From an uncultured Candidatus Saccharibacteria bacterium (GTDB lineage Bacteria; Patescibacteriota; Minisyncoccia; Phycocordibacterales; UBA9973): a DNA stretch of 64,000 nt. The number at the start of each line of letters is the position of its first letter. The stretch's first letter is position 1. The DNA is taken from the NCBI GenBank assembly GCA_964631935.1, contig CAZWAV010000002.1, positions 39,058 through 103,057 on the forward strand, written 5' to 3'. Of this stretch, positions 1 through 64,000 are shown in pieces. The notes beneath the pieces are model-generated. The model ran no database searches. It had not been told where the DNA came from and saw nothing but the letters and a program-made list of their open reading frames with translations. A program made the position numbers and the translations under genes.

Positions 1-30
1 GAACCCCAGACAAAAGGAGAAGTAAATCCA

Positions 31-495
31 ATGAAAAAAACAACAACTTCTATGTTTGTTGTTTATAATCAAAAAGTTTTACTGGTACCTTCGAAAGCAA
101 AACACAAGAATGAAAATCAATTTGATCCTCCTTCTTGTTCAACCTGCTTTATATCCGAGGATGAGAGATTTCAATACATTTCAGGCTTAATAAATACCGG
201 AAGGTATTCAAAGAAAGAATTTAAAAAGTACTTTTATATCATCTCAACGCCCATAAAATTCTCACATAAAGACGATTTGTGTGAAAAATTATTCACAGCT
301 TACGTTGTACTAATGAATGATAAGGCAATAGTTAAGGAATTTTTGATAGACAAGAATGAACAATGGTTAAAGATAAGTGACATAGTGTCCGGAACTACTC
401 CACATTTCATAAGCCCTTTATTTACAAAAGCAACTAAAGCTTTACTGGAAGAGAAAAAATACGCCCTGGAGAGAAATAGCAGGTATTTCTTATAA
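31..495 (+). CDS. hypothetical protein
   Basis: 154-aa ORF preceded by aaaggag 8 nt upstream of ATG; no recognisable motif. Confidence 0.35.
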   Translation: MKKTTTSMFVVYNQKVLLVPSKAKHKNENQFDPPSCSTCFISEDERFQYISGLINTGRYSKKEFKKYFYIISTPIKFSHKDDLCEKLFTAYVVLMNDKAIVKEFLIDKNEQWLKISDIVSGTTPHFISPLFTKATKALLEEKKYALERNSRYFL

Positions 496-520
496 ATTAA
501 AATGGGTAATATTCTATAGA

Positions 521-560
521 AGTCTTAATAATAAGTAATTATTATTAAGACTTTTTTTAT
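521..560 (+). terminator. rho-independent terminator
   Basis: Perfect 32-nt palindrome agtcttaataataagtaattattattaagact followed by T7 run. Confidence 0.6.
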
Positions 561-589
561 TTGCAATCTTTCGCTCAATATAGTAGTAT
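561..589 (+). promoter_or_regulatory. putative sigma70-type promoter for secG
   Basis: TTGCAA, 17-nt spacer, TAGTAT. The -10 ends 6 nt before the ATG, so the transcript may be leaderless. Confidence 0.3.
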
Positions 590-595
590 GTCTAC

Positions 596-829
596 ATGAC
601 GATTATTGCTACTGTATTACCGTATATACAGATTATACTATCTATTATTTTGGTTGTCGCAATCCTGCTACAGCAGTCTAGTGCAGGCGTAGGTGGCGCA
701 CTTGGAGGTGGAGATAGTGGTGGTCTATATCATACACGACGTGGTTTCGAAAAGTTCCTATTTGTCACAACTATTGTAGTTGGAATACTTTTTGCTGCAT
801 CAGCGTTTCTCGCAATACTCGTAAAGTAA
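596..829 (+). CDS. secG: preprotein translocase subunit SecG
   Basis: 77 aa with two TM helices separated by a Gly-rich loop (GVGGALGGGDSGG...RRG.EK), the typical SecG layout. Confidence 0.7.
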   Translation: MTIIATVLPYIQIILSIILVVAILLQQSSAGVGGALGGGDSGGLYHTRRGFEKFLFVTTIVVGILFAASAFLAILVK

Positions 830-877
830 TACCGGGTCTATCAATTTAATATCGTACTTAATTTAAATATATTTTAA

Positions 878-2689
878 ATGCATTCTATGCGTAATTTCCT
901 CACCTTTATAAAAGAATTTCGTATTCCAAAGAAAAAAGAATTAATTGATGCAAGGGCATCACTCTCAAAAAGGCAGTTTAAAATATTTATGCTTTCTATT
1001 TCTGTAGCTTTCGTGGCTATGGTTATTTTAGTTGGTAAGGTAAATAGTGCTTTTATGACAGAGATCCCAGCAGCTGGTGGATCTATCACTGAAGGAATAA
1101 TTGGCATGCCTACCTTAGTAAACCCAGTGCTTGCTTTATCTGATGCTGACAAAGACTTAACTTCTATTGTGTACAGCGGGCTCATGCGAAAGACTTCAGA
1201 TGGTAATTTTATACTTGATCTTGCTAGTTCTTACACAGTATCTCCAGACGCAATGACATACACTTTTACAATAAAAAAGAACGCTAAGTTCCAAGATGGG
1301 ACAAAAGTAACAGCTGATGATATTATATTTACAATTGATAAGATAAAAGATCCACTCATAAAGAGCCCTCGTCGTATAGGATGGGACGGTATAAGTGTTT
1401 CAAAGACAGACGATAGTACTGTGGTGTTTACATTAAACCAACCATATATATCATTTATCGATAATACAACAATAGGTATACTGCCTATGCATGTATGGAA
1501 AAATGTTAGTCCAGCTGAATTTGGATTATCAACACTAAACATAAAATCCGTAGGTTCAGGACCATACCAGATAGACTCTGTTTCAAAAAACAATGAGGGT
1601 ATTCCTGAAAAGTATGTATTGAAGCGCTTTAGTGATTTTGCTCTTAGTGAAGCTCATATAAAATACATAACAATAGTTTCTTATTCTAATGAAAAGGATC
1701 TTATTAAAGAATTGCTGTCACATTCTATTGATCAAGCTGGTGGCATAACACCTGCGAATGCAGAAGAGCTAGAGAAAGCAGGTTATGTAATCCATACTGC
1801 AACCCTACCCCGCATATTTGGGTTATTCTTTAATACTGCCAATAATAAGATATTATCAGATGCTTCTGTCATGAAAGCTTTTGATAAGGCTCTAGATAGA
1901 GAGGAACTTGTAGATAAAATACTAGGAGGCTATGGAACAATAGCTCATAGTCCTATTCCAATCTCTATCATAGCTAATCAACCTACAGATGAATACAAAA
2001 ACGCATCACTAGCAGAAGCAAAAGATATGCTAGATAAAGCAGGCTGGTTAATAGGCACTGATGGATCAAGAGAAAAGGGTGGTACAACAACAGTAACCAG
2101 AACAAAGAAAGTCGGAAAGAAAACAGTCACAGAAAAAGTTCAGGTGAATAATGGTCCAGTAACTAAGCTTTCATTTTCTATAACGACTGGTGACACACCA
2201 GAACTCAAGGAAGCAGCAAACCTTATCAAAGAACAACTAGAAAAATTAGGTGGTGTAAATATTGAAGTTAAGGTATATGAAGGAGGACCACTCAACCAAC
2301 TTATTCGATCACGTAACTATGAAGCACTTTTCTTTGGTCAAATAATAAATCATGAGTCCGACTTATTCTCTTTCTGGCATTCTTCACAGAAAACAGACCC
2401 GGGATTAAACATTTCAATGTATAGCAATAAAAACGTAGATGACATTTTGCAATTTGCCCAAAAGACATTGGATCGTGATAGCCGTATAAATAAATACAAT
2501 GATTTTGTGACACAATTCAATAAAGATATTCCTGCGCTTCTTGTTTACTCACCTAAATATTTATACGCAACACTACCAACCCTAAACAATTTAACATTAA
2601 ACATATTAACAGCTCCATCAGACAGATTCCTATCAATACACGATTGGTACGCACAAACTGATCATGTATGGAAAATTTTTACTAAATAA
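878..2689 (+). CDS. ABC transporter substrate-binding protein, family 5 (peptide/nickel type)
   Basis: 603 aa with N-terminal TM/signal anchor; SBP_bac_5-like segments (YTFTIKKNAKFQDGTKVTADDIIFTI, ...PYISF...). Confidence 0.7.
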   Translation: MHSMRNFLTFIKEFRIPKKKELIDARASLSKRQFKIFMLSISVAFVAMVILVGKVNSAFMTEIPAAGGSITEGIIGMPTLVNPVLALSDADKDLTSIVYSGLMRKTSDGNFILDLASSYTVSPDAMTYTFTIKKNAKFQDGTKVTADDIIFTIDKIKDPLIKSPRRIGWDGISVSKTDDSTVVFTLNQPYISFIDNTTIGILPMHVWKNVSPAEFGLSTLNIKSVGSGPYQIDSVSKNNEGIPEKYVLKRFSDFALSEAHIKYITIVSYSNEKDLIKELLSHSIDQAGGITPANAEELEKAGYVIHTATLPRIFGLFFNTANNKILSDASVMKAFDKALDREELVDKILGGYGTIAHSPIPISIIANQPTDEYKNASLAEAKDMLDKAGWLIGTDGSREKGGTTTVTRTKKVGKKTVTEKVQVNNGPVTKLSFSITTGDTPELKEAANLIKEQLEKLGGVNIEVKVYEGGPLNQLIRSRNYEALFFGQIINHESDLFSFWHSSQKTDPGLNISMYSNKNVDDILQFAQKTLDRDSRINKYNDFVTQFNKDIPALLVYSPKYLYATLPTLNNLTLNILTAPSDRFLSIHDWYAQTDHVWKIFTK

Positions 2690-2696
2690 ATAATTT

Positions 2697-4679
2697 ATGA
2701 ACGAAACACCACAACAAGGAGGAGAGAAGCCGAGAATCAATCGCAATTTCCGTCCACACAAACCAAACTATACTAGAACAGCACACAAGCAGAGTCCAAC
2801 TACAACAAACACAAATCAGAGTGTAAGGACAACTCACACATATAATAAGCCAGGCGCACAAGGCTCAAGCAAAACAAAAGGTAGCTACCAATACGGTAGT
2901 AACAAAGGTGGCAGACGCCCTAAAGCTCAAGCCCAAGCTCCTGTTAAAAGTGATACTACTTTTACAAAAAGAAGGAAGACAAATCTTATACCTCCTGTAG
3001 CTCCTGGAGTTATTCGTATTATTCCACTTGGCGGAGTTGAGGAAATCGGAAAGAACATGACGGCTATTGAGATCGGTAACGACATCATAGTCATAGATGC
3101 TGGTATGCAATTCAAGACTGAAGATACTCCAGGTATCGACTATATTATTCCAAACACAACATACCTCGAAGAGAGGAAGGATAAAATTCGAGGTATGTTC
3201 GTTACACATGGACACTTAGATCACATTGGTGGTATCCCTCTTGTCATGAGCCGTATAGGTAATCCCCCACTCTATTCTCGTAATCTATCTATACTATTAA
3301 TGAAGAAACGTCAGGAAGAATTTTCTCACCTACCTGCTCTAAACTGCCAAGTCGTAGAAAAAGATTCTGTTATTTATGTCGGTGATATGCGCATCCGATT
3401 CTTCGGTGTTACTCACACTGTTCCAGATTCAATGGGGATCATTGTGGAGACGCCCTATGGATCAATAGTTACTCCAGGAGATTACAAACTTGACCAAATA
3501 GATGGGAAAGTTTCAGACGAAGAAGAAAAAGAATATAAATTTTTTGATAAAGAAAATGTTTTACTTCTTTTGACTGATTCAACAAACATAGAAAACGAAG
3601 GATTCTCACTACCAGAAGCAAAAGTAAATGAAGGTTTGGGAAAGCTGATCCGTGCATCAAGTGGGCGTATTATTATCGCTGCCTTTGCGTCACACATCAC
3701 TCGTCTTGTGAAGATCGTCGAAACCGCTGAGGAACTGGGTAAAAAAGTAGTACTAGATGGACGATCACTTAAAACGAATATGGAAGTCTGCGAACAAGCA
3801 GGACTATTTAAGCCTAAAAAAGGTACTATCATACCAGTAGAAGAAGCGGACAACTACCCACCAAATAAAGTCATAGTGCTTATGACTGGAGCCCAGGGTG
3901 AGGAATTTGCATCTCTTAATCGTGCTGCCAATAAGACACATAAGAAGTTCACTATTCGAGCTGGAGATACTATTATACTCTCTGCTTCTATCGTTCCAGG
4001 CAATGAAATATCTGTTCAACATCTCAAGGATAATCTGGCTCGCCACGGTGTGAAAATAATCAGCTATAGAACTTCTGAAGAGACAATCCACGCAACGGGT
4101 CACGGTAACCAGGAAGATGTAAAGTGGCTACACAGAAAAACTCATCCTAAATTCTTTATACCTATTCATGGATGGCACTCTATGCTTGTAAAACACAAAG
4201 AAGTAGCCATGTCTCTCGGTATGTCTGAGGAGAATATTGTTGTTCCAGACAATGGATCAATAATAGAAATAACCGATGAAGGCACAAAGATAGGTGTCCG
4301 AAAAGAGAAAGCCCCATCAGGACCAATGATGGTGGATGGATTCTCTGTCGGTGATGAACAAGAGGTAGTTATACGCGACCGTCAGATGCTTGCTCAGGAT
4401 GGTATGTTCGTTTTAATTGCAACAATAGACTCCACAACTGGTAAACTTCGCAAGTCTCCGGATATTATCTCTCGTGGATTTATCTACCTAAAAGAAAACC
4501 AAGAATTACTTCACCAAGTAAGACTAATAATAAAGAAAACTATTGAAGATGGCACCCGTGGTATGAACCCTATTAACTTCGACACAATCAAAACAACTCT
4601 TGGAGATAATATTTCCAAGTTCCTGTTCCAAAAGACAGCAAAGCGTCCACTTGTTATACCAGTATTATTAAGTGTATAG
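2697..4679 (+). CDS. rnj: ribonuclease J with ~105-aa basic low-complexity N-terminal extension
   Basis: Metallo-beta-lactamase motif VTHGHLDHIGG plus beta-CASP and RNase J C-terminal regions; N-terminus rich in K/R/T/Q/N. Confidence 0.85.
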   Translation: MNETPQQGGEKPRINRNFRPHKPNYTRTAHKQSPTTTNTNQSVRTTHTYNKPGAQGSSKTKGSYQYGSNKGGRRPKAQAQAPVKSDTTFTKRRKTNLIPPVAPGVIRIIPLGGVEEIGKNMTAIEIGNDIIVIDAGMQFKTEDTPGIDYIIPNTTYLEERKDKIRGMFVTHGHLDHIGGIPLVMSRIGNPPLYSRNLSILLMKKRQEEFSHLPALNCQVVEKDSVIYVGDMRIRFFGVTHTVPDSMGIIVETPYGSIVTPGDYKLDQIDGKVSDEEEKEYKFFDKENVLLLLTDSTNIENEGFSLPEAKVNEGLGKLIRASSGRIIIAAFASHITRLVKIVETAEELGKKVVLDGRSLKTNMEVCEQAGLFKPKKGTIIPVEEADNYPPNKVIVLMTGAQGEEFASLNRAANKTHKKFTIRAGDTIILSASIVPGNEISVQHLKDNLARHGVKIISYRTSEETIHATGHGNQEDVKWLHRKTHPKFFIPIHGWHSMLVKHKEVAMSLGMSEENIVVPDNGSIIEITDEGTKIGVRKEKAPSGPMMVDGFSVGDEQEVVIRDRQMLAQDGMFVLIATIDSTTGKLRKSPDIISRGFIYLKENQELLHQVRLIIKKTIEDGTRGMNPINFDTIKTTLGDNISKFLFQKTAKRPLVIPVLLSV

Positions 4680-5868
4680 ACTTATGAACATTACCAAGAT
4701 TAACAAAATGTATATCTTGTCGTTCTTGTTCACTCTACACATATCCATATCGGCATATGTTAATTCGACATTTTTAACAAAGTTTATTTCTGAGGGTTAT
4801 GTTGGCTTGATTTATACAATAGCCTCTATAATAACCCTCATATTACTTTCTCAAAGTGCAAATATATTAAAATATTTTGGTAATCGTAAGTTGGTCTTAT
4901 GGCTACTTTTGATTAATATGGCTTCTCTTGCTTTACTAATAAGTTCACCTGGGGCAAATCTTATTGCATTATCATTTATATCAATACTTACTACGAATAC
5001 TCTTATTTCACTATGTTTGGATATATTTATAGAGCATTTTGGTAATCCTTTAACTATAGGCAAAACTCGTGGCTTGTATTTAACTATTACAAATATTGCT
5101 TGGATGTTATCACCCCTTATCACTGGACTATTGATTACTGAAGACGGCGGATATATAGCAGTTTATATACTTGCCTTTGTAACTGTGGTACTCATGACTC
5201 TAGGTATGTTTATATCAATAAAAGATTTCAAAGATAAGAAGTACACAAGAACTCCATTTTTAAAAACATATAAATACCTAAAAACAAATCACCACATGCT
5301 GGCTATTACAGTTATTAATTTTATACTGCAATTCTTTTTTGCCTGGATGGTTGTATATACACCGATATATCTACATCAACATATAGGATTCGGCTGGGAT
5401 CAAATAGGGGTTATCTTTACGATAATGCTTGCTCCATTTGTAATATTCGGTCTTCCTGTTGGTGTGCTTATAGACAAATACCATGTCAGTAAGAGGGTTC
5501 TATTGGTCTTTGGTTTTATAATTATGATCATGTCTACAGGTGCTATTGCTTATATAACCGATAAAAATTTAGCCCTCTGGGCAATTGTATTGTTCTTGAC
5601 TCGTATGGGGGCAAGCATTGTGGAAACTACTACAGAAATATATTTCTTCACACACGTAAAAGAAGAGGATGCATTCTTGCTTGGAGTATTTAGAGATATG
5701 GTTCCCGTGTCTTATATTATTGCACCGCTTATTGCAACGCTTGTTTTCATATACTTCCCTTTCAAAGATTTATTCTTAGTACTTGGTCTAATACTACTGA
5801 CTGGATTTTATTATATACCTCATTTAAAACATAATCATGAACTTGTCCTACCCAATACGAATAAATAG
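4672..5868 (+). CDS. MFS-type transporter
   Basis: 398 aa, about 12 predicted TM helices, two-lobed organisation; overlaps the rnj stop by 8 nt. Confidence 0.55.
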   Translation: MYRLMNITKINKMYILSFLFTLHISISAYVNSTFLTKFISEGYVGLIYTIASIITLILLSQSANILKYFGNRKLVLWLLLINMASLALLISSPGANLIALSFISILTTNTLISLCLDIFIEHFGNPLTIGKTRGLYLTITNIAWMLSPLITGLLITEDGGYIAVYILAFVTVVLMTLGMFISIKDFKDKKYTRTPFLKTYKYLKTNHHMLAITVINFILQFFFAWMVVYTPIYLHQHIGFGWDQIGVIFTIMLAPFVIFGLPVGVLIDKYHVSKRVLLVFGFIIMIMSTGAIAYITDKNLALWAIVLFLTRMGASIVETTTEIYFFTHVKEEDAFLLGVFRDMVPVSYIIAPLIATLVFIYFPFKDLFLVLGLILLTGFYYIPHLKHNHELVLPNTNK

Positions 5869-6541
5869 ATATTTAGCTCTTAATAACTACGCTACTAGAA
5901 CAGGCGCAGATGAACTTATTAAAAAAGGATTTGTCACTATAAATGGCAAAAAGGCAGTTCTTGGCGACAAAGTAGAAGAGGGTGACAAAGTAGAAGTCAG
6001 TAAAAAAGCTCCGAAAGATGCTTATGTATATTATGCCTACAATAAAGCGACAGGCATATCTACTAATCCAGACGAAGGTAGTAAAGACATCCTACAAGCC
6101 ACTCGCTTTCCGGTGAAGGTCTTCCCTGTTGGTAGATTAGACAAAGATTCACATGGATTAATAATTATGACCAATGACGGCCGTGTGACGGACCGTCTAC
6201 TCTCCCCAAAATATGTCCATGAAAAAGAGTATGTCGTAAAGGTAGACCCAGCGTTCTCAGATAAATTTGTAGAATTGATGAGTAATGGTGTGAAGTTCGA
6301 TGGCTTCGTCAGCAAGAAATGCAAAGTCTGGCGCAAAACCAAGAATGTATTTCATATCATTTTAACTGAAGGAAAGAAACGCCAAATACGCCGTATGGCT
6401 GAAGCGTTGCATCACAAAGTCGTAGATCTTAAAAGAATACGAATTATGAATATCGAGCTCGACAAAATTCCTCTTGGTGGATTCGAACAAATCAAAGGAA
6501 AGGAATTAGATACACTTCTAACATCTCTAGGTCTAATATAA
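5837..6541 (+). CDS. pseudouridine synthase, RsuA/RluB family
   Basis: N-terminal S4-like segment (RINRYLA...GFVTINGKKA) and catalytic motif GRLDKDSHGLIIMTNDG. Confidence 0.8.
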   Translation: MNLSYPIRINRYLALNNYATRTGADELIKKGFVTINGKKAVLGDKVEEGDKVEVSKKAPKDAYVYYAYNKATGISTNPDEGSKDILQATRFPVKVFPVGRLDKDSHGLIIMTNDGRVTDRLLSPKYVHEKEYVVKVDPAFSDKFVELMSNGVKFDGFVSKKCKVWRKTKNVFHIILTEGKKRQIRRMAEALHHKVVDLKRIRIMNIELDKIPLGGFEQIKGKELDTLLTSLGLI

Positions 6542-6544
6542 ATT

Positions 6545-6570
6545 AAAAATCCCTCAATTGAGGGATTTTT
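6545..6570. terminator. bidirectional hairpin terminator (copy 1 of a duplicated palindrome)
   Basis: aaaaatccctcaattgagggattttt between convergent genes. Confidence 0.6.
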
Positions 6571-6582
6571 AATTTATCTGAT

Positions 6583-9465
6583 TTAGTTATTTATAAGCTG
6601 ATATATAGTTTGATATGAACTTGTTGGTAACAAATCAATATTCATAGCTCCTGTAGTCAGAGCGCCATTTGTAAACACTCTTACTTGCTGTAGAGATACA
6701 CGATAACTACTATTTGGAACGGAGGGGGTGAGGAGATCTACTGTCATATAGAAATGCTTTGTAGTGCCATCGTCGATACGATATCCGTTCCCTTCTATTG
6801 TTGCATCAGATGAATATATAGTAGATGAAGCACCTTCTAGTGTACTTAGAATTGCTGGACTGGTAGATCGATTAAAACCATAAGCAACTGCATTAGTCCC
6901 TGTTGCAACAGCTGCCTGTTGTGTGCTTTGGCCTACATAATAGGTTCCACCAAACGAAGTGGCTGATAGGGGGATATTATATGTGACCCGAGAAATGTTG
7001 CCATTTAATTCAATAACACTAGTTACTGCTGGAGTACCCATAACGACATTTAATCCACTTGTTCGAAGTATTTGAGTGTTTCCTATAGCTGAGCCAAATC
7101 TTTGTGATGAAGGCAATTGATCACCGTTTACATCTTGAACAGAGAAGTTTGTTGGTTGCAAGACGTCTGCATTAACAAATGAGGTGGTTATCATTGTACC
7201 TGCCGCATAGTTAGATTGTGACTTGAAGTCGATTACTATGGAGAATTCTGCTGTTGATCCTGATGCAATTTGATTGTATGGAGATGATAAGTTATTGAAT
7301 TGGAATGCACAGGAGTCATCAGCAGTTGCTGTCGTGTTTGTACACAATGTCCCCGTAAAGCTTGAAGCGGCACCTGCTGTAAATTCATAACCATCTGTTC
7401 CAGATTTACTATCAATAACATTATTACTGCTCATCAATTTGATTGAGTCAATAACGTTTGTAACGTCATCAGCTACATTCGTAGAAGATATAGCTACCTG
7501 TATAGGAATCTTTCGTAGAGTTACAGCAGAATTTTCAGCTTTGATCTTAAACTTTAATACCTCAACATTGTTTGTCGCAGATGTACTATTTACCATAACT
7601 GTACCTGCTGGCGGATTAGTGGAAGAAAGAATAACTGTGACTTTGGCTGGTGCTGCTGAAACAATAGTGAATTTATTATCTGATTGATCTTGTGGTAGCA
7701 GAGTGTTTGCCTTTCTAACTTTTATTTTAAAGTTAGTACCATAAACCATCTGAGTCCAAGAAACGTTAGTTGGCAGTGTTACACTTTCTGTTCCATCGTT
7801 AGGAGTGCTAGTTTTTAAAACTTTAGTTACTGTATTACCATTTGGCTTATACATTACAATATCAATTCTCATTTGAGTATTAGCAGGAATTTTACATGTC
7901 TTCCATGTTGCAGTTATTTGTTGTCCTGGAACATAATTCTCTCCTCCATTTGGAGAAAGCACGGTAACTTTTGGTAAACCAGATACTGGGCAAGTAGAAG
8001 TTGTGGCATTTTGGATATTAATATGAATATCATCAGATGCAGCATATCCAGCACCATCAAACTTTATCACAAGATCCCACACTCCATTTGTTGGGACAGT
8101 TGGAATTGTTATTAATTCTTGTCCATCATTTAAAGTATTATTTATAGCTAGAGGATATTGTGTTCCATTTGAATTCATGATTACTAGGGAACCAATATCA
8201 GTTGGGAGAAATCTACAGCTTTCCCATTTAACCAAAAGTTGCTGACCTGAAGTATAACTACTGCCGTCAGTTGGTGACACTATTTTTACATAAGGAGCTG
8301 ATGTAGCTGTACATGTAGTAGTTGTTGATCCTTGGATTGTAAAAGTATTATTGCTAAAATCTTGGATATCGCTGACACTATGTACATTCGTCTTAACATC
8401 AATAAGGTAGTTACCGCCATTTAATGATGAATAATTGCCTAATGCATTTGGAATAACCCATGTATAACTACCAGTACCTATAGTAGTGGTACCAATTAAC
8501 TGCTCACCATATGTACTCACATTATTTTCGTCATCAAGCATGATTGCAACGCTTGTATTTCCATCAACCGTAAATGTCGAAGTTTGCCCACCACAATAAT
8601 CCCATTTTATAGTCACAGTGTCCCCTACTCTATACACTTCTCCACCATTTGGTGAAACAACTTTTATTGAAGGAGTTGTTGTTGAACAATTATTTGTCGT
8701 TGGTCCTTGTATTTTAAACGTAGCATCGCTATTATCTGATTGCCATAATGTTGTGACTGGATCATAAATTTCTGCATGTATAAGGTAATTACTACCGGCA
8801 ACAACTGTATTAGGTATAGTCACTGTTTCTGTTCCATCATTTACTAATCCCATAATATTCATTAGTCCAGTGCTTGCTGCGCCACCATCAGGATTTTGAG
8901 TTGCAAGATAAAGACTTACGACTGATGAACTTCCATATCCTGTCGATGACCACGTAATAGTTATTGGCTGTCCAACTTGGTATGTCTCTCCACCATTTGG
9001 AGAAAGAACTTTTAGTGTTCGTGGTTGATCTACTACACTAGCGACACATTGATCTGACATGACAGTTGCTGTGTAATTTGAAGTATTCCCTGCGTTATGC
9101 CAACTGTCTATAGTTTCCATTTGGTATGGAGTTACACTAGTGGTATTTGGATACCATTTTTTACAGTAAGTAAGTTTATCGAGATTAGCCCCTGACACTC
9201 CATCTGGATCAGTTTGCCACACTCCATTTGAATCTATGTGTTGATTAACTTTTCCCCACCAGTACATAATGCGTGGAGTTGGATCAGGAGTAACAGTCAA
9301 CGATGCCCCAAGGACAGATCCTACATCAGGACACTTCTTCCTAGTTATTGCATTGTAGGTATTCGTACCATTGCATCCACTAGATGGTAGAGTTGCTGCA
9401 TTGACTTGGTTGTTTATAATTAGAAAACTAAAGACGAAAACCCCCAGAAGCAATTTTTTAATCAT
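6583..9465 (-). CDS. large secreted Ser/Thr-rich repeat protein, adhesin-like
   Basis: 960 aa with signal peptide MIKKLLLGVFVFSFLIINNQVNAAT; four ~110-aa beta-sandwich-like repeats each carrying SPNGGE.Y..G..I.I.W ... F.I; non-repetitive C-terminal ~400 aa. Confidence 0.6.
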   Translation of the reverse strand: MIKKLLLGVFVFSFLIINNQVNAATLPSSGCNGTNTYNAITRKKCPDVGSVLGASLTVTPDPTPRIMYWWGKVNQHIDSNGVWQTDPDGVSGANLDKLTYCKKWYPNTTSVTPYQMETIDSWHNAGNTSNYTATVMSDQCVASVVDQPRTLKVLSPNGGETYQVGQPITITWSSTGYGSSSVVSLYLATQNPDGGAASTGLMNIMGLVNDGTETVTIPNTVVAGSNYLIHAEIYDPVTTLWQSDNSDATFKIQGPTTNNCSTTTPSIKVVSPNGGEVYRVGDTVTIKWDYCGGQTSTFTVDGNTSVAIMLDDENNVSTYGEQLIGTTTIGTGSYTWVIPNALGNYSSLNGGNYLIDVKTNVHSVSDIQDFSNNTFTIQGSTTTTCTATSAPYVKIVSPTDGSSYTSGQQLLVKWESCRFLPTDIGSLVIMNSNGTQYPLAINNTLNDGQELITIPTVPTNGVWDLVIKFDGAGYAASDDIHINIQNATTSTCPVSGLPKVTVLSPNGGENYVPGQQITATWKTCKIPANTQMRIDIVMYKPNGNTVTKVLKTSTPNDGTESVTLPTNVSWTQMVYGTNFKIKVRKANTLLPQDQSDNKFTIVSAAPAKVTVILSSTNPPAGTVMVNSTSATNNVEVLKFKIKAENSAVTLRKIPIQVAISSTNVADDVTNVIDSIKLMSSNNVIDSKSGTDGYEFTAGAASSFTGTLCTNTTATADDSCAFQFNNLSSPYNQIASGSTAEFSIVIDFKSQSNYAAGTMITTSFVNADVLQPTNFSVQDVNGDQLPSSQRFGSAIGNTQILRTSGLNVVMGTPAVTSVIELNGNISRVTYNIPLSATSFGGTYYVGQSTQQAAVATGTNAVAYGFNRSTSPAILSTLEGASSTIYSSDATIEGNGYRIDDGTTKHFYMTVDLLTPSVPNSSYRVSLQQVRVFTNGALTTGAMNIDLLPTSSYQTIYQLINN

Positions 9466-9534
9466 AGATTTGTGTGATTCTATAGCTTAATTTAATATAC
9501 TTAAATGGTAACATTTTAGACCTTTCTGTCAATT

Positions 9535-9559
9535 AAAAATCCCTCAGTTGAGGGATTTT
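9535..9559. terminator. hairpin terminator (copy 2 of the duplicated palindrome)
   Basis: aaaaatccctcagttgagggatttt immediately downstream of the rpsR stop. Confidence 0.6.
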
Positions 9560-9561
9560 AA

Positions 9562-9762
9562 TTACTTTGCTATGTATGGGAGTAGGCCCATGAAACGAGC
9601 ACGTTTGATAGCTTCAGATAGCTTGCGCTGGTTCTTTGCTGTCACATCAGTGCGACGTCGAGCTAGCATTCTTGCACTTGGTGTCAAAAATCTTTTTAGC
9701 AATTCGACATCTTTATAGTCGATATGCTTTATATTGTTTGATGAAAAATAATCTTGTTTCAT
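9562..9762 (-). CDS. rpsR: 30S ribosomal protein S18
   Basis: 66 aa; ...[39 protein letters not shown] is the S18 signature. Confidence 0.9.
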
Positions 9763-9780
9763 AATTTAAATTCTTAGTTG

Positions 9781-10239
9781 TTAAAATGGGATATCTTCAG
9801 CATTAATCTGCTCATCTGGGTACTCTATAGTATCTAGCTCATCACTCTCTTCTTTTGGAGCACCCTGAGAAGGAGTACTTGATTTTGAAGCGCCACCTGC
9901 TGGAGCACCAGAACCAGATCCAAATTGAACGCGATCAGCGATAACTTCAGTACGATACTTCTTTGTATTTGTAGCAGCATCATCCCAAGATCTGGTCTGC
10001 ATACGGCCTTCAATCATAACTTGTGAACCTTTCTTCATGTACTGAGCTACAGTTTCTGCTTGGCGACCAAATACTACTACATTGTGATAATCAGCAGCTT
10101 CTTGGCGTGCACCATTCTTATCTTTCCAGACACGATTAGTTGCTACGGAGAAACTACAAACTTTAATTCCAGATGGAATAGCTTTAAGCTCTGGATCACG
10201 AGTGAGGTTACCTATAATGAATGCTTTGTTTAAATACAT
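9781..10239 (-). CDS. ssb: single-stranded DNA-binding protein
   Basis: OB-fold N-terminus (AFIIGNLTRDPELK), Gly-rich linker, acidic C-terminal tail ending DIPF. Confidence 0.9.
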   Translation of the reverse strand: MYLNKAFIIGNLTRDPELKAIPSGIKVCSFSVATNRVWKDKNGARQEAADYHNVVVFGRQAETVAQYMKKGSQVMIEGRMQTRSWDDAATNTKKYRTEVIADRVQFGSGSGAPAGGASKSSTPSQGAPKEESDELDTIEYPDEQINAEDIPF

Positions 10240-10281
10240 ATATTTGTGAGATTACTACTAATGGAACTATTATACTACAAA

Positions 10282-10773
10282 TTAGACCACTAGCGCGTCG
10301 ATTTCCTTATCGATAGTTTCTTCATTGATAGGGCCAGTTTCTTCAGCTTTTGGGGCTGATCGGCGCTTTACTCCTTCTGTCTTACCATAAGCACGCTTAG
10401 TAGACATAGTACTTTCACGAACAGTCTTGATCATAAGATAACGAACGAGCTTTTCGTTCTTGTCTAATAGATCTTTGATAACTTTCGCTTGAGCTGTCGT
10501 ACATTCAAACTTTACCCAACCGAAGTATCCATATGAAAACTTCTGCTTTTTGTTCGCAATTGAACGAGACATCTCGTAGGCAAGCTCCATCATCTTTGGA
10601 TATTCGTCAGATATGAATGTTACTCCATGCTCTGTTAGCATATCTTTAAATGCTGTAACTTCCCCACCTAAACCTTCCTCAGCGATTGTTGGTACCATTA
10701 TGTATCCAACTTCGTAAACACTTTGCTTTACCTCTTCTGCACCTTCAACCTCTACTTCTTTTTCTTTTGCCAT
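10282..10773 (-). CDS. rpsF: 30S ribosomal protein S6 with C-terminal extension
   Basis: YEVGYIMVP...LAYEM...GYFGWVKFE pattern; conserved rpsF-ssb-rpsR gene order. Confidence 0.8.
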   Translation of the reverse strand: MAKEKEVEVEGAEEVKQSVYEVGYIMVPTIAEEGLGGEVTAFKDMLTEHGVTFISDEYPKMMELAYEMSRSIANKKQKFSYGYFGWVKFECTTAQAKVIKDLLDKNEKLVRYLMIKTVRESTMSTKRAYGKTEGVKRRSAPKAEETGPINEETIDKEIDALVV

Positions 10774-10907
10774 TACTTAAAGTGCGTAAAATACGCAATA
10801 ATTGTTATTTTTAATATCATCCTACTATGGACCTGTGTGTACCGGTTATAAGACCGGGACAAGTAAGATGTGGGGTTATACTAGCAGAATTAAGCCAAAA
10901 TGTCCAA
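10774..10907 (-). promoter_or_regulatory. structured 5' leader/promoter region of the rpsF-ssb-rpsR operon
   Basis: 134-nt non-coding spacer with two hairpins (ccggtcttataaccgg; tgcgtattttacgca) and TTGGAC...TAGTAT promoter-like hexamers. Confidence 0.3.
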
Positions 10908-11750
10908 TTAGATACCGAAGACACGCTTGGCATTATTTATTATGGCTTCCGCCACTTCATTTTCTGCTAAACCTTTAATTTCAGCTATTTTTTTGACTAC
11001 TTCAGAGACATAGATCGGTTCGTTACGTTTACCTCTATAAGGTGCTGGGGTGACATAAGGGGCATCAGTTTCAGACATTATCATATCGAGTGGTATGTTC
11101 CGAATAACCTCATCGTAACTACGCGCAAATGTAATAACTCCAGTAAAAGAGAGGGTGAACCCGAAATCAATATATCCTTTTGCGTCTTCCCAGTCCCCTG
11201 CAAAAAAATGCACGTCACCTTTTACTTTTCCATATTGTTTCAAAATTTCTAATGCATCGCTATAAGCATTTAATTCCTTATGTTCAGGATTATTACGAAT
11301 ATGGAGCATTAATGGCTTCCCTATTTCATTTGCAATTTCAATTTGTCCAATGAATGCTTTCTTTTGCTTCTCAATAGATTCTTCTGTGCACCTAAAATAA
11401 TCGAGTCCACATTCACCGACAGCTACAACTTTCGGATCACGTAAAAGTTGTAAATATTTTTCTTTATCAAACACTTCTCCCCGTGATGTAAATTCTGCTC
11501 CTCCTTCACCCAGCTCTTTCTCATCATGGAACGATGCACCTGTATGTATAGGATGAAGTCCAATAATCGCATAAACTCCTTTTTCATATTGATGTGCTAT
11601 CTCTACAGCTTTCTTGGATGTATCAATCTGTGTACCGACATTTATAACCCAAGTATCATTCTCTAGCGCTCTCTTAATAACTTCATCTCGATCTTCGTCG
11701 AACGCTTTGAAGTTCACATGTGAATGTATATCTATATATTTTGGAGTCAT
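10908..11750 (-). CDS. TatD-family metal-dependent hydrolase
   Basis: IDIHSHVNF...GLHP...GECGLDY... motifs; start chosen at the internal Met (MTPKYIDIH) to avoid overlap with metG. Confidence 0.8.
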   Translation of the reverse strand: MTPKYIDIHSHVNFKAFDEDRDEVIKRALENDTWVINVGTQIDTSKKAVEIAHQYEKGVYAIIGLHPIHTGASFHDEKELGEGGAEFTSRGEVFDKEKYLQLLRDPKVVAVGECGLDYFRCTEESIEKQKKAFIGQIEIANEIGKPLMLHIRNNPEHKELNAYSDALEILKQYGKVKGDVHFFAGDWEDAKGYIDFGFTLSFTGVITFARSYDEVIRNIPLDMIMSETDAPYVTPAPYRGKRNEPIYVSEVVKKIAEIKGLAENEVAEAIINNAKRVFGI

Positions 11751-11751
11751 T

Positions 11752-13194
11752 TTAATCTTTTCTCGCAAATAATGGAGCTTCAGGTTTTTTATTTGCCTTG
11801 ATTAGAGCTTTTAGCCTTACATTTGTTTCTGAAAGTATTGGGTTGAGCATACGGGCTATCTGGTATAGACGAAGCACCATCATTATAATAAGTTCCTTGC
11901 CTTTATCTTCATCGATCTTTACTACTTTAAATGGCTCTGTCTCTTGGATGAATTTATCAAGTTCTGCAATTTCATTCCAAATATAATCAGTAACTTTTTT
12001 TAAATCAAATGTCTCATATAGTTTGAAATATTCTGTAAAATCAGACTTCTCGGGAATAATAGGACATTCATCTAAATATTTCTCCGATAGAGTGAGTATT
12101 CGACTCGCTAGATTTCCTATACCATTAGCAAGGCCAGAGTTATAAGCCTCTTTAAATCTCTCCATTGTAAATGGACTATCTTCAAAGGCTGAGAGCTCAC
12201 GTAATACGAAATAACGAAGTGCCTCTGTGCCATATTCATTCACAATGTCATAAGGATTGATAACATTGCCTATAGATTTAGACATTTTAATACCTCCATC
12301 TCCAGTAATAAAACCATTTATGATTATTTGTTTTGAATTTGGTAATCCTGCAGCCATGAGCATTGCTTGCCACATTGCTGATTGTTGACGAAGATTATCT
12401 TTACCGCAGTATTGAGTTGGCATTCCGTCAGTCCAGAATTTCTCAAATTGTTCTGTATCCTCTGGCCAGCCAAGAGTAGATATATAATTCACAAGTGCGT
12501 CGAACCATACATACATAACATGCTCTTCATCTCCAGGCACTGGCACACCCCAAGACATTTTTGAAGCAAGCCTAGAAATTGAAAAATCTTCGAGCCCACT
12601 TTCTACGAAAGATTTAATTTCGTTAAATCTAAAATCGGGTATTACAAAGTTAGGATTCTTTTCATAAAAATCGAGAAGTGGTTGCTCGAATGCTGAAAAT
12701 TTAAAGAAGTAATTCTCTTCATCTATAAGCTCTACTTGTTTACCAGGGTGTATTGGACACTCACCTTTATCATTTAATTCTGAATCAGTCTTCTCGAGTT
12801 CACAACCTACGCAGTATTTAGTCTGGTAAGTCTTCTTGTATATGTATCCTCTTTCATCGCAACGATTCCAGAATTCTTGAGCAGCAGTTATGTGGTGAGC
12901 ATCAGTTGTGCGGATAAAATGTACATCATCTGATATGCCAAGCAAACTTTTCAAACCACGGAAACGTTCAGCAAATCCATCTACATATTCTTGTACATCT
13001 TTACCTTCTGCAATAGCTGCAGTTAAAAGTTTCTGTCCATGTTCATCTGTACCAGTATTAAAAAATACTTCAAACCCATCGAGTTTTTTTGCTCGAGCTA
13101 TCACATCCGCACGTATTATTTCCATAGCAAAGCCAACATGCGGATCAGCATTTACATATGGAAGAGTCGTAGTAATATAAAAGTTTTTAGACAT
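11752..13194 (-). CDS. metG: methionyl-tRNA synthetase, minimal form
   Basis: Class I Rossmann fold with KMSKS (IKMSKSIGN), Cys knuckle, anticodon-binding helices; HIGH position reads PHVGFA. Confidence 0.9.
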   Translation of the reverse strand: MSKNFYITTTLPYVNADPHVGFAMEIIRADVIARAKKLDGFEVFFNTGTDEHGQKLLTAAIAEGKDVQEYVDGFAERFRGLKSLLGISDDVHFIRTTDAHHITAAQEFWNRCDERGYIYKKTYQTKYCVGCELEKTDSELNDKGECPIHPGKQVELIDEENYFFKFSAFEQPLLDFYEKNPNFVIPDFRFNEIKSFVESGLEDFSISRLASKMSWGVPVPGDEEHVMYVWFDALVNYISTLGWPEDTEQFEKFWTDGMPTQYCGKDNLRQQSAMWQAMLMAAGLPNSKQIIINGFITGDGGIKMSKSIGNVINPYDIVNEYGTEALRYFVLRELSAFEDSPFTMERFKEAYNSGLANGIGNLASRILTLSEKYLDECPIIPEKSDFTEYFKLYETFDLKKVTDYIWNEIAELDKFIQETEPFKVVKIDEDKGKELIIMMVLRLYQIARMLNPILSETNVRLKALIKANKKPEAPLFARKD

Positions 13195-13196
13195 AT

Positions 13197-14249
13197 CTAT
13201 GCGCGGGCTACTTTTTTCTTTTCTAAATCATCAAGGAATTCAAGCAAACAAACAGCACAAGGGATAGACAATATTACTCCCCAGAACCCTGCGAGTGTTC
13301 CTCCTACAAGAAGCGAGATAATAACAACAAGAGGAGAAATACCAGTGGCTCGCTTTACAACTAGAGGATAGATCAAGTATGTCTCAAATTGACCAAGAAT
13401 AAAGTACATAAGTGCTGTTACGGCAGCGACAGTTACACCACCGTCTATATAAGCAAAGAGAATTCCCGGAATAGTAGCAAGAACAAGTCCAAATGGCACA
13501 AGTTCAGCGACCACAACAAGAAGCGCAAGAACAAGAGAATACTTCACACCTATAATAGTTAACCCTAAGTAAGTGAGCATACCAACTATGGTACCCATAA
13601 GCATCTGGCCTTGCATCCACAAGCCAATTTTGCGTTCAGTTCGTTGCCATAAACTTATTATATATTCTTCATGGATAGCTGGTGTGATAATGCGCAAGAA
13701 GCTCTCTATCCCACGCTCTGTAACTGATAGATAAAAAGAGAGGATAATAATCAGAAGAAGATTTACTACCCCATCGAAAGCTGAACCGAAAATATTGAAA
13801 AATCCACCAGACAGGCTTGTGACCAAATTCTGTGTACTCTTAATAACATCAGCTATAGATGCATTGTGAGATATGGTAGATACAACTCCTTTGGCGCCAG
13901 ATAGAGTATCTGGCTGGAATGTGTTTAAGATACTACTATTTGGAATATATTTACCAAGCTGGACTACCAGTGTAGACATTTCTGAAATAAACACTGGGAC
14001 AAATACAGATAGTAATCCGAAAACCACAGCAAATGAAGCTAGGTAGATTAGAAATACGGCCATCGTACGATTCTTTATATACTTCTTCATCTTTTTGACA
14101 GCGAACTCAATAAATGAAGCTATCACAATAGAAGTGAGTAGTATAAGTATTATGCTCGTAAGCTTTATAAGAGCCCAAAAAACTACACCAAAAAGGATGA
14201 CTCTTATAATGGACCCATTTGATATAGATATTTTAGTATTCTTTTCCAT
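13197..14249 (-). CDS. AI-2E family (PerM-like) membrane transporter
   Basis: 350 aa, about 8 TM helices, conserved C-terminal ...IPGIL...GG.LAGFWGVILSIP segment. Confidence 0.6.
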   Translation of the reverse strand: MEKNTKISISNGSIIRVILFGVVFWALIKLTSIILILLTSIVIASFIEFAVKKMKKYIKNRTMAVFLIYLASFAVVFGLLSVFVPVFISEMSTLVVQLGKYIPNSSILNTFQPDTLSGAKGVVSTISHNASIADVIKSTQNLVTSLSGGFFNIFGSAFDGVVNLLLIIILSFYLSVTERGIESFLRIITPAIHEEYIISLWQRTERKIGLWMQGQMLMGTIVGMLTYLGLTIIGVKYSLVLALLVVVAELVPFGLVLATIPGILFAYIDGGVTVAAVTALMYFILGQFETYLIYPLVVKRATGISPLVVIISLLVGGTLAGFWGVILSIPCAVCLLEFLDDLEKKKVARA

Positions 14250-14282
14250 ATCGCCATTTTAGCACATTATAGTAATCTGTAC

Positions 14283-15554
14283 CTAAAACTTTAGAAGGTT
14301 TTTAAAATGGTCACTATCCTTAAATGGACCTATGATAGCAAGGTTTAGGTGGTTATTTTTGAAGATAATTTTAGCCATTTTCATAATGTCTTTAGATGTA
14401 ACTTTCTGTATGTTCTTTATCTTTTCATCAAGAGTTTTTATTTCTTTTTTCATTAATTCTTGAGTACCGAAAAAGTTTGCTATATCATCTGTGGCTTCAA
14501 GAGAAAGCTTCATATTACCAACAAGAAAAGATTTTACCTTGGAAAGCTCTTTTTCACTTACTTCTTCTTTTGTCAGACGAGTGCATTCTTTCAATATCTC
14601 TTTTATAACTTCTTCTGTTCGGGCATTGTTAACTCCTGCAGATATTTGGAAAGCTCCACGATCAAGCGATGGATCATTATAAGCACGTATATAATAAGCT
14701 ACGCCTAATTCTTCACGAAGCTTAATAAAAAGTCTTGAGCTCATGCCTGCGCCAAGCACAGCAGAGAGAACAGAGAGTGTTGTATTCCTTTTGTCTTTCA
14801 ATGGAAATGTTCTAACTCCTAGAACAAAATGAGTCTGATCTGTTGCTTTATGCTTCACAATTGTATTTGGTTTTGTCTGATTATCTTTCGTTCGGACCTT
14901 GCTACCCTTCTTGCTGGTATGAACATCTTTAAAATGTTTAGTAGCTTCTTTGTAAACTTCGCCTTCACTCACACTACCAGCAACTATGATCACAGTGTTT
15001 TCGGCAACATAATGAGTCTTTTTGTATTTAACAAAATCATCCCGAGTCATGGCTTTTACATTTTCTCTTGTTCCAGCAATATTCCACCCAGCTGGCTGGT
15101 CGCCATAGAGAACTTCTTGGAATAAATCCTGCACATGACTCTGAGGCATATCTTCATACATATTTATCTCTTCTACTATCACACCTTTTTCTTTCTGCAT
15201 CTCAGCTTCTGGAAATGTAGAGTTTAAGTAAATATCAGAAATAACATCAAAAATCTTTTTGAAATTCTTTGCGTCAGATTTGGCATAGTACCCAGTCATC
15301 TCGTGACCTGTAAATGCATTGTATTGGGAACCAAGAGCATCGAGTTCATGAGATATAGCTTGAGCTGTAAGCCTCTTTGTGGTCCCTTTGAAGCACATAT
15401 GCTCCAGGAAATGAGAAATGCCGTTTATCTTTTTTGTCTCATAATCTGATCCTGTACCGACAAGGACAAGAACTGTGACTGTCGGGTTATCTTTCATGGG
15501 AATGGTCACTATTCGTAGACCATTTTTAAATGTCTTCTTTTTTGGTTTTTGCAT
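14283..15554 (-). CDS. M16-family zinc peptidase (insulinase-like)
   Basis: Inverted zinc motif HFLEHMCFKGT (HxxEH) near the N-terminus; 423 aa. Confidence 0.75.
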   Translation of the reverse strand: MQKPKKKTFKNGLRIVTIPMKDNPTVTVLVLVGTGSDYETKKINGISHFLEHMCFKGTTKRLTAQAISHELDALGSQYNAFTGHEMTGYYAKSDAKNFKKIFDVISDIYLNSTFPEAEMQKEKGVIVEEINMYEDMPQSHVQDLFQEVLYGDQPAGWNIAGTRENVKAMTRDDFVKYKKTHYVAENTVIIVAGSVSEGEVYKEATKHFKDVHTSKKGSKVRTKDNQTKPNTIVKHKATDQTHFVLGVRTFPLKDKRNTTLSVLSAVLGAGMSSRLFIKLREELGVAYYIRAYNDPSLDRGAFQISAGVNNARTEEVIKEILKECTRLTKEEVSEKELSKVKSFLVGNMKLSLEATDDIANFFGTQELMKKEIKTLDEKIKNIQKVTSKDIMKMAKIIFKNNHLNLAIIGPFKDSDHFKNLLKF

Positions 15555-16870
15555 TAGCTTAGTCTGTCTTTAATATAATCTATAATATCTTCTTTTTTTA
15601 TTCTCTCTTGTGTTCCTGTATCACGATCGCGGATTGTGACGGTATCTTTGTGTTCTGGATTCTCTTCGCCTAGCGTATCAAAGTCTACAACAATACACCA
15701 TGGTGTACCTATCTCATCCTGTCTGCGATAACGCTTACCTATGTTGCCATTATCATCCCACATGACTCGTCCAAACTCATCTTTTAACATTCTATACACT
15801 GTGTGGGCGTAATCGCGAAGCTCTGGCTTATTTTTAAGTAGAGGTGAAACAGCACATATTACTGGTGCAACAGAAGGCTTAAAAGCTAAGTATGGTCGCA
15901 CTTCTTCTCCTTTTGTATCTTCTGTATAAGAACTCGCCATTATCGCAAGAATTGTACGATCAAGGCCAAAAGATGGCTCGATAACATGAGGAGTAATCTT
16001 TTCACTCGTCTCTTCGTCTTGATATGTAAGTCCATGGTTTTTCAAATCAAAATCAGTACGATATGCTAGACCGTATAATTCTTTCTTTCCAAACGGAAAA
16101 TCAAATTCAAAATCTATAGTGCGCGCAGAGTAATGAGCGCGATCTCCATCGCCTACTTCAAGCTCATGTATATGATTCATATCGATTCCAATCATTTCCA
16201 TCCACTTAAGCATCTCATTTCTGAAATATTCAAAATATTTTTCCCATTCTTCAGGCTTTAAGAAATATTCGATTTCCATCTGTTCGAATTCACGCACACG
16301 GAATATAAAGTCTCGTGGAGTAATCTCATTACGAAAAGCTTTACCAATCTGAGCAAGACCAAATGGCAATTTTGGATGGAATGAATCAACAACATTTTTG
16401 AAATTCACGAACATTCCTTGAGCTGTCTCAGGGCGTAGATATACAGTCGCAGATGAATCTTCAACCGCACCGATTTGAGTTTGGAACATCATATTGAATT
16501 GTCTTGCTTCGCCTGTTGCTCCGCCACAATCATCACATACACCTTCTTCTTTTAGTTGGTCAGCTCGAAAGCGACGCTTACATTTTGTGCACTCAACAAG
16601 AGGATCAGTAAATGTATCAACGTGCCCACTCGCCTTCCAAACTTCAGCATTCATAAGTATAGCCGCATCCACTCCATACATATCCTCTCTAGAGTCTACG
16701 AACATTTTCCACCAAAGATTTTTAATATTATTTTTAAGCGCTACACCAAGAGGACCGTAATCCCAAGTACCTGCGAGTCCACCATAGACTTCAGATCCTT
16801 GATAAATAAACCCCCGTCTTTTTGATAGAGAGATAATCTTTTCCATTAAATTCTTTTGATCTTTTTCCAT
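15554..16870 (-). CDS. glyQS: glycyl-tRNA synthetase, class II dimeric type
   Basis: N-terminus RRGFIYQGSEVYGGLAGTWDYGPLG, class II motifs, C-terminal anticodon-binding domain; start codon overlaps upstream stop (ATGA). Confidence 0.85.
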   Translation of the reverse strand: MEKDQKNLMEKIISLSKRRGFIYQGSEVYGGLAGTWDYGPLGVALKNNIKNLWWKMFVDSREDMYGVDAAILMNAEVWKASGHVDTFTDPLVECTKCKRRFRADQLKEEGVCDDCGGATGEARQFNMMFQTQIGAVEDSSATVYLRPETAQGMFVNFKNVVDSFHPKLPFGLAQIGKAFRNEITPRDFIFRVREFEQMEIEYFLKPEEWEKYFEYFRNEMLKWMEMIGIDMNHIHELEVGDGDRAHYSARTIDFEFDFPFGKKELYGLAYRTDFDLKNHGLTYQDEETSEKITPHVIEPSFGLDRTILAIMASSYTEDTKGEEVRPYLAFKPSVAPVICAVSPLLKNKPELRDYAHTVYRMLKDEFGRVMWDDNGNIGKRYRRQDEIGTPWCIVVDFDTLGEENPEHKDTVTIRDRDTGTQERIKKEDIIDYIKDRLS

Positions 16871-16873
16871 ATA

Positions 16874-18778
16874 TTATTTTACAACACGCTCATTACCGCT
16901 CTTAAACATCGGATCATTTGTTAGCTGTGTTGTTATTGGACCACGACTACTCTTAACTGCAGTTCCAGTAAATGAATCCATGCCTGAAAGGGCGATATTT
17001 TTCATAAGCTGGGGAACGCTATCGACTTGGGAAAGTGATGGCTTGAGTGACAAAATGAATGAAACTTCACGATTTGTATCAAAGCCTGTATTTGGGCGGA
17101 CAGAACCTATATTCCATATCACTTCTCGAGTCGTCTCATTATACGTAATATTTTCATTTGTGCCAGCCGTAGCTCCAACCCACTTAATATATATAGGTAG
17201 TATAGACCTAGCTTGAGCTTGAGTAATACTATTCACCGAGTTTGAGAGAGTCCAAGTTATTGTGTATTTTGTCTCAGTTTCAGCCTTTGGTGGAAGTGAG
17301 CCAGCTGTATATGTTGCCGATGAGGCAATCTGGAAATCAGACAATATCTTTACAATTTTCTTTGCAAAATTATTAACTTCACTAGATGTCGAACCTTCTG
17401 ATGGCTGTGTACCCTTTATACTGACATTAAGAGCAATTTGTGGATCTTTAATTTTTGCCGCTGATCCGACAAGAGACCTCGGCTTGAAATTAAATGACAC
17501 TGATCCTGAAGCTCCCGGCTCTACTGATGCAAGCTCAGGAATAGTATTTTTATCCCAGATGATTTGGCTGTTTGCTGAATCGTAGAATCCTTCTTGTGGA
17601 TTTACTTCTGATTTATCAAATACATTACCAGATATATTCATAATAATCTGCGCATTTGTAATACGCGTCGGCAAATTATTAGACCAAGCAATCTCCGCAT
17701 TTACAGTCTCTCCTCCACTTGCTGTATAGGTTGGCAAATCTTGACTGTTGACCAAGATACGAGCTTCGAGGAATGGTTTTGTGATAGTTAGAGTTTTCAA
17801 CAATGAATTGTACACAACATCGACAACAGATTGATTGGTCGGGCTAGTAGTACCAGCGTAAACATGGAATACTTGCTGATCGCCATCTTGGCCTATGAGA
17901 TGTCCAGTAACCGTAATAGTAACAGGGCTTGATTGGGTCAGAGCAGCTAAGTTCCACAAAGAGTTCCCTAGAGAAGGAGTAGGAATTGCACTTTCAAATA
18001 CGAAGTTTGTAGGGTAAGCAACTTGAAGCATAGTGTTGCCGGATGGAAGAGTTGTGTTTAGTGTAGCAGTAACTTTAAACGAAATAGACTGATCAGCCGT
18101 CGCAGTATCTGGCGCGTCGACTATAAGCGATAGCGGTGCAGAACTTATAGTAACAGGATATTCTTTAACTTTTGTGAATATAGCATTAGAACCTTGGGGG
18201 TGATACTCAAGGCTAATTTTAATATTTCGCACAGAAGTCTCATCGCCGAATAATGTGACCTTCATATTGCGAGTTATAATTTCTCCTTTTTTTATAGTTC
18301 CTATAGTTTCGCGAGGCAAACGTATCACATCGGCAGCATTATCACTTGCTCCTCTTGGATACTCAATAACCAAATCAGCAAGTTCTAGGTTTGCATTGTT
18401 GCGATTATTTATTTCTATTTGAAGCGGTAATTCTTCACCACCTTTTGTAAATGCATTACCGAGCACTGTTATGTCTATATTGTCACTTGATACTGAAATA
18501 CCTCCGCGCATAAACATTGACGCAGAGAATATAATAGCACCAACGAAAAATATTGCGGCGCCGATGAAGAACTTTTTAAATGGAGACATTGGTGGCTTTT
18601 TCATTTTGTTAAACCCTGGGTTTTCATCCTTTTTTACTTCACTTTTCCACTCTGTGGCTACATGATGAGGTATAGGATGAAGTACTCCCTCGCGAGGTCT
18701 ATTGGTCACAGTGTCTTCGCGGTCATAAAGCTTACGTTTTATATCTTCTATTTTATTCCTATTTTCGTTCTCGAGCAT
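16874..18778 (-). CDS. membrane-anchored hypothetical protein with large extracytoplasmic beta-rich region
   Basis: 634 aa; ~70-aa cytoplasmic N-terminus, one TM helix (FFIGAAIFFVGAIIF), then Thr/Ser/Val-rich Ig-like segments. Confidence 0.5.
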   Translation of the reverse strand: MLENENRNKIEDIKRKLYDREDTVTNRPREGVLHPIPHHVATEWKSEVKKDENPGFNKMKKPPMSPFKKFFIGAAIFFVGAIIFSASMFMRGGISVSSDNIDITVLGNAFTKGGEELPLQIEINNRNNANLELADLVIEYPRGASDNAADVIRLPRETIGTIKKGEIITRNMKVTLFGDETSVRNIKISLEYHPQGSNAIFTKVKEYPVTISSAPLSLIVDAPDTATADQSISFKVTATLNTTLPSGNTMLQVAYPTNFVFESAIPTPSLGNSLWNLAALTQSSPVTITVTGHLIGQDGDQQVFHVYAGTTSPTNQSVVDVVYNSLLKTLTITKPFLEARILVNSQDLPTYTASGGETVNAEIAWSNNLPTRITNAQIIMNISGNVFDKSEVNPQEGFYDSANSQIIWDKNTIPELASVEPGASGSVSFNFKPRSLVGSAAKIKDPQIALNVSIKGTQPSEGSTSSEVNNFAKKIVKILSDFQIASSATYTAGSLPPKAETETKYTITWTLSNSVNSITQAQARSILPIYIKWVGATAGTNENITYNETTREVIWNIGSVRPNTGFDTNREVSFILSLKPSLSQVDSVPQLMKNIALSGMDSFTGTAVKSSRGPITTQLTNDPMFKSGNERVVK

Positions 18779-18801
18779 AGTAGATATTATATCATAAGAA
18801 A

Positions 18802-19386
18802 TTAAAGCCCGCTTTCATTTAATGCTTTATTTATATGAGCTATTATTGATTGTCTCTCTTTGAGCAGTTCTTCGATTTCCACCTGATCAAAAGAAGTAGA
18901 CAGATATGATGAGAGCATTGTGGACTCACCTATATAACCCAAAGAATTCATTATCCGCAGTACTAAATGTAGCTCTAGCGCTTCACGGGTTTCCTTAGAT
19001 ATAGAAGTATCATCGAGAAGATATAGTGCTTGGAGAAAATCATCAAAAATTTTATTACTTTCCTCTTCCCCATTACAAAATCTTTCTATGAGTTTAGAGA
19101 GTCGCGCAATTAAGAGAAGCGATTGTCTGTCTGATCGTGCATATGGAAACGAAGTTATATTTGTCGCTGAAGTGACACGCCATATATCTTTACCTCGAAC
19201 AAGGTCTACTTTCGTATAAGAGAAATCTTGTAGGGCAAAACGTAGTTTAGACTTGTGAAGTCTAATACCTTGGCAGGTAGCACGCACGAGTCCCATCTCT
19301 CTTGTATAAATAGATAGCATCTTATTCGCCTCTCCAGAATTACGAGATGAGAGGATAAAGCCATGTGTGTGATAGATATGGTGCAT
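18802..19386 (-). CDS. recO: DNA repair protein RecO, short form lacking C-terminal region
   Basis: N-terminal OB-fold aligns with RecO (GFILSSRNSGEANKMLSIYTREMGLVRATCQGIRLHKSKLRFALQDF...); LELHLVLRIMNSLGY helix; classic recO-glyS neighbourhood. Confidence 0.65.
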   Translation of the reverse strand: MHHIYHTHGFILSSRNSGEANKMLSIYTREMGLVRATCQGIRLHKSKLRFALQDFSYTKVDLVRGKDIWRVTSATNITSFPYARSDRQSLLLIARLSKLIERFCNGEEESNKIFDDFLQALYLLDDTSISKETREALELHLVLRIMNSLGYIGESTMLSSYLSTSFDQVEIEELLKERQSIIAHINKALNESGL

Positions 19387-19387
19387 T

Positions 19388-20293
19388 TTATTTAAATAAG
19401 AAATAAGCCCCTAATATCATAAGTAATATAGAGACAACTTTCTGTGCAAGATACTTGCCATAAAATTTTTCTTTTTCTGTACCCTTGAAAATGATTGGGA
19501 TGAGTAATCCATATATAGCGATAAAGAAAGGTTGTGACCCATTGGCAACTGATACCAGGGCAAGGGGTACAACGAGTGATGCAAAGTTGGCTGAGAGTCG
19601 GGCTATAAGATTGAGTGTCTCGTTAAAAATATTCCACCCTATGACACTTCTCTTTTCTTTCAATACAGTAAAAAACGCATTTCGTGAGTTCTTTGATATT
19701 CCAAGCAAGATAAAGCCAAATATAACAGCCCCGACATATTCCCAAAACGTTGTTACCCAAAAGGATGATCCAAGAGCCACCATTTTAAAGATAAGCATAT
19801 TAACAGCAACAAGAAATGAAGCGAGCATCATACGGAAAAAGGATAGTGATCGTATTTTTCTCACAGTCGAATCAAGGTCTATAGACAATACTATTGCTCC
19901 TACTATAACTATAAGGCTCGCTATTATCTGTATTGTTGTTAGTTTTTCTCCGAGGAATATGTACCCTAAGATTAAAGAGAACACAAATATCATTTGGAAA
20001 AGAGGAGCGACTAAAGATGCTTCATCTTCTTGAAGCGCATAGACATATGGCACATAAGAAGCCACAAATATAATGCCTCCTATTACAATCCAGATAGCCT
20101 GGCTAAGAGAGATCGCAAGCACAGGGACAAAAAACGATATGACAATAGCAGCAATACCAGCTGTCATAGATGTAAAGAGTACAAGCAAGGTAACAGGCGC
20201 ATGACTAAAATACTTACTGATAATAAATTTATCAATATGATTCACAGCTCCCCAAATCGCCGGAGCAAGTAGCGCATAAAATATCCAGGACAT
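19388..20293 (-). CDS. EamA/DMT-family membrane transporter
   Basis: 301 aa, about 10 TM helices, duplicated 5-TM halves. Confidence 0.55.
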   Translation of the reverse strand: MSWIFYALLAPAIWGAVNHIDKFIISKYFSHAPVTLLVLFTSMTAGIAAIVISFFVPVLAISLSQAIWIVIGGIIFVASYVPYVYALQEDEASLVAPLFQMIFVFSLILGYIFLGEKLTTIQIIASLIVIVGAIVLSIDLDSTVRKIRSLSFFRMMLASFLVAVNMLIFKMVALGSSFWVTTFWEYVGAVIFGFILLGISKNSRNAFFTVLKEKRSVIGWNIFNETLNLIARLSANFASLVVPLALVSVANGSQPFFIAIYGLLIPIIFKGTEKEKFYGKYLAQKVVSILLMILGAYFLFK

Positions 20294-20295
20294 AA

Positions 20296-20937
20296 TTATA
20301 TTTCTTCTTCTTTACCTAATTCTAAATTTTTAAAAGTGATTCCAACTTTTGATAGAAAATGATCAGGAATGCTATAAATAAATGTTGCAAATGATTTTAG
20401 TGGTCCATCATGAACTGGGAAACATATTCTTGGCTTGATTTCTTTTGCATAATCAATCGCATCCTTCATCTTCATCCACGGACCTAATACTGGTAATGCC
20501 AATATATCTACTTGTGCATTGGGTGAGTTAAAAGAATCCCCAGGGTAACACAAAGAATCAATCATGTAGCCAGTGTTTTGCACTTGTCCATAATCTTCAT
20601 AAATCTGGGCATGTTTATCTCCAAAACCTTTTATCGAGATTCCTTCAAAATCATAACTTTCTCCGTCTTCAACTTTTATATATTCTATTCCTACGTCTGA
20701 TAACAATTTACCAACGGATGAATTGGAAATAACTTTTGCTTGTGGATTTTCTTTTAAAATTTCTTTTAAAGTATCTATGTGTAAATGATCAGAATGTTCG
20801 TGGGTTATCAATATTAACGAAAGACCTCTTTCTGAAACTGAATCACCACCGTAATTAAAATTACTCGGATCTGTAATTATCCTTTTACCATTAATCTCTA
20901 CAACCATACAGCAATGCCCAAGCTTTTTAATCTTCAT
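20296..20937 (-). CDS. MBL-fold metallo-hydrolase
   Basis: ILITHEHSDHLH (HxHxDH) metallo-beta-lactamase motif. Confidence 0.7.
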   Translation of the reverse strand: MKIKKLGHCCMVVEINGKRIITDPSNFNYGGDSVSERGLSLILITHEHSDHLHIDTLKEILKENPQAKVISNSSVGKLLSDVGIEYIKVEDGESYDFEGISIKGFGDKHAQIYEDYGQVQNTGYMIDSLCYPGDSFNSPNAQVDILALPVLGPWMKMKDAIDYAKEIKPRICFPVHDGPLKSFATFIYSIPDHFLSKVGITFKNLELGKEEEI

Positions 20938-20941
20938 TCTT

Positions 20942-21367
20942 CTATTTTACCATATTTAGGTATTCTTGTGCTTTTTTGAGAGTTTCTTTACGAGTACCAT
21001 ATTGAATAGTCTCAAGTACTTCTAGGTATGTTCCCCATTTATACTGATGAATCTCAGATTCTTGGATTATTACATTTTTATTTTTTACAAATCCTATAAA
21101 GTATTCATTTATCTTAAGTCTTTTCTCTCCATTCTTTGTGATCTCATATTCTTCATTTATTAATGGTACGTCTAGTAACTCAATCTCTGTTATACCTGTC
21201 TCTTCATTAACTTCACGTAAAGCAGTTTCTTTTGGAGTCTCTTTACCCTCATGGTGCCCCTTTGGAAATGTCCAAGAGCCCTCTCTATCATTATGCTGCA
21301 AGATAAGAAATAAATTTTCTTTATCTTTGTACACAACAACTACTCCGTAGCATTGTTCAGTAAGCAT
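20942..21367 (-). CDS. NUDIX hydrolase
   Basis: Nudix box GHHEGKETPKETALREVNEETGI. Confidence 0.8.
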   Translation of the reverse strand: MLTEQCYGVVVVYKDKENLFLILQHNDREGSWTFPKGHHEGKETPKETALREVNEETGITEIELLDVPLINEEYEITKNGEKRLKINEYFIGFVKNKNVIIQESEIHQYKWGTYLEVLETIQYGTRKETLKKAQEYLNMVK

Positions 21368-21371
21368 GTTA

Positions 21372-24300
21372 TTAGAAGTTAATTATAAATATTAATTCAT
21401 CAATTTTTACTTCTGTGCCTTCTGTTTCTTCTATTCTTACTTCTTTTGCTCCGACAGTCTTTAAGAGTTCATCCTTAAAAGTATTTATTATATTTTCGCC
21501 TTCTCCATTTGTTTTAACGGAAAGAGAAATTACATCACTAGGCATTAAACCTTGTTTCTTTCTCATATCCTGAATAGCGCGGACAAGTTCACGATATTGA
21601 CCCTCTTTCTGTAGTTCAGGAGTAATGTTTGTATCAAGCATTAATTCACCAGAAATAATTTCTTTTACATTTAGTTCATCTTTTATAATTTCATAATATT
21701 CTTTATAGTCACCTGATTCGAATGAGAACGATTGTAGAGGTTGTCTAATTTTTAGCCCGGCCTTTTGACGAAGTTCGAGTCCTTTAGTAATAACACTTCG
21801 AACTATTTCCATTTTTTCTACAAGCTTTCCATCGTGCTTTTTAAATTCCGGCCACTCAGATAAATGCACACTCTCAACATCAGTATCATTCTTTAATTTC
21901 TGCCAAATATCTTCGGCAGAAAATGGAGCAAGTGGGGCCATAATCTTCGCGAGATTTTTTAAAACAAAATACAAAGTTTCTTTTGCTTCTTTGTCTCCGT
22001 CCTTTATTCGATCTCGTGAACGGCGGACATACCAAGTCGAGAGATCATCCATGAAGTCACGAATTGCACGTGTTGGCTCAAGGAGTTTGTAACTATCAAG
22101 ATTTTTGATGGTGAGCTCATTCAACTCACTGAGTCTTGAGACAATCCATTTATCCAAAATATTGTCTGATTTTTTATATTCTTTATTCTCTAGATCTTTG
22201 TCTCTATATAGCTCATAGAAAGCGAGCACATTATAGAGTAAATTAAAGACTTTATTATGAAGTTCTGACACAGTCTTCTCATCGAAGTTCTTGCTCTCAC
22301 CTGGCTGGTTTACAGAATACATCCATAGACGAAGAGTATCTACGCCGTACTTCTCTATCATCAGCCATGGGTCGACAATATTACCGAGAGATTTAGACAT
22401 TTTCTTACCTTTCTCATCGAGAATATGACCTAGACAAATGACATTCTTGTAGGCCTTGCCACGTCCTAGTAATACACCTACAGCATGTAGTGTATAGAAC
22501 CATCCACGAGTCTGATCAATAGCTTCTGAAATAAAATCTGCCGGAAAACCTTTACCATCTACCCATTTTTTATTTTCAAATGGATAGTGATCTTGCGCAA
22601 ATGGCATAGCACCTGAATCAAACCATACATCCATAACTTCTTTAACGCGTGTCATTTCTTGGCCGTCTTCATCTACAAGCTTCACTTGATCAATATATGG
22701 TCTATGGAAATCAAGTTCATACTCTTCATTATGAGGAACAGGGATAAATGGCAACGGTCTCATCTCTGCATTTGAAAATCTTTTGAAATCTGAAACGAAT
22801 ACATGAGTATTAGCCACTTGGTATTCTTTGTTGTAAGGAGTGAATAATCCTGCATTTACAAAGAGCACCCAAGCCGGACCACCATGAGTAATGATTAGTA
22901 TATTTTTTCCTTTGTATTTCTCTTCAAGTTCATAGAGAACTCGAGCTGTACGCTTCTGGACATCTTTTAAGGATTCTCCACCACCAATTTTCTGATTGAA
23001 CCAATTTGGTCCTCCATTTTTATATACATACTCATGGTATGCAGTCCAGTTCTTTCCATCAAAGTCTCCCGGATTAACTTCTTTTAATCTTTCATCAAAA
23101 ATAATTTCGTCTTTAGATATACCGAGTGTGTCGGCGACAATTTCCGCAGTCTCTTTTGTGCGAGTAAATGGAGAAGAGATTATTATATCTATATTGTCTT
23201 TCAATTCTTCTTTCGCTTTCTTTAGAACACCTTCTCTTCCTTGTACAGTTAGATTGTCAGTTGCCTGATCTTTATAGCTTACTAATTCTTTTAGATTACC
23301 TTCAGTTCCTCCGTGGCGCATGACAAAATATTTGTTGCCAGACTTTTTAGTCTTTTCTTTTATTTCATCAAGACCTCCGATGACTTCTATAGAACCATCA
23401 GCTCTCTGCCATATTGGAAGTGGTGTACCCCAGTATCGCTCACGAGAAATAGCCCAATCTTTAATATCTTTTAGCCATTCACCAAATCGTCCATCACGGA
23501 TATGTGATGGTTCCCAATTGATACTTTGATTTTCTTTTATCAACTGCTTCTTTATATGCTCATCAGACATTCGTATGTACCATGAATCACGTGCGTAGTA
23601 GATGAGTGGAGTTTTACAACGCCAGCAATGTGGATATGAGTGTTCATATTTTTCTTTCTTAAAAAGCAATCCTCTGTGAGCTAAGTCTTTAATAATATCA
23701 ACAGCAACTTCTTCATCTTTCACAAACCTTCCTTCCAAGAAATCAGTTCCTTTTACGAAATGCCCTGCATCATCTACCGTGTGGAACTTTGGTAGTCTAA
23801 CCGCTGTACCAAGCTCAAAGTCATCCTGACCATACATAACGGCAGTGTGTACAATCCCCGTACCATCAGTCGTATTCACGAAATCCGCAACATAGACTTT
23901 GTATGCATTTTGTAATTTCTCATCACTCTTATCGAGTTCCGCAAGGTATGTATATAGTGGTTCGTATTCCATACCTAACATTTCGCTACCTTTATGCTCC
24001 GCTACTATTTCATAATCTTCGGTTATTATAGAGAGTCTTTCTTTGGCTAGAACTAAAATCTCATTACCAACTTTTGCTTCCACATATATAATATCCTTAC
24101 CGACTGCGAGAGCTACGTTGCCAGGCAATGTCCATGGAGTAGTAGTCCATGCTAGAAAATATCCATTTTCAACTCCTTTGATTTTAAATTTCGCAGTTAC
24201 CGATAGATCTTTATCATCCTGGTAACCTTGCGCAAGTTCGTGCGACGAAAGAGCGGTACCGCATCGTGGGCACCATGGAACTACTTTGTAATCTTTATAT

Positions 24301-24818
24301 AAAAGTTTCTTTTTATTTACTTCCTTAAGTACATTCCAAACTGATTCAATATATTCATTGTGGTAAGTCACATAAGGATTCTCCTGATCCACCCAGTAAC
24401 CAATGCGCTTGGTGAATTTATTCCAGACATCAAGATACTCCCAGACAGACTCTTTACATTCTTTATTAAACTTCGCAATTCCGTATTCTTCAATCATTTT
24501 CTTGGAGTTGAGTCCAAGTTTCTTCTCAACCTGTAGTTCTACTGGAAGACCATGTGTATCCCATCCACCCTTACGGCGCACATGATAACCACGCATGGTC
24601 TTGTAGCGAGGAATAGCATCTTTGAAAGCACGCGCTTCCAAGTGATGAATCCCCGGCTTTCCATTGGCAGTCGGTGGACCTTCATAAAATACAAATTCTT
24701 CTTTGCCTTCAGATTGGGTAAGTGATTTTGAAAAAGTGTCATTCTCTTTCCAGAATTCTAAAACTCGCTCTTCACGAAGTGCCGCCTCTGATTTTTTGTT
24801 TTCTTTTTCTTCTTGCAT
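21372..24818 (-). CDS. ileS: isoleucyl-tRNA synthetase (type 2) with an in-frame inserted histidine-phosphatase domain
   Basis: HIGH (PGIHHLEA), editing domain, WAISRERYWGTPLPIW, KMSKS. A ~230-aa insertion (aa ~471-702) between WGTPLPIW and DFHRPYID carries RHGGTEGN, SSPFTRTKETA, DERLKEVNPGDFDGKNW and ITHGG. Confidence 0.9.
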   Translation of the reverse strand: MQEEKENKKSEAALREERVLEFWKENDTFSKSLTQSEGKEEFVFYEGPPTANGKPGIHHLEARAFKDAIPRYKTMRGYHVRRKGGWDTHGLPVELQVEKKLGLNSKKMIEEYGIAKFNKECKESVWEYLDVWNKFTKRIGYWVDQENPYVTYHNEYIESVWNVLKEVNKKKLLYKDYKVVPWCPRCGTALSSHELAQGYQDDKDLSVTAKFKIKGVENGYFLAWTTTPWTLPGNVALAVGKDIIYVEAKVGNEILVLAKERLSIITEDYEIVAEHKGSEMLGMEYEPLYTYLAELDKSDEKLQNAYKVYVADFVNTTDGTGIVHTAVMYGQDDFELGTAVRLPKFHTVDDAGHFVKGTDFLEGRFVKDEEVAVDIIKDLAHRGLLFKKEKYEHSYPHCWRCKTPLIYYARDSWYIRMSDEHIKKQLIKENQSINWEPSHIRDGRFGEWLKDIKDWAISRERYWGTPLPIWQRADGSIEVIGGLDEIKEKTKKSGNKYFVMRHGGTEGNLKELVSYKDQATDNLTVQGREGVLKKAKEELKDNIDIIISSPFTRTKETAEIVADTLGISKDEIIFDERLKEVNPGDFDGKNWTAYHEYVYKNGGPNWFNQKIGGGESLKDVQKRTARVLYELEEKYKGKNILIITHGGPAWVLFVNAGLFTPYNKEYQVANTHVFVSDFKRFSNAEMRPLPFIPVPHNEEYELDFHRPYIDQVKLVDEDGQEMTRVKEVMDVWFDSGAMPFAQDHYPFENKKWVDGKGFPADFISEAIDQTRGWFYTLHAVGVLLGRGKAYKNVICLGHILDEKGKKMSKSLGNIVDPWLMIEKYGVDTLRLWMYSVNQPGESKNFDEKTVSELHNKVFNLLYNVLAFYELYRDKDLENKEYKKSDNILDKWIVSRLSELNELTIKNLDSYKLLEPTRAIRDFMDDLSTWYVRRSRDRIKDGDKEAKETLYFVLKNLAKIMAPLAPFSAEDIWQKLKNDTDVESVHLSEWPEFKKHDGKLVEKMEIVRSVITKGLELRQKAGLKIRQPLQSFSFESGDYKEYYEIIKDELNVKEIISGELMLDTNITPELQKEGQYRELVRAIQDMRKKQGLMPSDVISLSVKTNGEGENIINTFKDELLKTVGAKEVRIEETEGTEVKIDELIFIINF

Positions 24819-24920
24819 ATATTTTATTTAAAATTGAGCAAATTATTTTATTTCCGAGCTGGTCTGGTGACTTCCCCCGAGGACCCGAGGAAAGAATATA
24901 ATTTGCGAAATTGGATAATT

Positions 24921-25100
24921 AAAAAACTCGTCCACGTACAACAATCATAATAATTGCTATACAAGGACGAGTTTCTCGTGGTACCACCTTGCTTACTTCT
25001 CATTTTATAGGGCTCTACTCCCTTTAAAGGTTTCTTCCCAATGCTCCGAGGTGATAGCCTCTTCAACGCATGTACACTAAGGATACCTACAAAATACAAA
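24921..25100 (-). promoter_or_regulatory. T-box riboswitch leader (Ile specifier AUC) controlling ileS
   Basis: On the minus strand: specifier-like GGCU-AUC-A-CCUCGG; T-box sequence AAGCAAGGUGGUACCACGAG; antiterminator CAAGG[UGGUACC]ACGAG-AAA-CUCGU-CCUUG; overlapping terminator ACUCGUCC...GGACGAGU followed by UUUUUU. Confidence 0.6.
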
Positions 25101-25112
25101 AAATGCAATATT

Positions 25113-25147
25113 AAAAAAATAAGGATATTCCTTGCGGTTTATCCTTA
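25113..25147 (-). terminator. hairpin terminator downstream of argS (and the small ORF)
   Basis: Minus strand: AAGGATAaaccgcaaggaaTATCCTT followed by a T-run. Confidence 0.4.
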
Positions 25148-25155
25148 TCAATATC

Positions 25156-25323
25156 TCAATAAATGTAATGATTAATATTTACAAAAAATGAGCTTACTTG
25201 TTTTACTACTCCAAAAAGTAAAGAGACGAGGTAAGATACTCCTAAGTAAGTAATCAATACACCAGAGAGATTAATACATGCAATAATTACATGGTCTGTT
25301 ATTGTTTTTTCAATACTACTCAT
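25156..25323 (-). CDS. possible small hydrophobic protein (55 aa)
   Basis: ATG...TGA ORF MSSIEKTITDHVIIACINLSGVLITYLGVSYLVSLLFGVVKQVSSFFVNINHYIY lying between the argS stop and its terminator; below the ORF-track size cutoff; no clear RBS. Confidence 0.25.
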   Translation of the reverse strand: MSSIEKTITDHVIIACINLSGVLITYLGVSYLVSLLFGVVKQVSSFFVNINHYIY

Positions 25324-25376
25324 GGTACTAAAATTTATGTTAGTACTATACGCTTCCTCATTTAAAAAGCAATGTA

Positions 25377-27086
25377 CTACATCTTTTCTGGAGTTTTGAT
25401 ACCGAGAAGATAGAGACCATTTTTCATGGTCTGATAAAATGCTTCCACGAGCGCTACGCGGTAGTTCGCATATGGATCATTTTTATTAATTATTATTGTA
25501 TTCCCATAGAAAGTATTGAATGCACTCGCAAGCTCAGTAAGATATGTGGCAATATGATGAGGCTCAAGTAGTTCATATGAGCGAGAGACAACTTCCGGGA
25601 ATTGGTAGAGGATTTTCTCGAGTGTTGTGATCTCTGTCGGTATATCTTTATAAGCTATACAAATACCTTCAGCTTCACCTTTGTTTAAAAGAGAGTTCGC
25701 ACGCACTGCTGTATATTGCAAATACGGACCAGAATCTCCTTCAAAAGAAATAGATTTTTCGAAATCATAAATAATATCACCAGTAAGTGAAGACTTCAAA
25801 ATAGAATATTTTACAGCAGAAACACCCACTATATGAGATATGGAATCTTTCTCTTCTTCTGTCAGTTCTCGATCTTTTACTTTCTCACCGACTATATCCA
25901 TAGAATCACGGACAAGTGACTCGCCAGTAACGATGTTACCCTTTCTAGAAGACATCTTGCCAGAAGCAAACTTCATCATACCGTGAGTTATATGCTTCAT
26001 GCGCTTTTCATAATCAGGATGGATGAGCGAAATAGCTTTCGCAACCACTTTCATATATTCACCTTGTTCTATGGCAGTGACGACGATAGAAAGGTCAGGA
26101 TTCTCTTTCTCAAACTTCGTCACAGTGAGGCCTATTTCTTTCGTCTCGTATGTTGGTAAGCCTTTGGAGTTGATGAATACTCTCGTGTGGAGCTTGGGAT
26201 CATATTTCTCGCCGTGGAATACTACAGCGCCATCTGATTCTTCAAATACATTTGGTATATTTTCTCGGACGATTCTCTCACCAAGTGGCGCCATGATACT
26301 CTCAAAGAAATAGTGGTCGAACTTCGTGTCGAGAATTTTATATATTTCTTCAAATGCATCAAGAGTGACTTTCCTTCCCCACTCATATACTTCATTCACT
26401 TTTTTGTCGCTCTTGTCGTAGATTTTTTGGTTTATGGAATCTATTTCCTCTTTTGCAATAGGATCATTATCGTATGCATCACTACCAGCTGCATAGGCTT
26501 CGCCGATGTACTTTGCAAGGACTGACGAAGGAGCAGACATATCTTCGGGCATTCCCATTTTTTGCATACCATAGAACGCTTTGGCTACATGTGGGCCTAC
26601 ATCGCCTTGGTAATTTGCGCGGATAGTTTCTGCTCCAGAGTATTCCATAATACGCGCAATGGACTCGCCGATAGCATTAGTCATAAGGTGGCCTATGTGG
26701 AATGGCTTGAAAGGATTCGGATCTGTATACTCCACCATTATTTTCTTGCCAGAAAGAATACTATTCTTGCCCCAGCTTTCTTTATGTTTAAGAATGTCTT
26801 TAACGCTACTTACAAAAAAATCATGAGACAAGTAGAAGTTTATAAATCCAGCACCAGCGACTTCTATTTTGGAAATTTCTGCAGGTTTTTCTTTCTCGAG
26901 CTCTGATTTTATTTTATCTGCAAGCTCACGAGGATTCGTGCTTACTTGCTTTGCGTACATCAATGCTACATTTGTAGAATAATCACCATGTGTTAATTCA
27001 ACAGGATGCTCGAGTAAAACATCTTTGGCTTCAATATCAAGATTTTTTAATGCATTTTTTATTAAAATTTTTATATTATTTTTCAT
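25377..27086 (-). CDS. argS: arginyl-tRNA synthetase
   Basis: HIGH motif (PFHIGHLMTNAIGES), ArgRS N-terminal add-on domain and DALR anticodon-binding C-terminus; start at MKNNIKI avoids overlap with dut. Confidence 0.9.
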   Translation of the reverse strand: MKNNIKILIKNALKNLDIEAKDVLLEHPVELTHGDYSTNVALMYAKQVSTNPRELADKIKSELEKEKPAEISKIEVAGAGFINFYLSHDFFVSSVKDILKHKESWGKNSILSGKKIMVEYTDPNPFKPFHIGHLMTNAIGESIARIMEYSGAETIRANYQGDVGPHVAKAFYGMQKMGMPEDMSAPSSVLAKYIGEAYAAGSDAYDNDPIAKEEIDSINQKIYDKSDKKVNEVYEWGRKVTLDAFEEIYKILDTKFDHYFFESIMAPLGERIVRENIPNVFEESDGAVVFHGEKYDPKLHTRVFINSKGLPTYETKEIGLTVTKFEKENPDLSIVVTAIEQGEYMKVVAKAISLIHPDYEKRMKHITHGMMKFASGKMSSRKGNIVTGESLVRDSMDIVGEKVKDRELTEEEKDSISHIVGVSAVKYSILKSSLTGDIIYDFEKSISFEGDSGPYLQYTAVRANSLLNKGEAEGICIAYKDIPTEITTLEKILYQFPEVVSRSYELLEPHHIATYLTELASAFNTFYGNTIIINKNDPYANYRVALVEAFYQTMKNGLYLLGIKTPEKM

Positions 27087-27087
27087 C

Positions 27088-27519
27088 TTATTTATGCCCA
27101 GTCGTACCAAAACCACCACGACTCTCTTCTTTCATCTTATCAACTTCTTCCCATTCTGCGGTGTCTATCTTCACAAAGGCTCCTTGCCCAATCCTTTCAC
27201 CTTTTTCTACCTTAACTTCAGCATCCGTCATATTATAGACTTGTAGCAAAATTTCATCTAATTCTCCGTGGTAATCATTATCTATATACCCTGTGGTAAC
27301 TAGCAGACCCTTTTTCTTCAAAGTACTTGATCGATCCTTAATCTCGAGCATGTAACCTTTGGGAATTTCTACTATGATGTTCGTTGGTAAACGTTCCAAT
27401 GTTTTGGGTAAAATAACAACATCAATACGTGAGTATAAGTCAAAAGCAACAGCTCCTGATGTCTGGTATTCTGGCAGTGGTAAAGCGTTATCTATCCTTT
27501 TAATTTTGACTTTCACCAT
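27088..27519 (-). CDS. dut: dUTP diphosphatase
   Basis: 143 aa; SGAVAFDLYS, GLLVTTGYIDNDYHGEL, C-terminal RGGFGTTG. Confidence 0.9.
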   Translation of the reverse strand: MVKVKIKRIDNALPLPEYQTSGAVAFDLYSRIDVVILPKTLERLPTNIIVEIPKGYMLEIKDRSSTLKKKGLLVTTGYIDNDYHGELDEILLQVYNMTDAEVKVEKGERIGQGAFVKIDTAEWEEVDKMKEESRGGFGTTGHK

Positions 27520-27605
27520 ATAAATATAACATATATGTCTTGCGTTCTTTAGTTTGACAAAAATGACTTTTGATGATAAATTAAGGATTCAAAAAATGAT
27601 CTTTT

Positions 27606-27815
27606 ATGTCAATAACAATTATTGAAGTCCCGATCGTTAAACATTGTGTTAATTGCGATAAAAGCACTGAAACTGGTAACCCTGAAAAATCACTTGATTG
27701 TCTAAGCAATGCAGGCAAAAAACAATTTGGTAAAAACGCAGGTGGTGATGAGTGTGCAAAAACATGCAGAAGTTTCCAGGAGCTAAACCAATTTAGTACA
27801 AATGGATTGAAGTAG
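27606..27815 (+). CDS. small Cys-rich hypothetical protein
   Basis: 69-aa ORF with 5 Cys; no homology signal; weak. Confidence 0.2.
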   Translation: MSITIIEVPIVKHCVNCDKSTETGNPEKSLDCLSNAGKKQFGKNAGGDECAKTCRSFQELNQFSTNGLK

Positions 27816-27834
27816 AAGGGGGCAAAATTATTTT

Positions 27835-27866
27835 ATGAAGCTATTACCGTAATGGAATAGCTTCAT
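27835..27866. terminator. bidirectional hairpin terminator
   Basis: atgaagctatt-accgtaatgg-aatagcttcat with flanking T/A runs; abuts the tmk stop. Confidence 0.5.
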
Positions 27867-28562
27867 TTATTTTTTAAGTAGAAGTTTTACTTTCTTATAT
27901 ACTTCTTCGTGGATAGATTCACGAGATAAGATTTGATTTTTCACTGAGCAATCAATTTTTAGGAAATTCTTCTGAGTTTTTGCAAGCCATAATGCACTCT
28001 TGTGAGAATTCTCTATATACTCCATGTCCTTTTCAACTAGGTCTTTTTTATTTCCTAAATAGGATCGTACAGAATTCTTGTTTCTTTCTTTCATTAAAGA
28101 TTTAGATAATTTAACAGGCAGGTCTAAGTAAAAAACTATATTAGGTTTTGGAATTTTGAAAACCTTGTATTCCATTTCGTCGAGCCAATCTATAAATGCC
28201 TGGCGTTTCTTTGCGCTTTTTATCTTGCCTCCTTGGTGAATTTGGTTGGCGCTGACATAGCGGTTCGCAATGACTATATACCCTTTATCAAGCCAACATT
28301 CTATCTCATCTTTAGATTCGAATCGATCTGCCGCATAGAGCACCGATGCAATTTTCGGATGCACTTTCACGAAATTATAATATTGTTCAGATAAGCAGTG
28401 ACCAATAAATTTACCAAAGAAATTTTTGTAGTATTCTGGAAAATCCACAGTCTTTACTGTATAGCCATCTTTCTTTAAATGATTAACTAAAAGGCCGACC
28501 TGAGTCGCCTTCCCTGATCCATCAGTACCATCTATAACTATAAATTTCCCTTTTTTCTGCAT
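27867..28562 (-). CDS. tmk: thymidylate kinase
   Basis: P-loop GKFIVIDGTDGSGKATQ at the N-terminus; DRY-like FESKDEIE / lid region. Confidence 0.9.
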   Translation of the reverse strand: MQKKGKFIVIDGTDGSGKATQVGLLVNHLKKDGYTVKTVDFPEYYKNFFGKFIGHCLSEQYYNFVKVHPKIASVLYAADRFESKDEIECWLDKGYIVIANRYVSANQIHQGGKIKSAKKRQAFIDWLDEMEYKVFKIPKPNIVFYLDLPVKLSKSLMKERNKNSVRSYLGNKKDLVEKDMEYIENSHKSALWLAKTQKNFLKIDCSVKNQILSRESIHEEVYKKVKLLLKK

Positions 28563-28598
28563 AGACCGATTATATCATTTTTCATTGATCGATCTATT

Positions 28599-29075
28599 AT
28601 GTTAAATAAAATAGAGTATAATAAGGATATGTCAATAAACACACCTCCAACACTTGAAGAACTAAGGCAACTAAGGAAGCCTTTAATAGATATAAATAAA
28701 AGCCACAGAGAAAGACTATCTAAGCTTGATAAATTGGCAATGTTTGTGACAAATAAAGTTGGTACCATGGGGTTCTTTTTTATTATTGTCACATGGACAA
28801 TATGTTGGCTAGCCTGGAATACTCTTGGCCCTGTAGAACTTCAATTTGATCCATTCCCTGCATTTGTTATGTGGCTCTTCATTTCAAACATGATACAGAT
28901 CATGCTCATGCCCCTAATCATGATCGGGCAGAATCTCCAGAGTAAGCACTCTGAAATCCGAGCTGAACATGAATACGAGACTAGTATTAAATCAGAACGA
29001 GAAATAGAAGTAATTCTTCAACACTTAGAAAATCAGAATCAAATTCTGTCTGAATTATCGGGGAAAATTAAATAA
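28599..29075 (+). CDS. DUF1003-family membrane protein
   Basis: 158 aa; two TM helices around FDPFPFAFV..., C-terminal coiled region; typical DUF1003 layout. Confidence 0.5.
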   Translation: MLNKIEYNKDMSINTPPTLEELRQLRKPLIDINKSHRERLSKLDKLAMFVTNKVGTMGFFFIIVTWTICWLAWNTLGPVELQFDPFPAFVMWLFISNMIQIMLMPLIMIGQNLQSKHSEIRAEHEYETSIKSEREIEVILQHLENQNQILSELSGKIK

Positions 29076-29077
29076 GG

Positions 29078-29479
29078 CTATTTATCTATACCTAAATCAA
29101 ATCTTTGTATTAGCTCATCTATCTCTTCAAATATCTGGTTCAATTCTTTTCTGTTTTTAAAAATTTTAAGCCTACTAATTATATCGTCGTAAAATCGAAA
29201 TACTGCTTGTACATTTCGATTATTTTGAATTTTTTCAGACAATGATTTTCCTTGTTGTTCTAAAAGTTCACGGTGAGTAAGATATTTATATCCTCGGGAA
29301 ATAGAGACAAGCTCTTTGTCACTAATATCTTCATTATGGCTTTTATAACGAATAGGAACAAATTGATTTTTTGAATCTCCTAACCACAACCAGAATTGAT
29401 TCTCTGTCTCGATATGCTTAACTTTCATATCTTCTTGGCTATTTTCAGGATTAGGTCTTTCAAATTTAGAGAAATCCAT
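29078..29479 (-). CDS. hypothetical protein
   Basis: 133-aa ORF with tight spacing to flanking genes; no motif recognised. Confidence 0.4.
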   Translation of the reverse strand: MDFSKFERPNPENSQEDMKVKHIETENQFWLWLGDSKNQFVPIRYKSHNEDISDKELVSISRGYKYLTHRELLEQQGKSLSEKIQNNRNVQAVFRFYDDIISRLKIFKNRKELNQIFEEIDELIQRFDLGIDK

Positions 29480-29484
29480 ATTAT

Positions 29485-30747
29485 TTATACAAAACTCCTA
29501 GGTATTGGATGTGCGTGAGCGAGAGTTTTGATTTTGGCTTTTATCTCAGCTTTCTTATCAGCATCATCTTTGTTCTTGAGAGTATCTATTAGAAGCTGGG
29601 CGACAATGGCACAATCTTCTTCCTTGAATCCACGAGTTGTAATAGCTGGTGTGCCGAAGCGAATCCCTGATGGATCAAGAGGTTTACGAGTATCATTTGC
29701 TATTGAGTTCATATTAAGAGTAATTCCCACTTCATCAAGAACTGTCTGAGCTTCTTTACCAGTAACTCCAATTGAGCCAAAAACATCGGCAAGTATTAGA
29801 TGATTATCGGTTCCCCCTCCAATCATACGGATATTATTATCTTTCAAAACTTTCTCCATTGCTTTGGCATTTTTCAAAACTTGCTCGGCATACACTTTAA
29901 ATTCTGGACGGAGGGCTTCACCAAAGGCAACAGCTTTAGCAGCGATAGTATGCATGTGTGGACCTCCTTGAATTCCAGGGAAAATAGATTTATCAATTTT
30001 CTTAGCAATATCCTCGTTGTCGCGAGTAAGTATCATGCCTCCACGTGGACCACGGAGAGTCTTATGAGTCGTTGTCGTAATAATATCAAAGCCAAAATCA
30101 AAGGGATTCGGAAGTGCTTTAGCAGCTATAAGCCCAGCAATGTGCGCCATATCTGCCATTGTCACTGCGCCGACTTCGCGAGCTATATCTACAAACTTCT
30201 GATAATCAAGGCTTCGTGAATACGCAGAGAATCCGGCAAGAATAATTTTCGGTTTCTTTTCAATTGCGACTTGGCGGAGGGCTTCGTAATCAATTTCGCC
30301 AGTTTCAGGATCTTTCATTTTGTAAGTCACGAAATTGTAAATTTTAGCTGGAAGAGTCATAGGGTGGCCATGAGTAAGATGCCCACCATGAGACAGGTCC
30401 ATACCAAGAACTGTGTCCCCTGGTTCAAGCAAAGCTGCATAGACGGCCAAGTTCGCAGGAGCGCCAGAGTGTGGTTGGACATTGGCGAATTTACAATTGA
30501 AAAGTTCACAGGCACGAGCAATAGCCAAACGCTCTACTTGGTCCGTAAAATCTTGTCCGCCATAGTATCTACGACCTGGGTAACCTTCGGAGTATTTATT
30601 AGTTAGAACAGACCCGTTAGCTTCACGGACAGCCATTGAAACATAATTCTCAGAAGGAATAAGCTCAAGACCATCCTCTTCACGCAATGCTTCGCCTTCT
30701 ATCGCTTTTAGTATCTCTTGGTCTTGTTGTTCTATATACATGCCCAA
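29485..30747 (-). CDS. glyA: serine hydroxymethyltransferase
   Basis: LIPSENYVS, PLP-lysine region TTTTHKTLRGPRGG; full-length 420 aa. Confidence 0.95.
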   Translation of the reverse strand: MGMYIEQQDQEILKAIEGEALREEDGLELIPSENYVSMAVREANGSVLTNKYSEGYPGRRYYGGQDFTDQVERLAIARACELFNCKFANVQPHSGAPANLAVYAALLEPGDTVLGMDLSHGGHLTHGHPMTLPAKIYNFVTYKMKDPETGEIDYEALRQVAIEKKPKIILAGFSAYSRSLDYQKFVDIAREVGAVTMADMAHIAGLIAAKALPNPFDFGFDIITTTTHKTLRGPRGGMILTRDNEDIAKKIDKSIFPGIQGGPHMHTIAAKAVAFGEALRPEFKVYAEQVLKNAKAMEKVLKDNNIRMIGGGTDNHLILADVFGSIGVTGKEAQTVLDEVGITLNMNSIANDTRKPLDPSGIRFGTPAITTRGFKEEDCAIVAQLLIDTLKNKDDADKKAEIKAKIKTLAHAHPIPRSFV

Positions 30748-30758
30748 ATTTTACCATG

Positions 30759-30786
30759 TTGAACAAGAAAGTAAAAACTGTATAAT
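30759..30786 (+). promoter_or_regulatory. sigma70-type promoter for thyA-folA
   Basis: TTGAAC, 16-nt spacer, TATAAT. The -10 ends 6 nt before the thyA ATG, giving a probable leaderless mRNA. Confidence 0.45.
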
Positions 30787-30792
30787 GAACTC

Positions 30793-31734
30793 ATGAAAGA
30801 AGACCATGTAGACCTAATTTACCTAGATCTAATCGAGCGTATAAAACGTGAAGGTGCTAAGAAGACTGACCGTACAGGCACAGGTACCCTTTCTCTCCTT
30901 GGTCATCAAATGCGTTTTGATCTATCAAAAGGTTTTCCATTACTTACAACAAAAAAGGTTCCGATTAAATCCATAATCCACGAATTGATTTGGTTTATAC
31001 GTGGAGATACAAATTTAAAATATCTAGCTGATAATAATGTCCATATATGGGATGAGTGGCCATACAAAGCATATTTAATAAAAAATAATATTGAAGTACC
31101 TAAAACAGGTAGCGATGAATGGAATTCTGGGATAAAAGAGTTTGTAGAGAAGATAAAAACAGATGAATCTTTTGCAAAAGAGTATGGCAACTTGGGTCCT
31201 ATATATGGATACCAGTGGAGAAATTGGCCAACACCAGGAGGAACACACATTGATCAATTAAAAAATGTTATTGATCAAATTAAAAAATCTCCTGACTCTC
31301 GAAGGCTTATAGTATCTGCTTGGAATGTTGCTGATATAGACGAAATGGCCAAAGCAGGACTCCCTCCATGTCACTGTCTTTTCCAGTTTTATGTAGCAGA
31401 CGGAAAACTTTCTTGTCAGCTTTATCAAAGAAGTTGTGATACTTTCCTAGGAGTACCTTTTAATATTGCATCTTATGCATTACTAACTATGATAATAGCT
31501 CAAGTCACAGGGCTATCCCTTGGTGAATTCGTCTGGACTGGTGGCGATGTACATTTATATATCAACCACTTAGAACAAGCCGATTTGCAATTATCCCGTA
31601 AAGATGACATCCGCCCAATGCCAAAAATGAAGATTAACCTTGAAAAGAAGAATATTGAAGATTTTGTAGTTGAAGATTTTGAACTCATTGATTACAATCC
31701 CCATGATGCAATTAAAGCTCCAATAGCCGTATAG
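30793..31734 (+). CDS. thyA: thymidylate synthase (ThyA type, long form)
   Basis: [26 protein letters not shown]; catalytic [11 protein letters not shown]; DVHLY..H. Confidence 0.9.
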
Positions 31735-31736
31735 AT

Positions 31737-32258
31737 ATGATTATTTCTCTCATAGCTGCGGTAGCAAAAAACGGTGTCATTGGTGGAGGTAATACTCTGC
31801 TTTGGAATTTACCAGCTGATATGAAGCATTTTCGTGATAAAACTCGCGGACATACCGTCATCATGGGGCGCAAAACATACGAGAGTATTGGTAGACCTCT
31901 TCCAGACAGGAAAAATATTGTTATCACTAGAGATACTAATTATTACCGTGACGATATAGATGTCGTGAATTCATTAGAAGATGCATTGCGACTAGCTTCA
32001 CTTGAGCAAGGAAAAGAATTTGAAGAGAATCAAGATGAGGTAGAAGTTTTTGTTATTGGTGGTGGAGAAATATATAAACAAGCCATCGAAAAAGCCAATA
32101 AGCTGTACATCACTGAAGTCCACCAGGATTTCGACGGCGATACATTATTCCCTCATATAGATAAAACTATGTGGGAAGAGATAAAAAGAGAAGACCTTAA
32201 GCCTGACGAAAAGAATAATGTGCCGTATTCATTCATAGAATATAAAAAAACCGCCTAA
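31737..32258 (+). CDS. folA: dihydrofolate reductase
   Basis: IISLIAAVAKNGVIG...LPW...D...F...T.GH.VIMGRKTY. Confidence 0.9.
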   Translation: MIISLIAAVAKNGVIGGGNTLLWNLPADMKHFRDKTRGHTVIMGRKTYESIGRPLPDRKNIVITRDTNYYRDDIDVVNSLEDALRLASLEQGKEFEENQDEVEVFVIGGGEIYKQAIEKANKLYITEVHQDFDGDTLFPHIDKTMWEEIKREDLKPDEKNNVPYSFIEYKKTA

Positions 32259-32270
32259 GCGGTTTTTTTA
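32244..32270. terminator. bidirectional hairpin terminator
   Basis: aaaaaaaccgcctaagcggttttttt; overlaps the stop codons of both convergent genes. Confidence 0.6.
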
Positions 32271-32597
32271 TTGATCATCACTAGTTTTGACTCTAATAAA
32301 TATATCTTTTCCGTCAGGAGATTTAGATTTAATATATTTACGATTCTTATTAATCTCAACTTTTCTTACAAGTTCTTTCTCAAGATCATAATTTAGAATT
32401 TCACACATGCCAAGCAAAAAGATAAGTACATCAGCAAGTTCTTCAGCGACACCCTCTTGGCTTTTACTAAATTTCGAAAACGCTTCAGAAAGTTCTTCAT
32501 GGGCACGGCAAAACTCTAGAGCAACATCTGTCGTATTGAATCCTTTCTCGATCTTATTTCTCATTACTTCTTTTTGTAATTCTTTTAGGTCTACCAT
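32268..32597 (-). CDS. MazG-like nucleotide pyrophosphohydrolase
   Basis: 109 aa all-alpha; EELSEA...EELADVLIFLL acidic motif typical of the MazG/NTP-PPase fold. Confidence 0.6.
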   Translation of the reverse strand: MVDLKELQKEVMRNKIEKGFNTTDVALEFCRAHEELSEAFSKFSKSQEGVAEELADVLIFLLGMCEILNYDLEKELVRKVEINKNRKYIKSKSPDGKDIFIRVKTSDDQ

Positions 32598-32600
32598 ATA

Positions 32601-33104
32601 TTATTGATCTTTGTAAGACTCAACTTCGTTATTAATAATAACTAATTCAATACCAGCAGTTTTGAAAATGTCTTTTGATCTTTTTGACGCATGATAATCT
32701 TTTATGGCTACAATACGAACAATACCAGCATTTATTATTATCTTTGCACAAATATAACAAGGAACCATTTTAGAATAGAGAGTTGAACCTTCAAGAGCAA
32801 CACCAGAACGTGCAGCATTGGCAATTGCATTCTGTTCACAGTGAGCAGTTCGTACACAATGCTTTGATACGGTACCATCTTCATTTGTCACAGTATGCAT
32901 CTCATGACCGACTTGGTCACAATGAGGAAGTCCTACAGGAGATCCTACATAACCAGTAGATAGAATTCTTTTGTTCTTAGTTATAACAGTTCCAGCTCGT
33001 CCTCGATCACAAGTACCCCTAGAACCAACTAGTTCAGCCATTTGCAAGAAATATTCATCCCAAGATGGTCTTTCGTATGTACTCTTTTCTTCGTTATCTG
33101 ACAT
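32601..33104 (-). CDS. deoxycytidylate (dCMP) deaminase
   Basis: Zinc motifs HAEQNAI and PCYICAKII; 167 aa. Confidence 0.85.
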   Translation of the reverse strand: MSDNEEKSTYERPSWDEYFLQMAELVGSRGTCDRGRAGTVITKNKRILSTGYVGSPVGLPHCDQVGHEMHTVTNEDGTVSKHCVRTAHCEQNAIANAARSGVALEGSTLYSKMVPCYICAKIIINAGIVRIVAIKDYHASKRSKDIFKTAGIELVIINNEVESYKDQ

Positions 33105-33140
33105 AGACCAATTATATGCTGTTTATATTAATAAGCAAAA

Positions 33141-34460
33141 TTATAGATTATCCGGTGCCACTTCAAGCTTTAGTGTAACTATTTTCTCAACACCCTTAGA
33201 TAAGACTCTCATGTTTATAGTATCACCCACCTTTTTGTAACGTACTAGCGATGCGAAGTCATTATCCGAATTGATTTTTGTTCCATCAATTTCAAGAATA
33301 ATATCATTCTCTACAATGCCTGCTTTATTTGCGGGAGACCCAGGAATAACAGCGAGGTCTGTAGCCGTAGCACCTCTTGAAACCAAGATACCGTAATCAA
33401 CACTTAAATTATTTTTTGCTTTTAGTTCAGGTGTAATATTTGTGTATCTTATGCCTATGTATGGTCGTTCAATCTTACCAGTTTTAATAACTGAATTAAT
33501 TGCACTTTTTACACTATTTATTGGTAGAGCAAATCCCACATTTGAAGAACCTTGAACGACAGCTACATTGATACCAATAACATCACCCTTGAGGTTCAAC
33601 AGAGGTCCACCGGAGTTCCCTGGATTAATAGCTGCATCGGTTTGAATAACTTTATCTAATCTTTCTGACTGACCAGAATTATCCCCTGCTGTAATAGAGC
33701 GAGATAGCCCTGATACAACTCCCACAGATACAGTGTTTTTAAATTCACCAAGTGCATTACCGATAGCGATAACACTTTCTCCTACATCAAGAGTATCTGA
33801 ATCACCTAAATTAAGATAAGGTAATCCTGAAGTGCTGATTTTGATAAGAGCGACATCGAGTACTCCATCACGAGCTAGAACTTTTGCTGTATATTTCTTT
33901 CCATTGTTTAACATAACTTCATATATAGCATCTGCGTCAGCGACAACATGTCTATTGGTAACAATTAATCCATCAGAAGAAATTAGGAACCCTGAACCAC
34001 TACCAATCTGTTTTCTCTCTGTACCATTTTGTTTATATATTGGTGTTTGGAAGAATCCTGGAAATAAGTTACCAAATGGGTCAGAAGCACCACTATCTTG
34101 CTGATACGAAACATCATACTTTGGAACATCTTTGCTTATTATTATAGACACGACAGCTGGTTTAGCTTTTTTAACAGCTCCGACTACTGTATCTTCTGTT
34201 TGAACCGATGCAATAGCAGAATTGGATATGTTATCTTCTTTTGTCTTTGAATCAAAAACAAGACTTGAAGTTTCTGGTTTATTAATAGCTGTAAATTCAG
34301 TAGCAAGTACTCTAAAAATCTTGGCACGATAATACCAAGCAAAACCAAAAATTATACCTAGAGTAACTAATATAGTCAGAAAGCTAACAATGACTGTTTT
34401 GACAAGTGAATCATTAAACATCTCTTTAATTTTCTTTATATTTAAGTTTGAATTTTCCAT
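33141..34460 (-). CDS. HtrA/DegP-family serine protease with PDZ domain
   Basis: N-terminal TM; trypsin-like catalytic GNSGGPLLN; C-terminal PDZ. Confidence 0.85.
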   Translation of the reverse strand: MENSNLNIKKIKEMFNDSLVKTVIVSFLTILVTLGIIFGFAWYYRAKIFRVLATEFTAINKPETSSLVFDSKTKEDNISNSAIASVQTEDTVVGAVKKAKPAVVSIIISKDVPKYDVSYQQDSGASDPFGNLFPGFFQTPIYKQNGTERKQIGSGSGFLISSDGLIVTNRHVVADADAIYEVMLNNGKKYTAKVLARDGVLDVALIKISTSGLPYLNLGDSDTLDVGESVIAIGNALGEFKNTVSVGVVSGLSRSITAGDNSGQSERLDKVIQTDAAINPGNSGGPLLNLKGDVIGINVAVVQGSSNVGFALPINSVKSAINSVIKTGKIERPYIGIRYTNITPELKAKNNLSVDYGILVSRGATATDLAVIPGSPANKAGIVENDIILEIDGTKINSDNDFASLVRYKKVGDTINMRVLSKGVEKIVTLKLEVAPDNL

Positions 34461-34526
34461 AAATTTTGCTTGTAAATTATGATAACACTAATAATTTTAG
34501 ACAAATAAAACAGGTTGTCAATAACA

Positions 34527-35153
34527 CTACCTGAGCACGAAAAAACCAAGAATCATAGCGGTAAAATTAAGAATTGTATGTGATGCAGATATTAGGATGA
34601 GGTTTGGGTATTTGTAGTACATCCAAGCAAAACCTACACCACCTATGAATGTCAGAGGTAATACAACAACACCATTTAAATAAATAATATGAATGAGTGC
34701 GAAGACAGAAGCATTTAGAGCAACAATGAAAATAGGGTTCGAAAAAGCTCTGCGTAAGAAATTCATCAAGACTCCGCGAAAAATAATTTCTTGTAAAACA
34801 CTTATAGGTACAAATAACAAAAGAAATCTTACATCTTCCCACCATTCATAATACTCCTTTGTCTTTGGTCCAGGCGATATCTTTGATATCCAAACTATGA
34901 AACCAATACCGGCTAGAGTAAATAATGCGTAAGGGAGAACATCTTTTAGATAGTTCTTTTTAATTCCCAGATCGTGATATGTCCAATTCTCTCTCTTTAT
35001 AATACCGTAGATTAGTAATGAAATACCAAAAAGAAGTATTATATTAAACCGGTCAGGTATAACTTGGTAGTACAAGAGTAAAGTGGGTATAACGTAAAGA
35101 TATAGTATCTGAGCCAGAACCAATTCTTTTTCGTGACGATTTGTATTATCCAT
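34527..35153 (-). CDS. CPBP-family (CAAX) intramembrane metalloprotease
   Basis: EEIIFRGVLMNFL (EExxxR) and FALIH motifs; multi-pass membrane protein. Confidence 0.7.
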   Translation of the reverse strand: MDNTNRHEKELVLAQILYLYVIPTLLLYYQVIPDRFNIILLFGISLLIYGIIKRENWTYHDLGIKKNYLKDVLPYALFTLAGIGFIVWISKISPGPKTKEYYEWWEDVRFLLLFVPISVLQEIIFRGVLMNFLRRAFSNPIFIVALNASVFALIHIIYLNGVVVLPLTFIGGVGFAWMYYKYPNLILISASHTILNFTAMILGFFVLR

Positions 35154-35176
35154 ACTTCTACTATACTATAGTATAT

Positions 35177-36823
35177 ATGCTAAAACTCAAATATTTATTA
35201 ATTCTCATAATTTCTATTGCTCTATTTAATAAAGCAGAGGCTTTGGATATACAATACGGCACAATAATTAGTACGAAGGGATCTGATATATTGGTGCAAT
35301 ACTACGGCATTGAAAAAAAGCAAAATTTTATATGTAGTACAGTCACAACCAAGTGCTCTCCTACTAAAAAAGTAACCCTCGGAATACCTCCAACTAATAC
35401 AATACCCCAATCTCTTCGAACTGAGCTTGAGGAAAAGCACGCAAACCACATAACACTTTCCCCTTCTAAAGAATTACTAGCTTACTATATAGGTGGAACA
35501 GATGAATTACCTGGACGTACATTTACAATAAGAAATATTGCAACAAAAAAAGAGTACACTGTATCGAGCAGTGTATCGTATTGGGATTTGGTAGAAGACG
35601 AAGGTCGTGTTTTTGCTTTTTCACCAGATAGCAAGAAGCTTGCTTACCTCGATGACCGTGAGGGACAACTTTCTTTATATCTTGTAGATACAACCAAACT
35701 AGATGGTGAGACAATATCAAGCACCAAGCTTCCTACTACGGCATTCCAGATAGATGATTTTATTTTTAGCGACAACGATACTCTTTATTATGTAGGAAAC
35801 ACTAAAGACAATAATTATAAGTGGTCTCTGTATAGATACAACATGAAAACTGGAAAAGATTTGATTCTTGATTCTTTTGTTTCATATACTGACCCTCTGA
35901 TTAAGATTGGTGGATCTATCGTATACAATCACTTACAGAAAAATGGATATAGCCCAAAAATGTACAACTTGGCAACAAAAAAAGTTTTACAATTTAAAAC
36001 TCCTTATGTAAGTACCAACAAAGCTATAGATACCCAGGAGATTGTAAAAATAGGACAATCACAAGGAATATTAATGAAACCCAAAAAAGAAGATTCAAAA
36101 GAGGGCTACCCACTTATCATATGGCTCCATGGTGGACCATATCGTCAGACAAGTTATGGATATCATCCATTTCATAGTTACGGTATTTATGATGGTATAC
36201 TGAGTCTTTTGCAAAAAAATAACGTAGTTATACTAAAACTCGATTACAGAGGGAGTCTCGGTTTCGGCCGTGCTTACGCTGAAGGAATTAAAGGCAATGT
36301 TGGTAAAGGAGATGTAGACGATGTTATGAGCGCAATAGCTTACGCCCAAAAAAGGTACAACATTAAGAATGTTTACTTGGCTGGTAATAGTTATGGTGGA
36401 TATTTATCACTCAGTACCCTCGCACAATACCCTCAAGGTCTATCGGGTATAATTTCTATCAATGGAGTTACTGACTGGGAGAGCTTATTAGTAAAAATGA
36501 AGACTTCCATATTTAATACAGAATTCAATGGCTTACCAACAGAGAGTAATCGTGCTTTATATGATCAAGCTTCTATCTACAATAAGATAAGTAATATAGG
36601 TGACCAGAAAATAAAAATTATTGCGGGTGAAGCAGATCGAACTATTCCTATATGGCAAGCAACAGACCTTTATCTTAAATTAAAAGAGCAAAACAAGAAT
36701 GTTTCGATTGTAGAATACAGAGGTGAAGACCATGTTTATAAAGAAAAGAAAACCATTCAAGACCTCTGCGGACAAATGTTTGACTTTGTTGGACTATTGA
36801 TAGATAAAGAATGCAAAAGCTAA
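35177..36823 (+). CDS. S9-family serine peptidase (prolyl oligopeptidase/DPP-like) with N-terminal beta-propeller
   Basis: Signal peptide MLKLKYLLILIISIALFNKAEA; WLHGGPYRQTS; nucleophile elbow GNSYGGYLS; catalytic D and H near the C-terminus. Confidence 0.8.
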   Translation: MLKLKYLLILIISIALFNKAEALDIQYGTIISTKGSDILVQYYGIEKKQNFICSTVTTKCSPTKKVTLGIPPTNTIPQSLRTELEEKHANHITLSPSKELLAYYIGGTDELPGRTFTIRNIATKKEYTVSSSVSYWDLVEDEGRVFAFSPDSKKLAYLDDREGQLSLYLVDTTKLDGETISSTKLPTTAFQIDDFIFSDNDTLYYVGNTKDNNYKWSLYRYNMKTGKDLILDSFVSYTDPLIKIGGSIVYNHLQKNGYSPKMYNLATKKVLQFKTPYVSTNKAIDTQEIVKIGQSQGILMKPKKEDSKEGYPLIIWLHGGPYRQTSYGYHPFHSYGIYDGILSLLQKNNVVILKLDYRGSLGFGRAYAEGIKGNVGKGDVDDVMSAIAYAQKRYNIKNVYLAGNSYGGYLSLSTLAQYPQGLSGIISINGVTDWESLLVKMKTSIFNTEFNGLPTESNRALYDQASIYNKISNIGDQKIKIIAGEADRTIPIWQATDLYLKLKEQNKNVSIVEYRGEDHVYKEKKTIQDLCGQMFDFVGLLIDKECKS

Positions 36824-36830
36824 GCAATTA

Positions 36831-37346
36831 TTAGTTACTATTGAGTGGAATTGTCTCTTTATTTAAACTATTGATTGGATTAGGTGTAATTCGTATAAGC
36901 TTTGCTTCTATTTGGCCTGTTTTATTTGGAGAACCAATAACCACAACAAAGCTACCCACCGCGAGGTCAGATATTGTGCCGTCCCCATCGATTTTTCTTA
37001 TTTTAGTATTATCGTTTATAAGTACAACTTTTTCTGTATTATCTTTATCAAGAACTATAAGAGTTGGTAATTCGGCTTTTATTATCTCACCTATTGCTCC
37101 ATGAGCATTTGGTAGACGGTCATACATACCACCCATCATAAGAGAACCTCGGTGCATAGTACCAAAATTATTTTCATAATTATCATCCCAGTCACGACCA
37201 AATGAAGCCTTGTGGAACCCAACAAATACTCCAGCCTGGAAAAGGAGAGCAGCTACAACCACCACGCCAATAACAGAAACTGTCTTTTTTACAGTTTTTG
37301 CATCTGATAAATCTTTTATTTTGTTTTTTATTTCTTCTTTGTTCAT
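36831..37346 (-). CDS. membrane-anchored hypothetical protein
   Basis: 171 aa, single N-terminal TM, extracytoplasmic beta-rich domain. Confidence 0.4.
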   Translation of the reverse strand: MNKEEIKNKIKDLSDAKTVKKTVSVIGVVVVAALLFQAGVFVGFHKASFGRDWDDNYENNFGTMHRGSLMMGGMYDRLPNAHGAIGEIIKAELPTLIVLDKDNTEKVVLINDNTKIRKIDGDGTISDLAVGSFVVVIGSPNKTGQIEAKLIRITPNPINSLNKETIPLNSN

Positions 37347-37353
37347 AATATTT

Positions 37354-37752
37354 TTATGCTAATGATAGTTGATTTTTAAATTGCTTAAGAGTGCGTCGTA
37401 TTGAAATAAATAAAATAAACACGGCAAGCAACGAAAGAACAATACTAGTTATAGGCAAGGAGTCAGCCAAAGACAATGCGAATTCGCGCCAATATGTAGC
37501 GACAGATCCACTCTCTGAAAAAGCGAGAGATAGATATTCATAGAATCCTGATTGGGAAAACTTTAACATTAGATCTTTAATAGAAATAACCAATCCAAAC
37601 AAAGACAAGACACCAAGGATACCATAGCTCCAGGATTTTATCAGGTATTCTTGTTTTTCACGATGAATAACGAGAGACCATACTTGCTCTTTAAGATCCC
37701 CTTCTGGGTAATCTTTTATGTCTTTTAGTAATTTATTTAATGGCTGTTCCAC
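37354..37752 (-). CDS. hypothetical membrane protein
   Basis: 132 aa, N-terminal soluble segment plus two TM helices. Confidence 0.4.
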   Translation of the reverse strand: MEQPLNKLLKDIKDYPEGDLKEQVWSLVIHREKQEYLIKSWSYGILGVLSLFGLVISIKDLMLKFSQSGFYEYLSLAFSESGSVATYWREFALSLADSLPITSIVLSLLAVFILFISIRRTLKQFKNQLSLA

Positions 37753-37792
37753 GATGGTATATACGCTTAAAATATTGTATTTGGTGCAGTAA

Positions 37793-38428
37793 TTAGCTTG
37801 AGAAAAAATTATAGTCTTTTTTGAAAAGAAACATAGCTATATGAAAGATTGTATATGTAATAAAGAATGCAGATAGAACATCTATAGAGTAGTGTAAGTG
37901 GGCCATAAGAACAACAGCTCCGAACATCACAGATGTGGCAATAAATATCCATCTTAGATACTTATTTTTCCAAAAAACCAGGGCCATTAAAAATGGTAAT
38001 CCTGTGTGACCAGAGAAAAATAAATCACCACCAAAAGCAAACTTATCCATAAACTTGCTCGCTTCTAAGACGGCCTGTGTGGGAAATGGGCCGATGTGCG
38101 TAAGACTTATAAACATAGCACGAATAACAGTGAAGAGAGCTATGCTTTTTAGTGTAAATGGTATTCTTTTTGGCTCTAATAATAAAAGACCCGCGACAAA
38201 AGACCAGAAGAAAATAGGACCGTAGATAAATATATTATCTACATCGTAAACTCTGATATTTGAAAGAATTATATCTGTAACAGAATTACTTGCATTCTCG
38301 GTTGCATAAGACCCAGCATAGAAATTAATTATCAAACTTATAAATAACAATAAAAAAGCTGCCCCGAGAGACACAAGAAATGCTCTATCGCTTAAATGTA
38401 ATTTTGTTTTCTGTATCCAACTATTCAT
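37793..38428 (-). CDS. PAP2-superfamily membrane phosphatase-like protein
   Basis: Multi-TM; FFSGHTGLPF and AHLHYSIDVL resemble PAP2 motifs 2 and 3. Confidence 0.45.
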   Translation of the reverse strand: MNSWIQKTKLHLSDRAFLVSLGAAFLLLFISLIINFYAGSYATENASNSVTDIILSNIRVYDVDNIFIYGPIFFWSFVAGLLLLEPKRIPFTLKSIALFTVIRAMFISLTHIGPFPTQAVLEASKFMDKFAFGGDLFFSGHTGLPFLMALVFWKNKYLRWIFIATSVMFGAVVLMAHLHYSIDVLSAFFITYTIFHIAMFLFKKDYNFFSS

Positions 38429-38477
38429 AGATGTGTGTCTTTATATTATACGATAAAATATAAGCTTTGGTGCAAAA

Positions 38478-39197
38478 TTATCTTATCTCTTCCCATTCTT
38501 TACTTGCTGATTTCTTAAAAAATACTGTTGAGAGATTGTTCATAGCCCATTGGGTAAGTAACTTCGGCCATCCAACTGCATGCCCTCTCCTTCCAGTATG
38601 ATAGACAGTTAGATTAGGGTTGAAATATGTCCTACCAATTTTGCGCAGTCTTCTAAACATATCATAATCCTCCCCTGCTGCAAGTGTCGGATTAAAACCT
38701 CTTACGTCATTGAAGGCTTTTACTCTTATCATTTGGAACTCACCAGGAGAAGCGCCAATTCCAAAATAATTATTCAATACTTTATGCATAAAGTTCATAT
38801 ATGAAAAGACAGCCCTATCAGCCCACGTTGCCATTTCAGGGAAAACTCTAATATTCACAGTCATAGCAACTAAGTTCGGATCTCTTTCAAATGGTAACAA
38901 TGATTTTGGGAAAAATAGATTAATATCTGGAATATATATATCAGCATCTAAAAACACCAGAAAATCTCCATGTGAAATAGCAGCTCCGTCATTTCGACCA
39001 GATGCTATTGTCGGACGGTTTGCTCCTTGATGTATAGCTATAAGGTCGGTGTACTTCTTTGCAATTAAAATAGTAGAGTCAGAACTTTTACCATCTCCTA
39101 TAATTATTTCGTGTGGTTTTTTGTATTCAGAAAGGCACTTGAGTGTCTTCTCAATAATCTTCTCTTCGTTTTTAGTTGGTATTACAAATGAAATCAT
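38478..39197 (-). CDS. family 2 glycosyltransferase (polyprenyl-phosphate sugar transferase-like)
   Basis: ISFVIPTKNEE, DGKSSDST, FLDADIY (DxD). Confidence 0.8.
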   Translation of the reverse strand: MISFVIPTKNEEKIIEKTLKCLSEYKKPHEIIIGDGKSSDSTILIAKKYTDLIAIHQGANRPTIASGRNDGAAISHGDFLVFLDADIYIPDINLFFPKSLLPFERDPNLVAMTVNIRVFPEMATWADRAVFSYMNFMHKVLNNYFGIGASPGEFQMIRVKAFNDVRGFNPTLAAGEDYDMFRRLRKIGRTYFNPNLTVYHTGRRGHAVGWPKLLTQWAMNNLSTVFFKKSASKEWEEIR

Positions 39198-39787
39198 AGG
39201 TGGGCAATTTTATTTTTCATATATTTTGAAAATTTATTAATACCTAAAGCAATTACTACAACCCAAAAGATTATAAAGAATACTTTCAGACTAGCAGGGA
39301 TTGATACATATAAATGACCAAAGAAATATCCTATAGCAAGCATCCAGGCCACAAAAGCAATCTCCCCTACAATATTTAGGAACATGTACTTCTTAAACGA
39401 CACTCTGGTTGCACCAGCAGCCATCAGTATAGCAAGCGCCATACCGAAACCCATAGTTATCTTTGAAATTATTAATATTCTGGTGTGATATTTATGGAAA
39501 AGTTCTTTAGCTTTTTCAAACAGCTCAGGTGTAATAGACATGAATCTACCATGCCTGCTTAGTATTGGGCCTGCAATATAATAACCAACACCGTACCAAA
39601 TAACGTCTCCGACTAAATCACCAAGTGTTATAGCTATAAAGGATGGAAATAAATCTAGGAAACCATTGTGAATAAGAAATCCAGAAGCCACCATTATTAC
39701 AGGCCCTTCAATTATAGTACCGACAAAAAGTACAATATATTTCAAGCTGGAAAGAAAGATTATCGCGTTATGTATGAATAGTGACAT
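39194..39787 (-). CDS. DedA/VTT-family membrane protein
   Basis: 197 aa; F.G..IEGP... / GDL.GD..WY.GY motif region characteristic of DedA. Confidence 0.7.
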   Translation of the reverse strand: MSLFIHNAIIFLSSLKYIVLFVGTIIEGPVIMVASGFLIHNGFLDLFPSFIAITLGDLVGDVIWYGVGYYIAGPILSRHGRFMSITPELFEKAKELFHKYHTRILIISKITMGFGMALAILMAAGATRVSFKKYMFLNIVGEIAFVAWMLAIGYFFGHLYVSIPASLKVFFIIFWVVVIALGINKFSKYMKNKIAHL

Positions 39788-39790
39788 ATA

Positions 39791-40510
39791 TTACCTGACA
39801 TCTTCATAGGACTTTGTGATCGGTTTGTGAATAAAGACTTCTGAGAAATAATTTTTAATATATGGAATAGTTGAAGAAATAAATCCTTTGTTCGAGAACC
39901 TACGACCTGATACAGGCATAACAAAACTAAGAGAGAACTTTGCTTTTCCGAATTTGTGAGCTCTACGTGACGTATTCGTATCATCACCATAAAATGCAAT
40001 CGATGTATCCAGACCTCCCATCTTTATAATCACATCACGTCTTATAACAAAATTATTGAAAATAGCCATATACCCTACACAGTAGTATACAGGCATTGCT
40101 AAAAGCCAGTACATCGTAGACCAAAAATTCTGCCACCAAGAAAGATCGTAATATGAATTTCTTCCACTCAAACATGCTAAATTCTTATTACCTTCAAATT
40201 CTTTTAAAATTCTTTCATACCAACCAACTGGAACCCTAGTATCAGCATCTATAAAAGCAATGAGGTCACCAGAAGATTCCATATACCCTCTTTGCCTAGC
40301 ATGCATTACCCCCTTTTGTATTTCTTTTACAAATTTTACACCATCAAAATTTTTAGCAATATTTTCTGTCTGGTCAGTACTTCCGTTGTCTACGACAATT
40401 ATCTCGTGGAATTTATTACCTGAATTCTTAATAGCATACTCCAAACAAACTCCTATATATTTATCTTCATTATATGCAGGTATTATTAGGCTAATCGTTG
40501 GTTCTTTCAT
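39791..40510 (-). CDS. family 2 glycosyltransferase
   Basis: SLIIPAYNED, VVDNGSTDQT, FIDADT (DxD). Confidence 0.8.
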   Translation of the reverse strand: MKEPTISLIIPAYNEDKYIGVCLEYAIKNSGNKFHEIIVVDNGSTDQTENIAKNFDGVKFVKEIQKGVMHARQRGYMESSGDLIAFIDADTRVPVGWYERILKEFEGNKNLACLSGRNSYYDLSWWQNFWSTMYWLLAMPVYYCVGYMAIFNNFVIRRDVIIKMGGLDTSIAFYGDDTNTSRRAHKFGKAKFSLSFVMPVSGRRFSNKGFISSTIPYIKNYFSEVFIHKPITKSYEDVR

Positions 40511-40540
40511 AAAAATTAGGCTTTGAGTAATTTAATTATA

Positions 40541-41092
40541 CTACAAAACCATCTTTCTCAATTGCTCTAAGGCTCTCCTATGGTGACTTTTTACAGTATT
40601 TAAGGGTTTTTTAAGTATTTTGCCTATTTCGTCGAATGTCATATCCTCTTGGTAATAAAGCATTAGTACTTCTTGATATGTAGGAGATAGGCCTGAAACA
40701 AGTTTAGTTAAAAGCTCTTTATCCTGGAGTTTTTGAATTGCTTCGTCTGGCAAAATGGCTTCATCGGTTAAATTAGTCGAGAAAGGGTCTTCTCCTTCTT
40801 TATCCAGATCAGTAAAAAGAATTTGTTTCTTTTTGCGTAGATAATCTGTAACAGTATTCCGAGTAATAGTGAAAATCCAAGTCTTGAAATGTGACTTTGA
40901 GACATCAAACTTATTAATATTCTTCCAGACTTTAATGAAAACTTCTTGGACTACATCCGGAGTATTGGTTGTACCGACAAACCGTAAAGTATAGTTATAC
41001 AATATTGGAGTATAACGATCTATTAAAGATTTTAGAGCTTTCTGTTGGCCATCTAAATATTGTTGAATTAGTTCTTCGTCACTACTTTCCAT
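40541..41092 (-). CDS. RNA polymerase sigma factor, ECF subfamily
   Basis: Region 2 (VQEVFIKVWKNINKFD...FKTWIFTITRN) and region 4 HTH (YQEVLMLYYQEDMTFDEIGKIL). Confidence 0.8.
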   Translation of the reverse strand: MESSDEELIQQYLDGQQKALKSLIDRYTPILYNYTLRFVGTTNTPDVVQEVFIKVWKNINKFDVSKSHFKTWIFTITRNTVTDYLRKKKQILFTDLDKEGEDPFSTNLTDEAILPDEAIQKLQDKELLTKLVSGLSPTYQEVLMLYYQEDMTFDEIGKILKKPLNTVKSHHRRALEQLRKMVL

Positions 41093-41134
41093 TTATACAC
41101 TATACTACGTAATCAAAGTTTTAAAGAACCATAT

Positions 41135-41506
41135 CTATTTAAGTATGGATCTTACATTTTTTACATCAAGATCTATTTGGAAAGCTAAACTCTCTACCCC
41201 ATCAAATTTCCTGACACCTCTTAAACGCTCTACAATATCAATCTCAATCAAAACATCTTCTGTGTCTGGTACATTTTCATCTGTCACATCTAGTAAATAA
41301 ACTTCCATAGTCTTCTTGCTTTGATCAAATGTGGGTATTGCTCCGTAGTGCAATGCTCCTTTATAGACTTTGTGATCTATCGTTATCCAACTAGCATAAA
41401 TACCTTCATCTAGTAGAAGGTTGTCTGGAATAATAAGATTAATCGTCGGGAAGCCAACCTGGTGCCCACGACCTTCACCTCTAATTTGTTTGGACTGAAA
41501 TAGCAT
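41135..41506 (-). CDS. riboflavin kinase (stand-alone RibF C-terminal domain-like)
   Basis: GEGRGHQVGFPTINL ... YGAIPTF ... EVYLLD ... R.E.KF.S...L..QI..D pattern. Confidence 0.65.
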   Translation of the reverse strand: MLFQSKQIRGEGRGHQVGFPTINLIIPDNLLLDEGIYASWITIDHKVYKGALHYGAIPTFDQSKKTMEVYLLDVTDENVPDTEDVLIEIDIVERLRGVRKFDGVESLAFQIDLDVKNVRSILK

Positions 41507-42419
41507 TTGATTGTAAGCGGGCTATCTTATAAATAGAGAAAGAGAGTAGAAGTGCAGCAAAGTATTGCGACCAGGCAAGGGTCGTGTGATAAAGCGTCAT
41601 GTCAATAAATATTGCTATGAATGGAAATGTGAGTTCAAGGATTGTCGATATGTGAACTGGAGTTTTAGCAAGACCTTTATAGTAAATCACAAGTGCAACA
41701 AGGCCTGTTGATATAGCTATAAGCAGAAATAGGCCGAATTGTGATGTTGTGGGAGCGGACAGAGATTTACCGTAGCCGAACCCAATTACGATAATAAAAG
41801 CTATGATACTGGTGAATAAAAATCTATAAAAGGTGCTGACTTTGTAAGATAGCTTTGTTAGAACCATTTTAGAAAATGTTGTTGATGATCCCCAAGCAAA
41901 AGCAGCACCAAGAGCGTAGAGCGCTGCAACTATAGTCCCCTCACCTGTAGCAAATGACACATAGCCATTCTTGAATGTCACAAAGTAAGCAGCAAGAAGT
42001 GCAAGAAGTGCCCACTTTAGATACCTCTTGTCTAATTTCTCTTTGAGAAAAATAGATGCCGTACTAATAGCAAATATTGGCTGTAATTTTTGAAGAAGGA
42101 ATACAACAGAGAAAGAGATGAAGTGAACCTTAAGTAATGCTGTCGTAAACCAGAGTGTCCCTAGTAACCCGCTTAAGATAGCAATAAGCAGAAGTAGCCA
42201 CATCTCACGTCTTGTCGGCTTTTCAAGCTTAAGACTTTTCAATACAAAGGGAGTAAGAATAGCAAGGCCTATAATATGCTCAAAAAAGATAATAGTTATA
42301 GGGGGAAGGCTATATAGATTTCTTCGTATAACACCATCAAGAGCCCACAAGAACGCTGCAATGATAATAAGCACGGGGCCACTGGCATTAATCTTCTTGA
42401 TTATATTCATATAAATCAA
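41481..42419 (-). CDS. EamA/DMT-family transporter
   Basis: 312 aa, 10 TM helices, duplicated EamA halves. Confidence 0.6.
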   Translation of the reverse strand: MIYMNIIKKINASGPVLIIIAAFLWALDGVIRRNLYSLPPITIIFFEHIIGLAILTPFVLKSLKLEKPTRREMWLLLLIAILSGLLGTLWFTTALLKVHFISFSVVFLLQKLQPIFAISTASIFLKEKLDKRYLKWALLALLAAYFVTFKNGYVSFATGEGTIVAALYALGAAFAWGSSTTFSKMVLTKLSYKVSTFYRFLFTSIIAFIIVIGFGYGKSLSAPTTSQFGLFLLIAISTGLVALVIYYKGLAKTPVHISTILELTFPFIAIFIDMTLYHTTLAWSQYFAALLLSFSIYKIARLQSNAISVQTN

Positions 42420-42524
42420 AGTATACTAGGTTTTATTGATTAAAGGAAACCTATATACAATATGGCAATAGACTAAAAATTTGGTACACTACAAGTAGTA
42501 TTAACAATATAACACTTATATAGT

Positions 42525-44279
42525 ATGGAGAAAAAAATTGTAGCAAATCTAGGAAGAGATAACACACAACAATTACGCAATCACCGAGGCCTTGAAGGAG
42601 GAAGTGCGTTTTTACAGCAAGAAGTAGTGGAAAATAAAATAGGTAGACAGCCTTCTCCTGCAAAGAAGAACCGACTCATAAGTCCCGAAGAAAGAAAAGC
42701 AGAAGAAGTAGAACTAGCAAAAAAGGAAGCAGAAGATGCTTACCCACCTAAGACGGCTATTCCTAATAAAGAAATCAGTAAAGAGCCTAAAAAAGCCATG
42801 GTTTCTGAACCAGAAAAGAATAATCTTTCAGCTTCAGTTAAACATTTTTTAAATAAATATAAGAGAAAATTATTTTTAACATTGGGATTAGCGGTTCTTC
42901 CTGCTATGAGTGCGAGCGCAGGAAATACTCACAATGCTGAAAGAATATTTTCCGATACAACAACTACTAGTGATGCTAGAAAAATCGAGAGTGAAATAAA
43001 TAAAACGTCAGAAAAAATAGAGATAAAAATTGCTAATTATTTCCAGACAGACAAAGCAGAGATATCTCCAGAAAATGCCAAAGAAATATCGCAATTAGTA
43101 TCTACCTATATTAACAATCTAAATGAGACTAATATTAACCAATTTCTTAGTTCAACACCCCAGCTTAATGTAAGTTGTGATCCTCGTAATACAAACTCAT
43201 ACGAGAATGGTAATCGTGGTCTTGCTCAAGCCAGAGCAGAAGAGACACAAAGAGTTATTAGTACAAGTGTTGCTGGTTTAGATCTATCTAAGTCAGGATT
43301 AAATCAGGCTCAAATAAAAAAAGTAATTGAAAAATTTAGTAACTTAAATTTCAATATTCCAGAAAATGGAGTTATCGATTACCACACTGTTGCAACAGAA
43401 GCAGACTGGACAGAGGCACAGAGAAACGAGGCAAAGAAAATGGAGATTTTTCAGAAAATGCGATTTGTGAATTTGGAATTAGCTGCTTTAAACACAGAGA
43501 AGCCTAAAACCAATAAAGAAAAGATTAAAAACATGTTTGAAGTACAAGGCTACAATAAAGTTCTTTTGCTTATTGATAAAAGTCCATCTATGGAAGCTAA
43601 TAAAAAAGCGATAATGGATAGCTTGCATGCATCAGAAAATATCAATATTCCAACTTCTGTAATTGGTTATACAAATAAAATAGATACGGCTTTTGTTGCA
43701 GAAAATTTAAATGGAGCAGCTAAAATCATCGAGAATATGAAATTTGTAAATGAAGAGGAGGAGCTTACTATAGATGAAACCATAGCAACTCTTAATAATG
43801 AGAATATTGGCACAGAGAAGATTGTAGCATTCATCGTCACGGACGAAGAGTTACAACATGTGTCAAAAGAGAAGTTAGAGACATTAAAAAAACTATCCAC
43901 AGATAAAAATACCACACTTGTATTTACTATTATGATTGGCGGTGAAATACACCAGCTTTCTTTGGGTGATGTTGAAAATGCTTTTAATAAAAAATATAAT
44001 GAAGCTGACCACTTAAAAGCAATTGAAACAACAGCAAAACAAGTTGCAATATTTAATAAAATATTGCTAGAACAAAAAGCACAAAATAGTTCTCCTAAAG
44101 AAATAAAAGAAACACAAGAAAGCCTTGCAAGTCTTATGAAAACTCTAGAGAAGCTAAATGAGGTCAATATTAGTAATTTCAAAGATATAGCAAAGAAACC
44201 TATTCAACATATAGGTCCTGAGTATTCAAATAAAACAAATACAGTAATACTTGGATCAGACTTAGCAACAAATAAATAG
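42525..44279 (+). CDS. membrane-anchored protein with von Willebrand factor A-like domain
   Basis: 584 aa; Lys/Glu-rich N-terminus, TM (LFLTLGLAVLPAMSASA), MIDAS-like VLLLIDKSPSM (DxSxS); true start may be internal. Confidence 0.45.
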   Translation: MEKKIVANLGRDNTQQLRNHRGLEGGSAFLQQEVVENKIGRQPSPAKKNRLISPEERKAEEVELAKKEAEDAYPPKTAIPNKEISKEPKKAMVSEPEKNNLSASVKHFLNKYKRKLFLTLGLAVLPAMSASAGNTHNAERIFSDTTTTSDARKIESEINKTSEKIEIKIANYFQTDKAEISPENAKEISQLVSTYINNLNETNINQFLSSTPQLNVSCDPRNTNSYENGNRGLAQARAEETQRVISTSVAGLDLSKSGLNQAQIKKVIEKFSNLNFNIPENGVIDYHTVATEADWTEAQRNEAKKMEIFQKMRFVNLELAALNTEKPKTNKEKIKNMFEVQGYNKVLLLIDKSPSMEANKKAIMDSLHASENINIPTSVIGYTNKIDTAFVAENLNGAAKIIENMKFVNEEEELTIDETIATLNNENIGTEKIVAFIVTDEELQHVSKEKLETLKKLSTDKNTTLVFTIMIGGEIHQLSLGDVENAFNKKYNEADHLKAIETTAKQVAIFNKILLEQKAQNSSPKEIKETQESLASLMKTLEKLNEVNISNFKDIAKKPIQHIGPEYSNKTNTVILGSDLATNK

Positions 44280-44441
44280 ACAAGCACAAAAAATACCTTG
44301 AAATCATTCAGGGTATTTTTGTATTTAATTGACGATATTATTCAAAACTAGTTTAATTTAGATTTTTGCACCTTTTTAATTAGTATCACCGTATCTATTA
44401 ATGGGTCCGAATTTATAAGTTAATGAATTTTAAAATTATAT

Positions 44442-45107
44442 ATGACAAAAAAATCAACAATCACAGCTCTTGCCGCAGTTATCCTTACGGCTTCAGCATT
44501 TGGATTTAGCGGAGTAGCATTAGCAGAGAATCAAACAACACCTTCATCATGGAAATCAAGCCAAAGACACATTAAAGACTACCTTAAACATGCCCCTGGA
44601 GTAATAGGACAAGTTACCTCAGTAAATGGATCAATCATAAACATAAGTAGTAATAATACTAATTATTCAATAGATGCGAGCACTGCTAAAATATTGAAAA
44701 ATAGAAATACTATCATTACTACTTCTGATATCTTAGTTGGTGATACTATTATGGCTCAAGGTACAGTCACAGGCACAAATGTACTAGCTACTACCGTCTT
44801 TGACGGCAAGCCTATTGTGGGCAAGAAGGGCCAAGGCAACTTCCCTGGCGTTATAGGTATAGTAAGTGCCATCAACGGTAACGCATTCTCGGTAACAACT
44901 AAGGATAATGTTGTTTACACAGTGGATGCTACTGGTGCAAAGATAAAGAAAGGTTCCCCTGCTACAGTGGCCCAGATCACTGATATCGTAAACGGAGATA
45001 CAGTAATGGTCCGAGGTACGGTCAACGGCACATCTGTCGCCGCAAAGACAATACTAGATGGCAAGCTTGATTCTACGAAAATAAAGCACCGAGGAATTAA
45101 AAGTTAA
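44442..45107 (+). CDS. secreted protein with two tandem ~75-aa repeats (DUF5666-like)
   Basis: Signal peptide ending ALA; repeats PGVIGQVTSVNGS...TVFDGK and PGVIGIVSAINGN...TILDGK. Confidence 0.5.
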   Translation: MTKKSTITALAAVILTASAFGFSGVALAENQTTPSSWKSSQRHIKDYLKHAPGVIGQVTSVNGSIINISSNNTNYSIDASTAKILKNRNTIITTSDILVGDTIMAQGTVTGTNVLATTVFDGKPIVGKKGQGNFPGVIGIVSAINGNAFSVTTKDNVVYTVDATGAKIKKGSPATVAQITDIVNGDTVMVRGTVNGTSVAAKTILDGKLDSTKIKHRGIKS

Positions 45108-45260
45108 CATATAGTCGTAATCTCTATCTTAAAACACTCTGACAAAATCGGGGTGTTTTAATTATGGTATATAGGACCCAACCTTGACTTTTTACTAAAT
45201 AAATGTTAATAAATATGTAATTCTTGAACAATCAAAAACAGGCCTAGGAGGGCCTTATGT

Positions 45261-46052
45261 ATGAAAAAAATTGCCTTAGTTGTATTAACTGCATTATTTG
45301 CAATAACAACATTCGCACAGTTTAACCCAAGTTACAGTGGTAAAATACAGGCTACTGGCATGCTTGAAAAAAGTGACATGGGATCATACCCTATCACAGA
45401 AAAGCGTGTGGCCCTGGAAGCAGAAGGAGTATACCAATCATTGTTTTATGACATCAACTACAACAAGTTGATGAAAAAAACAGCCATGCTAACAGCCGGT
45501 TATGGCCAATTTAAAGAATTGGCAAACGATTACCTAATCGTATGGGGCTTAGGAGCCACAGGTATTGTGATGCCAAATTATGATCCACAGAAAAGCAAAG
45601 CATTAATGCTAGGCGGCAGTGGATATGTTAACTTGTCCCGGGAGTACGGATTTGATTTTGAATTAAATGTCACTTACGCTTCAAAGCTAAAAAATAGTAG
45701 CAATGAATGGGGGCAGACATTGTTCTTTGTTGATGGAGAATATATAAAGAAATTTGGACGTTTGGTTGGGTTGGGTTTTAATATTGAATACCTGAACCAG
45801 GCAAACACAGAAACACCACCAATAGATCAAAACATCCAGTATTATGGTCAGGTGTTTACAAATAGCAGAACAACAGCCGGTATATTCCTTAGTTTAAGCC
45901 CAAAATCATTCCAGATAATGCTGGGTCCTGAGCTTGCCAGAGAAAAGCAAACACAAAAGCAAAGTTACCAGCCTAAAACATTTAACGCTGGTAACTGGTT
46001 ACTACAGTTCAGAGCAAAAATTGTTTACAACTTTAAAAGATTTAAAGAATAG
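45261..46052 (+). CDS. secreted hypothetical protein
   Basis: Signal peptide MKKIALVVLTALFAITTFAQ; beta-rich, Tyr/Gly/Asn-rich composition. Confidence 0.45.
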   Translation: MKKIALVVLTALFAITTFAQFNPSYSGKIQATGMLEKSDMGSYPITEKRVALEAEGVYQSLFYDINYNKLMKKTAMLTAGYGQFKELANDYLIVWGLGATGIVMPNYDPQKSKALMLGGSGYVNLSREYGFDFELNVTYASKLKNSSNEWGQTLFFVDGEYIKKFGRLVGLGFNIEYLNQANTETPPIDQNIQYYGQVFTNSRTTAGIFLSLSPKSFQIMLGPELAREKQTQKQSYQPKTFNAGNWLLQFRAKIVYNFKRFKE

Positions 46053-46076
46053 TAAGTAAATAATTTTTAATAAATT

Positions 46077-46106
46077 AAAAGAGGAGCTTTTTAGCTCCTC
46101 TTTTTT
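46077..46106. terminator. bidirectional hairpin terminator
   Basis: aaaagaggagctttttagctcctctttttt. Confidence 0.6.
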
Positions 46107-46119
46107 CTTTATATAATGT

Positions 46120-47592
46120 TTAAATATCCAAATCTAGAATCTCGTCAATCCTGATCTGTTCGATAAATTCTGGTACGTGGGAGACAAGAATCATAGCCCC
46201 TTGATAAGTATCTAGGGCTTTAGCGATGATTGGTAAGTGGCGGAAGTTTATATGGTTTGTTGGTTCATCAAGAATTAATAATCCTGGTTGCTCAATGACT
46301 AAACGCGCAAAAGCGACAAGACCCTTTTGTCCTTCTGAAAGACTTCCTATTCTGGTATGCACCATATCACCTGTTATAAGAAATCCTGCAACAGTAGCAC
46401 GAATTTTTTCTTCATCGACTCTTCCAGTTACCCTTCTTGATACATCAGCAAGCGATTCATAGACGGTGTCGTTGAAGTTAAGAGTAGAAAAATCTTGTCG
46501 ATAGTAACCTACGTGTACTCCATTTCCAATCACAGCTCCTTCCGCTTTTCCACTAGCAAGAGCTTCAAGTAAAGTACTCTTACCTATTCCATTCGGACCA
46601 GAGAGTAATAAATGTTTATTCTTGCGTAATTTTATATTAACCTTTTTCTTTTTTGGTTTACCACTTTTTAGGATAGTAACAGAAGACAACTCAACAATAT
46701 CACCATTTATATCCGGCTGAACCGGGATCGTAAATGGGCGAATAGTTTTATCTTCTTTTCTTACGTCTACTTTCTCTTCTTCTAAATCTTCTGCGAGTTC
46801 ACGCATGCGCTTAGCAACAGCACGTAGATTTCCTCCTTTCATAGCAAAAGCGTTGGCTTGATCTTTCTTGGCTTGAATCTCTTTAGAAAGAAGTGCATTT
46901 TTACGATTCTCACGATCCATACGTACAGCGATTTGATCACGCACATCTGTATAGTTACCTACATATTGCTCAATCTTGCGAGTATAAACATCTAGATAAA
47001 GCACGGCATCGGTGAATGCGTTTAGAAATACTGCATCGTGAGAAATAACAATAACAGTCTTTTTGTATTTAACCAAGAAATCAGTCAAGTGAGCAATACC
47101 AGCTTTATCTAGATTATTCGTTGGTTCATCTAAAAGCAATATATCTGGCTCTTGGATAAGAGCAGAAGCAAGAAGAAGACGTGCTTGTTGGCCACCTGAG
47201 AATGATTTCACTATTCGATCATGGACTTTTTCGTGGCCTTTTAGATTAACAATTTCAAGAACATCATCAATCCGAGGATCAATGTCGTACACTTTGTCTT
47301 TAAAACATTTTTCAAAGAATGCCCGTACAGTTAGATCAAGTTCATCGCGAGGTATTACTTGGCGAGAGAGGGCTATGGTTGTGCGTTGCGCAAGGTGAAC
47401 TTGGCCTTCTTCTGGCTGATTTGCACCAGTAATCAAAGAGAATATTGTACTCTTCCCAGCGCCGTTCTGACCCATAATAGTAACCTTCATTCCACGTCGT
47501 ATAGAAAAATCCACATTATCCAAAATGTGTTTATTGTGCCCATATTCAAATGAAAGCTTTTCAAAGCGTATAACAACTTCCCCGTGAGCCAT
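46120..47592 (-). CDS. ABC-F family ATPase (tandem ABC domains, no TMD)
   Basis: Two Walker A sites (GQNGAGKST; GPNGIGKST), two LSGGQ-like signatures (FSGGQQ; LSEGQK), charged inter-domain linker. Confidence 0.8.
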   Translation of the reverse strand: MAHGEVVIRFEKLSFEYGHNKHILDNVDFSIRRGMKVTIMGQNGAGKSTIFSLITGANQPEEGQVHLAQRTTIALSRQVIPRDELDLTVRAFFEKCFKDKVYDIDPRIDDVLEIVNLKGHEKVHDRIVKSFSGGQQARLLLASALIQEPDILLLDEPTNNLDKAGIAHLTDFLVKYKKTVIVISHDAVFLNAFTDAVLYLDVYTRKIEQYVGNYTDVRDQIAVRMDRENRKNALLSKEIQAKKDQANAFAMKGGNLRAVAKRMRELAEDLEEEKVDVRKEDKTIRPFTIPVQPDINGDIVELSSVTILKSGKPKKKKVNIKLRKNKHLLLSGPNGIGKSTLLEALASGKAEGAVIGNGVHVGYYRQDFSTLNFNDTVYESLADVSRRVTGRVDEEKIRATVAGFLITGDMVHTRIGSLSEGQKGLVAFARLVIEQPGLLILDEPTNHINFRHLPIIAKALDTYQGAMILVSHVPEFIEQIRIDEILDLDI

Positions 47593-47639
47593 ATAGACTT
47601 CTACTTTACACTGTTTTTACTTAAATAGAAAGAGGTATT

Positions 47640-47668
47640 AAAAAATACCTTCATAGAAGGTATTTTTT
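47640..47668. terminator. bidirectional hairpin terminator
   Basis: aaaaaatacc-ttcatagaa-ggtatttttt. Confidence 0.6.
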
Positions 47669-47687
47669 AATGATAGAGTCTTTTTAA

Positions 47688-48779
47688 TTATTTCTTTGTT
47701 GTAAATGAAACAGCGTCTCCATAGACAGTTCCATTTTGATTTCTAGCAACTAGATGATAGTAATACTTTGTATTTGAACCTAATCCATTTACATTAATCT
47801 TTACAACTTGTGAGTTGGTACTTGACGCAAGTGTCCCTTTTGGAGTACCGCTACCTATAAGATTGTTTAACAATGAATCATTACTATACTCAAACCAGTA
47901 AGTCGTCTCAGATCCATTTGGGTTTATATTTCCAACAAATGTTGCATCAGTTGCACTTACATTTGTTGCTCCAGATGTCTGTACTGTTGGCTTACTTGAT
48001 ACGGCTGGCCCAATAGTTGTAAAGCTCATAGTTGTACCATTTACTGTACCATATTGATTCTGTGCATTTATACGGAAGTAGAATTTAGTAAGTGGTTCAA
48101 GCCCAGAGACTGGTGTCGGCACTGATATAAGTGATGATCCAGAATTAGTTGATTTGAAATCTGTGACATAACCAAAGTTAGTATCTCTTCCATATTCAAA
48201 CCAGTAGTTTGTAGGTGCACCATTTGGATTAACTTGTCCATTTAAAACAACTGATGTGCTGTCGACACTTGTAGCTTTATTTGTACCAGATATCGGCGCT
48301 ACCCCCTTAGGTGCAGGATTATTATTTGTCTGGAAACTATAAGTTTCGCCATTAACCGTACCGAACTGGTTCTTTGCACTTAATCTAAAGTAGTAAAGAG
48401 TGTTCGCTTTTAAACCCGTTATAAATCCTGGGGTAGGGGTGGAATAAAATCCAGAACCAATAGCTTGTGCTGTGGTCCTATTTCCTAACGCTGTTGTTGA
48501 TCCGTATTCAAACCAGTAAGTAGTAGATGCACCATTTGGTTTTACATGGCCATTTACGCTTGCTGTTGAAACTGAAGTTCCATTTTCGAGACTTGTTTGC
48601 ACTACAGGAGCATCTGCTTTTTGAGTAGTTGTGGGTGTAGTTATAGTAGGTGTCACTGTTATATTTGTAGAACTGTTGTCGATTGGAGTTACTACTTCTT
48701 TATTATTACTTGAAATATAAAATCCAATTCCAACTAAAACGACTAAACCTAGTAATCCGATAATTACGTTTTTATTCAT
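47688..48779 (-). CDS. membrane-anchored/secreted protein with three FN3-like repeats
   Basis: N-terminal TM; three repeats carrying TYWFEYG...L...T.YYFR..A.N..GTV.G...SF.T. Confidence 0.6.
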   Translation of the reverse strand: MNKNVIIGLLGLVVLVGIGFYISSNNKEVVTPIDNSSTNITVTPTITTPTTTQKADAPVVQTSLENGTSVSTASVNGHVKPNGASTTYWFEYGSTTALGNRTTAQAIGSGFYSTPTPGFITGLKANTLYYFRLSAKNQFGTVNGETYSFQTNNNPAPKGVAPISGTNKATSVDSTSVVLNGQVNPNGAPTNYWFEYGRDTNFGYVTDFKSTNSGSSLISVPTPVSGLEPLTKFYFRINAQNQYGTVNGTTMSFTTIGPAVSSKPTVQTSGATNVSATDATFVGNINPNGSETTYWFEYSNDSLLNNLIGSGTPKGTLASSTNSQVVKINVNGLGSNTKYYYHLVARNQNGTVYGDAVSFTTKK

Positions 48780-48972
48780 AAATTATTTTTATTATTATCT
48801 GTTAAATTTTTATGTGTAAAGTTTAATATTACACAATGCGACCTTATACAATAGTAGACGTTTTGGCGCCTAGTAACTTACACACAAAATTTACTGAGAT
48901 CGCCCTATCTCACGCACTTAAAGGAGAAGCGACAAGCTACTTCTAGTAGAACACTTGTATATTTTTATTGTT

Positions 48973-49740
48973 TTAATACCCGGGCACTAGAAAACCTTGA
49001 ATTTTTGATAGCGGTACAGGAAAAGCTACAGCACCTAAGACGCCCGGCCCGATGGCAAATTTATCAAAATAAATTATTAAATTTTTACTACTGAGAGAAA
49101 AGTTTGAAAATGAGTCAAATGTCAAAGCTCCGACTTCTTCTGGAAAAACTACGGAATATTTACCTCCTTCTGGACGCCAGTTTGCAAGAGCCTTTTTCAT
49201 GTAAGCTACAAATGCATCGTGCTTTGTCGAGAGAATAATATCACTTAGAGATAATATTTTTCCTGTTGATTTTGAAGCAGTGAAAACTTTGTACGAGTCA
49301 TCGCCATTTGCTCCACCGGTATAAACATAATTATCTATTATTATAGATTCTGTCTTGTCTCCTTTTATATATGTTGCCTTTAAATCAATTTCATATTTAG
49401 CCGTAGGAGAATCAGTGCCGAATTTCGCACGCATATCTGGGACATCTTGATCAGCAGATTGCTTAAACGAAGCAAGGGTCTGATCCATATATAGACGTGC
49501 AGCATTTGCCAAAACAGAAGAGCCTTTGATGATAGACTTGGTTCCTGTGAAGTTTTCTTCTTTTATACTCTCCTCTGTTGGTGGTTCTTGTGTCGTTGAT
49601 ATTGGTGTATTTTGAACATCTTCTTCTTTAGGAGTATCTACTGTCACAGGCTCTTGTGTGTTCTTTTTAAGAAGAATGCCACAAAGGCCGATAATTATAA
49701 GCGCCAACACTAGAATGATAACTTTTGATTTATTTCCCAT
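48973..49740 (-). CDS. membrane-anchored protein, DUF3298/DUF4163 (RsiV-like) candidate
   Basis: N-terminal TM, extracytoplasmic domain ending ...IIYFDKFAIGPGVLGAVAFPVPLSKI. Confidence 0.4.
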   Translation of the reverse strand: MGNKSKVIILVLALIIIGLCGILLKKNTQEPVTVDTPKEEDVQNTPISTTQEPPTEESIKEENFTGTKSIIKGSSVLANAARLYMDQTLASFKQSADQDVPDMRAKFGTDSPTAKYEIDLKATYIKGDKTESIIIDNYVYTGGANGDDSYKVFTASKSTGKILSLSDIILSTKHDAFVAYMKKALANWRPEGGKYSVVFPEEVGALTFDSFSNFSLSSKNLIIYFDKFAIGPGVLGAVAFPVPLSKIQGFLVPGY

Positions 49741-49782
49741 ATATAAAATAGTAACACAACAATACCCATTAGGAAACAGCTA

Positions 49783-50865
49783 TTATAAATCAAGCTTTAT
49801 TCCTGATTCTAGAGAAGAATCTTTGCTTTCTTTTTTTGAATCTTCGCTGTTATCTTTTTGAAAGCTTTCTATTTTTCGGTTATTTCTCTCTTTTAATTTT
49901 AATCCGGCTTTCAAGAATATGTTAGCCTCTTTGGCTGAACTTTCAGAATCTAACAATGCAGAATAATCATCATTTGAATTGAAATCTTTATTTTCTTTAT
50001 TGGTATCATCTAAAAGCTTCTTAGCTTTATCTAAAGTCTTATGTGTATCATTAATTATAGTCTGCCTAACTTTCGATGTATCAACATTTGTATCTTCTAA
50101 ATCTTTAGCTGTTGAATCGATTAAGTGTTTAACAATTTCTTTTCTCTTTTTGTATTTCTCTTGTTTATTCTCATCTTTACTATTGATAGAACCTCTAATC
50201 TTGCTTCCGCTTGATCTGGCATTATTTGATATTTTTTCATTATCATCTGTAGTATTTTCATTTGTATCAATAACATCTAAAACACTAGCATGTGCATTCA
50301 TGCCCGCTTGGAAATTTACAACAATATCATCTACTTTATCATCGGATGATTTATCTTCTTTAAGTTTATTTAAATTTTTATCTAAAGCTCTGGTATGTTT
50401 AGATAAAAGATTGTTTAGTTCTTTTTCCTTAGAAGCATCGAGTTTATCTTCAGAAGCTAGTGCTTCAGCTTCAACAAGGCGTTTTGTGGCAAGACTGCTC
50501 TCATATTCAGCTTTCGCTTCCGTAGAGAATTTAAACACGGAACCAATAGGCTCAATAATATTTACTTTAATAGGATACAGGGCATTACCAGGAAGACTAG
50601 TTTCTGATGCAAATACTACCTCCCTTCCACCAATAAGCACTATAAGACATACAACTGCTCCGTAGTAGACAAATTTACTTTTATAAACTCTTGAGATAAA
50701 TGAGTAGTTCATCCATGGGCTCTGTAAAGATTTCTTGAGTGACATATCAGAATTAAGTATGCTAGTAAGCATACTGTTTTTCTCATCAGAAGTCATCTTT
50801 ATTTTTTTGATTTCTTCGATGCTAGATTGTAATTTTTCATCTTTCATATTATTCATCTGTATCAT
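49783..50865 (-). CDS. putative anti-sigma factor (single-pass membrane protein)
   Basis: 17-nt overlap with the upstream ECF sigma gene; cytoplasmic N-terminus, TM (YYGAVVCLIVLIGG), extracytoplasmic LPGNALYPIK segment, then Lys/Asp-rich coiled region. Confidence 0.5.
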   Translation of the reverse strand: MIQMNNMKDEKLQSSIEEIKKIKMTSDEKNSMLTSILNSDMSLKKSLQSPWMNYSFISRVYKSKFVYYGAVVCLIVLIGGREVVFASETSLPGNALYPIKVNIIEPIGSVFKFSTEAKAEYESSLATKRLVEAEALASEDKLDASKEKELNNLLSKHTRALDKNLNKLKEDKSSDDKVDDIVVNFQAGMNAHASVLDVIDTNENTTDDNEKISNNARSSGSKIRGSINSKDENKQEKYKKRKEIVKHLIDSTAKDLEDTNVDTSKVRQTIINDTHKTLDKAKKLLDDTNKENKDFNSNDDYSALLDSESSAKEANIFLKAGLKLKERNNRKIESFQKDNSEDSKKESKDSSLESGIKLDL

Positions 50866-51379
50866 TATTATATCCTGTTATTTTCCGCAATTCCAAGAGT
50901 GCTCTATTAATACGCACCGAGGCAGCATTAGCAGATATACCTAAAATTTTACCTATTTCTTGGGGTGACAAATCTTCAACAAAGCGTAGATATATAGGTT
51001 CACGATGGTTATAATCAAGCTCGTTTATTTTATCTAGAAGATACCTACCTTCTGGTTTAGCTTCAAGATTTTCTGTAGTCTTCTCATCAATTAGGTCTTT
51101 TTCAGAGCTTTCATCACCCCATAACATATTATCTAAAGAAAGGCTCTTTTTCTTACGGTACCAGTCAATAATGAGCCTACGAGCTATAGTAAAAAGGAAT
51201 GCTTTATTGTTCAGTATAGGATCTTTTTTGTTTAAGCTCTGCCATAGACGAAGAAATGTTTCCTGGGTTATATCCAAGGCCTGTTCTCGGTCAGAGACGC
51301 GCACTAAACAGAAGCGAAATATTCCATCTGATTCATTGGCATATATCTTTTCAAAATTGTAAGTAATATCGTCTTTCAT
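50849..51379 (-). CDS. RNA polymerase sigma factor, ECF subfamily
   Basis: Region 2 (ALDITQETFLRLWQSL...FLFTIARRLIIDWYRKK) and region 4 (LSPQEIGKILGISANAASVRINRAL); start taken at the ATG (MKDDITY) rather than the upstream TTG. Confidence 0.8.
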   Translation of the reverse strand: MKDDITYNFEKIYANESDGIFRFCLVRVSDREQALDITQETFLRLWQSLNKKDPILNNKAFLFTIARRLIIDWYRKKKSLSLDNMLWGDESSEKDLIDEKTTENLEAKPEGRYLLDKINELDYNHREPIYLRFVEDLSPQEIGKILGISANAASVRINRALLELRKITGYNNDTDE

Positions 51380-51561
51380 GTGGTAAGACGTACAAGTAAG
51401 CAATTTCTTACTTGTAGCCCTAACCTAAAATACAACAAAATTAGATCAATGTCTATGTAAGAGTAGCTCTACATCGAGCGTCTACTCCAATGTGAGGTCG
51501 CATAGTGTGATTTTTAACGTCAAACTATGAAACATTATAAGATTAATAATATATAAAAATT

Positions 51562-52992
51562 ATGAAAAATTTAAAACCATTTATCGCAAGCTCACTTATG
51601 CTAATGACTATTATGTCTATGCCACTTGTAAGTTTTGCTGATAACAATAAAGACAAGGGAGAGAAAAATGGGGGTATCAAAATAGAAAATCGCAATGAAA
51701 TAGAATCAGAAAAAGGTGATGATTCTCGCTCTGCGTGGAGTAAATTGACTGGATTTTTTGGTAACAAGAATGTAAACGCAAATCTTGCTGTAAGTACAAC
51801 TACACCAAACATATCAGGTATCACTGCTCCGACAGTTCTTAAGGTTGGTGAGACAGGCACATGGTCTGTAAAAGCGACAGATCCACAAAACGGATCACTT
51901 AGCTACTCTGTCAACTGGGGTGATGAATCGTCTAACCCGACAGCACGTATGGCACCATCATTTGTTCAGACATCGACATTTAGTCATACTTACGCAAATG
52001 CAGGTAAATACAACATCACATTTACTGTAAGCAACAGTGCTGGTGAGAAAGCAACATCATCAACAACCGTACACGTAGGAGTATCATCAGTTACACAAGC
52101 TCCAGTAATAAGTAACCTAACAGCCGTTTCTAAGAATCCACGTCACGCTACAATAACTTGGACAACTGATATCCGCTCTAATAGTTTTATCTGGTATAGC
52201 ACAACATCACCAGTTAATACATCTATCGACCCAAAAGTAATAGGTCATAACAAAAAGGTTCTAAATCACAGAATCAATCTAAATAAACTACAACCTGGTA
52301 CTAAATATTACGTAATTGTTGGATCAGAGAATAGTGCTGGTAAGACTTTGTCTTCTGAGACATCTTTTACTACAGTAGGCCTCTCAGACAATAGTACTCC
52401 AGTTATTACAAGTGTTACTGGTAACACAGAAATTACAGCCGGAGATACAGCCACAGTAACCGTAAATGCATATGATCCTAAAAATGGAACATTGTCATAC
52501 AGTGCAGACTGGGGAGATTCTGTTCCTTCAATGATGTCTCGGTCTTTCTGGTCAGGGCAACCATTTGTTCAGAGTTCAACATTCACACACGTTTATAGTG
52601 GACCAGGAACTTATACAGCTACATTTACTGCAGAAAATAACGCAGGTAAAAAAACAACTTCTACAATCACTATTAATGCAAAACCTCAAAATCCTGTTGA
52701 TACAACAGCACCGGTTATCAGTAATATGGGTATACAAATTGGTAACTCTACAAGCACAATCTCATGGACTACTAACGAGCTCGCAACTGGAAAAGTATTC
52801 TACTCTACAGTTACACCTGTTGACGTAAATACAGCAACTTCTGTTTCCGATGCAAATTTAGTAGCATCACATTCATTAAACATTACTGGTCTTTCAGCAA
52901 ACACTCTCTATCACTTTATCGTAGTGTCTTCTGATGGTTCAAGTAATAAAACAACGTCAAGTGAAGGAACATTCACTACGACAGCATTATAA
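51562..52992 (+). CDS. secreted protein with alternating PKD-like and FN3-like domains (2x)
   Basis: Signal peptide; PKD-like (WGDES...FSHTYANAGKYNITFTVSNSAGEKAT) and FN3-like (ATITWTTD...LQPGTKYYVIV...SFTT) modules, each repeated. Confidence 0.65.
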   Translation: MKNLKPFIASSLMLMTIMSMPLVSFADNNKDKGEKNGGIKIENRNEIESEKGDDSRSAWSKLTGFFGNKNVNANLAVSTTTPNISGITAPTVLKVGETGTWSVKATDPQNGSLSYSVNWGDESSNPTARMAPSFVQTSTFSHTYANAGKYNITFTVSNSAGEKATSSTTVHVGVSSVTQAPVISNLTAVSKNPRHATITWTTDIRSNSFIWYSTTSPVNTSIDPKVIGHNKKVLNHRINLNKLQPGTKYYVIVGSENSAGKTLSSETSFTTVGLSDNSTPVITSVTGNTEITAGDTATVTVNAYDPKNGTLSYSADWGDSVPSMMSRSFWSGQPFVQSSTFTHVYSGPGTYTATFTAENNAGKKTTSTITINAKPQNPVDTTAPVISNMGIQIGNSTSTISWTTNELATGKVFYSTVTPVDVNTATSVSDANLVASHSLNITGLSANTLYHFIVVSSDGSSNKTTSSEGTFTTTAL

Positions 52993-53025
52993 GCAACGGT
53001 AAACTAAAGGAATAAGCCGAATATA

Positions 53026-53054
53026 AAAACCCTCTCATAATGAGAGGGTTTTTA
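53026..53054. terminator. bidirectional hairpin terminator
   Basis: aaaaaccctctcataatgagagggttttt. Confidence 0.6.
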
Positions 53055-53780
53055 TATTCCTACAACTCCAAACAATTTACCAATACCGAAAGTCACAATC
53101 ATGGCAAGTATTCCTCCACCCACTACTCTTATTATAGCTTTTGTCTTACTAGCTCCCCCAGCATGAGCGCTAAGGCCTCCAGTAATGATAAGAGCGACTA
53201 ATACTCCACCAAATGTTACCGGTATACGCATTGATGCAGGAGGTAAAATAATCATAATGACCGGAATAATAGCCCCACAGAAAAAAGATAATGTAGATGC
53301 AAATGCTGCATGCCAAGGATCTGTGAGATTTTCTGGATTAATACCGAGCTCTGCATCAACGTGAGCAGCGAAAGCATCTTTTTTGGTTAATTCATCGGCA
53401 ACTAATTTGGCTGTTTGATTAGATAATCCCTTGCCTTCATATATTGTGACGAGTTCCTGCAACTCTTGCTCTGGGCTTTCAATAAGCTCTCTTCTCTCTT
53501 TTTCAAGTAGTGCCTTTTCAGTATCCCTTTGTGTGCTGACAGAGACATACTCACCTACTCCCATAGATAATGCTCCAGCTACAAGACCAGCGACACCAGC
53601 TGTTAAGATAAAGTTTAGAGAGTTTGAAGCACCTGCAACACCGACAAGGATAGAAGCCACGGAGACAATACCATCATTGGCGCCAAGAACAGAAGCTCTT
53701 AGCCAGTTAAGCTTCTTGCCTGACTTAACGTTATCTTTATGTGGTTCTTCGTGTGTTAAAACATTAAGATTATTATCCAT
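53052..53780 (-). CDS. VIT1/CCC1-family iron/manganese transporter
   Basis: LNWLRASVLGANDGIVSVASILVGVAGA; 5 TM helices; cytoplasmic helical metal-binding segment (EKERRELIESPEQE). Confidence 0.75.
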   Translation of the reverse strand: MDNNLNVLTHEEPHKDNVKSGKKLNWLRASVLGANDGIVSVASILVGVAGASNSLNFILTAGVAGLVAGALSMGVGEYVSVSTQRDTEKALLEKERRELIESPEQELQELVTIYEGKGLSNQTAKLVADELTKKDAFAAHVDAELGINPENLTDPWHAAFASTLSFFCGAIIPVIMIILPPASMRIPVTFGGVLVALIITGGLSAHAGGASKTKAIIRVVGGGILAMIVTFGIGKLFGVVGI

Positions 53781-53785
53781 AAAAA

Positions 53786-54787
53786 TTAATTGCTATTTAT
53801 AAGAAATTTGAAGCTTCTGATTATTCTTTCAAGCTCGCTTTGAATTTTATTTTTATCAAACTCTTTGATCCCTTGATCTGGCGAATAATTACCAATGTTT
53901 GTCGAGTGGATTGTATATTCTATTGCATAACAGTCACCATCTACTATTCCTCTGTAGCTTGTGGTTTCATAGAAATTGCCCGCTCCAGCACCATTAGAAG
54001 TAAATTTACTAAAAGGATAGCCACCTATTGTTGTTAAGCTTTTAGAATTAAATTCATTATTTATTGTGTCTATATTAGTACAGCTTTTTATAACTTTAGC
54101 ATCAGTTGATCTACCTACCGTAAATTTCGCATCTCCAAAATTTGTCTTCGGCAAATATGCTTTTGGGGCAATAACCTGAGCAAGGAGTAGTCCTTTGTCT
54201 TTTGTATTTACCCTCCAGTCAATACTAGGGATTTTATTACCTTCTATGATTTTCCATAATGGATTATAGTCAAAAGTAAAAGTATTATTAGAATCCTTAA
54301 AATTTTCCGAACAATTATCTGATTTTATAAACGTTGATTTCGGATCATAAGAAATAGATGCATTGTCAATTACTTCTTTGTTGTCTATTATTTTTGTGGG
54401 TCCAAAACCTTGGACAAAACTGTCGCCTACTTTTTTGAACACTACTTGTCTATTTGAATCCATACCTTCGGATTGGAATAAGTAGTCTGCTACAAGAATA
54501 TCATCTATGAATGTCCCCTTAAATGTCCCCGACGAACTATCCTTTTCGAAATTATTGTAAGCTAGCATTCCAGATACACTTTCATTAGTTTGTGAATCAA
54601 TACTAAGGACATACACATCTTTTGAAAGCTTTGCCACATAGCAACCTTTTATAGAAGAAGTGGTTACATTTGTAGATTGGTCAGAATTATTGTTTACTGT
54701 TGGAGTTTTTCTGAAATAGAAAAAAGCTCCTATTAACAGAATGATGATTATGATAAAAAATACTAGTTTTTTGGCAAATCTTGTCAT
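53786..54787 (-). CDS. membrane-anchored hypothetical protein
   Basis: 333 aa, N-terminal TM, Asn/Ser/Thr-rich extracytoplasmic region. Confidence 0.4.
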   Translation of the reverse strand: MTRFAKKLVFFIIIIILLIGAFFYFRKTPTVNNNSDQSTNVTTSSIKGCYVAKLSKDVYVLSIDSQTNESVSGMLAYNNFEKDSSSGTFKGTFIDDILVADYLFQSEGMDSNRQVVFKKVGDSFVQGFGPTKIIDNKEVIDNASISYDPKSTFIKSDNCSENFKDSNNTFTFDYNPLWKIIEGNKIPSIDWRVNTKDKGLLLAQVIAPKAYLPKTNFGDAKFTVGRSTDAKVIKSCTNIDTINNEFNSKSLTTIGGYPFSKFTSNGAGAGNFYETTSYRGIVDGDCYAIEYTIHSTNIGNYSPDQGIKEFDKNKIQSELERIIRSFKFLINSN

Positions 54788-54820
54788 AAGTCTATTATAC
54801 CAGATTTATAAATAGCAAAC

Positions 54821-55255
54821 TTAGATTTTGCCTTGATCAACAAGGACCCTCTTGATGTTTAATCGCATACTGAGAATACGCCCAAGCATGGCACCTTCTA
54901 CAAAGCTTATAGTAAAAGCAGAGAGAACAGCACCCTTTAACCAATATTCAAATATAAAGTGACGGGCAATAGAGAAAGCTATATATAAAACAAGTACAAC
55001 AATACCTAAACGATCAAGCCTTCCAATAACTTTTCTTTTCTCTACGTGCCACTCTATAGAAAACATCCGTCCAGCAATAAATCCAATAGCAACACCCGAA
55101 ACAATACCTAGAATCAATAACATAGCAGGTATACGACTTATATAAACTTCATATATAAGTATTCCAGTCATGACAATGAGAATAGCCACGAGAATTCTTA
55201 CTCTTCTGATTAATTTTGAGTCTACATGTTTTGTTTTATCTGATTCGATTTCCAT
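54821..55255 (-). CDS. hypothetical membrane protein
   Basis: 144 aa, 3-4 TM helices. Confidence 0.4.
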   Translation of the reverse strand: MEIESDKTKHVDSKLIRRVRILVAILIVMTGILIYEVYISRIPAMLLILGIVSGVAIGFIAGRMFSIEWHVEKRKVIGRLDRLGIVVLVLYIAFSIARHFIFEYWLKGAVLSAFTISFVEGAMLGRILSMRLNIKRVLVDQGKI

Positions 55256-55265
55256 AAAATTATTT

Positions 55266-56267
55266 TTAATTTATCTCAATGTCTACATAGGCTATCTGAG
55301 GGAATTTTTCTATAATATTTTTCTCTATAGTATTTATATGATTACCTACTAGGCGCGGTATACGGTCTGTAGTTTTAAATATAAGTTTAGCAAATTCTTT
55401 GAAATCATCTTTTATGTTATCGAACTCTTCCTTCAAGTCCCCTGCTTCATATATCTCTTCATAAAGAGGAGAGCCATTCCACTCTACAGTGGCAAATATT
55501 CTATACTTCCCTATATCCACTGCCACAGATTTAAATTCAACGATATGTTCTATGCAAGGATCCTTTTCAAACAGTTCTAAGATTTCTTGTTTTATTTCTT
55601 CTGGTAGTGGTTTACCTATTATGTATTGATGGTTTTTCATTATTAAAACAATAGCCAAAAATCCTAATATCAAACCAACAATTATTCCTCCTACTGCATC
55701 ATAAGTAATATCTCCAGTAAGATAAGTAAGCCATTGAGCAACAAGAGCAATAACAACACCGAGCACCGCAGCTCCATCTTCATAGATAATAGCAAGTAGC
55801 ACTGGGTCTGCTTCTTTAAGCATGGCTCTAGAGAATTTCTCACCTTTCTTCAGTTCTCTTATCGCAAACCAGAGAGTAGTTCCTTCTATAACTAGAGCAA
55901 GGAGTAACACCCCGATAGTCATAGAGCTAAAAGAGTGCATGACATCCCCTCTATGGATAAGAGAATCTATGGAATGATATATAGTAATTCCTGATCCAAT
56001 AAAAAATATTCCACATGCAGATATCAGGGACCAGAAAAATCTTTCTATCCCATATCCATAGCCGTGGATATGGTCTGCGGGTTTTTTGGAGCGTTTAAGA
56101 CCTATGAACAATAGAGATTGATTTAGTGTATCAGCAAAGCTGTGCACACTCTCAGCAAACATACTCGCTGAACCTGTCGTGAAAAATATAATAGCTTTAG
56201 TTATTGTTACGAAAGTATTTCCTAGAAGTGCTGCTATTACTGAATTCTTACCTTGGGTATATGCCAT
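55266..56267 (-). CDS. cation diffusion facilitator (CDF) family transporter
   Basis: HSFADTLNQSLLFIGLK...HGYGYGIERF; 6 TM plus cytoplasmic C-terminal domain. Confidence 0.8.
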   Translation of the reverse strand: MAYTQGKNSVIAALLGNTFVTITKAIIFFTTGSASMFAESVHSFADTLNQSLLFIGLKRSKKPADHIHGYGYGIERFFWSLISACGIFFIGSGITIYHSIDSLIHRGDVMHSFSSMTIGVLLLALVIEGTTLWFAIRELKKGEKFSRAMLKEADPVLLAIIYEDGAAVLGVVIALVAQWLTYLTGDITYDAVGGIIVGLILGFLAIVLIMKNHQYIIGKPLPEEIKQEILELFEKDPCIEHIVEFKSVAVDIGKYRIFATVEWNGSPLYEEIYEAGDLKEEFDNIKDDFKEFAKLIFKTTDRIPRLVGNHINTIEKNIIEKFPQIAYVDIEIN

Positions 56268-56287
56268 TTGATGATTATAGCAGAATA

Positions 56288-57451
56288 CTATTCAGTTCCT
56301 ACATTTACTGCGACAGTACTACTATCAGTCGCTCCTTTGTCGTCAGTAACAGTAAGCTCAAATGTATATGCACCTTCTGTAAGATCTGTAACTGTTGTTG
56401 TGTCAGACGATGGCGAAGTTATAGTTGCCGGTCCTCCGTCGATCTTGACCCAAGAGAATGAAACGATAGAACCATCAGGATCAGCACCAAGCCCTGTGAG
56501 AGTAGCAGAAGAATTCGGTAGGACGACAAATTGATCAGACCCAGCATCAGCCGAAGGAGAAAGGTTTATCTGGCTTGCTCCGCTAGTCACAGAAACTACA
56601 ACAGTATCGGTATCAGTCGCACCACTATCATCAGTGACAGAAAGTTGAAATCTATACGTACCTGCTGAAAACCCGCTAACATTTGTAGTAGATTGTGATG
56701 GTGAAGTTATATTGGCTGCACCACCCTCTACCTGAACCCAAGAATACGAAGTTATAGATCCATCTGTATCATTACCACTGCCATACAAGACTACAGATGA
56801 TTCAGGTAAAGTTATATTATGATCTGGTCCTGCATTAGCAACTGGAGGAACATTTTGTGTTGATCCGGAATTATCAGGTGGCACATAAGACGGCTCCGTA
56901 TAAACAGGTTGGTTTTGTACTTGACCTTGAGTTGTTGGTTGGCTTGTGGCGACCTTAGGTGGTGATTTCTTCTTTGCTTTTGCAACAACAGGGGCTGGCC
57001 CGCCTTCCATTGTTATGGTTACTTCATCTGAAGATCTTACACCTTTACTGTCGGTCGCAATGAGACGGAATAGATATTTACCTCTTCGAAGTCCAGTAAC
57101 AGTAGTTGTATTTGAAAATGGTGAAGATAGATTAGCTATACCTCCGGATAACTTATACCAAGCATAAGTTAGAGATCCCCCATCTGTGGCAATCGCTTGA
57201 CCTTTTAACTCAACGGAAGTCTTTGGATACTTTATTAACACATCAGGACCAGCTTCAACTTTTGGTAAATCAGCTTGGACAACTGGAGCCTTATTAGAAA
57301 AATCTAATGTAAGCTTTTTATCAAAGATGGAGAAGAACTTCATTTCTCCGGCGTCAAAATTATGCTTCTTCAAATACAGAAATCCACCTCCAGCAAGGAT
57401 AGCGACAAGAAACAGTATTACCGCACCTACTACTCCTTTGTTTGATTGCAT
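56288..57451 (-). CDS. membrane-anchored protein with three PKD-like repeats
   Basis: N-terminal TM; repeats with AGPD..I, SYSW/TYAW, TVT.L..G.Y.F.L.VTD..G motifs. Confidence 0.6.
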   Translation of the reverse strand: MQSNKGVVGAVILFLVAILAGGGFLYLKKHNFDAGEMKFFSIFDKKLTLDFSNKAPVVQADLPKVEAGPDVLIKYPKTSVELKGQAIATDGGSLTYAWYKLSGGIANLSSPFSNTTTVTGLRRGKYLFRLIATDSKGVRSSDEVTITMEGGPAPVVAKAKKKSPPKVATSQPTTQGQVQNQPVYTEPSYVPPDNSGSTQNVPPVANAGPDHNITLPESSVVLYGSGNDTDGSITSYSWVQVEGGAANITSPSQSTTNVSGFSAGTYRFQLSVTDDSGATDTDTVVVSVTSGASQINLSPSADAGSDQFVVLPNSSATLTGLGADPDGSIVSFSWVKIDGGPATITSPSSDTTTVTDLTEGAYTFELTVTDDKGATDSSTVAVNVGTE

Positions 57452-57500
57452 AAATTTAAATACAATACTATTCTATCAAAATTAAATATTATTTCGAATG

Positions 57501-58229
57501 CTACGCCAACGCATCTTTACCATCACGAAGTTTACTTTCAGAAATTATTTTAAGTATTTCATCTTCATTATCTGTGATTGTATACATATGAGAATCTTCT
57601 GGGCTAATTGTATTGTACTTTTCTTGCAAGACACTTTTTATAAAGCCCTGTAGTGGTGTCCAGAAATCTACCCCGAGAAGTATTATTGGAATCCGGCCTA
57701 GCTTGCCTGTCTGCTGAAGAGTAAGCATTTCAAAGAGTTCATTTAATGTGCCGAAACCTCCAGGGCAGAAAATACAAACTTCTGTCATGTATGACATAGA
57801 TACTTGTCGAGCAAAGAAGAAATAAAAAGGTATGACATCAGTGACATATTTGTTCGTCATTTGCTCGTTTGGAAGCCTTATAGTAAGACCGACTGACTTG
57901 CCTCCTGCATCGTGTGCCCCACGGCTCACAGCCTCCATGATGCCACCTCCGCCACCAGATAGGATGATATAGCCCAATTCCTTGGAAATACGGTGTGCGA
58001 GGGCCTGAGCCTGCTTGTATGATGGATGAGACTCCTCAAATCGTGCTCCTCCATAGAAAGTGACTGATGGAGTATAGAGACTGATCATGTCTATTCCCTG
58101 ACGGAATTCTTCTTGTATCATGCAGAGCTTTGTCTCTTCATCATTATCTCCATATAGAGTAATGCACCCACTTTTAATATCATCAACAGTTAAATGTTTT
58201 GGTCTGTACTTTATTGGTTCTTCATTCAT
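57501..58229 (-). CDS. LOG-family nucleotide 5'-monophosphate nucleosidase (TIGR00730-like)
   Basis: ILSGGGGGIMEAVSRGA ... CPGGFGTLNELFE (PGGxGTxxE). Confidence 0.8.
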   Translation of the reverse strand: MNEEPIKYRPKHLTVDDIKSGCITLYGDNDEETKLCMIQEEFRQGIDMISLYTPSVTFYGGARFEESHPSYKQAQALAHRISKELGYIILSGGGGGIMEAVSRGAHDAGGKSVGLTIRLPNEQMTNKYVTDVIPFYFFFARQVSMSYMTEVCIFCPGGFGTLNELFEMLTLQQTGKLGRIPIILLGVDFWTPLQGFIKSVLQEKYNTISPEDSHMYTITDNEDEILKIISESKLRDGKDALA

Positions 58230-58250
58230 AGGTCTGATTGTACCTTAAAT

Positions 58251-58742
58251 TTAAGCTTGGTTCAAATAATCTTCAATTGCTTTAATATCAACTAACTGAT
58301 GATCTCCATCTAATTCGTTTTTGTATTCCATTAATTCTTTTGGGTGCATAACTTTTATATCAATCCCTTCCACATTCATATCTAAAGTATTATAAGGAAA
58401 ATCGGTACGAGAAATCCACTTAGTTCTTTCCTTATTGCTAATTTTCTTAGTATCAGTTCCGCTAATATCAATTTCTTGGCCATTGTAATTTAAAGTAATA
58501 AGTTGGCAATCCCATTTACCATCCTGCCACCTAGCTGGACCCCAGGTTATATATTGTTCAATATCAGGAATAATCTTTGTAAGATATTTATCTTGTATTC
58601 CAAAATCAATATCATTGAGAGGTCTTGGTGAGCCATACAATTTAGCTCCAAACCCTCCTCCTATTCTGTATGGAATATCATATTTATTAAAAATACCTAC
58701 AATCCATCGTAGTGCATCTATTGTTTTTTTATCAAACTTCAT
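58251..58742 (-). CDS. small nucleotidyltransferase, ANT(2'')/Lnu-like
   Basis: 163 aa; YRIGGGFGAKLYG...NDIDFGI matches the GGGW...D.D motif of ANT(2'')-Ia/LnuA-type nucleotidyltransferases. Confidence 0.5.
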   Translation of the reverse strand: MKFDKKTIDALRWIVGIFNKYDIPYRIGGGFGAKLYGSPRPLNDIDFGIQDKYLTKIIPDIEQYITWGPARWQDGKWDCQLITLNYNGQEIDISGTDTKKISNKERTKWISRTDFPYNTLDMNVEGIDIKVMHPKELMEYKNELDGDHQLVDIKAIEDYLNQA

Positions 58743-58753
58743 GGTTTTATTGA

Positions 58754-59587
58754 TTAAGAAAATAATTCTTTTATTGATGGTAACTCTTCTGGGGCCTTAT
58801 CTTTTTTATGTAGTCTCATGACTCCTCTACCTAGTTGAATTTCAATTTCTTTTGGAAATTTTTTACGGATGGCATCAACCCACTCTTTTACTTCTTTTTC
58901 TGTCTCCATTTCAAACGGTGGATTAATTTCTTCTTGATATTTAGCTTCTTCAACAGGGCTATGTTGTTTGAAAAATTCAAATTGTGCAAAAATAATACCA
59001 TTTTTATTAAGCATGCTGTACCACTTTCTCATAACTCTATCGAGAACTAATGGGTGCTTTGATAAATCTTGAAGTGGGCCCATCATGCGAGAGATAATTA
59101 AATCAGTCTTTTCACTATTTACAGATTGAAATATCTTTTTAAGAAATTCCTCATTTTTAACATCAAACAAGTCGCCTGGGACAACGGAGTGGCCATGAGT
59201 TTGATCGAATCTTTTCTCGTGAGCATCTCTAACATCATCAAGACAAATACCAACAGTCTTTTTAAAAAATCCTTCCGAAAATCCAGCGAAGAGATTAGAT
59301 CCTGGTCCCCCAAATTCGATAGCAGTCCTAGCATTAGTATTATTTTTCTTGAGAGTTTCTTCTATGTAATTTTTAAAAGCAATACCATATTCTTTTACGG
59401 TAGTAAATATTTTTTTATCTAATTTTCCAACATATTCTTGCGGTAAGGTTTTTTGAAAGGTATTACCAAACTCAAATATAGACCTGTCATATTGTTGCCA
59501 ATTTGCTTCCGTCTCTTTCTTGTTTTCTGCAAAATTCTTATCATTAATAAGGCTATCTTTAACATCTCTAAAGTTCATCTTTTCCAT
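58754..59587 (-). CDS. putative SAM-dependent methyltransferase-like protein
   Basis: Weak class I MTase pattern: IEFGGPGS (motif I), DLIIS, LNKNGIIF. Confidence 0.35.
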   Translation of the reverse strand: MEKMNFRDVKDSLINDKNFAENKKETEANWQQYDRSIFEFGNTFQKTLPQEYVGKLDKKIFTTVKEYGIAFKNYIEETLKKNNTNARTAIEFGGPGSNLFAGFSEGFFKKTVGICLDDVRDAHEKRFDQTHGHSVVPGDLFDVKNEEFLKKIFQSVNSEKTDLIISRMMGPLQDLSKHPLVLDRVMRKWYSMLNKNGIIFAQFEFFKQHSPVEEAKYQEEINPPFEMETEKEVKEWVDAIRKKFPKEIEIQLGRGVMRLHKKDKAPEELPSIKELFS

Positions 59588-59611
59588 ATAGTTAAATTAT
59601 AGCAAATTAGC

Positions 59612-59681
59612 TGCCGACCAGGGACTCGAACCCCAATACCATCCTCCAGAGGGATGTGTCCTACCATTAGACGAGTCGGCA
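59612..59681 (-). tRNA. tRNA-Gln (anticodon CUG)
   Basis: Cloverleaf on minus strand: 7-bp acceptor stem, D-loop TAATGGTAGGAC, anticodon stem CATCC/GGATG with loop CTCTGGA (U33, CUG), T-arm GGGG-TTCGAGT-CCCT; CCA not encoded. Confidence 0.7.
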
Positions 59682-59732
59682 ATGTAACTTCGATATATTA
59701 CCACAAAACAGAGATTTTGCTATACTGGCCTT

Positions 59733-60323
59733 ATGTTTAAAGCAGCTATCTTCGATTTAAACGGAATATTCTTACAAAGCCCAAAACTCAGTGATAGATT
59801 TGAGAAGGATTTTAATATTCCAACTTCAGTATTTTTACCAAAACTTTCCAAGATAATGGAAGAAGTAAGGAAGCCAGGCGCAGAACCGGCATTTAGTTAT
59901 TGGAAACCTGTTCTTGATGAATGGAATGTAAACCTCTCGGAATCAGAATTCTGGGATTATTGGTTCAAAGCTGAAATACCATCCAAGCAGATGATTGCCT
60001 TTTCGACATCACTACGAGAGAAAGGAGTTAAAGTTTTTATCCTTTCAAATAATTTTAAAGAGAGAGCAGAGTATTATGGACACTATCCATGGATTCATGA
60101 AGCCGTAGATAAGGTTTATTTCTCTTGGCAGACAGGATTTGTGAAGCCAGACAAAAAAGCTTGGGAACTTGTTTTATCTGAAAACAATCTCAATCCAGAG
60201 GATTGTATATATTTCGATGATCAACAGAAAAATCTAGATGTATCTGAAAGTGTAGGGATTAAATCCTACATGTTTACAAACGAAAAAGAATTGGAAAATA
60301 AAATAAATGATCTATTAAAATAA
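59733..60323 (+). CDS. HAD-superfamily hydrolase
   Basis: Motif I AAIFDLNG, motif III K..., motif IV YFDDQQKN. Confidence 0.6.
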   Translation: MFKAAIFDLNGIFLQSPKLSDRFEKDFNIPTSVFLPKLSKIMEEVRKPGAEPAFSYWKPVLDEWNVNLSESEFWDYWFKAEIPSKQMIAFSTSLREKGVKVFILSNNFKERAEYYGHYPWIHEAVDKVYFSWQTGFVKPDKKAWELVLSENNLNPEDCIYFDDQQKNLDVSESVGIKSYMFTNEKELENKINDLLK

Positions 60324-60358
60324 AAATGCCGAGTTTGTTCGGCATCTTAATTTGAATT
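60324..60358. terminator. bidirectional hairpin terminator
   Basis: atgccgagtttgttcggcat followed by a T-rich run. Confidence 0.6.
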
Positions 60359-60364
60359 TTTTTA

Positions 60365-60655
60365 TTATATTCCACCACCATTCCTCATTGAATCAATTTC
60401 AGGATCATGGATGTGCAACTCCTTCGCTTTCTTTTCTCCTAAAAGATAAAGCAGGAATTGATACCCGTGAGGTCCTGTCCGAAAATGGTTTGGTATAATC
60501 TCCGCCGCGATCTTGTGGAAATTCGGATCTTGTTTGATTGGTTTAACAATATCCTCAATTTCTTTTTGTAAGGCCAGCGAAACCTTTATTTTTTCGTAAA
60601 TAACATTAATTATTTCATCCATGGTAAAAGATTTTAGTTGTAAATACATTACCAC
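60365..60655 (-). CDS. hypothetical protein
   Basis: 96-aa ORF; no motif; start may be the internal MDEIIN. Confidence 0.3.
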   Translation of the reverse strand: MVMYLQLKSFTMDEIINVIYEKIKVSLALQKEIEDIVKPIKQDPNFHKIAAEIIPNHFRTGPHGYQFLLYLLGEKKAKELHIHDPEIDSMRNGGGI

Positions 60656-60726
60656 TAAATATTACAAATGTCAAAATTAAAAACTAAGGGTTTAGCCCAT
60701 TGAAAACATATCGAAATTATTAAAAT

Positions 60727-60747
60727 AAAACCGCATAATGCGGTTTT
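60727..60747. terminator. hairpin terminator downstream of pyrG
   Basis: aaaaccgcataatgcggtttt; overlaps the pyrG stop. Confidence 0.55.
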
Positions 60748-62416
60748 ATTTCTTCTTAATACACGCTTTTATAAATGCCGTGAAGAGTGGATGAGGAGAT
60801 AGGGGTCGCGCTTTGAACTCTGGGTGGAATTGAGTACCGAGGAAGAATTTATGCTTTGAGGCTGGAAGCTCAGCAATTTCAGCCAAGTTACCGTCAGGTG
60901 ATGTACCAGAGAATACCAACCCAGCCTTTTCTAATTGTGGTCTGTAAGCATTGTTCACTTCATAGCGGTGGCGATGACGCTCGGATATAGTAGTGGCCTT
61001 ATAAGCATTCGCTGCCACACTTCCCTTTTTAAGATTTGCCTTGAAGGCTCCTAGTCTCATACTGCCTCCCAACTTTTTAGTAGCAATTTTTTCTTTCTGA
61101 TCTTCCATAACATCAATGATAAGATTCTTAGAGCTCGGATTTATCTCACGAGTATTTGCATCTTTCATACCCAATACATTGCGAGCGTATTCGATGACCA
61201 TAAGTTGCATGCCATAGCAAAGTCCAAAGTAAGGAATATTGTGAGTACGGGCATACTGTATAGCTTTGATTTTACCTTCCACGCCTCGAGCTCCAAATCC
61301 ACCAGGAACAATTATTCCATCATATTTAGAAAGTTCTTTGACTTTCTTTGGGTCCTTTTCAAAATCAAGAGATGAGAGCCAGGTAAGCACAGGCTTACGA
61401 TCAACTGCATATGCAGAATATTTAATCGCTTCAATTACAGATAGATATGAGTCAGAGAGAGTGAAGTCGCCAGTGCTAAAATATTTACCGATCACAGCAA
61501 TATTTACTTTTTGCTTTCCATTATGACTTTTCTTAGCAAAATTCTTCCATGCTCGGGAACCAGCGCTATCCGCAGGACCGCATTTCATATCGACAACATC
61601 ACAAATCATGTCGCCTAATCCTTCTTTCTCAAAATTTATAGGTATATCGTAAATACTATCGACATCAGGCGCAGATATGACATTCTCTGGAGAAATGTTA
61701 CAGAACATAGAAAGCTTCTCTTTGCGTCTATCGTCGAGTGGTTGATTAGAGCGAGCAATAATTATATCTGGCTGGATACCTGAGGCATTGAGAGTACGGA
61801 CAGCGTATTGAGTAGGCTTTGTTTTCATCTCGCCAATTTTTGATGGTACAGGTAAATAAGAAACCATGACGAAGAATACATCTCTCTGGTGCTTGATCTT
61901 CATCATACGAGCAGCTTCGAGGAAAAGCATATTCTGATACTCACCCACTGTGCCACCTATCTCTATTACCACTACATCAGCTTTGGCATTATCGCGAGCC
62001 TGCTCTATGCGACGAATAACTTCAAGTGGTATATGAGGCACAACTTCGACGCACTTGCCTTCGTATTCTAGATTGCGTTCTTTCTCTATGACTGTTTGGT
62101 AGACTCGGCCAGTCGTCATGTAATTTATGCGGGTAAGGTCAATATCAAGGAATCTTTCGTAATTACCCATATCCTGATCGCATTCATCGCCGTCATCGAG
62201 CACAAAGACTTCCCCGTGCTCAGTCGGGTTCATAGTACCTGCATCAATATTTATATATGGGTCAATCTTTATCGCTGTTACATTCTGGCCTCTGTCTTTC
62301 AAGATACGAGCAATAGAAGAAGCAGCGACTCCTTTTCCTACACCAGAGATGACCCCACCGATGACAAAAATATATTTACATGACTTGATCTTTTTGTCTG
62401 GGACAATCTTCTTCAT
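60746..62416 (-). CDS. pyrG: CTP synthase
   Basis: N-terminal KYIFVIGGVISGVGKG synthetase domain; C-terminal class I glutamine amidotransferase (GLCYGMQLM, H/E dyad). Confidence 0.95.
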   Translation of the reverse strand: MKKIVPDKKIKSCKYIFVIGGVISGVGKGVAASSIARILKDRGQNVTAIKIDPYINIDAGTMNPTEHGEVFVLDDGDECDQDMGNYERFLDIDLTRINYMTTGRVYQTVIEKERNLEYEGKCVEVVPHIPLEVIRRIEQARDNAKADVVVIEIGGTVGEYQNMLFLEAARMMKIKHQRDVFFVMVSYLPVPSKIGEMKTKPTQYAVRTLNASGIQPDIIIARSNQPLDDRRKEKLSMFCNISPENVISAPDVDSIYDIPINFEKEGLGDMICDVVDMKCGPADSAGSRAWKNFAKKSHNGKQKVNIAVIGKYFSTGDFTLSDSYLSVIEAIKYSAYAVDRKPVLTWLSSLDFEKDPKKVKELSKYDGIIVPGGFGARGVEGKIKAIQYARTHNIPYFGLCYGMQLMVIEYARNVLGMKDANTREINPSSKNLIIDVMEDQKEKIATKKLGGSMRLGAFKANLKKGSVAANAYKATTISERHRHRYEVNNAYRPQLEKAGLVFSGTSPDGNLAEIAELPASKHKFFLGTQFHPEFKARPLSPHPLFTAFIKACIKKK

Positions 62417-62419
62417 AAA

Positions 62420-63343
62420 TTACTTTCGGAGATAGCGGGCAATAGCAAAAGCACTAGATATTCCTCCAAGGAAAACTCCAGAACCAAGCATAATAATAAA
62501 TAGCTGAAAGAAATTTGATTTAAAGTATGTAAATAGATTGATACCTACAAAGTCTGTGATTTGATTACCGAGCCAGATAGATATAGGTATAAATAATAGT
62601 ATCGTTATGATACTCGCTGTAATACCAACAAGGACTCCAGACACTATAAATGGTCCTTGGATATATTTTGGTCCTGCACCGACAAGTCTCATGACACCGA
62701 TCTCCTCTCGAGACATATATATGATAAGGCGAATAGTTGAGAAAGTAATGATGATCGAAATGAGAATAAGGATAAGTGAAACAGCAAAGCCAAGTCTCTC
62801 TGCACCATTGATAATAGCGCTTAGTCTATCGATGACAACTTTATTCTGGTGGTAGTCTATCTTATCTATAATAGTCAGAGCTCCTTTTGCAAGAGCATTA
62901 TCGGAATCAAAGTATTTAGAAATACTTTCGTACTGAGAAGGGTCTTTGGCTTTTACATTTAGTGATGCTCCTAGAGGATTATCATTCAACTCATCAAGAG
63001 CCTGGAGTGTAAGATAGTCATTGGCATGCTTTTCTTTAAAGGAGGCAATGGCTTCATCAGATGAAGTATAGGTCACCTCTTTGACTTCAGGAAGTTTAGC
63101 TAATGCAGATTGTATGTTTGTAATGGCAGCTTCATCGGCACCTGGGACAAAGTATACAGTCACATCAACTTTATTTTTAATATCTTCAAGTGATGAAGTA
63201 AGTGTAGCTTTAACAAAAATAAGACTGGTGATAACAAAAAGAGTTATCACCATCATAAGTATGGATGCTAAGGAGGTGAAACCACTACGCATAAAGTTGC
63301 GATACCCGGAACGTATAATTCTTTTAGCGTGGATCAAAAACAT
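62420..63343 (-). CDS. ftsX: cell-division ABC transporter permease FtsX
   Basis: N-terminal TM, large periplasmic loop, three C-terminal TM helices; adjacent to ftsE. Confidence 0.8.
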   Translation of the reverse strand: MFLIHAKRIIRSGYRNFMRSGFTSLASILMMVITLFVITSLIFVKATLTSSLEDIKNKVDVTVYFVPGADEAAITNIQSALAKLPEVKEVTYTSSDEAIASFKEKHANDYLTLQALDELNDNPLGASLNVKAKDPSQYESISKYFDSDNALAKGALTIIDKIDYHQNKVVIDRLSAIINGAERLGFAVSLILILISIIITFSTIRLIIYMSREEIGVMRLVGAGPKYIQGPFIVSGVLVGITASIITILLFIPISIWLGNQITDFVGINLFTYFKSNFFQLFIIMLGSGVFLGGISSAFAIARYLRK

Positions 63344-63350
63344 AAAGGCA

Positions 63351-64000
63351 TTATATCATATACTTACCATCTTTATCATCGCGGATAACACGTCCGTTCT
63401 CCAGAGTGATAACTCTCTTCTTTATTTGGTCTATAACTGTACGATTATGAGTAGTAAGTATCACAGTAGTGCCTAAATCGTTGATTTTTTTCAATATATT
63501 TATAACTTCATTTGTATTTACTGGGTCTAGGTTACCCGTCGGCTCATCGGCAATGATTAGTTCAGGTTGGGTAATAATAGCGCGAGCAATGGCTAGGCGT
63601 TGCTTCTCACCACCTGAGAGTTGATTGGGGAAATGGAGGGCACGGTTGGTCAAATCTACAAGCTCAAGGACGTGGGGCACATCTTCCGCAATCTCTTTAT
63701 CGTCTTTACCTGTGGCTTCCATAGCAAAAGCTATATTTTCATAAGCAGTTTTATTCGAAAGGAGGCGGAAATCCTGAAAAACGACTCCAACCTTGCGACG
63801 AAAATTTGTCAGCTCTTTATTTGAAAGCTTATGAATGTCAGTAGACTCGAAAAATATAGTTCCGTCTGTCGGAGATTCCTCGGCTAGGATAAGTTTCGTC
63901 AGGGTCGTCTTACCAGCTCCAGAGTGACCCACAACAGAAACAAACTCACCAGCTGCGATAGAAAGAGTCACGTCATCAAGTGACATATTATCTTTATATT
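63351..64000 (-). CDS. ftsE: cell-division ABC ATPase FtsE (5' end beyond window)
   Basis: Walker [18 protein letters not shown] signature, Walker [13 protein letters not shown]; the reading frame stays open upstream of the annotated Met to the window edge (...[10 protein letters not shown]). Confidence 0.85.

Follow-up and report, generated by a model that had tools for sequence, protein, structure and literature searches.

The approximately 153 nt that precede ileS on the minus strand (25073-24921) of the 64-kb stretch of DNA analysed here, hereafter the window, very probably represent a reduced form of the tRNA-Ile-sensing T-box, a candidate transcription attenuator controlling ileS. Homology to the T-box family, the secondary structure, an invariant isoleucine codon, an intrinsic terminator that is mutually exclusive with the antiterminator, and the linkage to ileS are all borne out by comparative sequence analysis. 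The interest of this leader lies in its host lineage and in its reduced, terminator-coupled architecture, more than in the occurrence of a T-box before ileS as such.

Results

Genomic context of the ileS leader

On the minus strand, argS ends at 25377 and ileS begins at 24818, leaving a spacer of 558 nt. The first-pass annotation of this DNA had put the spacer at about 560 nt, which is accurate, and had seen no credible ORF next to ileS; the spacer is not empty, as it holds a 55-aa ORF with its own terminator. Read along the minus strand, the spacer comprises this ORF, its terminator, a promoter, the T-box leader, a palindromic insertion and finally the ileS ATG. The features outside the leader itself are the following.

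25156-25323, minus strand: 55-aa hydrophobic ORF (MSSIEKTITDHVIIACINLSGVLITYLGVSYLVSLLFGVVKQVSSFFVNINHYIY), no protein family match
25148-25113, minus strand: terminator of the upstream unit, a GNRA-capped hairpin followed by T7, beginning 8 nt after the 55-aa ORF
25103-25108, minus strand: -35-like hexamer TTGCAT of the leader promoter, 17 nt 5′ of TATCCT, by consensus match only
25080-25085, minus strand: -10-like hexamer TATCCT, predicting a transcription start at about 25073
21372-24818, minus strand: regulated gene ileS, 1148 aa (TIGR00392 ileS, E 2.3e-262), with ileS lying 3′ of the equivalent leader in all checkable homologs

Both promoter elements recur in related loci: TTGCAA or TTGCAT is found at the equivalent position in L077, L033, L036, L055, L018 and L028, while most of the 31 homologs inspected have a TAnnnT hexamer (TATTCT, TATACT or TATAAT), often of the extended type TGnTAnnnT, that ends 4-6 nt before the model match begins. 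The -10 element of the window ends 6 nt before the model start. The 55-aa ORF and its terminator (25113-25323, about 220 nt) seem to be specific to the lineage of the window, because argS ends directly before the T-box promoter in several relatives.

Using the IleS protein of the window, 80 ileS loci (L001-L080) were retrieved from species-representative genomes. All 80 of these closest loci derive from Paceibacteria, Nomurabacteria or Minisyncoccia MAGs (Patescibacteria/CPR), with IleS identities of 58-78%, and on this sequence comparison the assignment of the host to the CPR, on which the first-pass annotation had made its phylogenetic remarks conditional, holds.

Two further observations concern the regulated gene and its neighbour. 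An ORF for a Nudix-family hydrolase (20942-21367, minus strand) starts 4 nt after the ileS stop codon; it is probably co-transcribed with ileS and would thus be under the same T-box control. Moreover, the class-I catalytic domain of IleS is interrupted at residues 498-678 (window positions 22785-23327) by a histidine-phosphatase domain that is complete and has an intact RHG motif (Pfam His_Phos_1, E 2.9e-29). This insert is present in ileS of 80/80 related genomes and in the longer metagenome loci, at a median identity of 43%, and no mention of a histidine-phosphatase domain inserted in IleS was found in the literature searched.

T-box sequence and antiterminator

The T-box sequence AAGCAAGGTGGTACCACG (also given as AAGCAAGGUGGUACCACG) occupies 24994-24977 on the minus strand and is the sole match in the 64-kb window to the T-box consensus AANNNRGGTGGNACCRCG, for which 0.01 matches are expected by chance as judged from shuffled sequences. 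It forms part of a two-helix antiterminator, CAAGG[UGGUACC]ACGAG-AAA-CUCGU-CCUUG, with a folding energy of -8 to -9 kcal/mol, the elements of which are listed here.

24962-24991, minus strand: antiterminator, from the Rfam alignment, the unique motif match and A1/A2 covariation
24991-24987 paired with 24966-24962, minus strand: antiterminator helix A1, covarying
24986-24980, minus strand: T-box bulge UGGUACC, 7 nt, between helices A1 and A2
24979-24975 paired with 24971-24967, minus strand: antiterminator helix A2 with loop AAA, covarying

The motifs quoted in the first-pass annotation are all present on the minus strand at the positions it gave, and its description of a two-helix antiterminator with a 7-nt bulge containing UGGU is upheld by the Rfam alignment and by covariation of both helices. 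It had further proposed a search with the Rfam covariance model RF00230, the outcome of which was divided: the match is highly significant by E-value (2.5e-9 in a local search and 2.3e-7 for the whole window), yet its score of 47.6 bits stays below the gathering score of 93, so that a default gathering scan of the window reported a tRNA-Gln alone and no T-box. The same holds for every CPR leader tested, even the fullest homologs reaching just 72.5 bits against the gathering score of 93 (E-values of 2.3e-7 to 9e-14). As these fuller homologs align along the whole model and thereby bridge the gap between the window and RF00230, the shortfall, as far as the alignments show, is due to deleted modules and not to missing homology. 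The T-box identity put forward in the first-pass annotation is backed by the whole-window E-value together with 44 genome homologs, 39 metagenome homologs, covariation and the invariant AUC.

That the region is no riboswitch at all, and instead encodes an 86-aa protein (ORF at 24848-25108) or a different RNA (SRP RNA, RNase P RNA or tmRNA, for instance), has a vanishingly small probability. An ORF of this length does extend mechanically over the leader, but it has no match to any protein family, and what distinguishes the homologs from each other is inserted hairpins of arbitrary length and compensatory exchanges of base pairs; furthermore, no Rfam family other than the T-box matched below E 0.1 in the window, and ARAGORN found no tmRNA.

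The variable base of the UGGN bulge is U in all leaders examined, which predicts A73 in the cognate tRNA. The discriminator base of bacterial tRNA-Ile is generally A73. A tRNA-Ile gene was found neither in the window nor in the 80 genome loci or the 39 metagenome loci; indeed, the 1.1 Mb of ileS neighbourhoods contained no tRNA gene of any kind, which is not a masking artefact, and the window itself has tRNA-Gln only.

The basal pair of A2 (24979/24967 in the window) is A-U in 29/32 leaders and G-C in 3/32, while G.U occurs in 0/32. A G.U wobble at this position has been described as the principal element by which the aminoacyl group is sensed sterically (PMC7583486), and the departure from G.U may matter for charge discrimination. 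It was also observed that, when the entire leader is folded to its minimum free energy, UAUCACCU of the specifier segment (25056-25049) pairs over 8 bp with AGGUGGUA of the T-box sequence (24989-24982). The AUCA of the specifier segment resembles the tRNA end ACCA, and this pairing may be fortuitous, a by-product of the constraints, or it may represent a self-inhibited state.

Homologs and covariation

Among the 80 Paceibacteria ileS loci, 44 carry GGUGGUACC(A/G)CG within approximately 450 nt 5′ of ileS. A covariance model constructed in this study, R1, recovered essentially the same 44-locus set and nothing else in 905 kb, and it identified a single site in the window, namely the ileS leader. 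R1 was seeded with four sequences of equal length; plain MAFFT misaligned A2 where loop lengths differ. The remaining 36/80 related genomes have no T-box 5′ of ileS, a few of the contigs concerned being truncated.

In 32 sequences aligned to the model, 97% of cells were paired and 15/24 pairs had changed on both sides, a level attained by 0/500 shuffles; the covariation score was 0.285 as compared to at most 0.094 for slid controls, and every helix contributed. The 21 leaders of the minimal type to which the window belongs (see below) gave a similar picture when taken by themselves, with 98.3% of cells paired, 11/24 pairs changed on both sides, 0/500 shuffles as high and a score of 0.282 versus at most 0.074 for slid controls. 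Both of these alignments were fitted to the covariance model. RNAalifold, applied to a plain MAFFT alignment, independently recovered Stem I, both helices of Stem II and A1.

Stem I and the specifier codon

Stem I is a short hairpin composed of a base helix, a K-turn and a second helix closed by a 6-nt loop, in which the specifier codon is displayed.

25041-25071, minus strand: Stem I, AUGC-GUU-GA-A-GAGG-CUAUCA-CCUC-G-GA-GCAU, both helices covarying
25071-25068 paired with 25044-25041, minus strand: C-stem of Stem I, 4 bp, covarying
25067-25065 (bulge GUU), and G.A/A.G of 25064-25063 with 25046-25045, minus strand: K-turn, GC-GUU-GA-A-GAGG / CCUC-G-GA-GC
25061-25058 paired with 25051-25048, minus strand: 4-bp helix above the K-turn, covarying
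25057-25052, minus strand: terminal loop CUAUCA, 6 nt, family pattern NNAUCR
25055-25053, minus strand: specifier AUC, followed by the purine A25052, invariant across homologs

This hairpin agrees almost base for base with the consensus that Rfam gives for the lowest part of Stem I, gCgaUGAaagGG...CCcugGAGc. At the sequence level, the K-turn is recognizable by its invariant tandem GA, its variable 3-nt bulge and the covariation of the flanking helices. The codon and the purine that follows it are situated at the specifier position of canonical T-boxes, within GGCUAUCACCUC (25059-25048) and 69 nt 5′ of the T-box bulge.

The proposal of an AUC specifier with a 3′ purine in the first-pass annotation was confirmed in two sets of homologs. 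All 44 genome homologs have AUC with A or G directly after it, while the two loop bases 5′ of AUC vary freely. As an unbiased test of the codon, the scaffold TGAAGRGG-NNNNNR-CCYCNGAGCNNNGGGAAGAA was sought in a metagenome collection without constraining the loop, and all 39 matches had AUC (30 AUCA and 9 AUCG); restricting the first codon base to C, G or T gave 0 matches in this collection. T-boxes for other amino acids were found neither in the window and the related loci nor in the metagenome scaffold search. A T-box sequence is located 42-102 nt downstream in 37/39 of the metagenome matches, and ileS follows at 160-470 nt in 32/39, the other 7 being cut by contig ends. The assignment of ileS as the target thus stands in each of the 32 metagenome matches in which it could be checked, and the IleS proteins of these loci are 42-89% identical to that of the window.

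The distal part of Stem I, which binds the tRNA elbow, is missing, the loop being only 6 nt and the promoter -10 element lying just upstream. In the fuller homologs L019, L066 and L037 the Rfam model likewise deletes 70-76 distal Stem I positions, after which it fits Stem II, the IIA/B pseudoknot with its F-box, Stem III and the antiterminator (65-72 bits).

When cmscan aligns the window to the Rfam model, Stem I is placed at 25160-25075, and from this one could argue for a canonical T-box with a long Stem I, the AUC hairpin then being Stem II and the specifier residing elsewhere. We consider such an arrangement extremely improbable, as 25148-25113 is the terminator of the upstream unit following the stop of the 55-aa ORF and the promoter occupies 25108-25080. 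Homologs conserve neither of these stretches, argS often ends there, and in the fuller homologs Stem I of the Rfam model itself falls on the K-turn/AUC hairpin and its Stem II on GGGAAGAA...AGUAGAACCC. Moreover, because the conserved -10 element is directly 5′ of Stem I, there is no space for a long one. The Rfam placement of Stem I in the window was rejected, since it covers the upstream terminator and the promoter, and the ultrashort Stem I at 25071-25041 was retained.

Stem II, the linker and architectural classes

Stem I is followed by a Stem II with an S-turn and by a short linker that leads to the antiterminator.

25010-25039, minus strand: Stem II with S-turn, GGG-AAGAAA-hairpin-GAGUAGAG-CCC, both helices covarying
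25039-25037 paired with 25012-25010, minus strand: Stem II lower helix, covarying
25034-25032 (GAA) opposite 25019-25016 (AGUA), minus strand: S-turn, an invariant loop-E motif
25030-25028 paired with 25023-25021, minus strand: Stem II upper helix, 3 bp, loop UUAA, covarying
24992-25009, minus strand: linker UAUAAAAUGAGAAGUAAG, unstructured, 19 nt, folding energy 0

In fuller homologs the Rfam model assigns the equivalent GAA/AGUA element to Stem II. The linker of the window has no IIA/B pseudoknot, no F-box and no Stem III hairpin; what it keeps are the flanking purines (GAGAAG..AA), and it retains the conserved AAUGAGAAG, including a RAG motif (GAG, 25001-24999). In the ileS T-box of M. tuberculosis the RAG motif contacts the tRNA at its 3′ end (PMC11297988).

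When 78 leaders were sorted according to the stretch that separates Stem II from A1, four classes resulted, the counts of which are approximate.

Full class, about 23 of 78: IIA/B pseudoknot, F-box (GACGGGUAAGCCCGUUAUAGC) and Stem III hairpin
IIA/B-only class, about 13 of 78: pseudoknot, without Stem III
Stem III-only class, about 20 of 78: Stem III, without pseudoknot
Minimal class, 21 of 78, including the window: linker of 19-21 nt, 0 kcal/mol

The IIA/B element with its F-box (CGGGUAAGCCCGUUA) is thus present in roughly 36/78 related leaders and the Stem III hairpin in roughly 43/78. All classes have in common the flanks AAUGAGAAG(U)-[Stem III]-(U)AAAAC, into which IIA/B and Stem III are inserted at fixed points, and because these flanks are conserved throughout, the hairpins look as if they had been precisely excised. 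In a rough neighbour-joining tree of IleS, calculated without support values, the four classes and the genomes devoid of a T-box are interspersed, and tree neighbours may be of unlike class, as exemplified by L019 (full) and L038 (minimal), L018 (Stem III only) and L023 (minimal), and L032 (IIA/B only) and L049 (minimal). This interspersed distribution suggests that the IIA/B pseudoknot and Stem III were lost repeatedly.

The leader of the window is among the shortest, with a sensing core of approximately 110 nt (114 nt when counted from the 5′ end through A1). Additional hairpins are common among the homologs: many have one within the A2 loop, a short distal one on the 5′ side of AUCA, or a third one interposed between K-turn and C-stem.

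Terminator and expression platform

The first-pass annotation had also proposed a terminator that competes with the antiterminator, and this element is present before the palindromic insertion.

24921-24971, minus strand: intrinsic terminator, a hairpin (24971-24927) followed by U6 (24926-24921)

The 5′ arm of this hairpin consists of the 3′ strands of antiterminator helices A2 and A1, so that the two folds are mutually exclusive. By RNAfold the terminator has an energy of -25.1 kcal/mol, or -33.4 kcal/mol with A-U extensions, as compared to the -8 to -9 kcal/mol of the antiterminator. A custom script located an equivalent hairpin with U5-7 in 40/44 homologs, in which compensatory changes are evident (CUCGUCC/GGACGAG versus CUCGCCC/GGGCGAG and CCCGUCC/GGACGGG). 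The T-box terminator was absent from the output of a consensus terminator scanner, the pair and loop limits of which this hairpin probably exceeds.

Control at the level of translation by Shine-Dalgarno sequestration, as is the case for actinobacterial ileS T-boxes, is very unlikely for this leader. The other T-boxes known to have an ultrashort Stem I are translational (PMC7583486), and in many homologs the ATG is positioned only 5-35 nt past the hairpin, which could hinder initiation there; in 40/44 homologs, however, the alternative helix is a hairpin that is long, rich in GC and immediately succeeded by U5-7, and in the window the ATG is located 102 nt past the U-tract, beyond an insertion, with no Shine-Dalgarno sequence inside the terminator hairpin. 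The sequence features accordingly identify the predicted expression platform as transcription attenuation and not Shine-Dalgarno sequestration, even if the hairpin might additionally hinder initiation in those relatives in which the ATG is close.

The distance of 102 nt is due to an inserted palindromic element, the ATG of most relatives being found 5-35 nt after the hairpin. The insertion is approximately 85 nt in length (24828-24912, minus strand), is placed after the T-box terminator and before the ileS ATG, and consists of terminal inverted repeats (GCAAATTAT...ATAATTTGC) and a GC-rich core (CCTCGGGTCCTCGGGGGAAG..CCAGACC), with AATTT on both flanks. The same element is present at the same place but in opposite orientation in L077 (3909-3985; 91% identity over 77 nt), diverged copies occur in L025 and L023, and the window contains a single copy. 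Its appearance is that of a MITE or of an invertible segment.

Discussion

If the ileS leader operates as a T-box attenuator, the following sequence of events can be envisaged. Transcription would start near 25073, and the nascent RNA would form the K-turn and short hairpin that display AUC-A in the 6-nt terminal loop. Stem II would fold next, its S-turn purines docking on the specifier loop; this docking of Stem I and Stem II is proposed by analogy to the solved actinobacterial ileS T-boxes. The leader would then bind its tRNA and discriminate the charging state: tRNA-Ile(GAU) would pair with AUC and, if uncharged, would also pair through its 3′ ACCA with UGGU (24986-24983), an interaction that, together with the retained RAG purines, would stabilise the weak antiterminator and permit RNA polymerase to read through into ileS. 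With the tRNA charged or absent, the stronger terminator (24971-24927 and U6) would prevail and a leader RNA of approximately 153 nt would be released.

The absence of a distal Stem I, of the IIA/B pseudoknot and of Stem III counts against function, as each of these is reported to be important in model T-boxes. Transcriptional T-boxes generally need a long Stem I with an elbow-binding motif according to a 2020 review, in which it is also stated that deletion of the pseudoknot reduces tRNA binding about 1200-fold and that an antiterminator without Stem III shows no appreciable tRNA binding (PMC7583486). The leader could consequently be a degenerate relic that no longer responds to tRNA, its terminator being a constitutive attenuator or under the control of another factor, for instance a protein. 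The leader does lack elements that model systems reportedly require (PMC7583486, PMC11297988), and the lineage tolerates loss of the T-box, given that 36/80 relatives are without one. We nevertheless regard a relic as unlikely, as the minimal form has been kept in 21 leaders with IleS proteins just 42-89% identical to that of the window, and compensatory changes are found in every helix of these leaders. The AUC-purine, the S-turn, the RAG motif and UGGUACC are invariant among them, which is not expected for the tRNA-contacting bases of a relic, and a -25 kcal/mol terminator without relief before an essential gene is implausible.

We thus continue to favour a functional tRNA-Ile-sensing attenuator, and, with rather less assurance, we incline towards a broader view, namely that the ileS T-boxes of Paceibacteria form a family in which IIA/B and Stem III were repeatedly lost, that the approximately 110-nt core of the window is its most reduced form and senses uncharged tRNA-Ile co-transcriptionally, and that it would be a counter-example to the need for an elbow-binding Stem I, a pseudoknot or Stem III. 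If this leader still senses tRNA, the minimal sensing core would be the K-turn/specifier hairpin, the S-turn Stem II, the RAG linker and the antiterminator.

An ultrashort Stem I was reportedly first described by Sherwood et al. in 2015. The closest parallels are the actinobacterial ileS T-boxes with a short or ultrashort Stem I, those of Mycobacterium tuberculosis and Nocardia farcinica ('class II' in TBDB), with which the leader shares the target gene and the AUC specifier. In these T-boxes, too, Stem I is a K-turn and specifier hairpin without an elbow-binding platform (PMC7583486, PMC11297988), Stem II with its GAA/AGUA S-turn follows directly and completes the decoding module, and the RAG purines, the UGGN bulge and helices A1/A2 are present. 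They differ in being translational, operating through a sequestrator helix, whereas the window leader has an intrinsic terminator; it is in translational T-boxes of Actinobacteria that an ultrashort Stem I is encountered (PMC7583486). They also keep the IIA/B pseudoknot with its F-box and Stem III, both of which the window leader lacks, and the M. tuberculosis ileS construct measures 166 nt as compared to the sensing core of about 110 nt.

The first-pass annotation had likened the attenuation to that of Firmicutes, a comparison that does not extend to the architecture, as the ultrashort Stem I resembles that of actinobacterial ileS T-boxes, and IIA/B and Stem III are absent. Shared with the canonical Firmicutes T-box (RF00230; B. 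subtilis tyrS) are the K-turn at the base of Stem I, the codon and purine immediately 5′ of the helix above the K-turn, the T-box sequence, and the competition of antiterminator and terminator leading to a U-tract. In contrast to it, the window lacks the distal Stem I of about 70 nt that serves as the tRNA-elbow platform, the pseudoknot and Stem III, has an A-U and not a G.U basal pair in A2, and scores 47.6 bits against the gathering score of 93. The glyQS T-boxes are likewise naturally reduced and transcriptional, yet they have dispensed with Stem II and IIA/B while possessing a long Stem I and Stem III, whereas the window leader has a short Stem I, keeps Stem II and has dropped Stem III as well.

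In the literature searched, which is incomplete, no paper on a T-box in CPR, Patescibacteria, Parcubacteria or Saccharibacteria was found, nor did searches for a T-box 'lacking Stem III' or similar wording return a T-box paper. Within that literature, both the CPR host lineage and the architecture, in which a terminator is combined with an ultrashort Stem I and neither IIA/B nor Stem III is present, are new. The CPR leaders are unlikely to be contained in TBDB, because its search for T-boxes with a truncated Stem I covered Actinobacteria only (PMC7778990). As the Rfam threshold misses these leaders and TBDB has this scope, the distribution of T-boxes outside Firmicutes and Actinobacteria may be underestimated.

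T-boxes are a model system for the recognition of tRNA identity and charging state by RNA, and structural work has indicated that three elements each matter: the distal Stem I, for rapid capture during transcription; the IIA/B pseudoknot, which serves as a geometric hub; and Stem III, which belongs to the discriminator. The Paceibacteria family provides a natural, conserved series that extends from the full architecture to the loss of all three, all members being terminator-coupled, and thereby a ready deletion series for a minimal tRNA sensor. The minimal leader, which if functional as proposed would fall short of the 166-nt M. tuberculosis ileS construct by about a third of its length, may furthermore be a compact tRNA-responsive part for synthetic biology. 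Riboswitches have been proposed as genetic tools in Patescibacteria (PMC11665869), and the ileS leader described here offers a native candidate regulatory RNA for this group, in which almost no knowledge of gene regulation is available.
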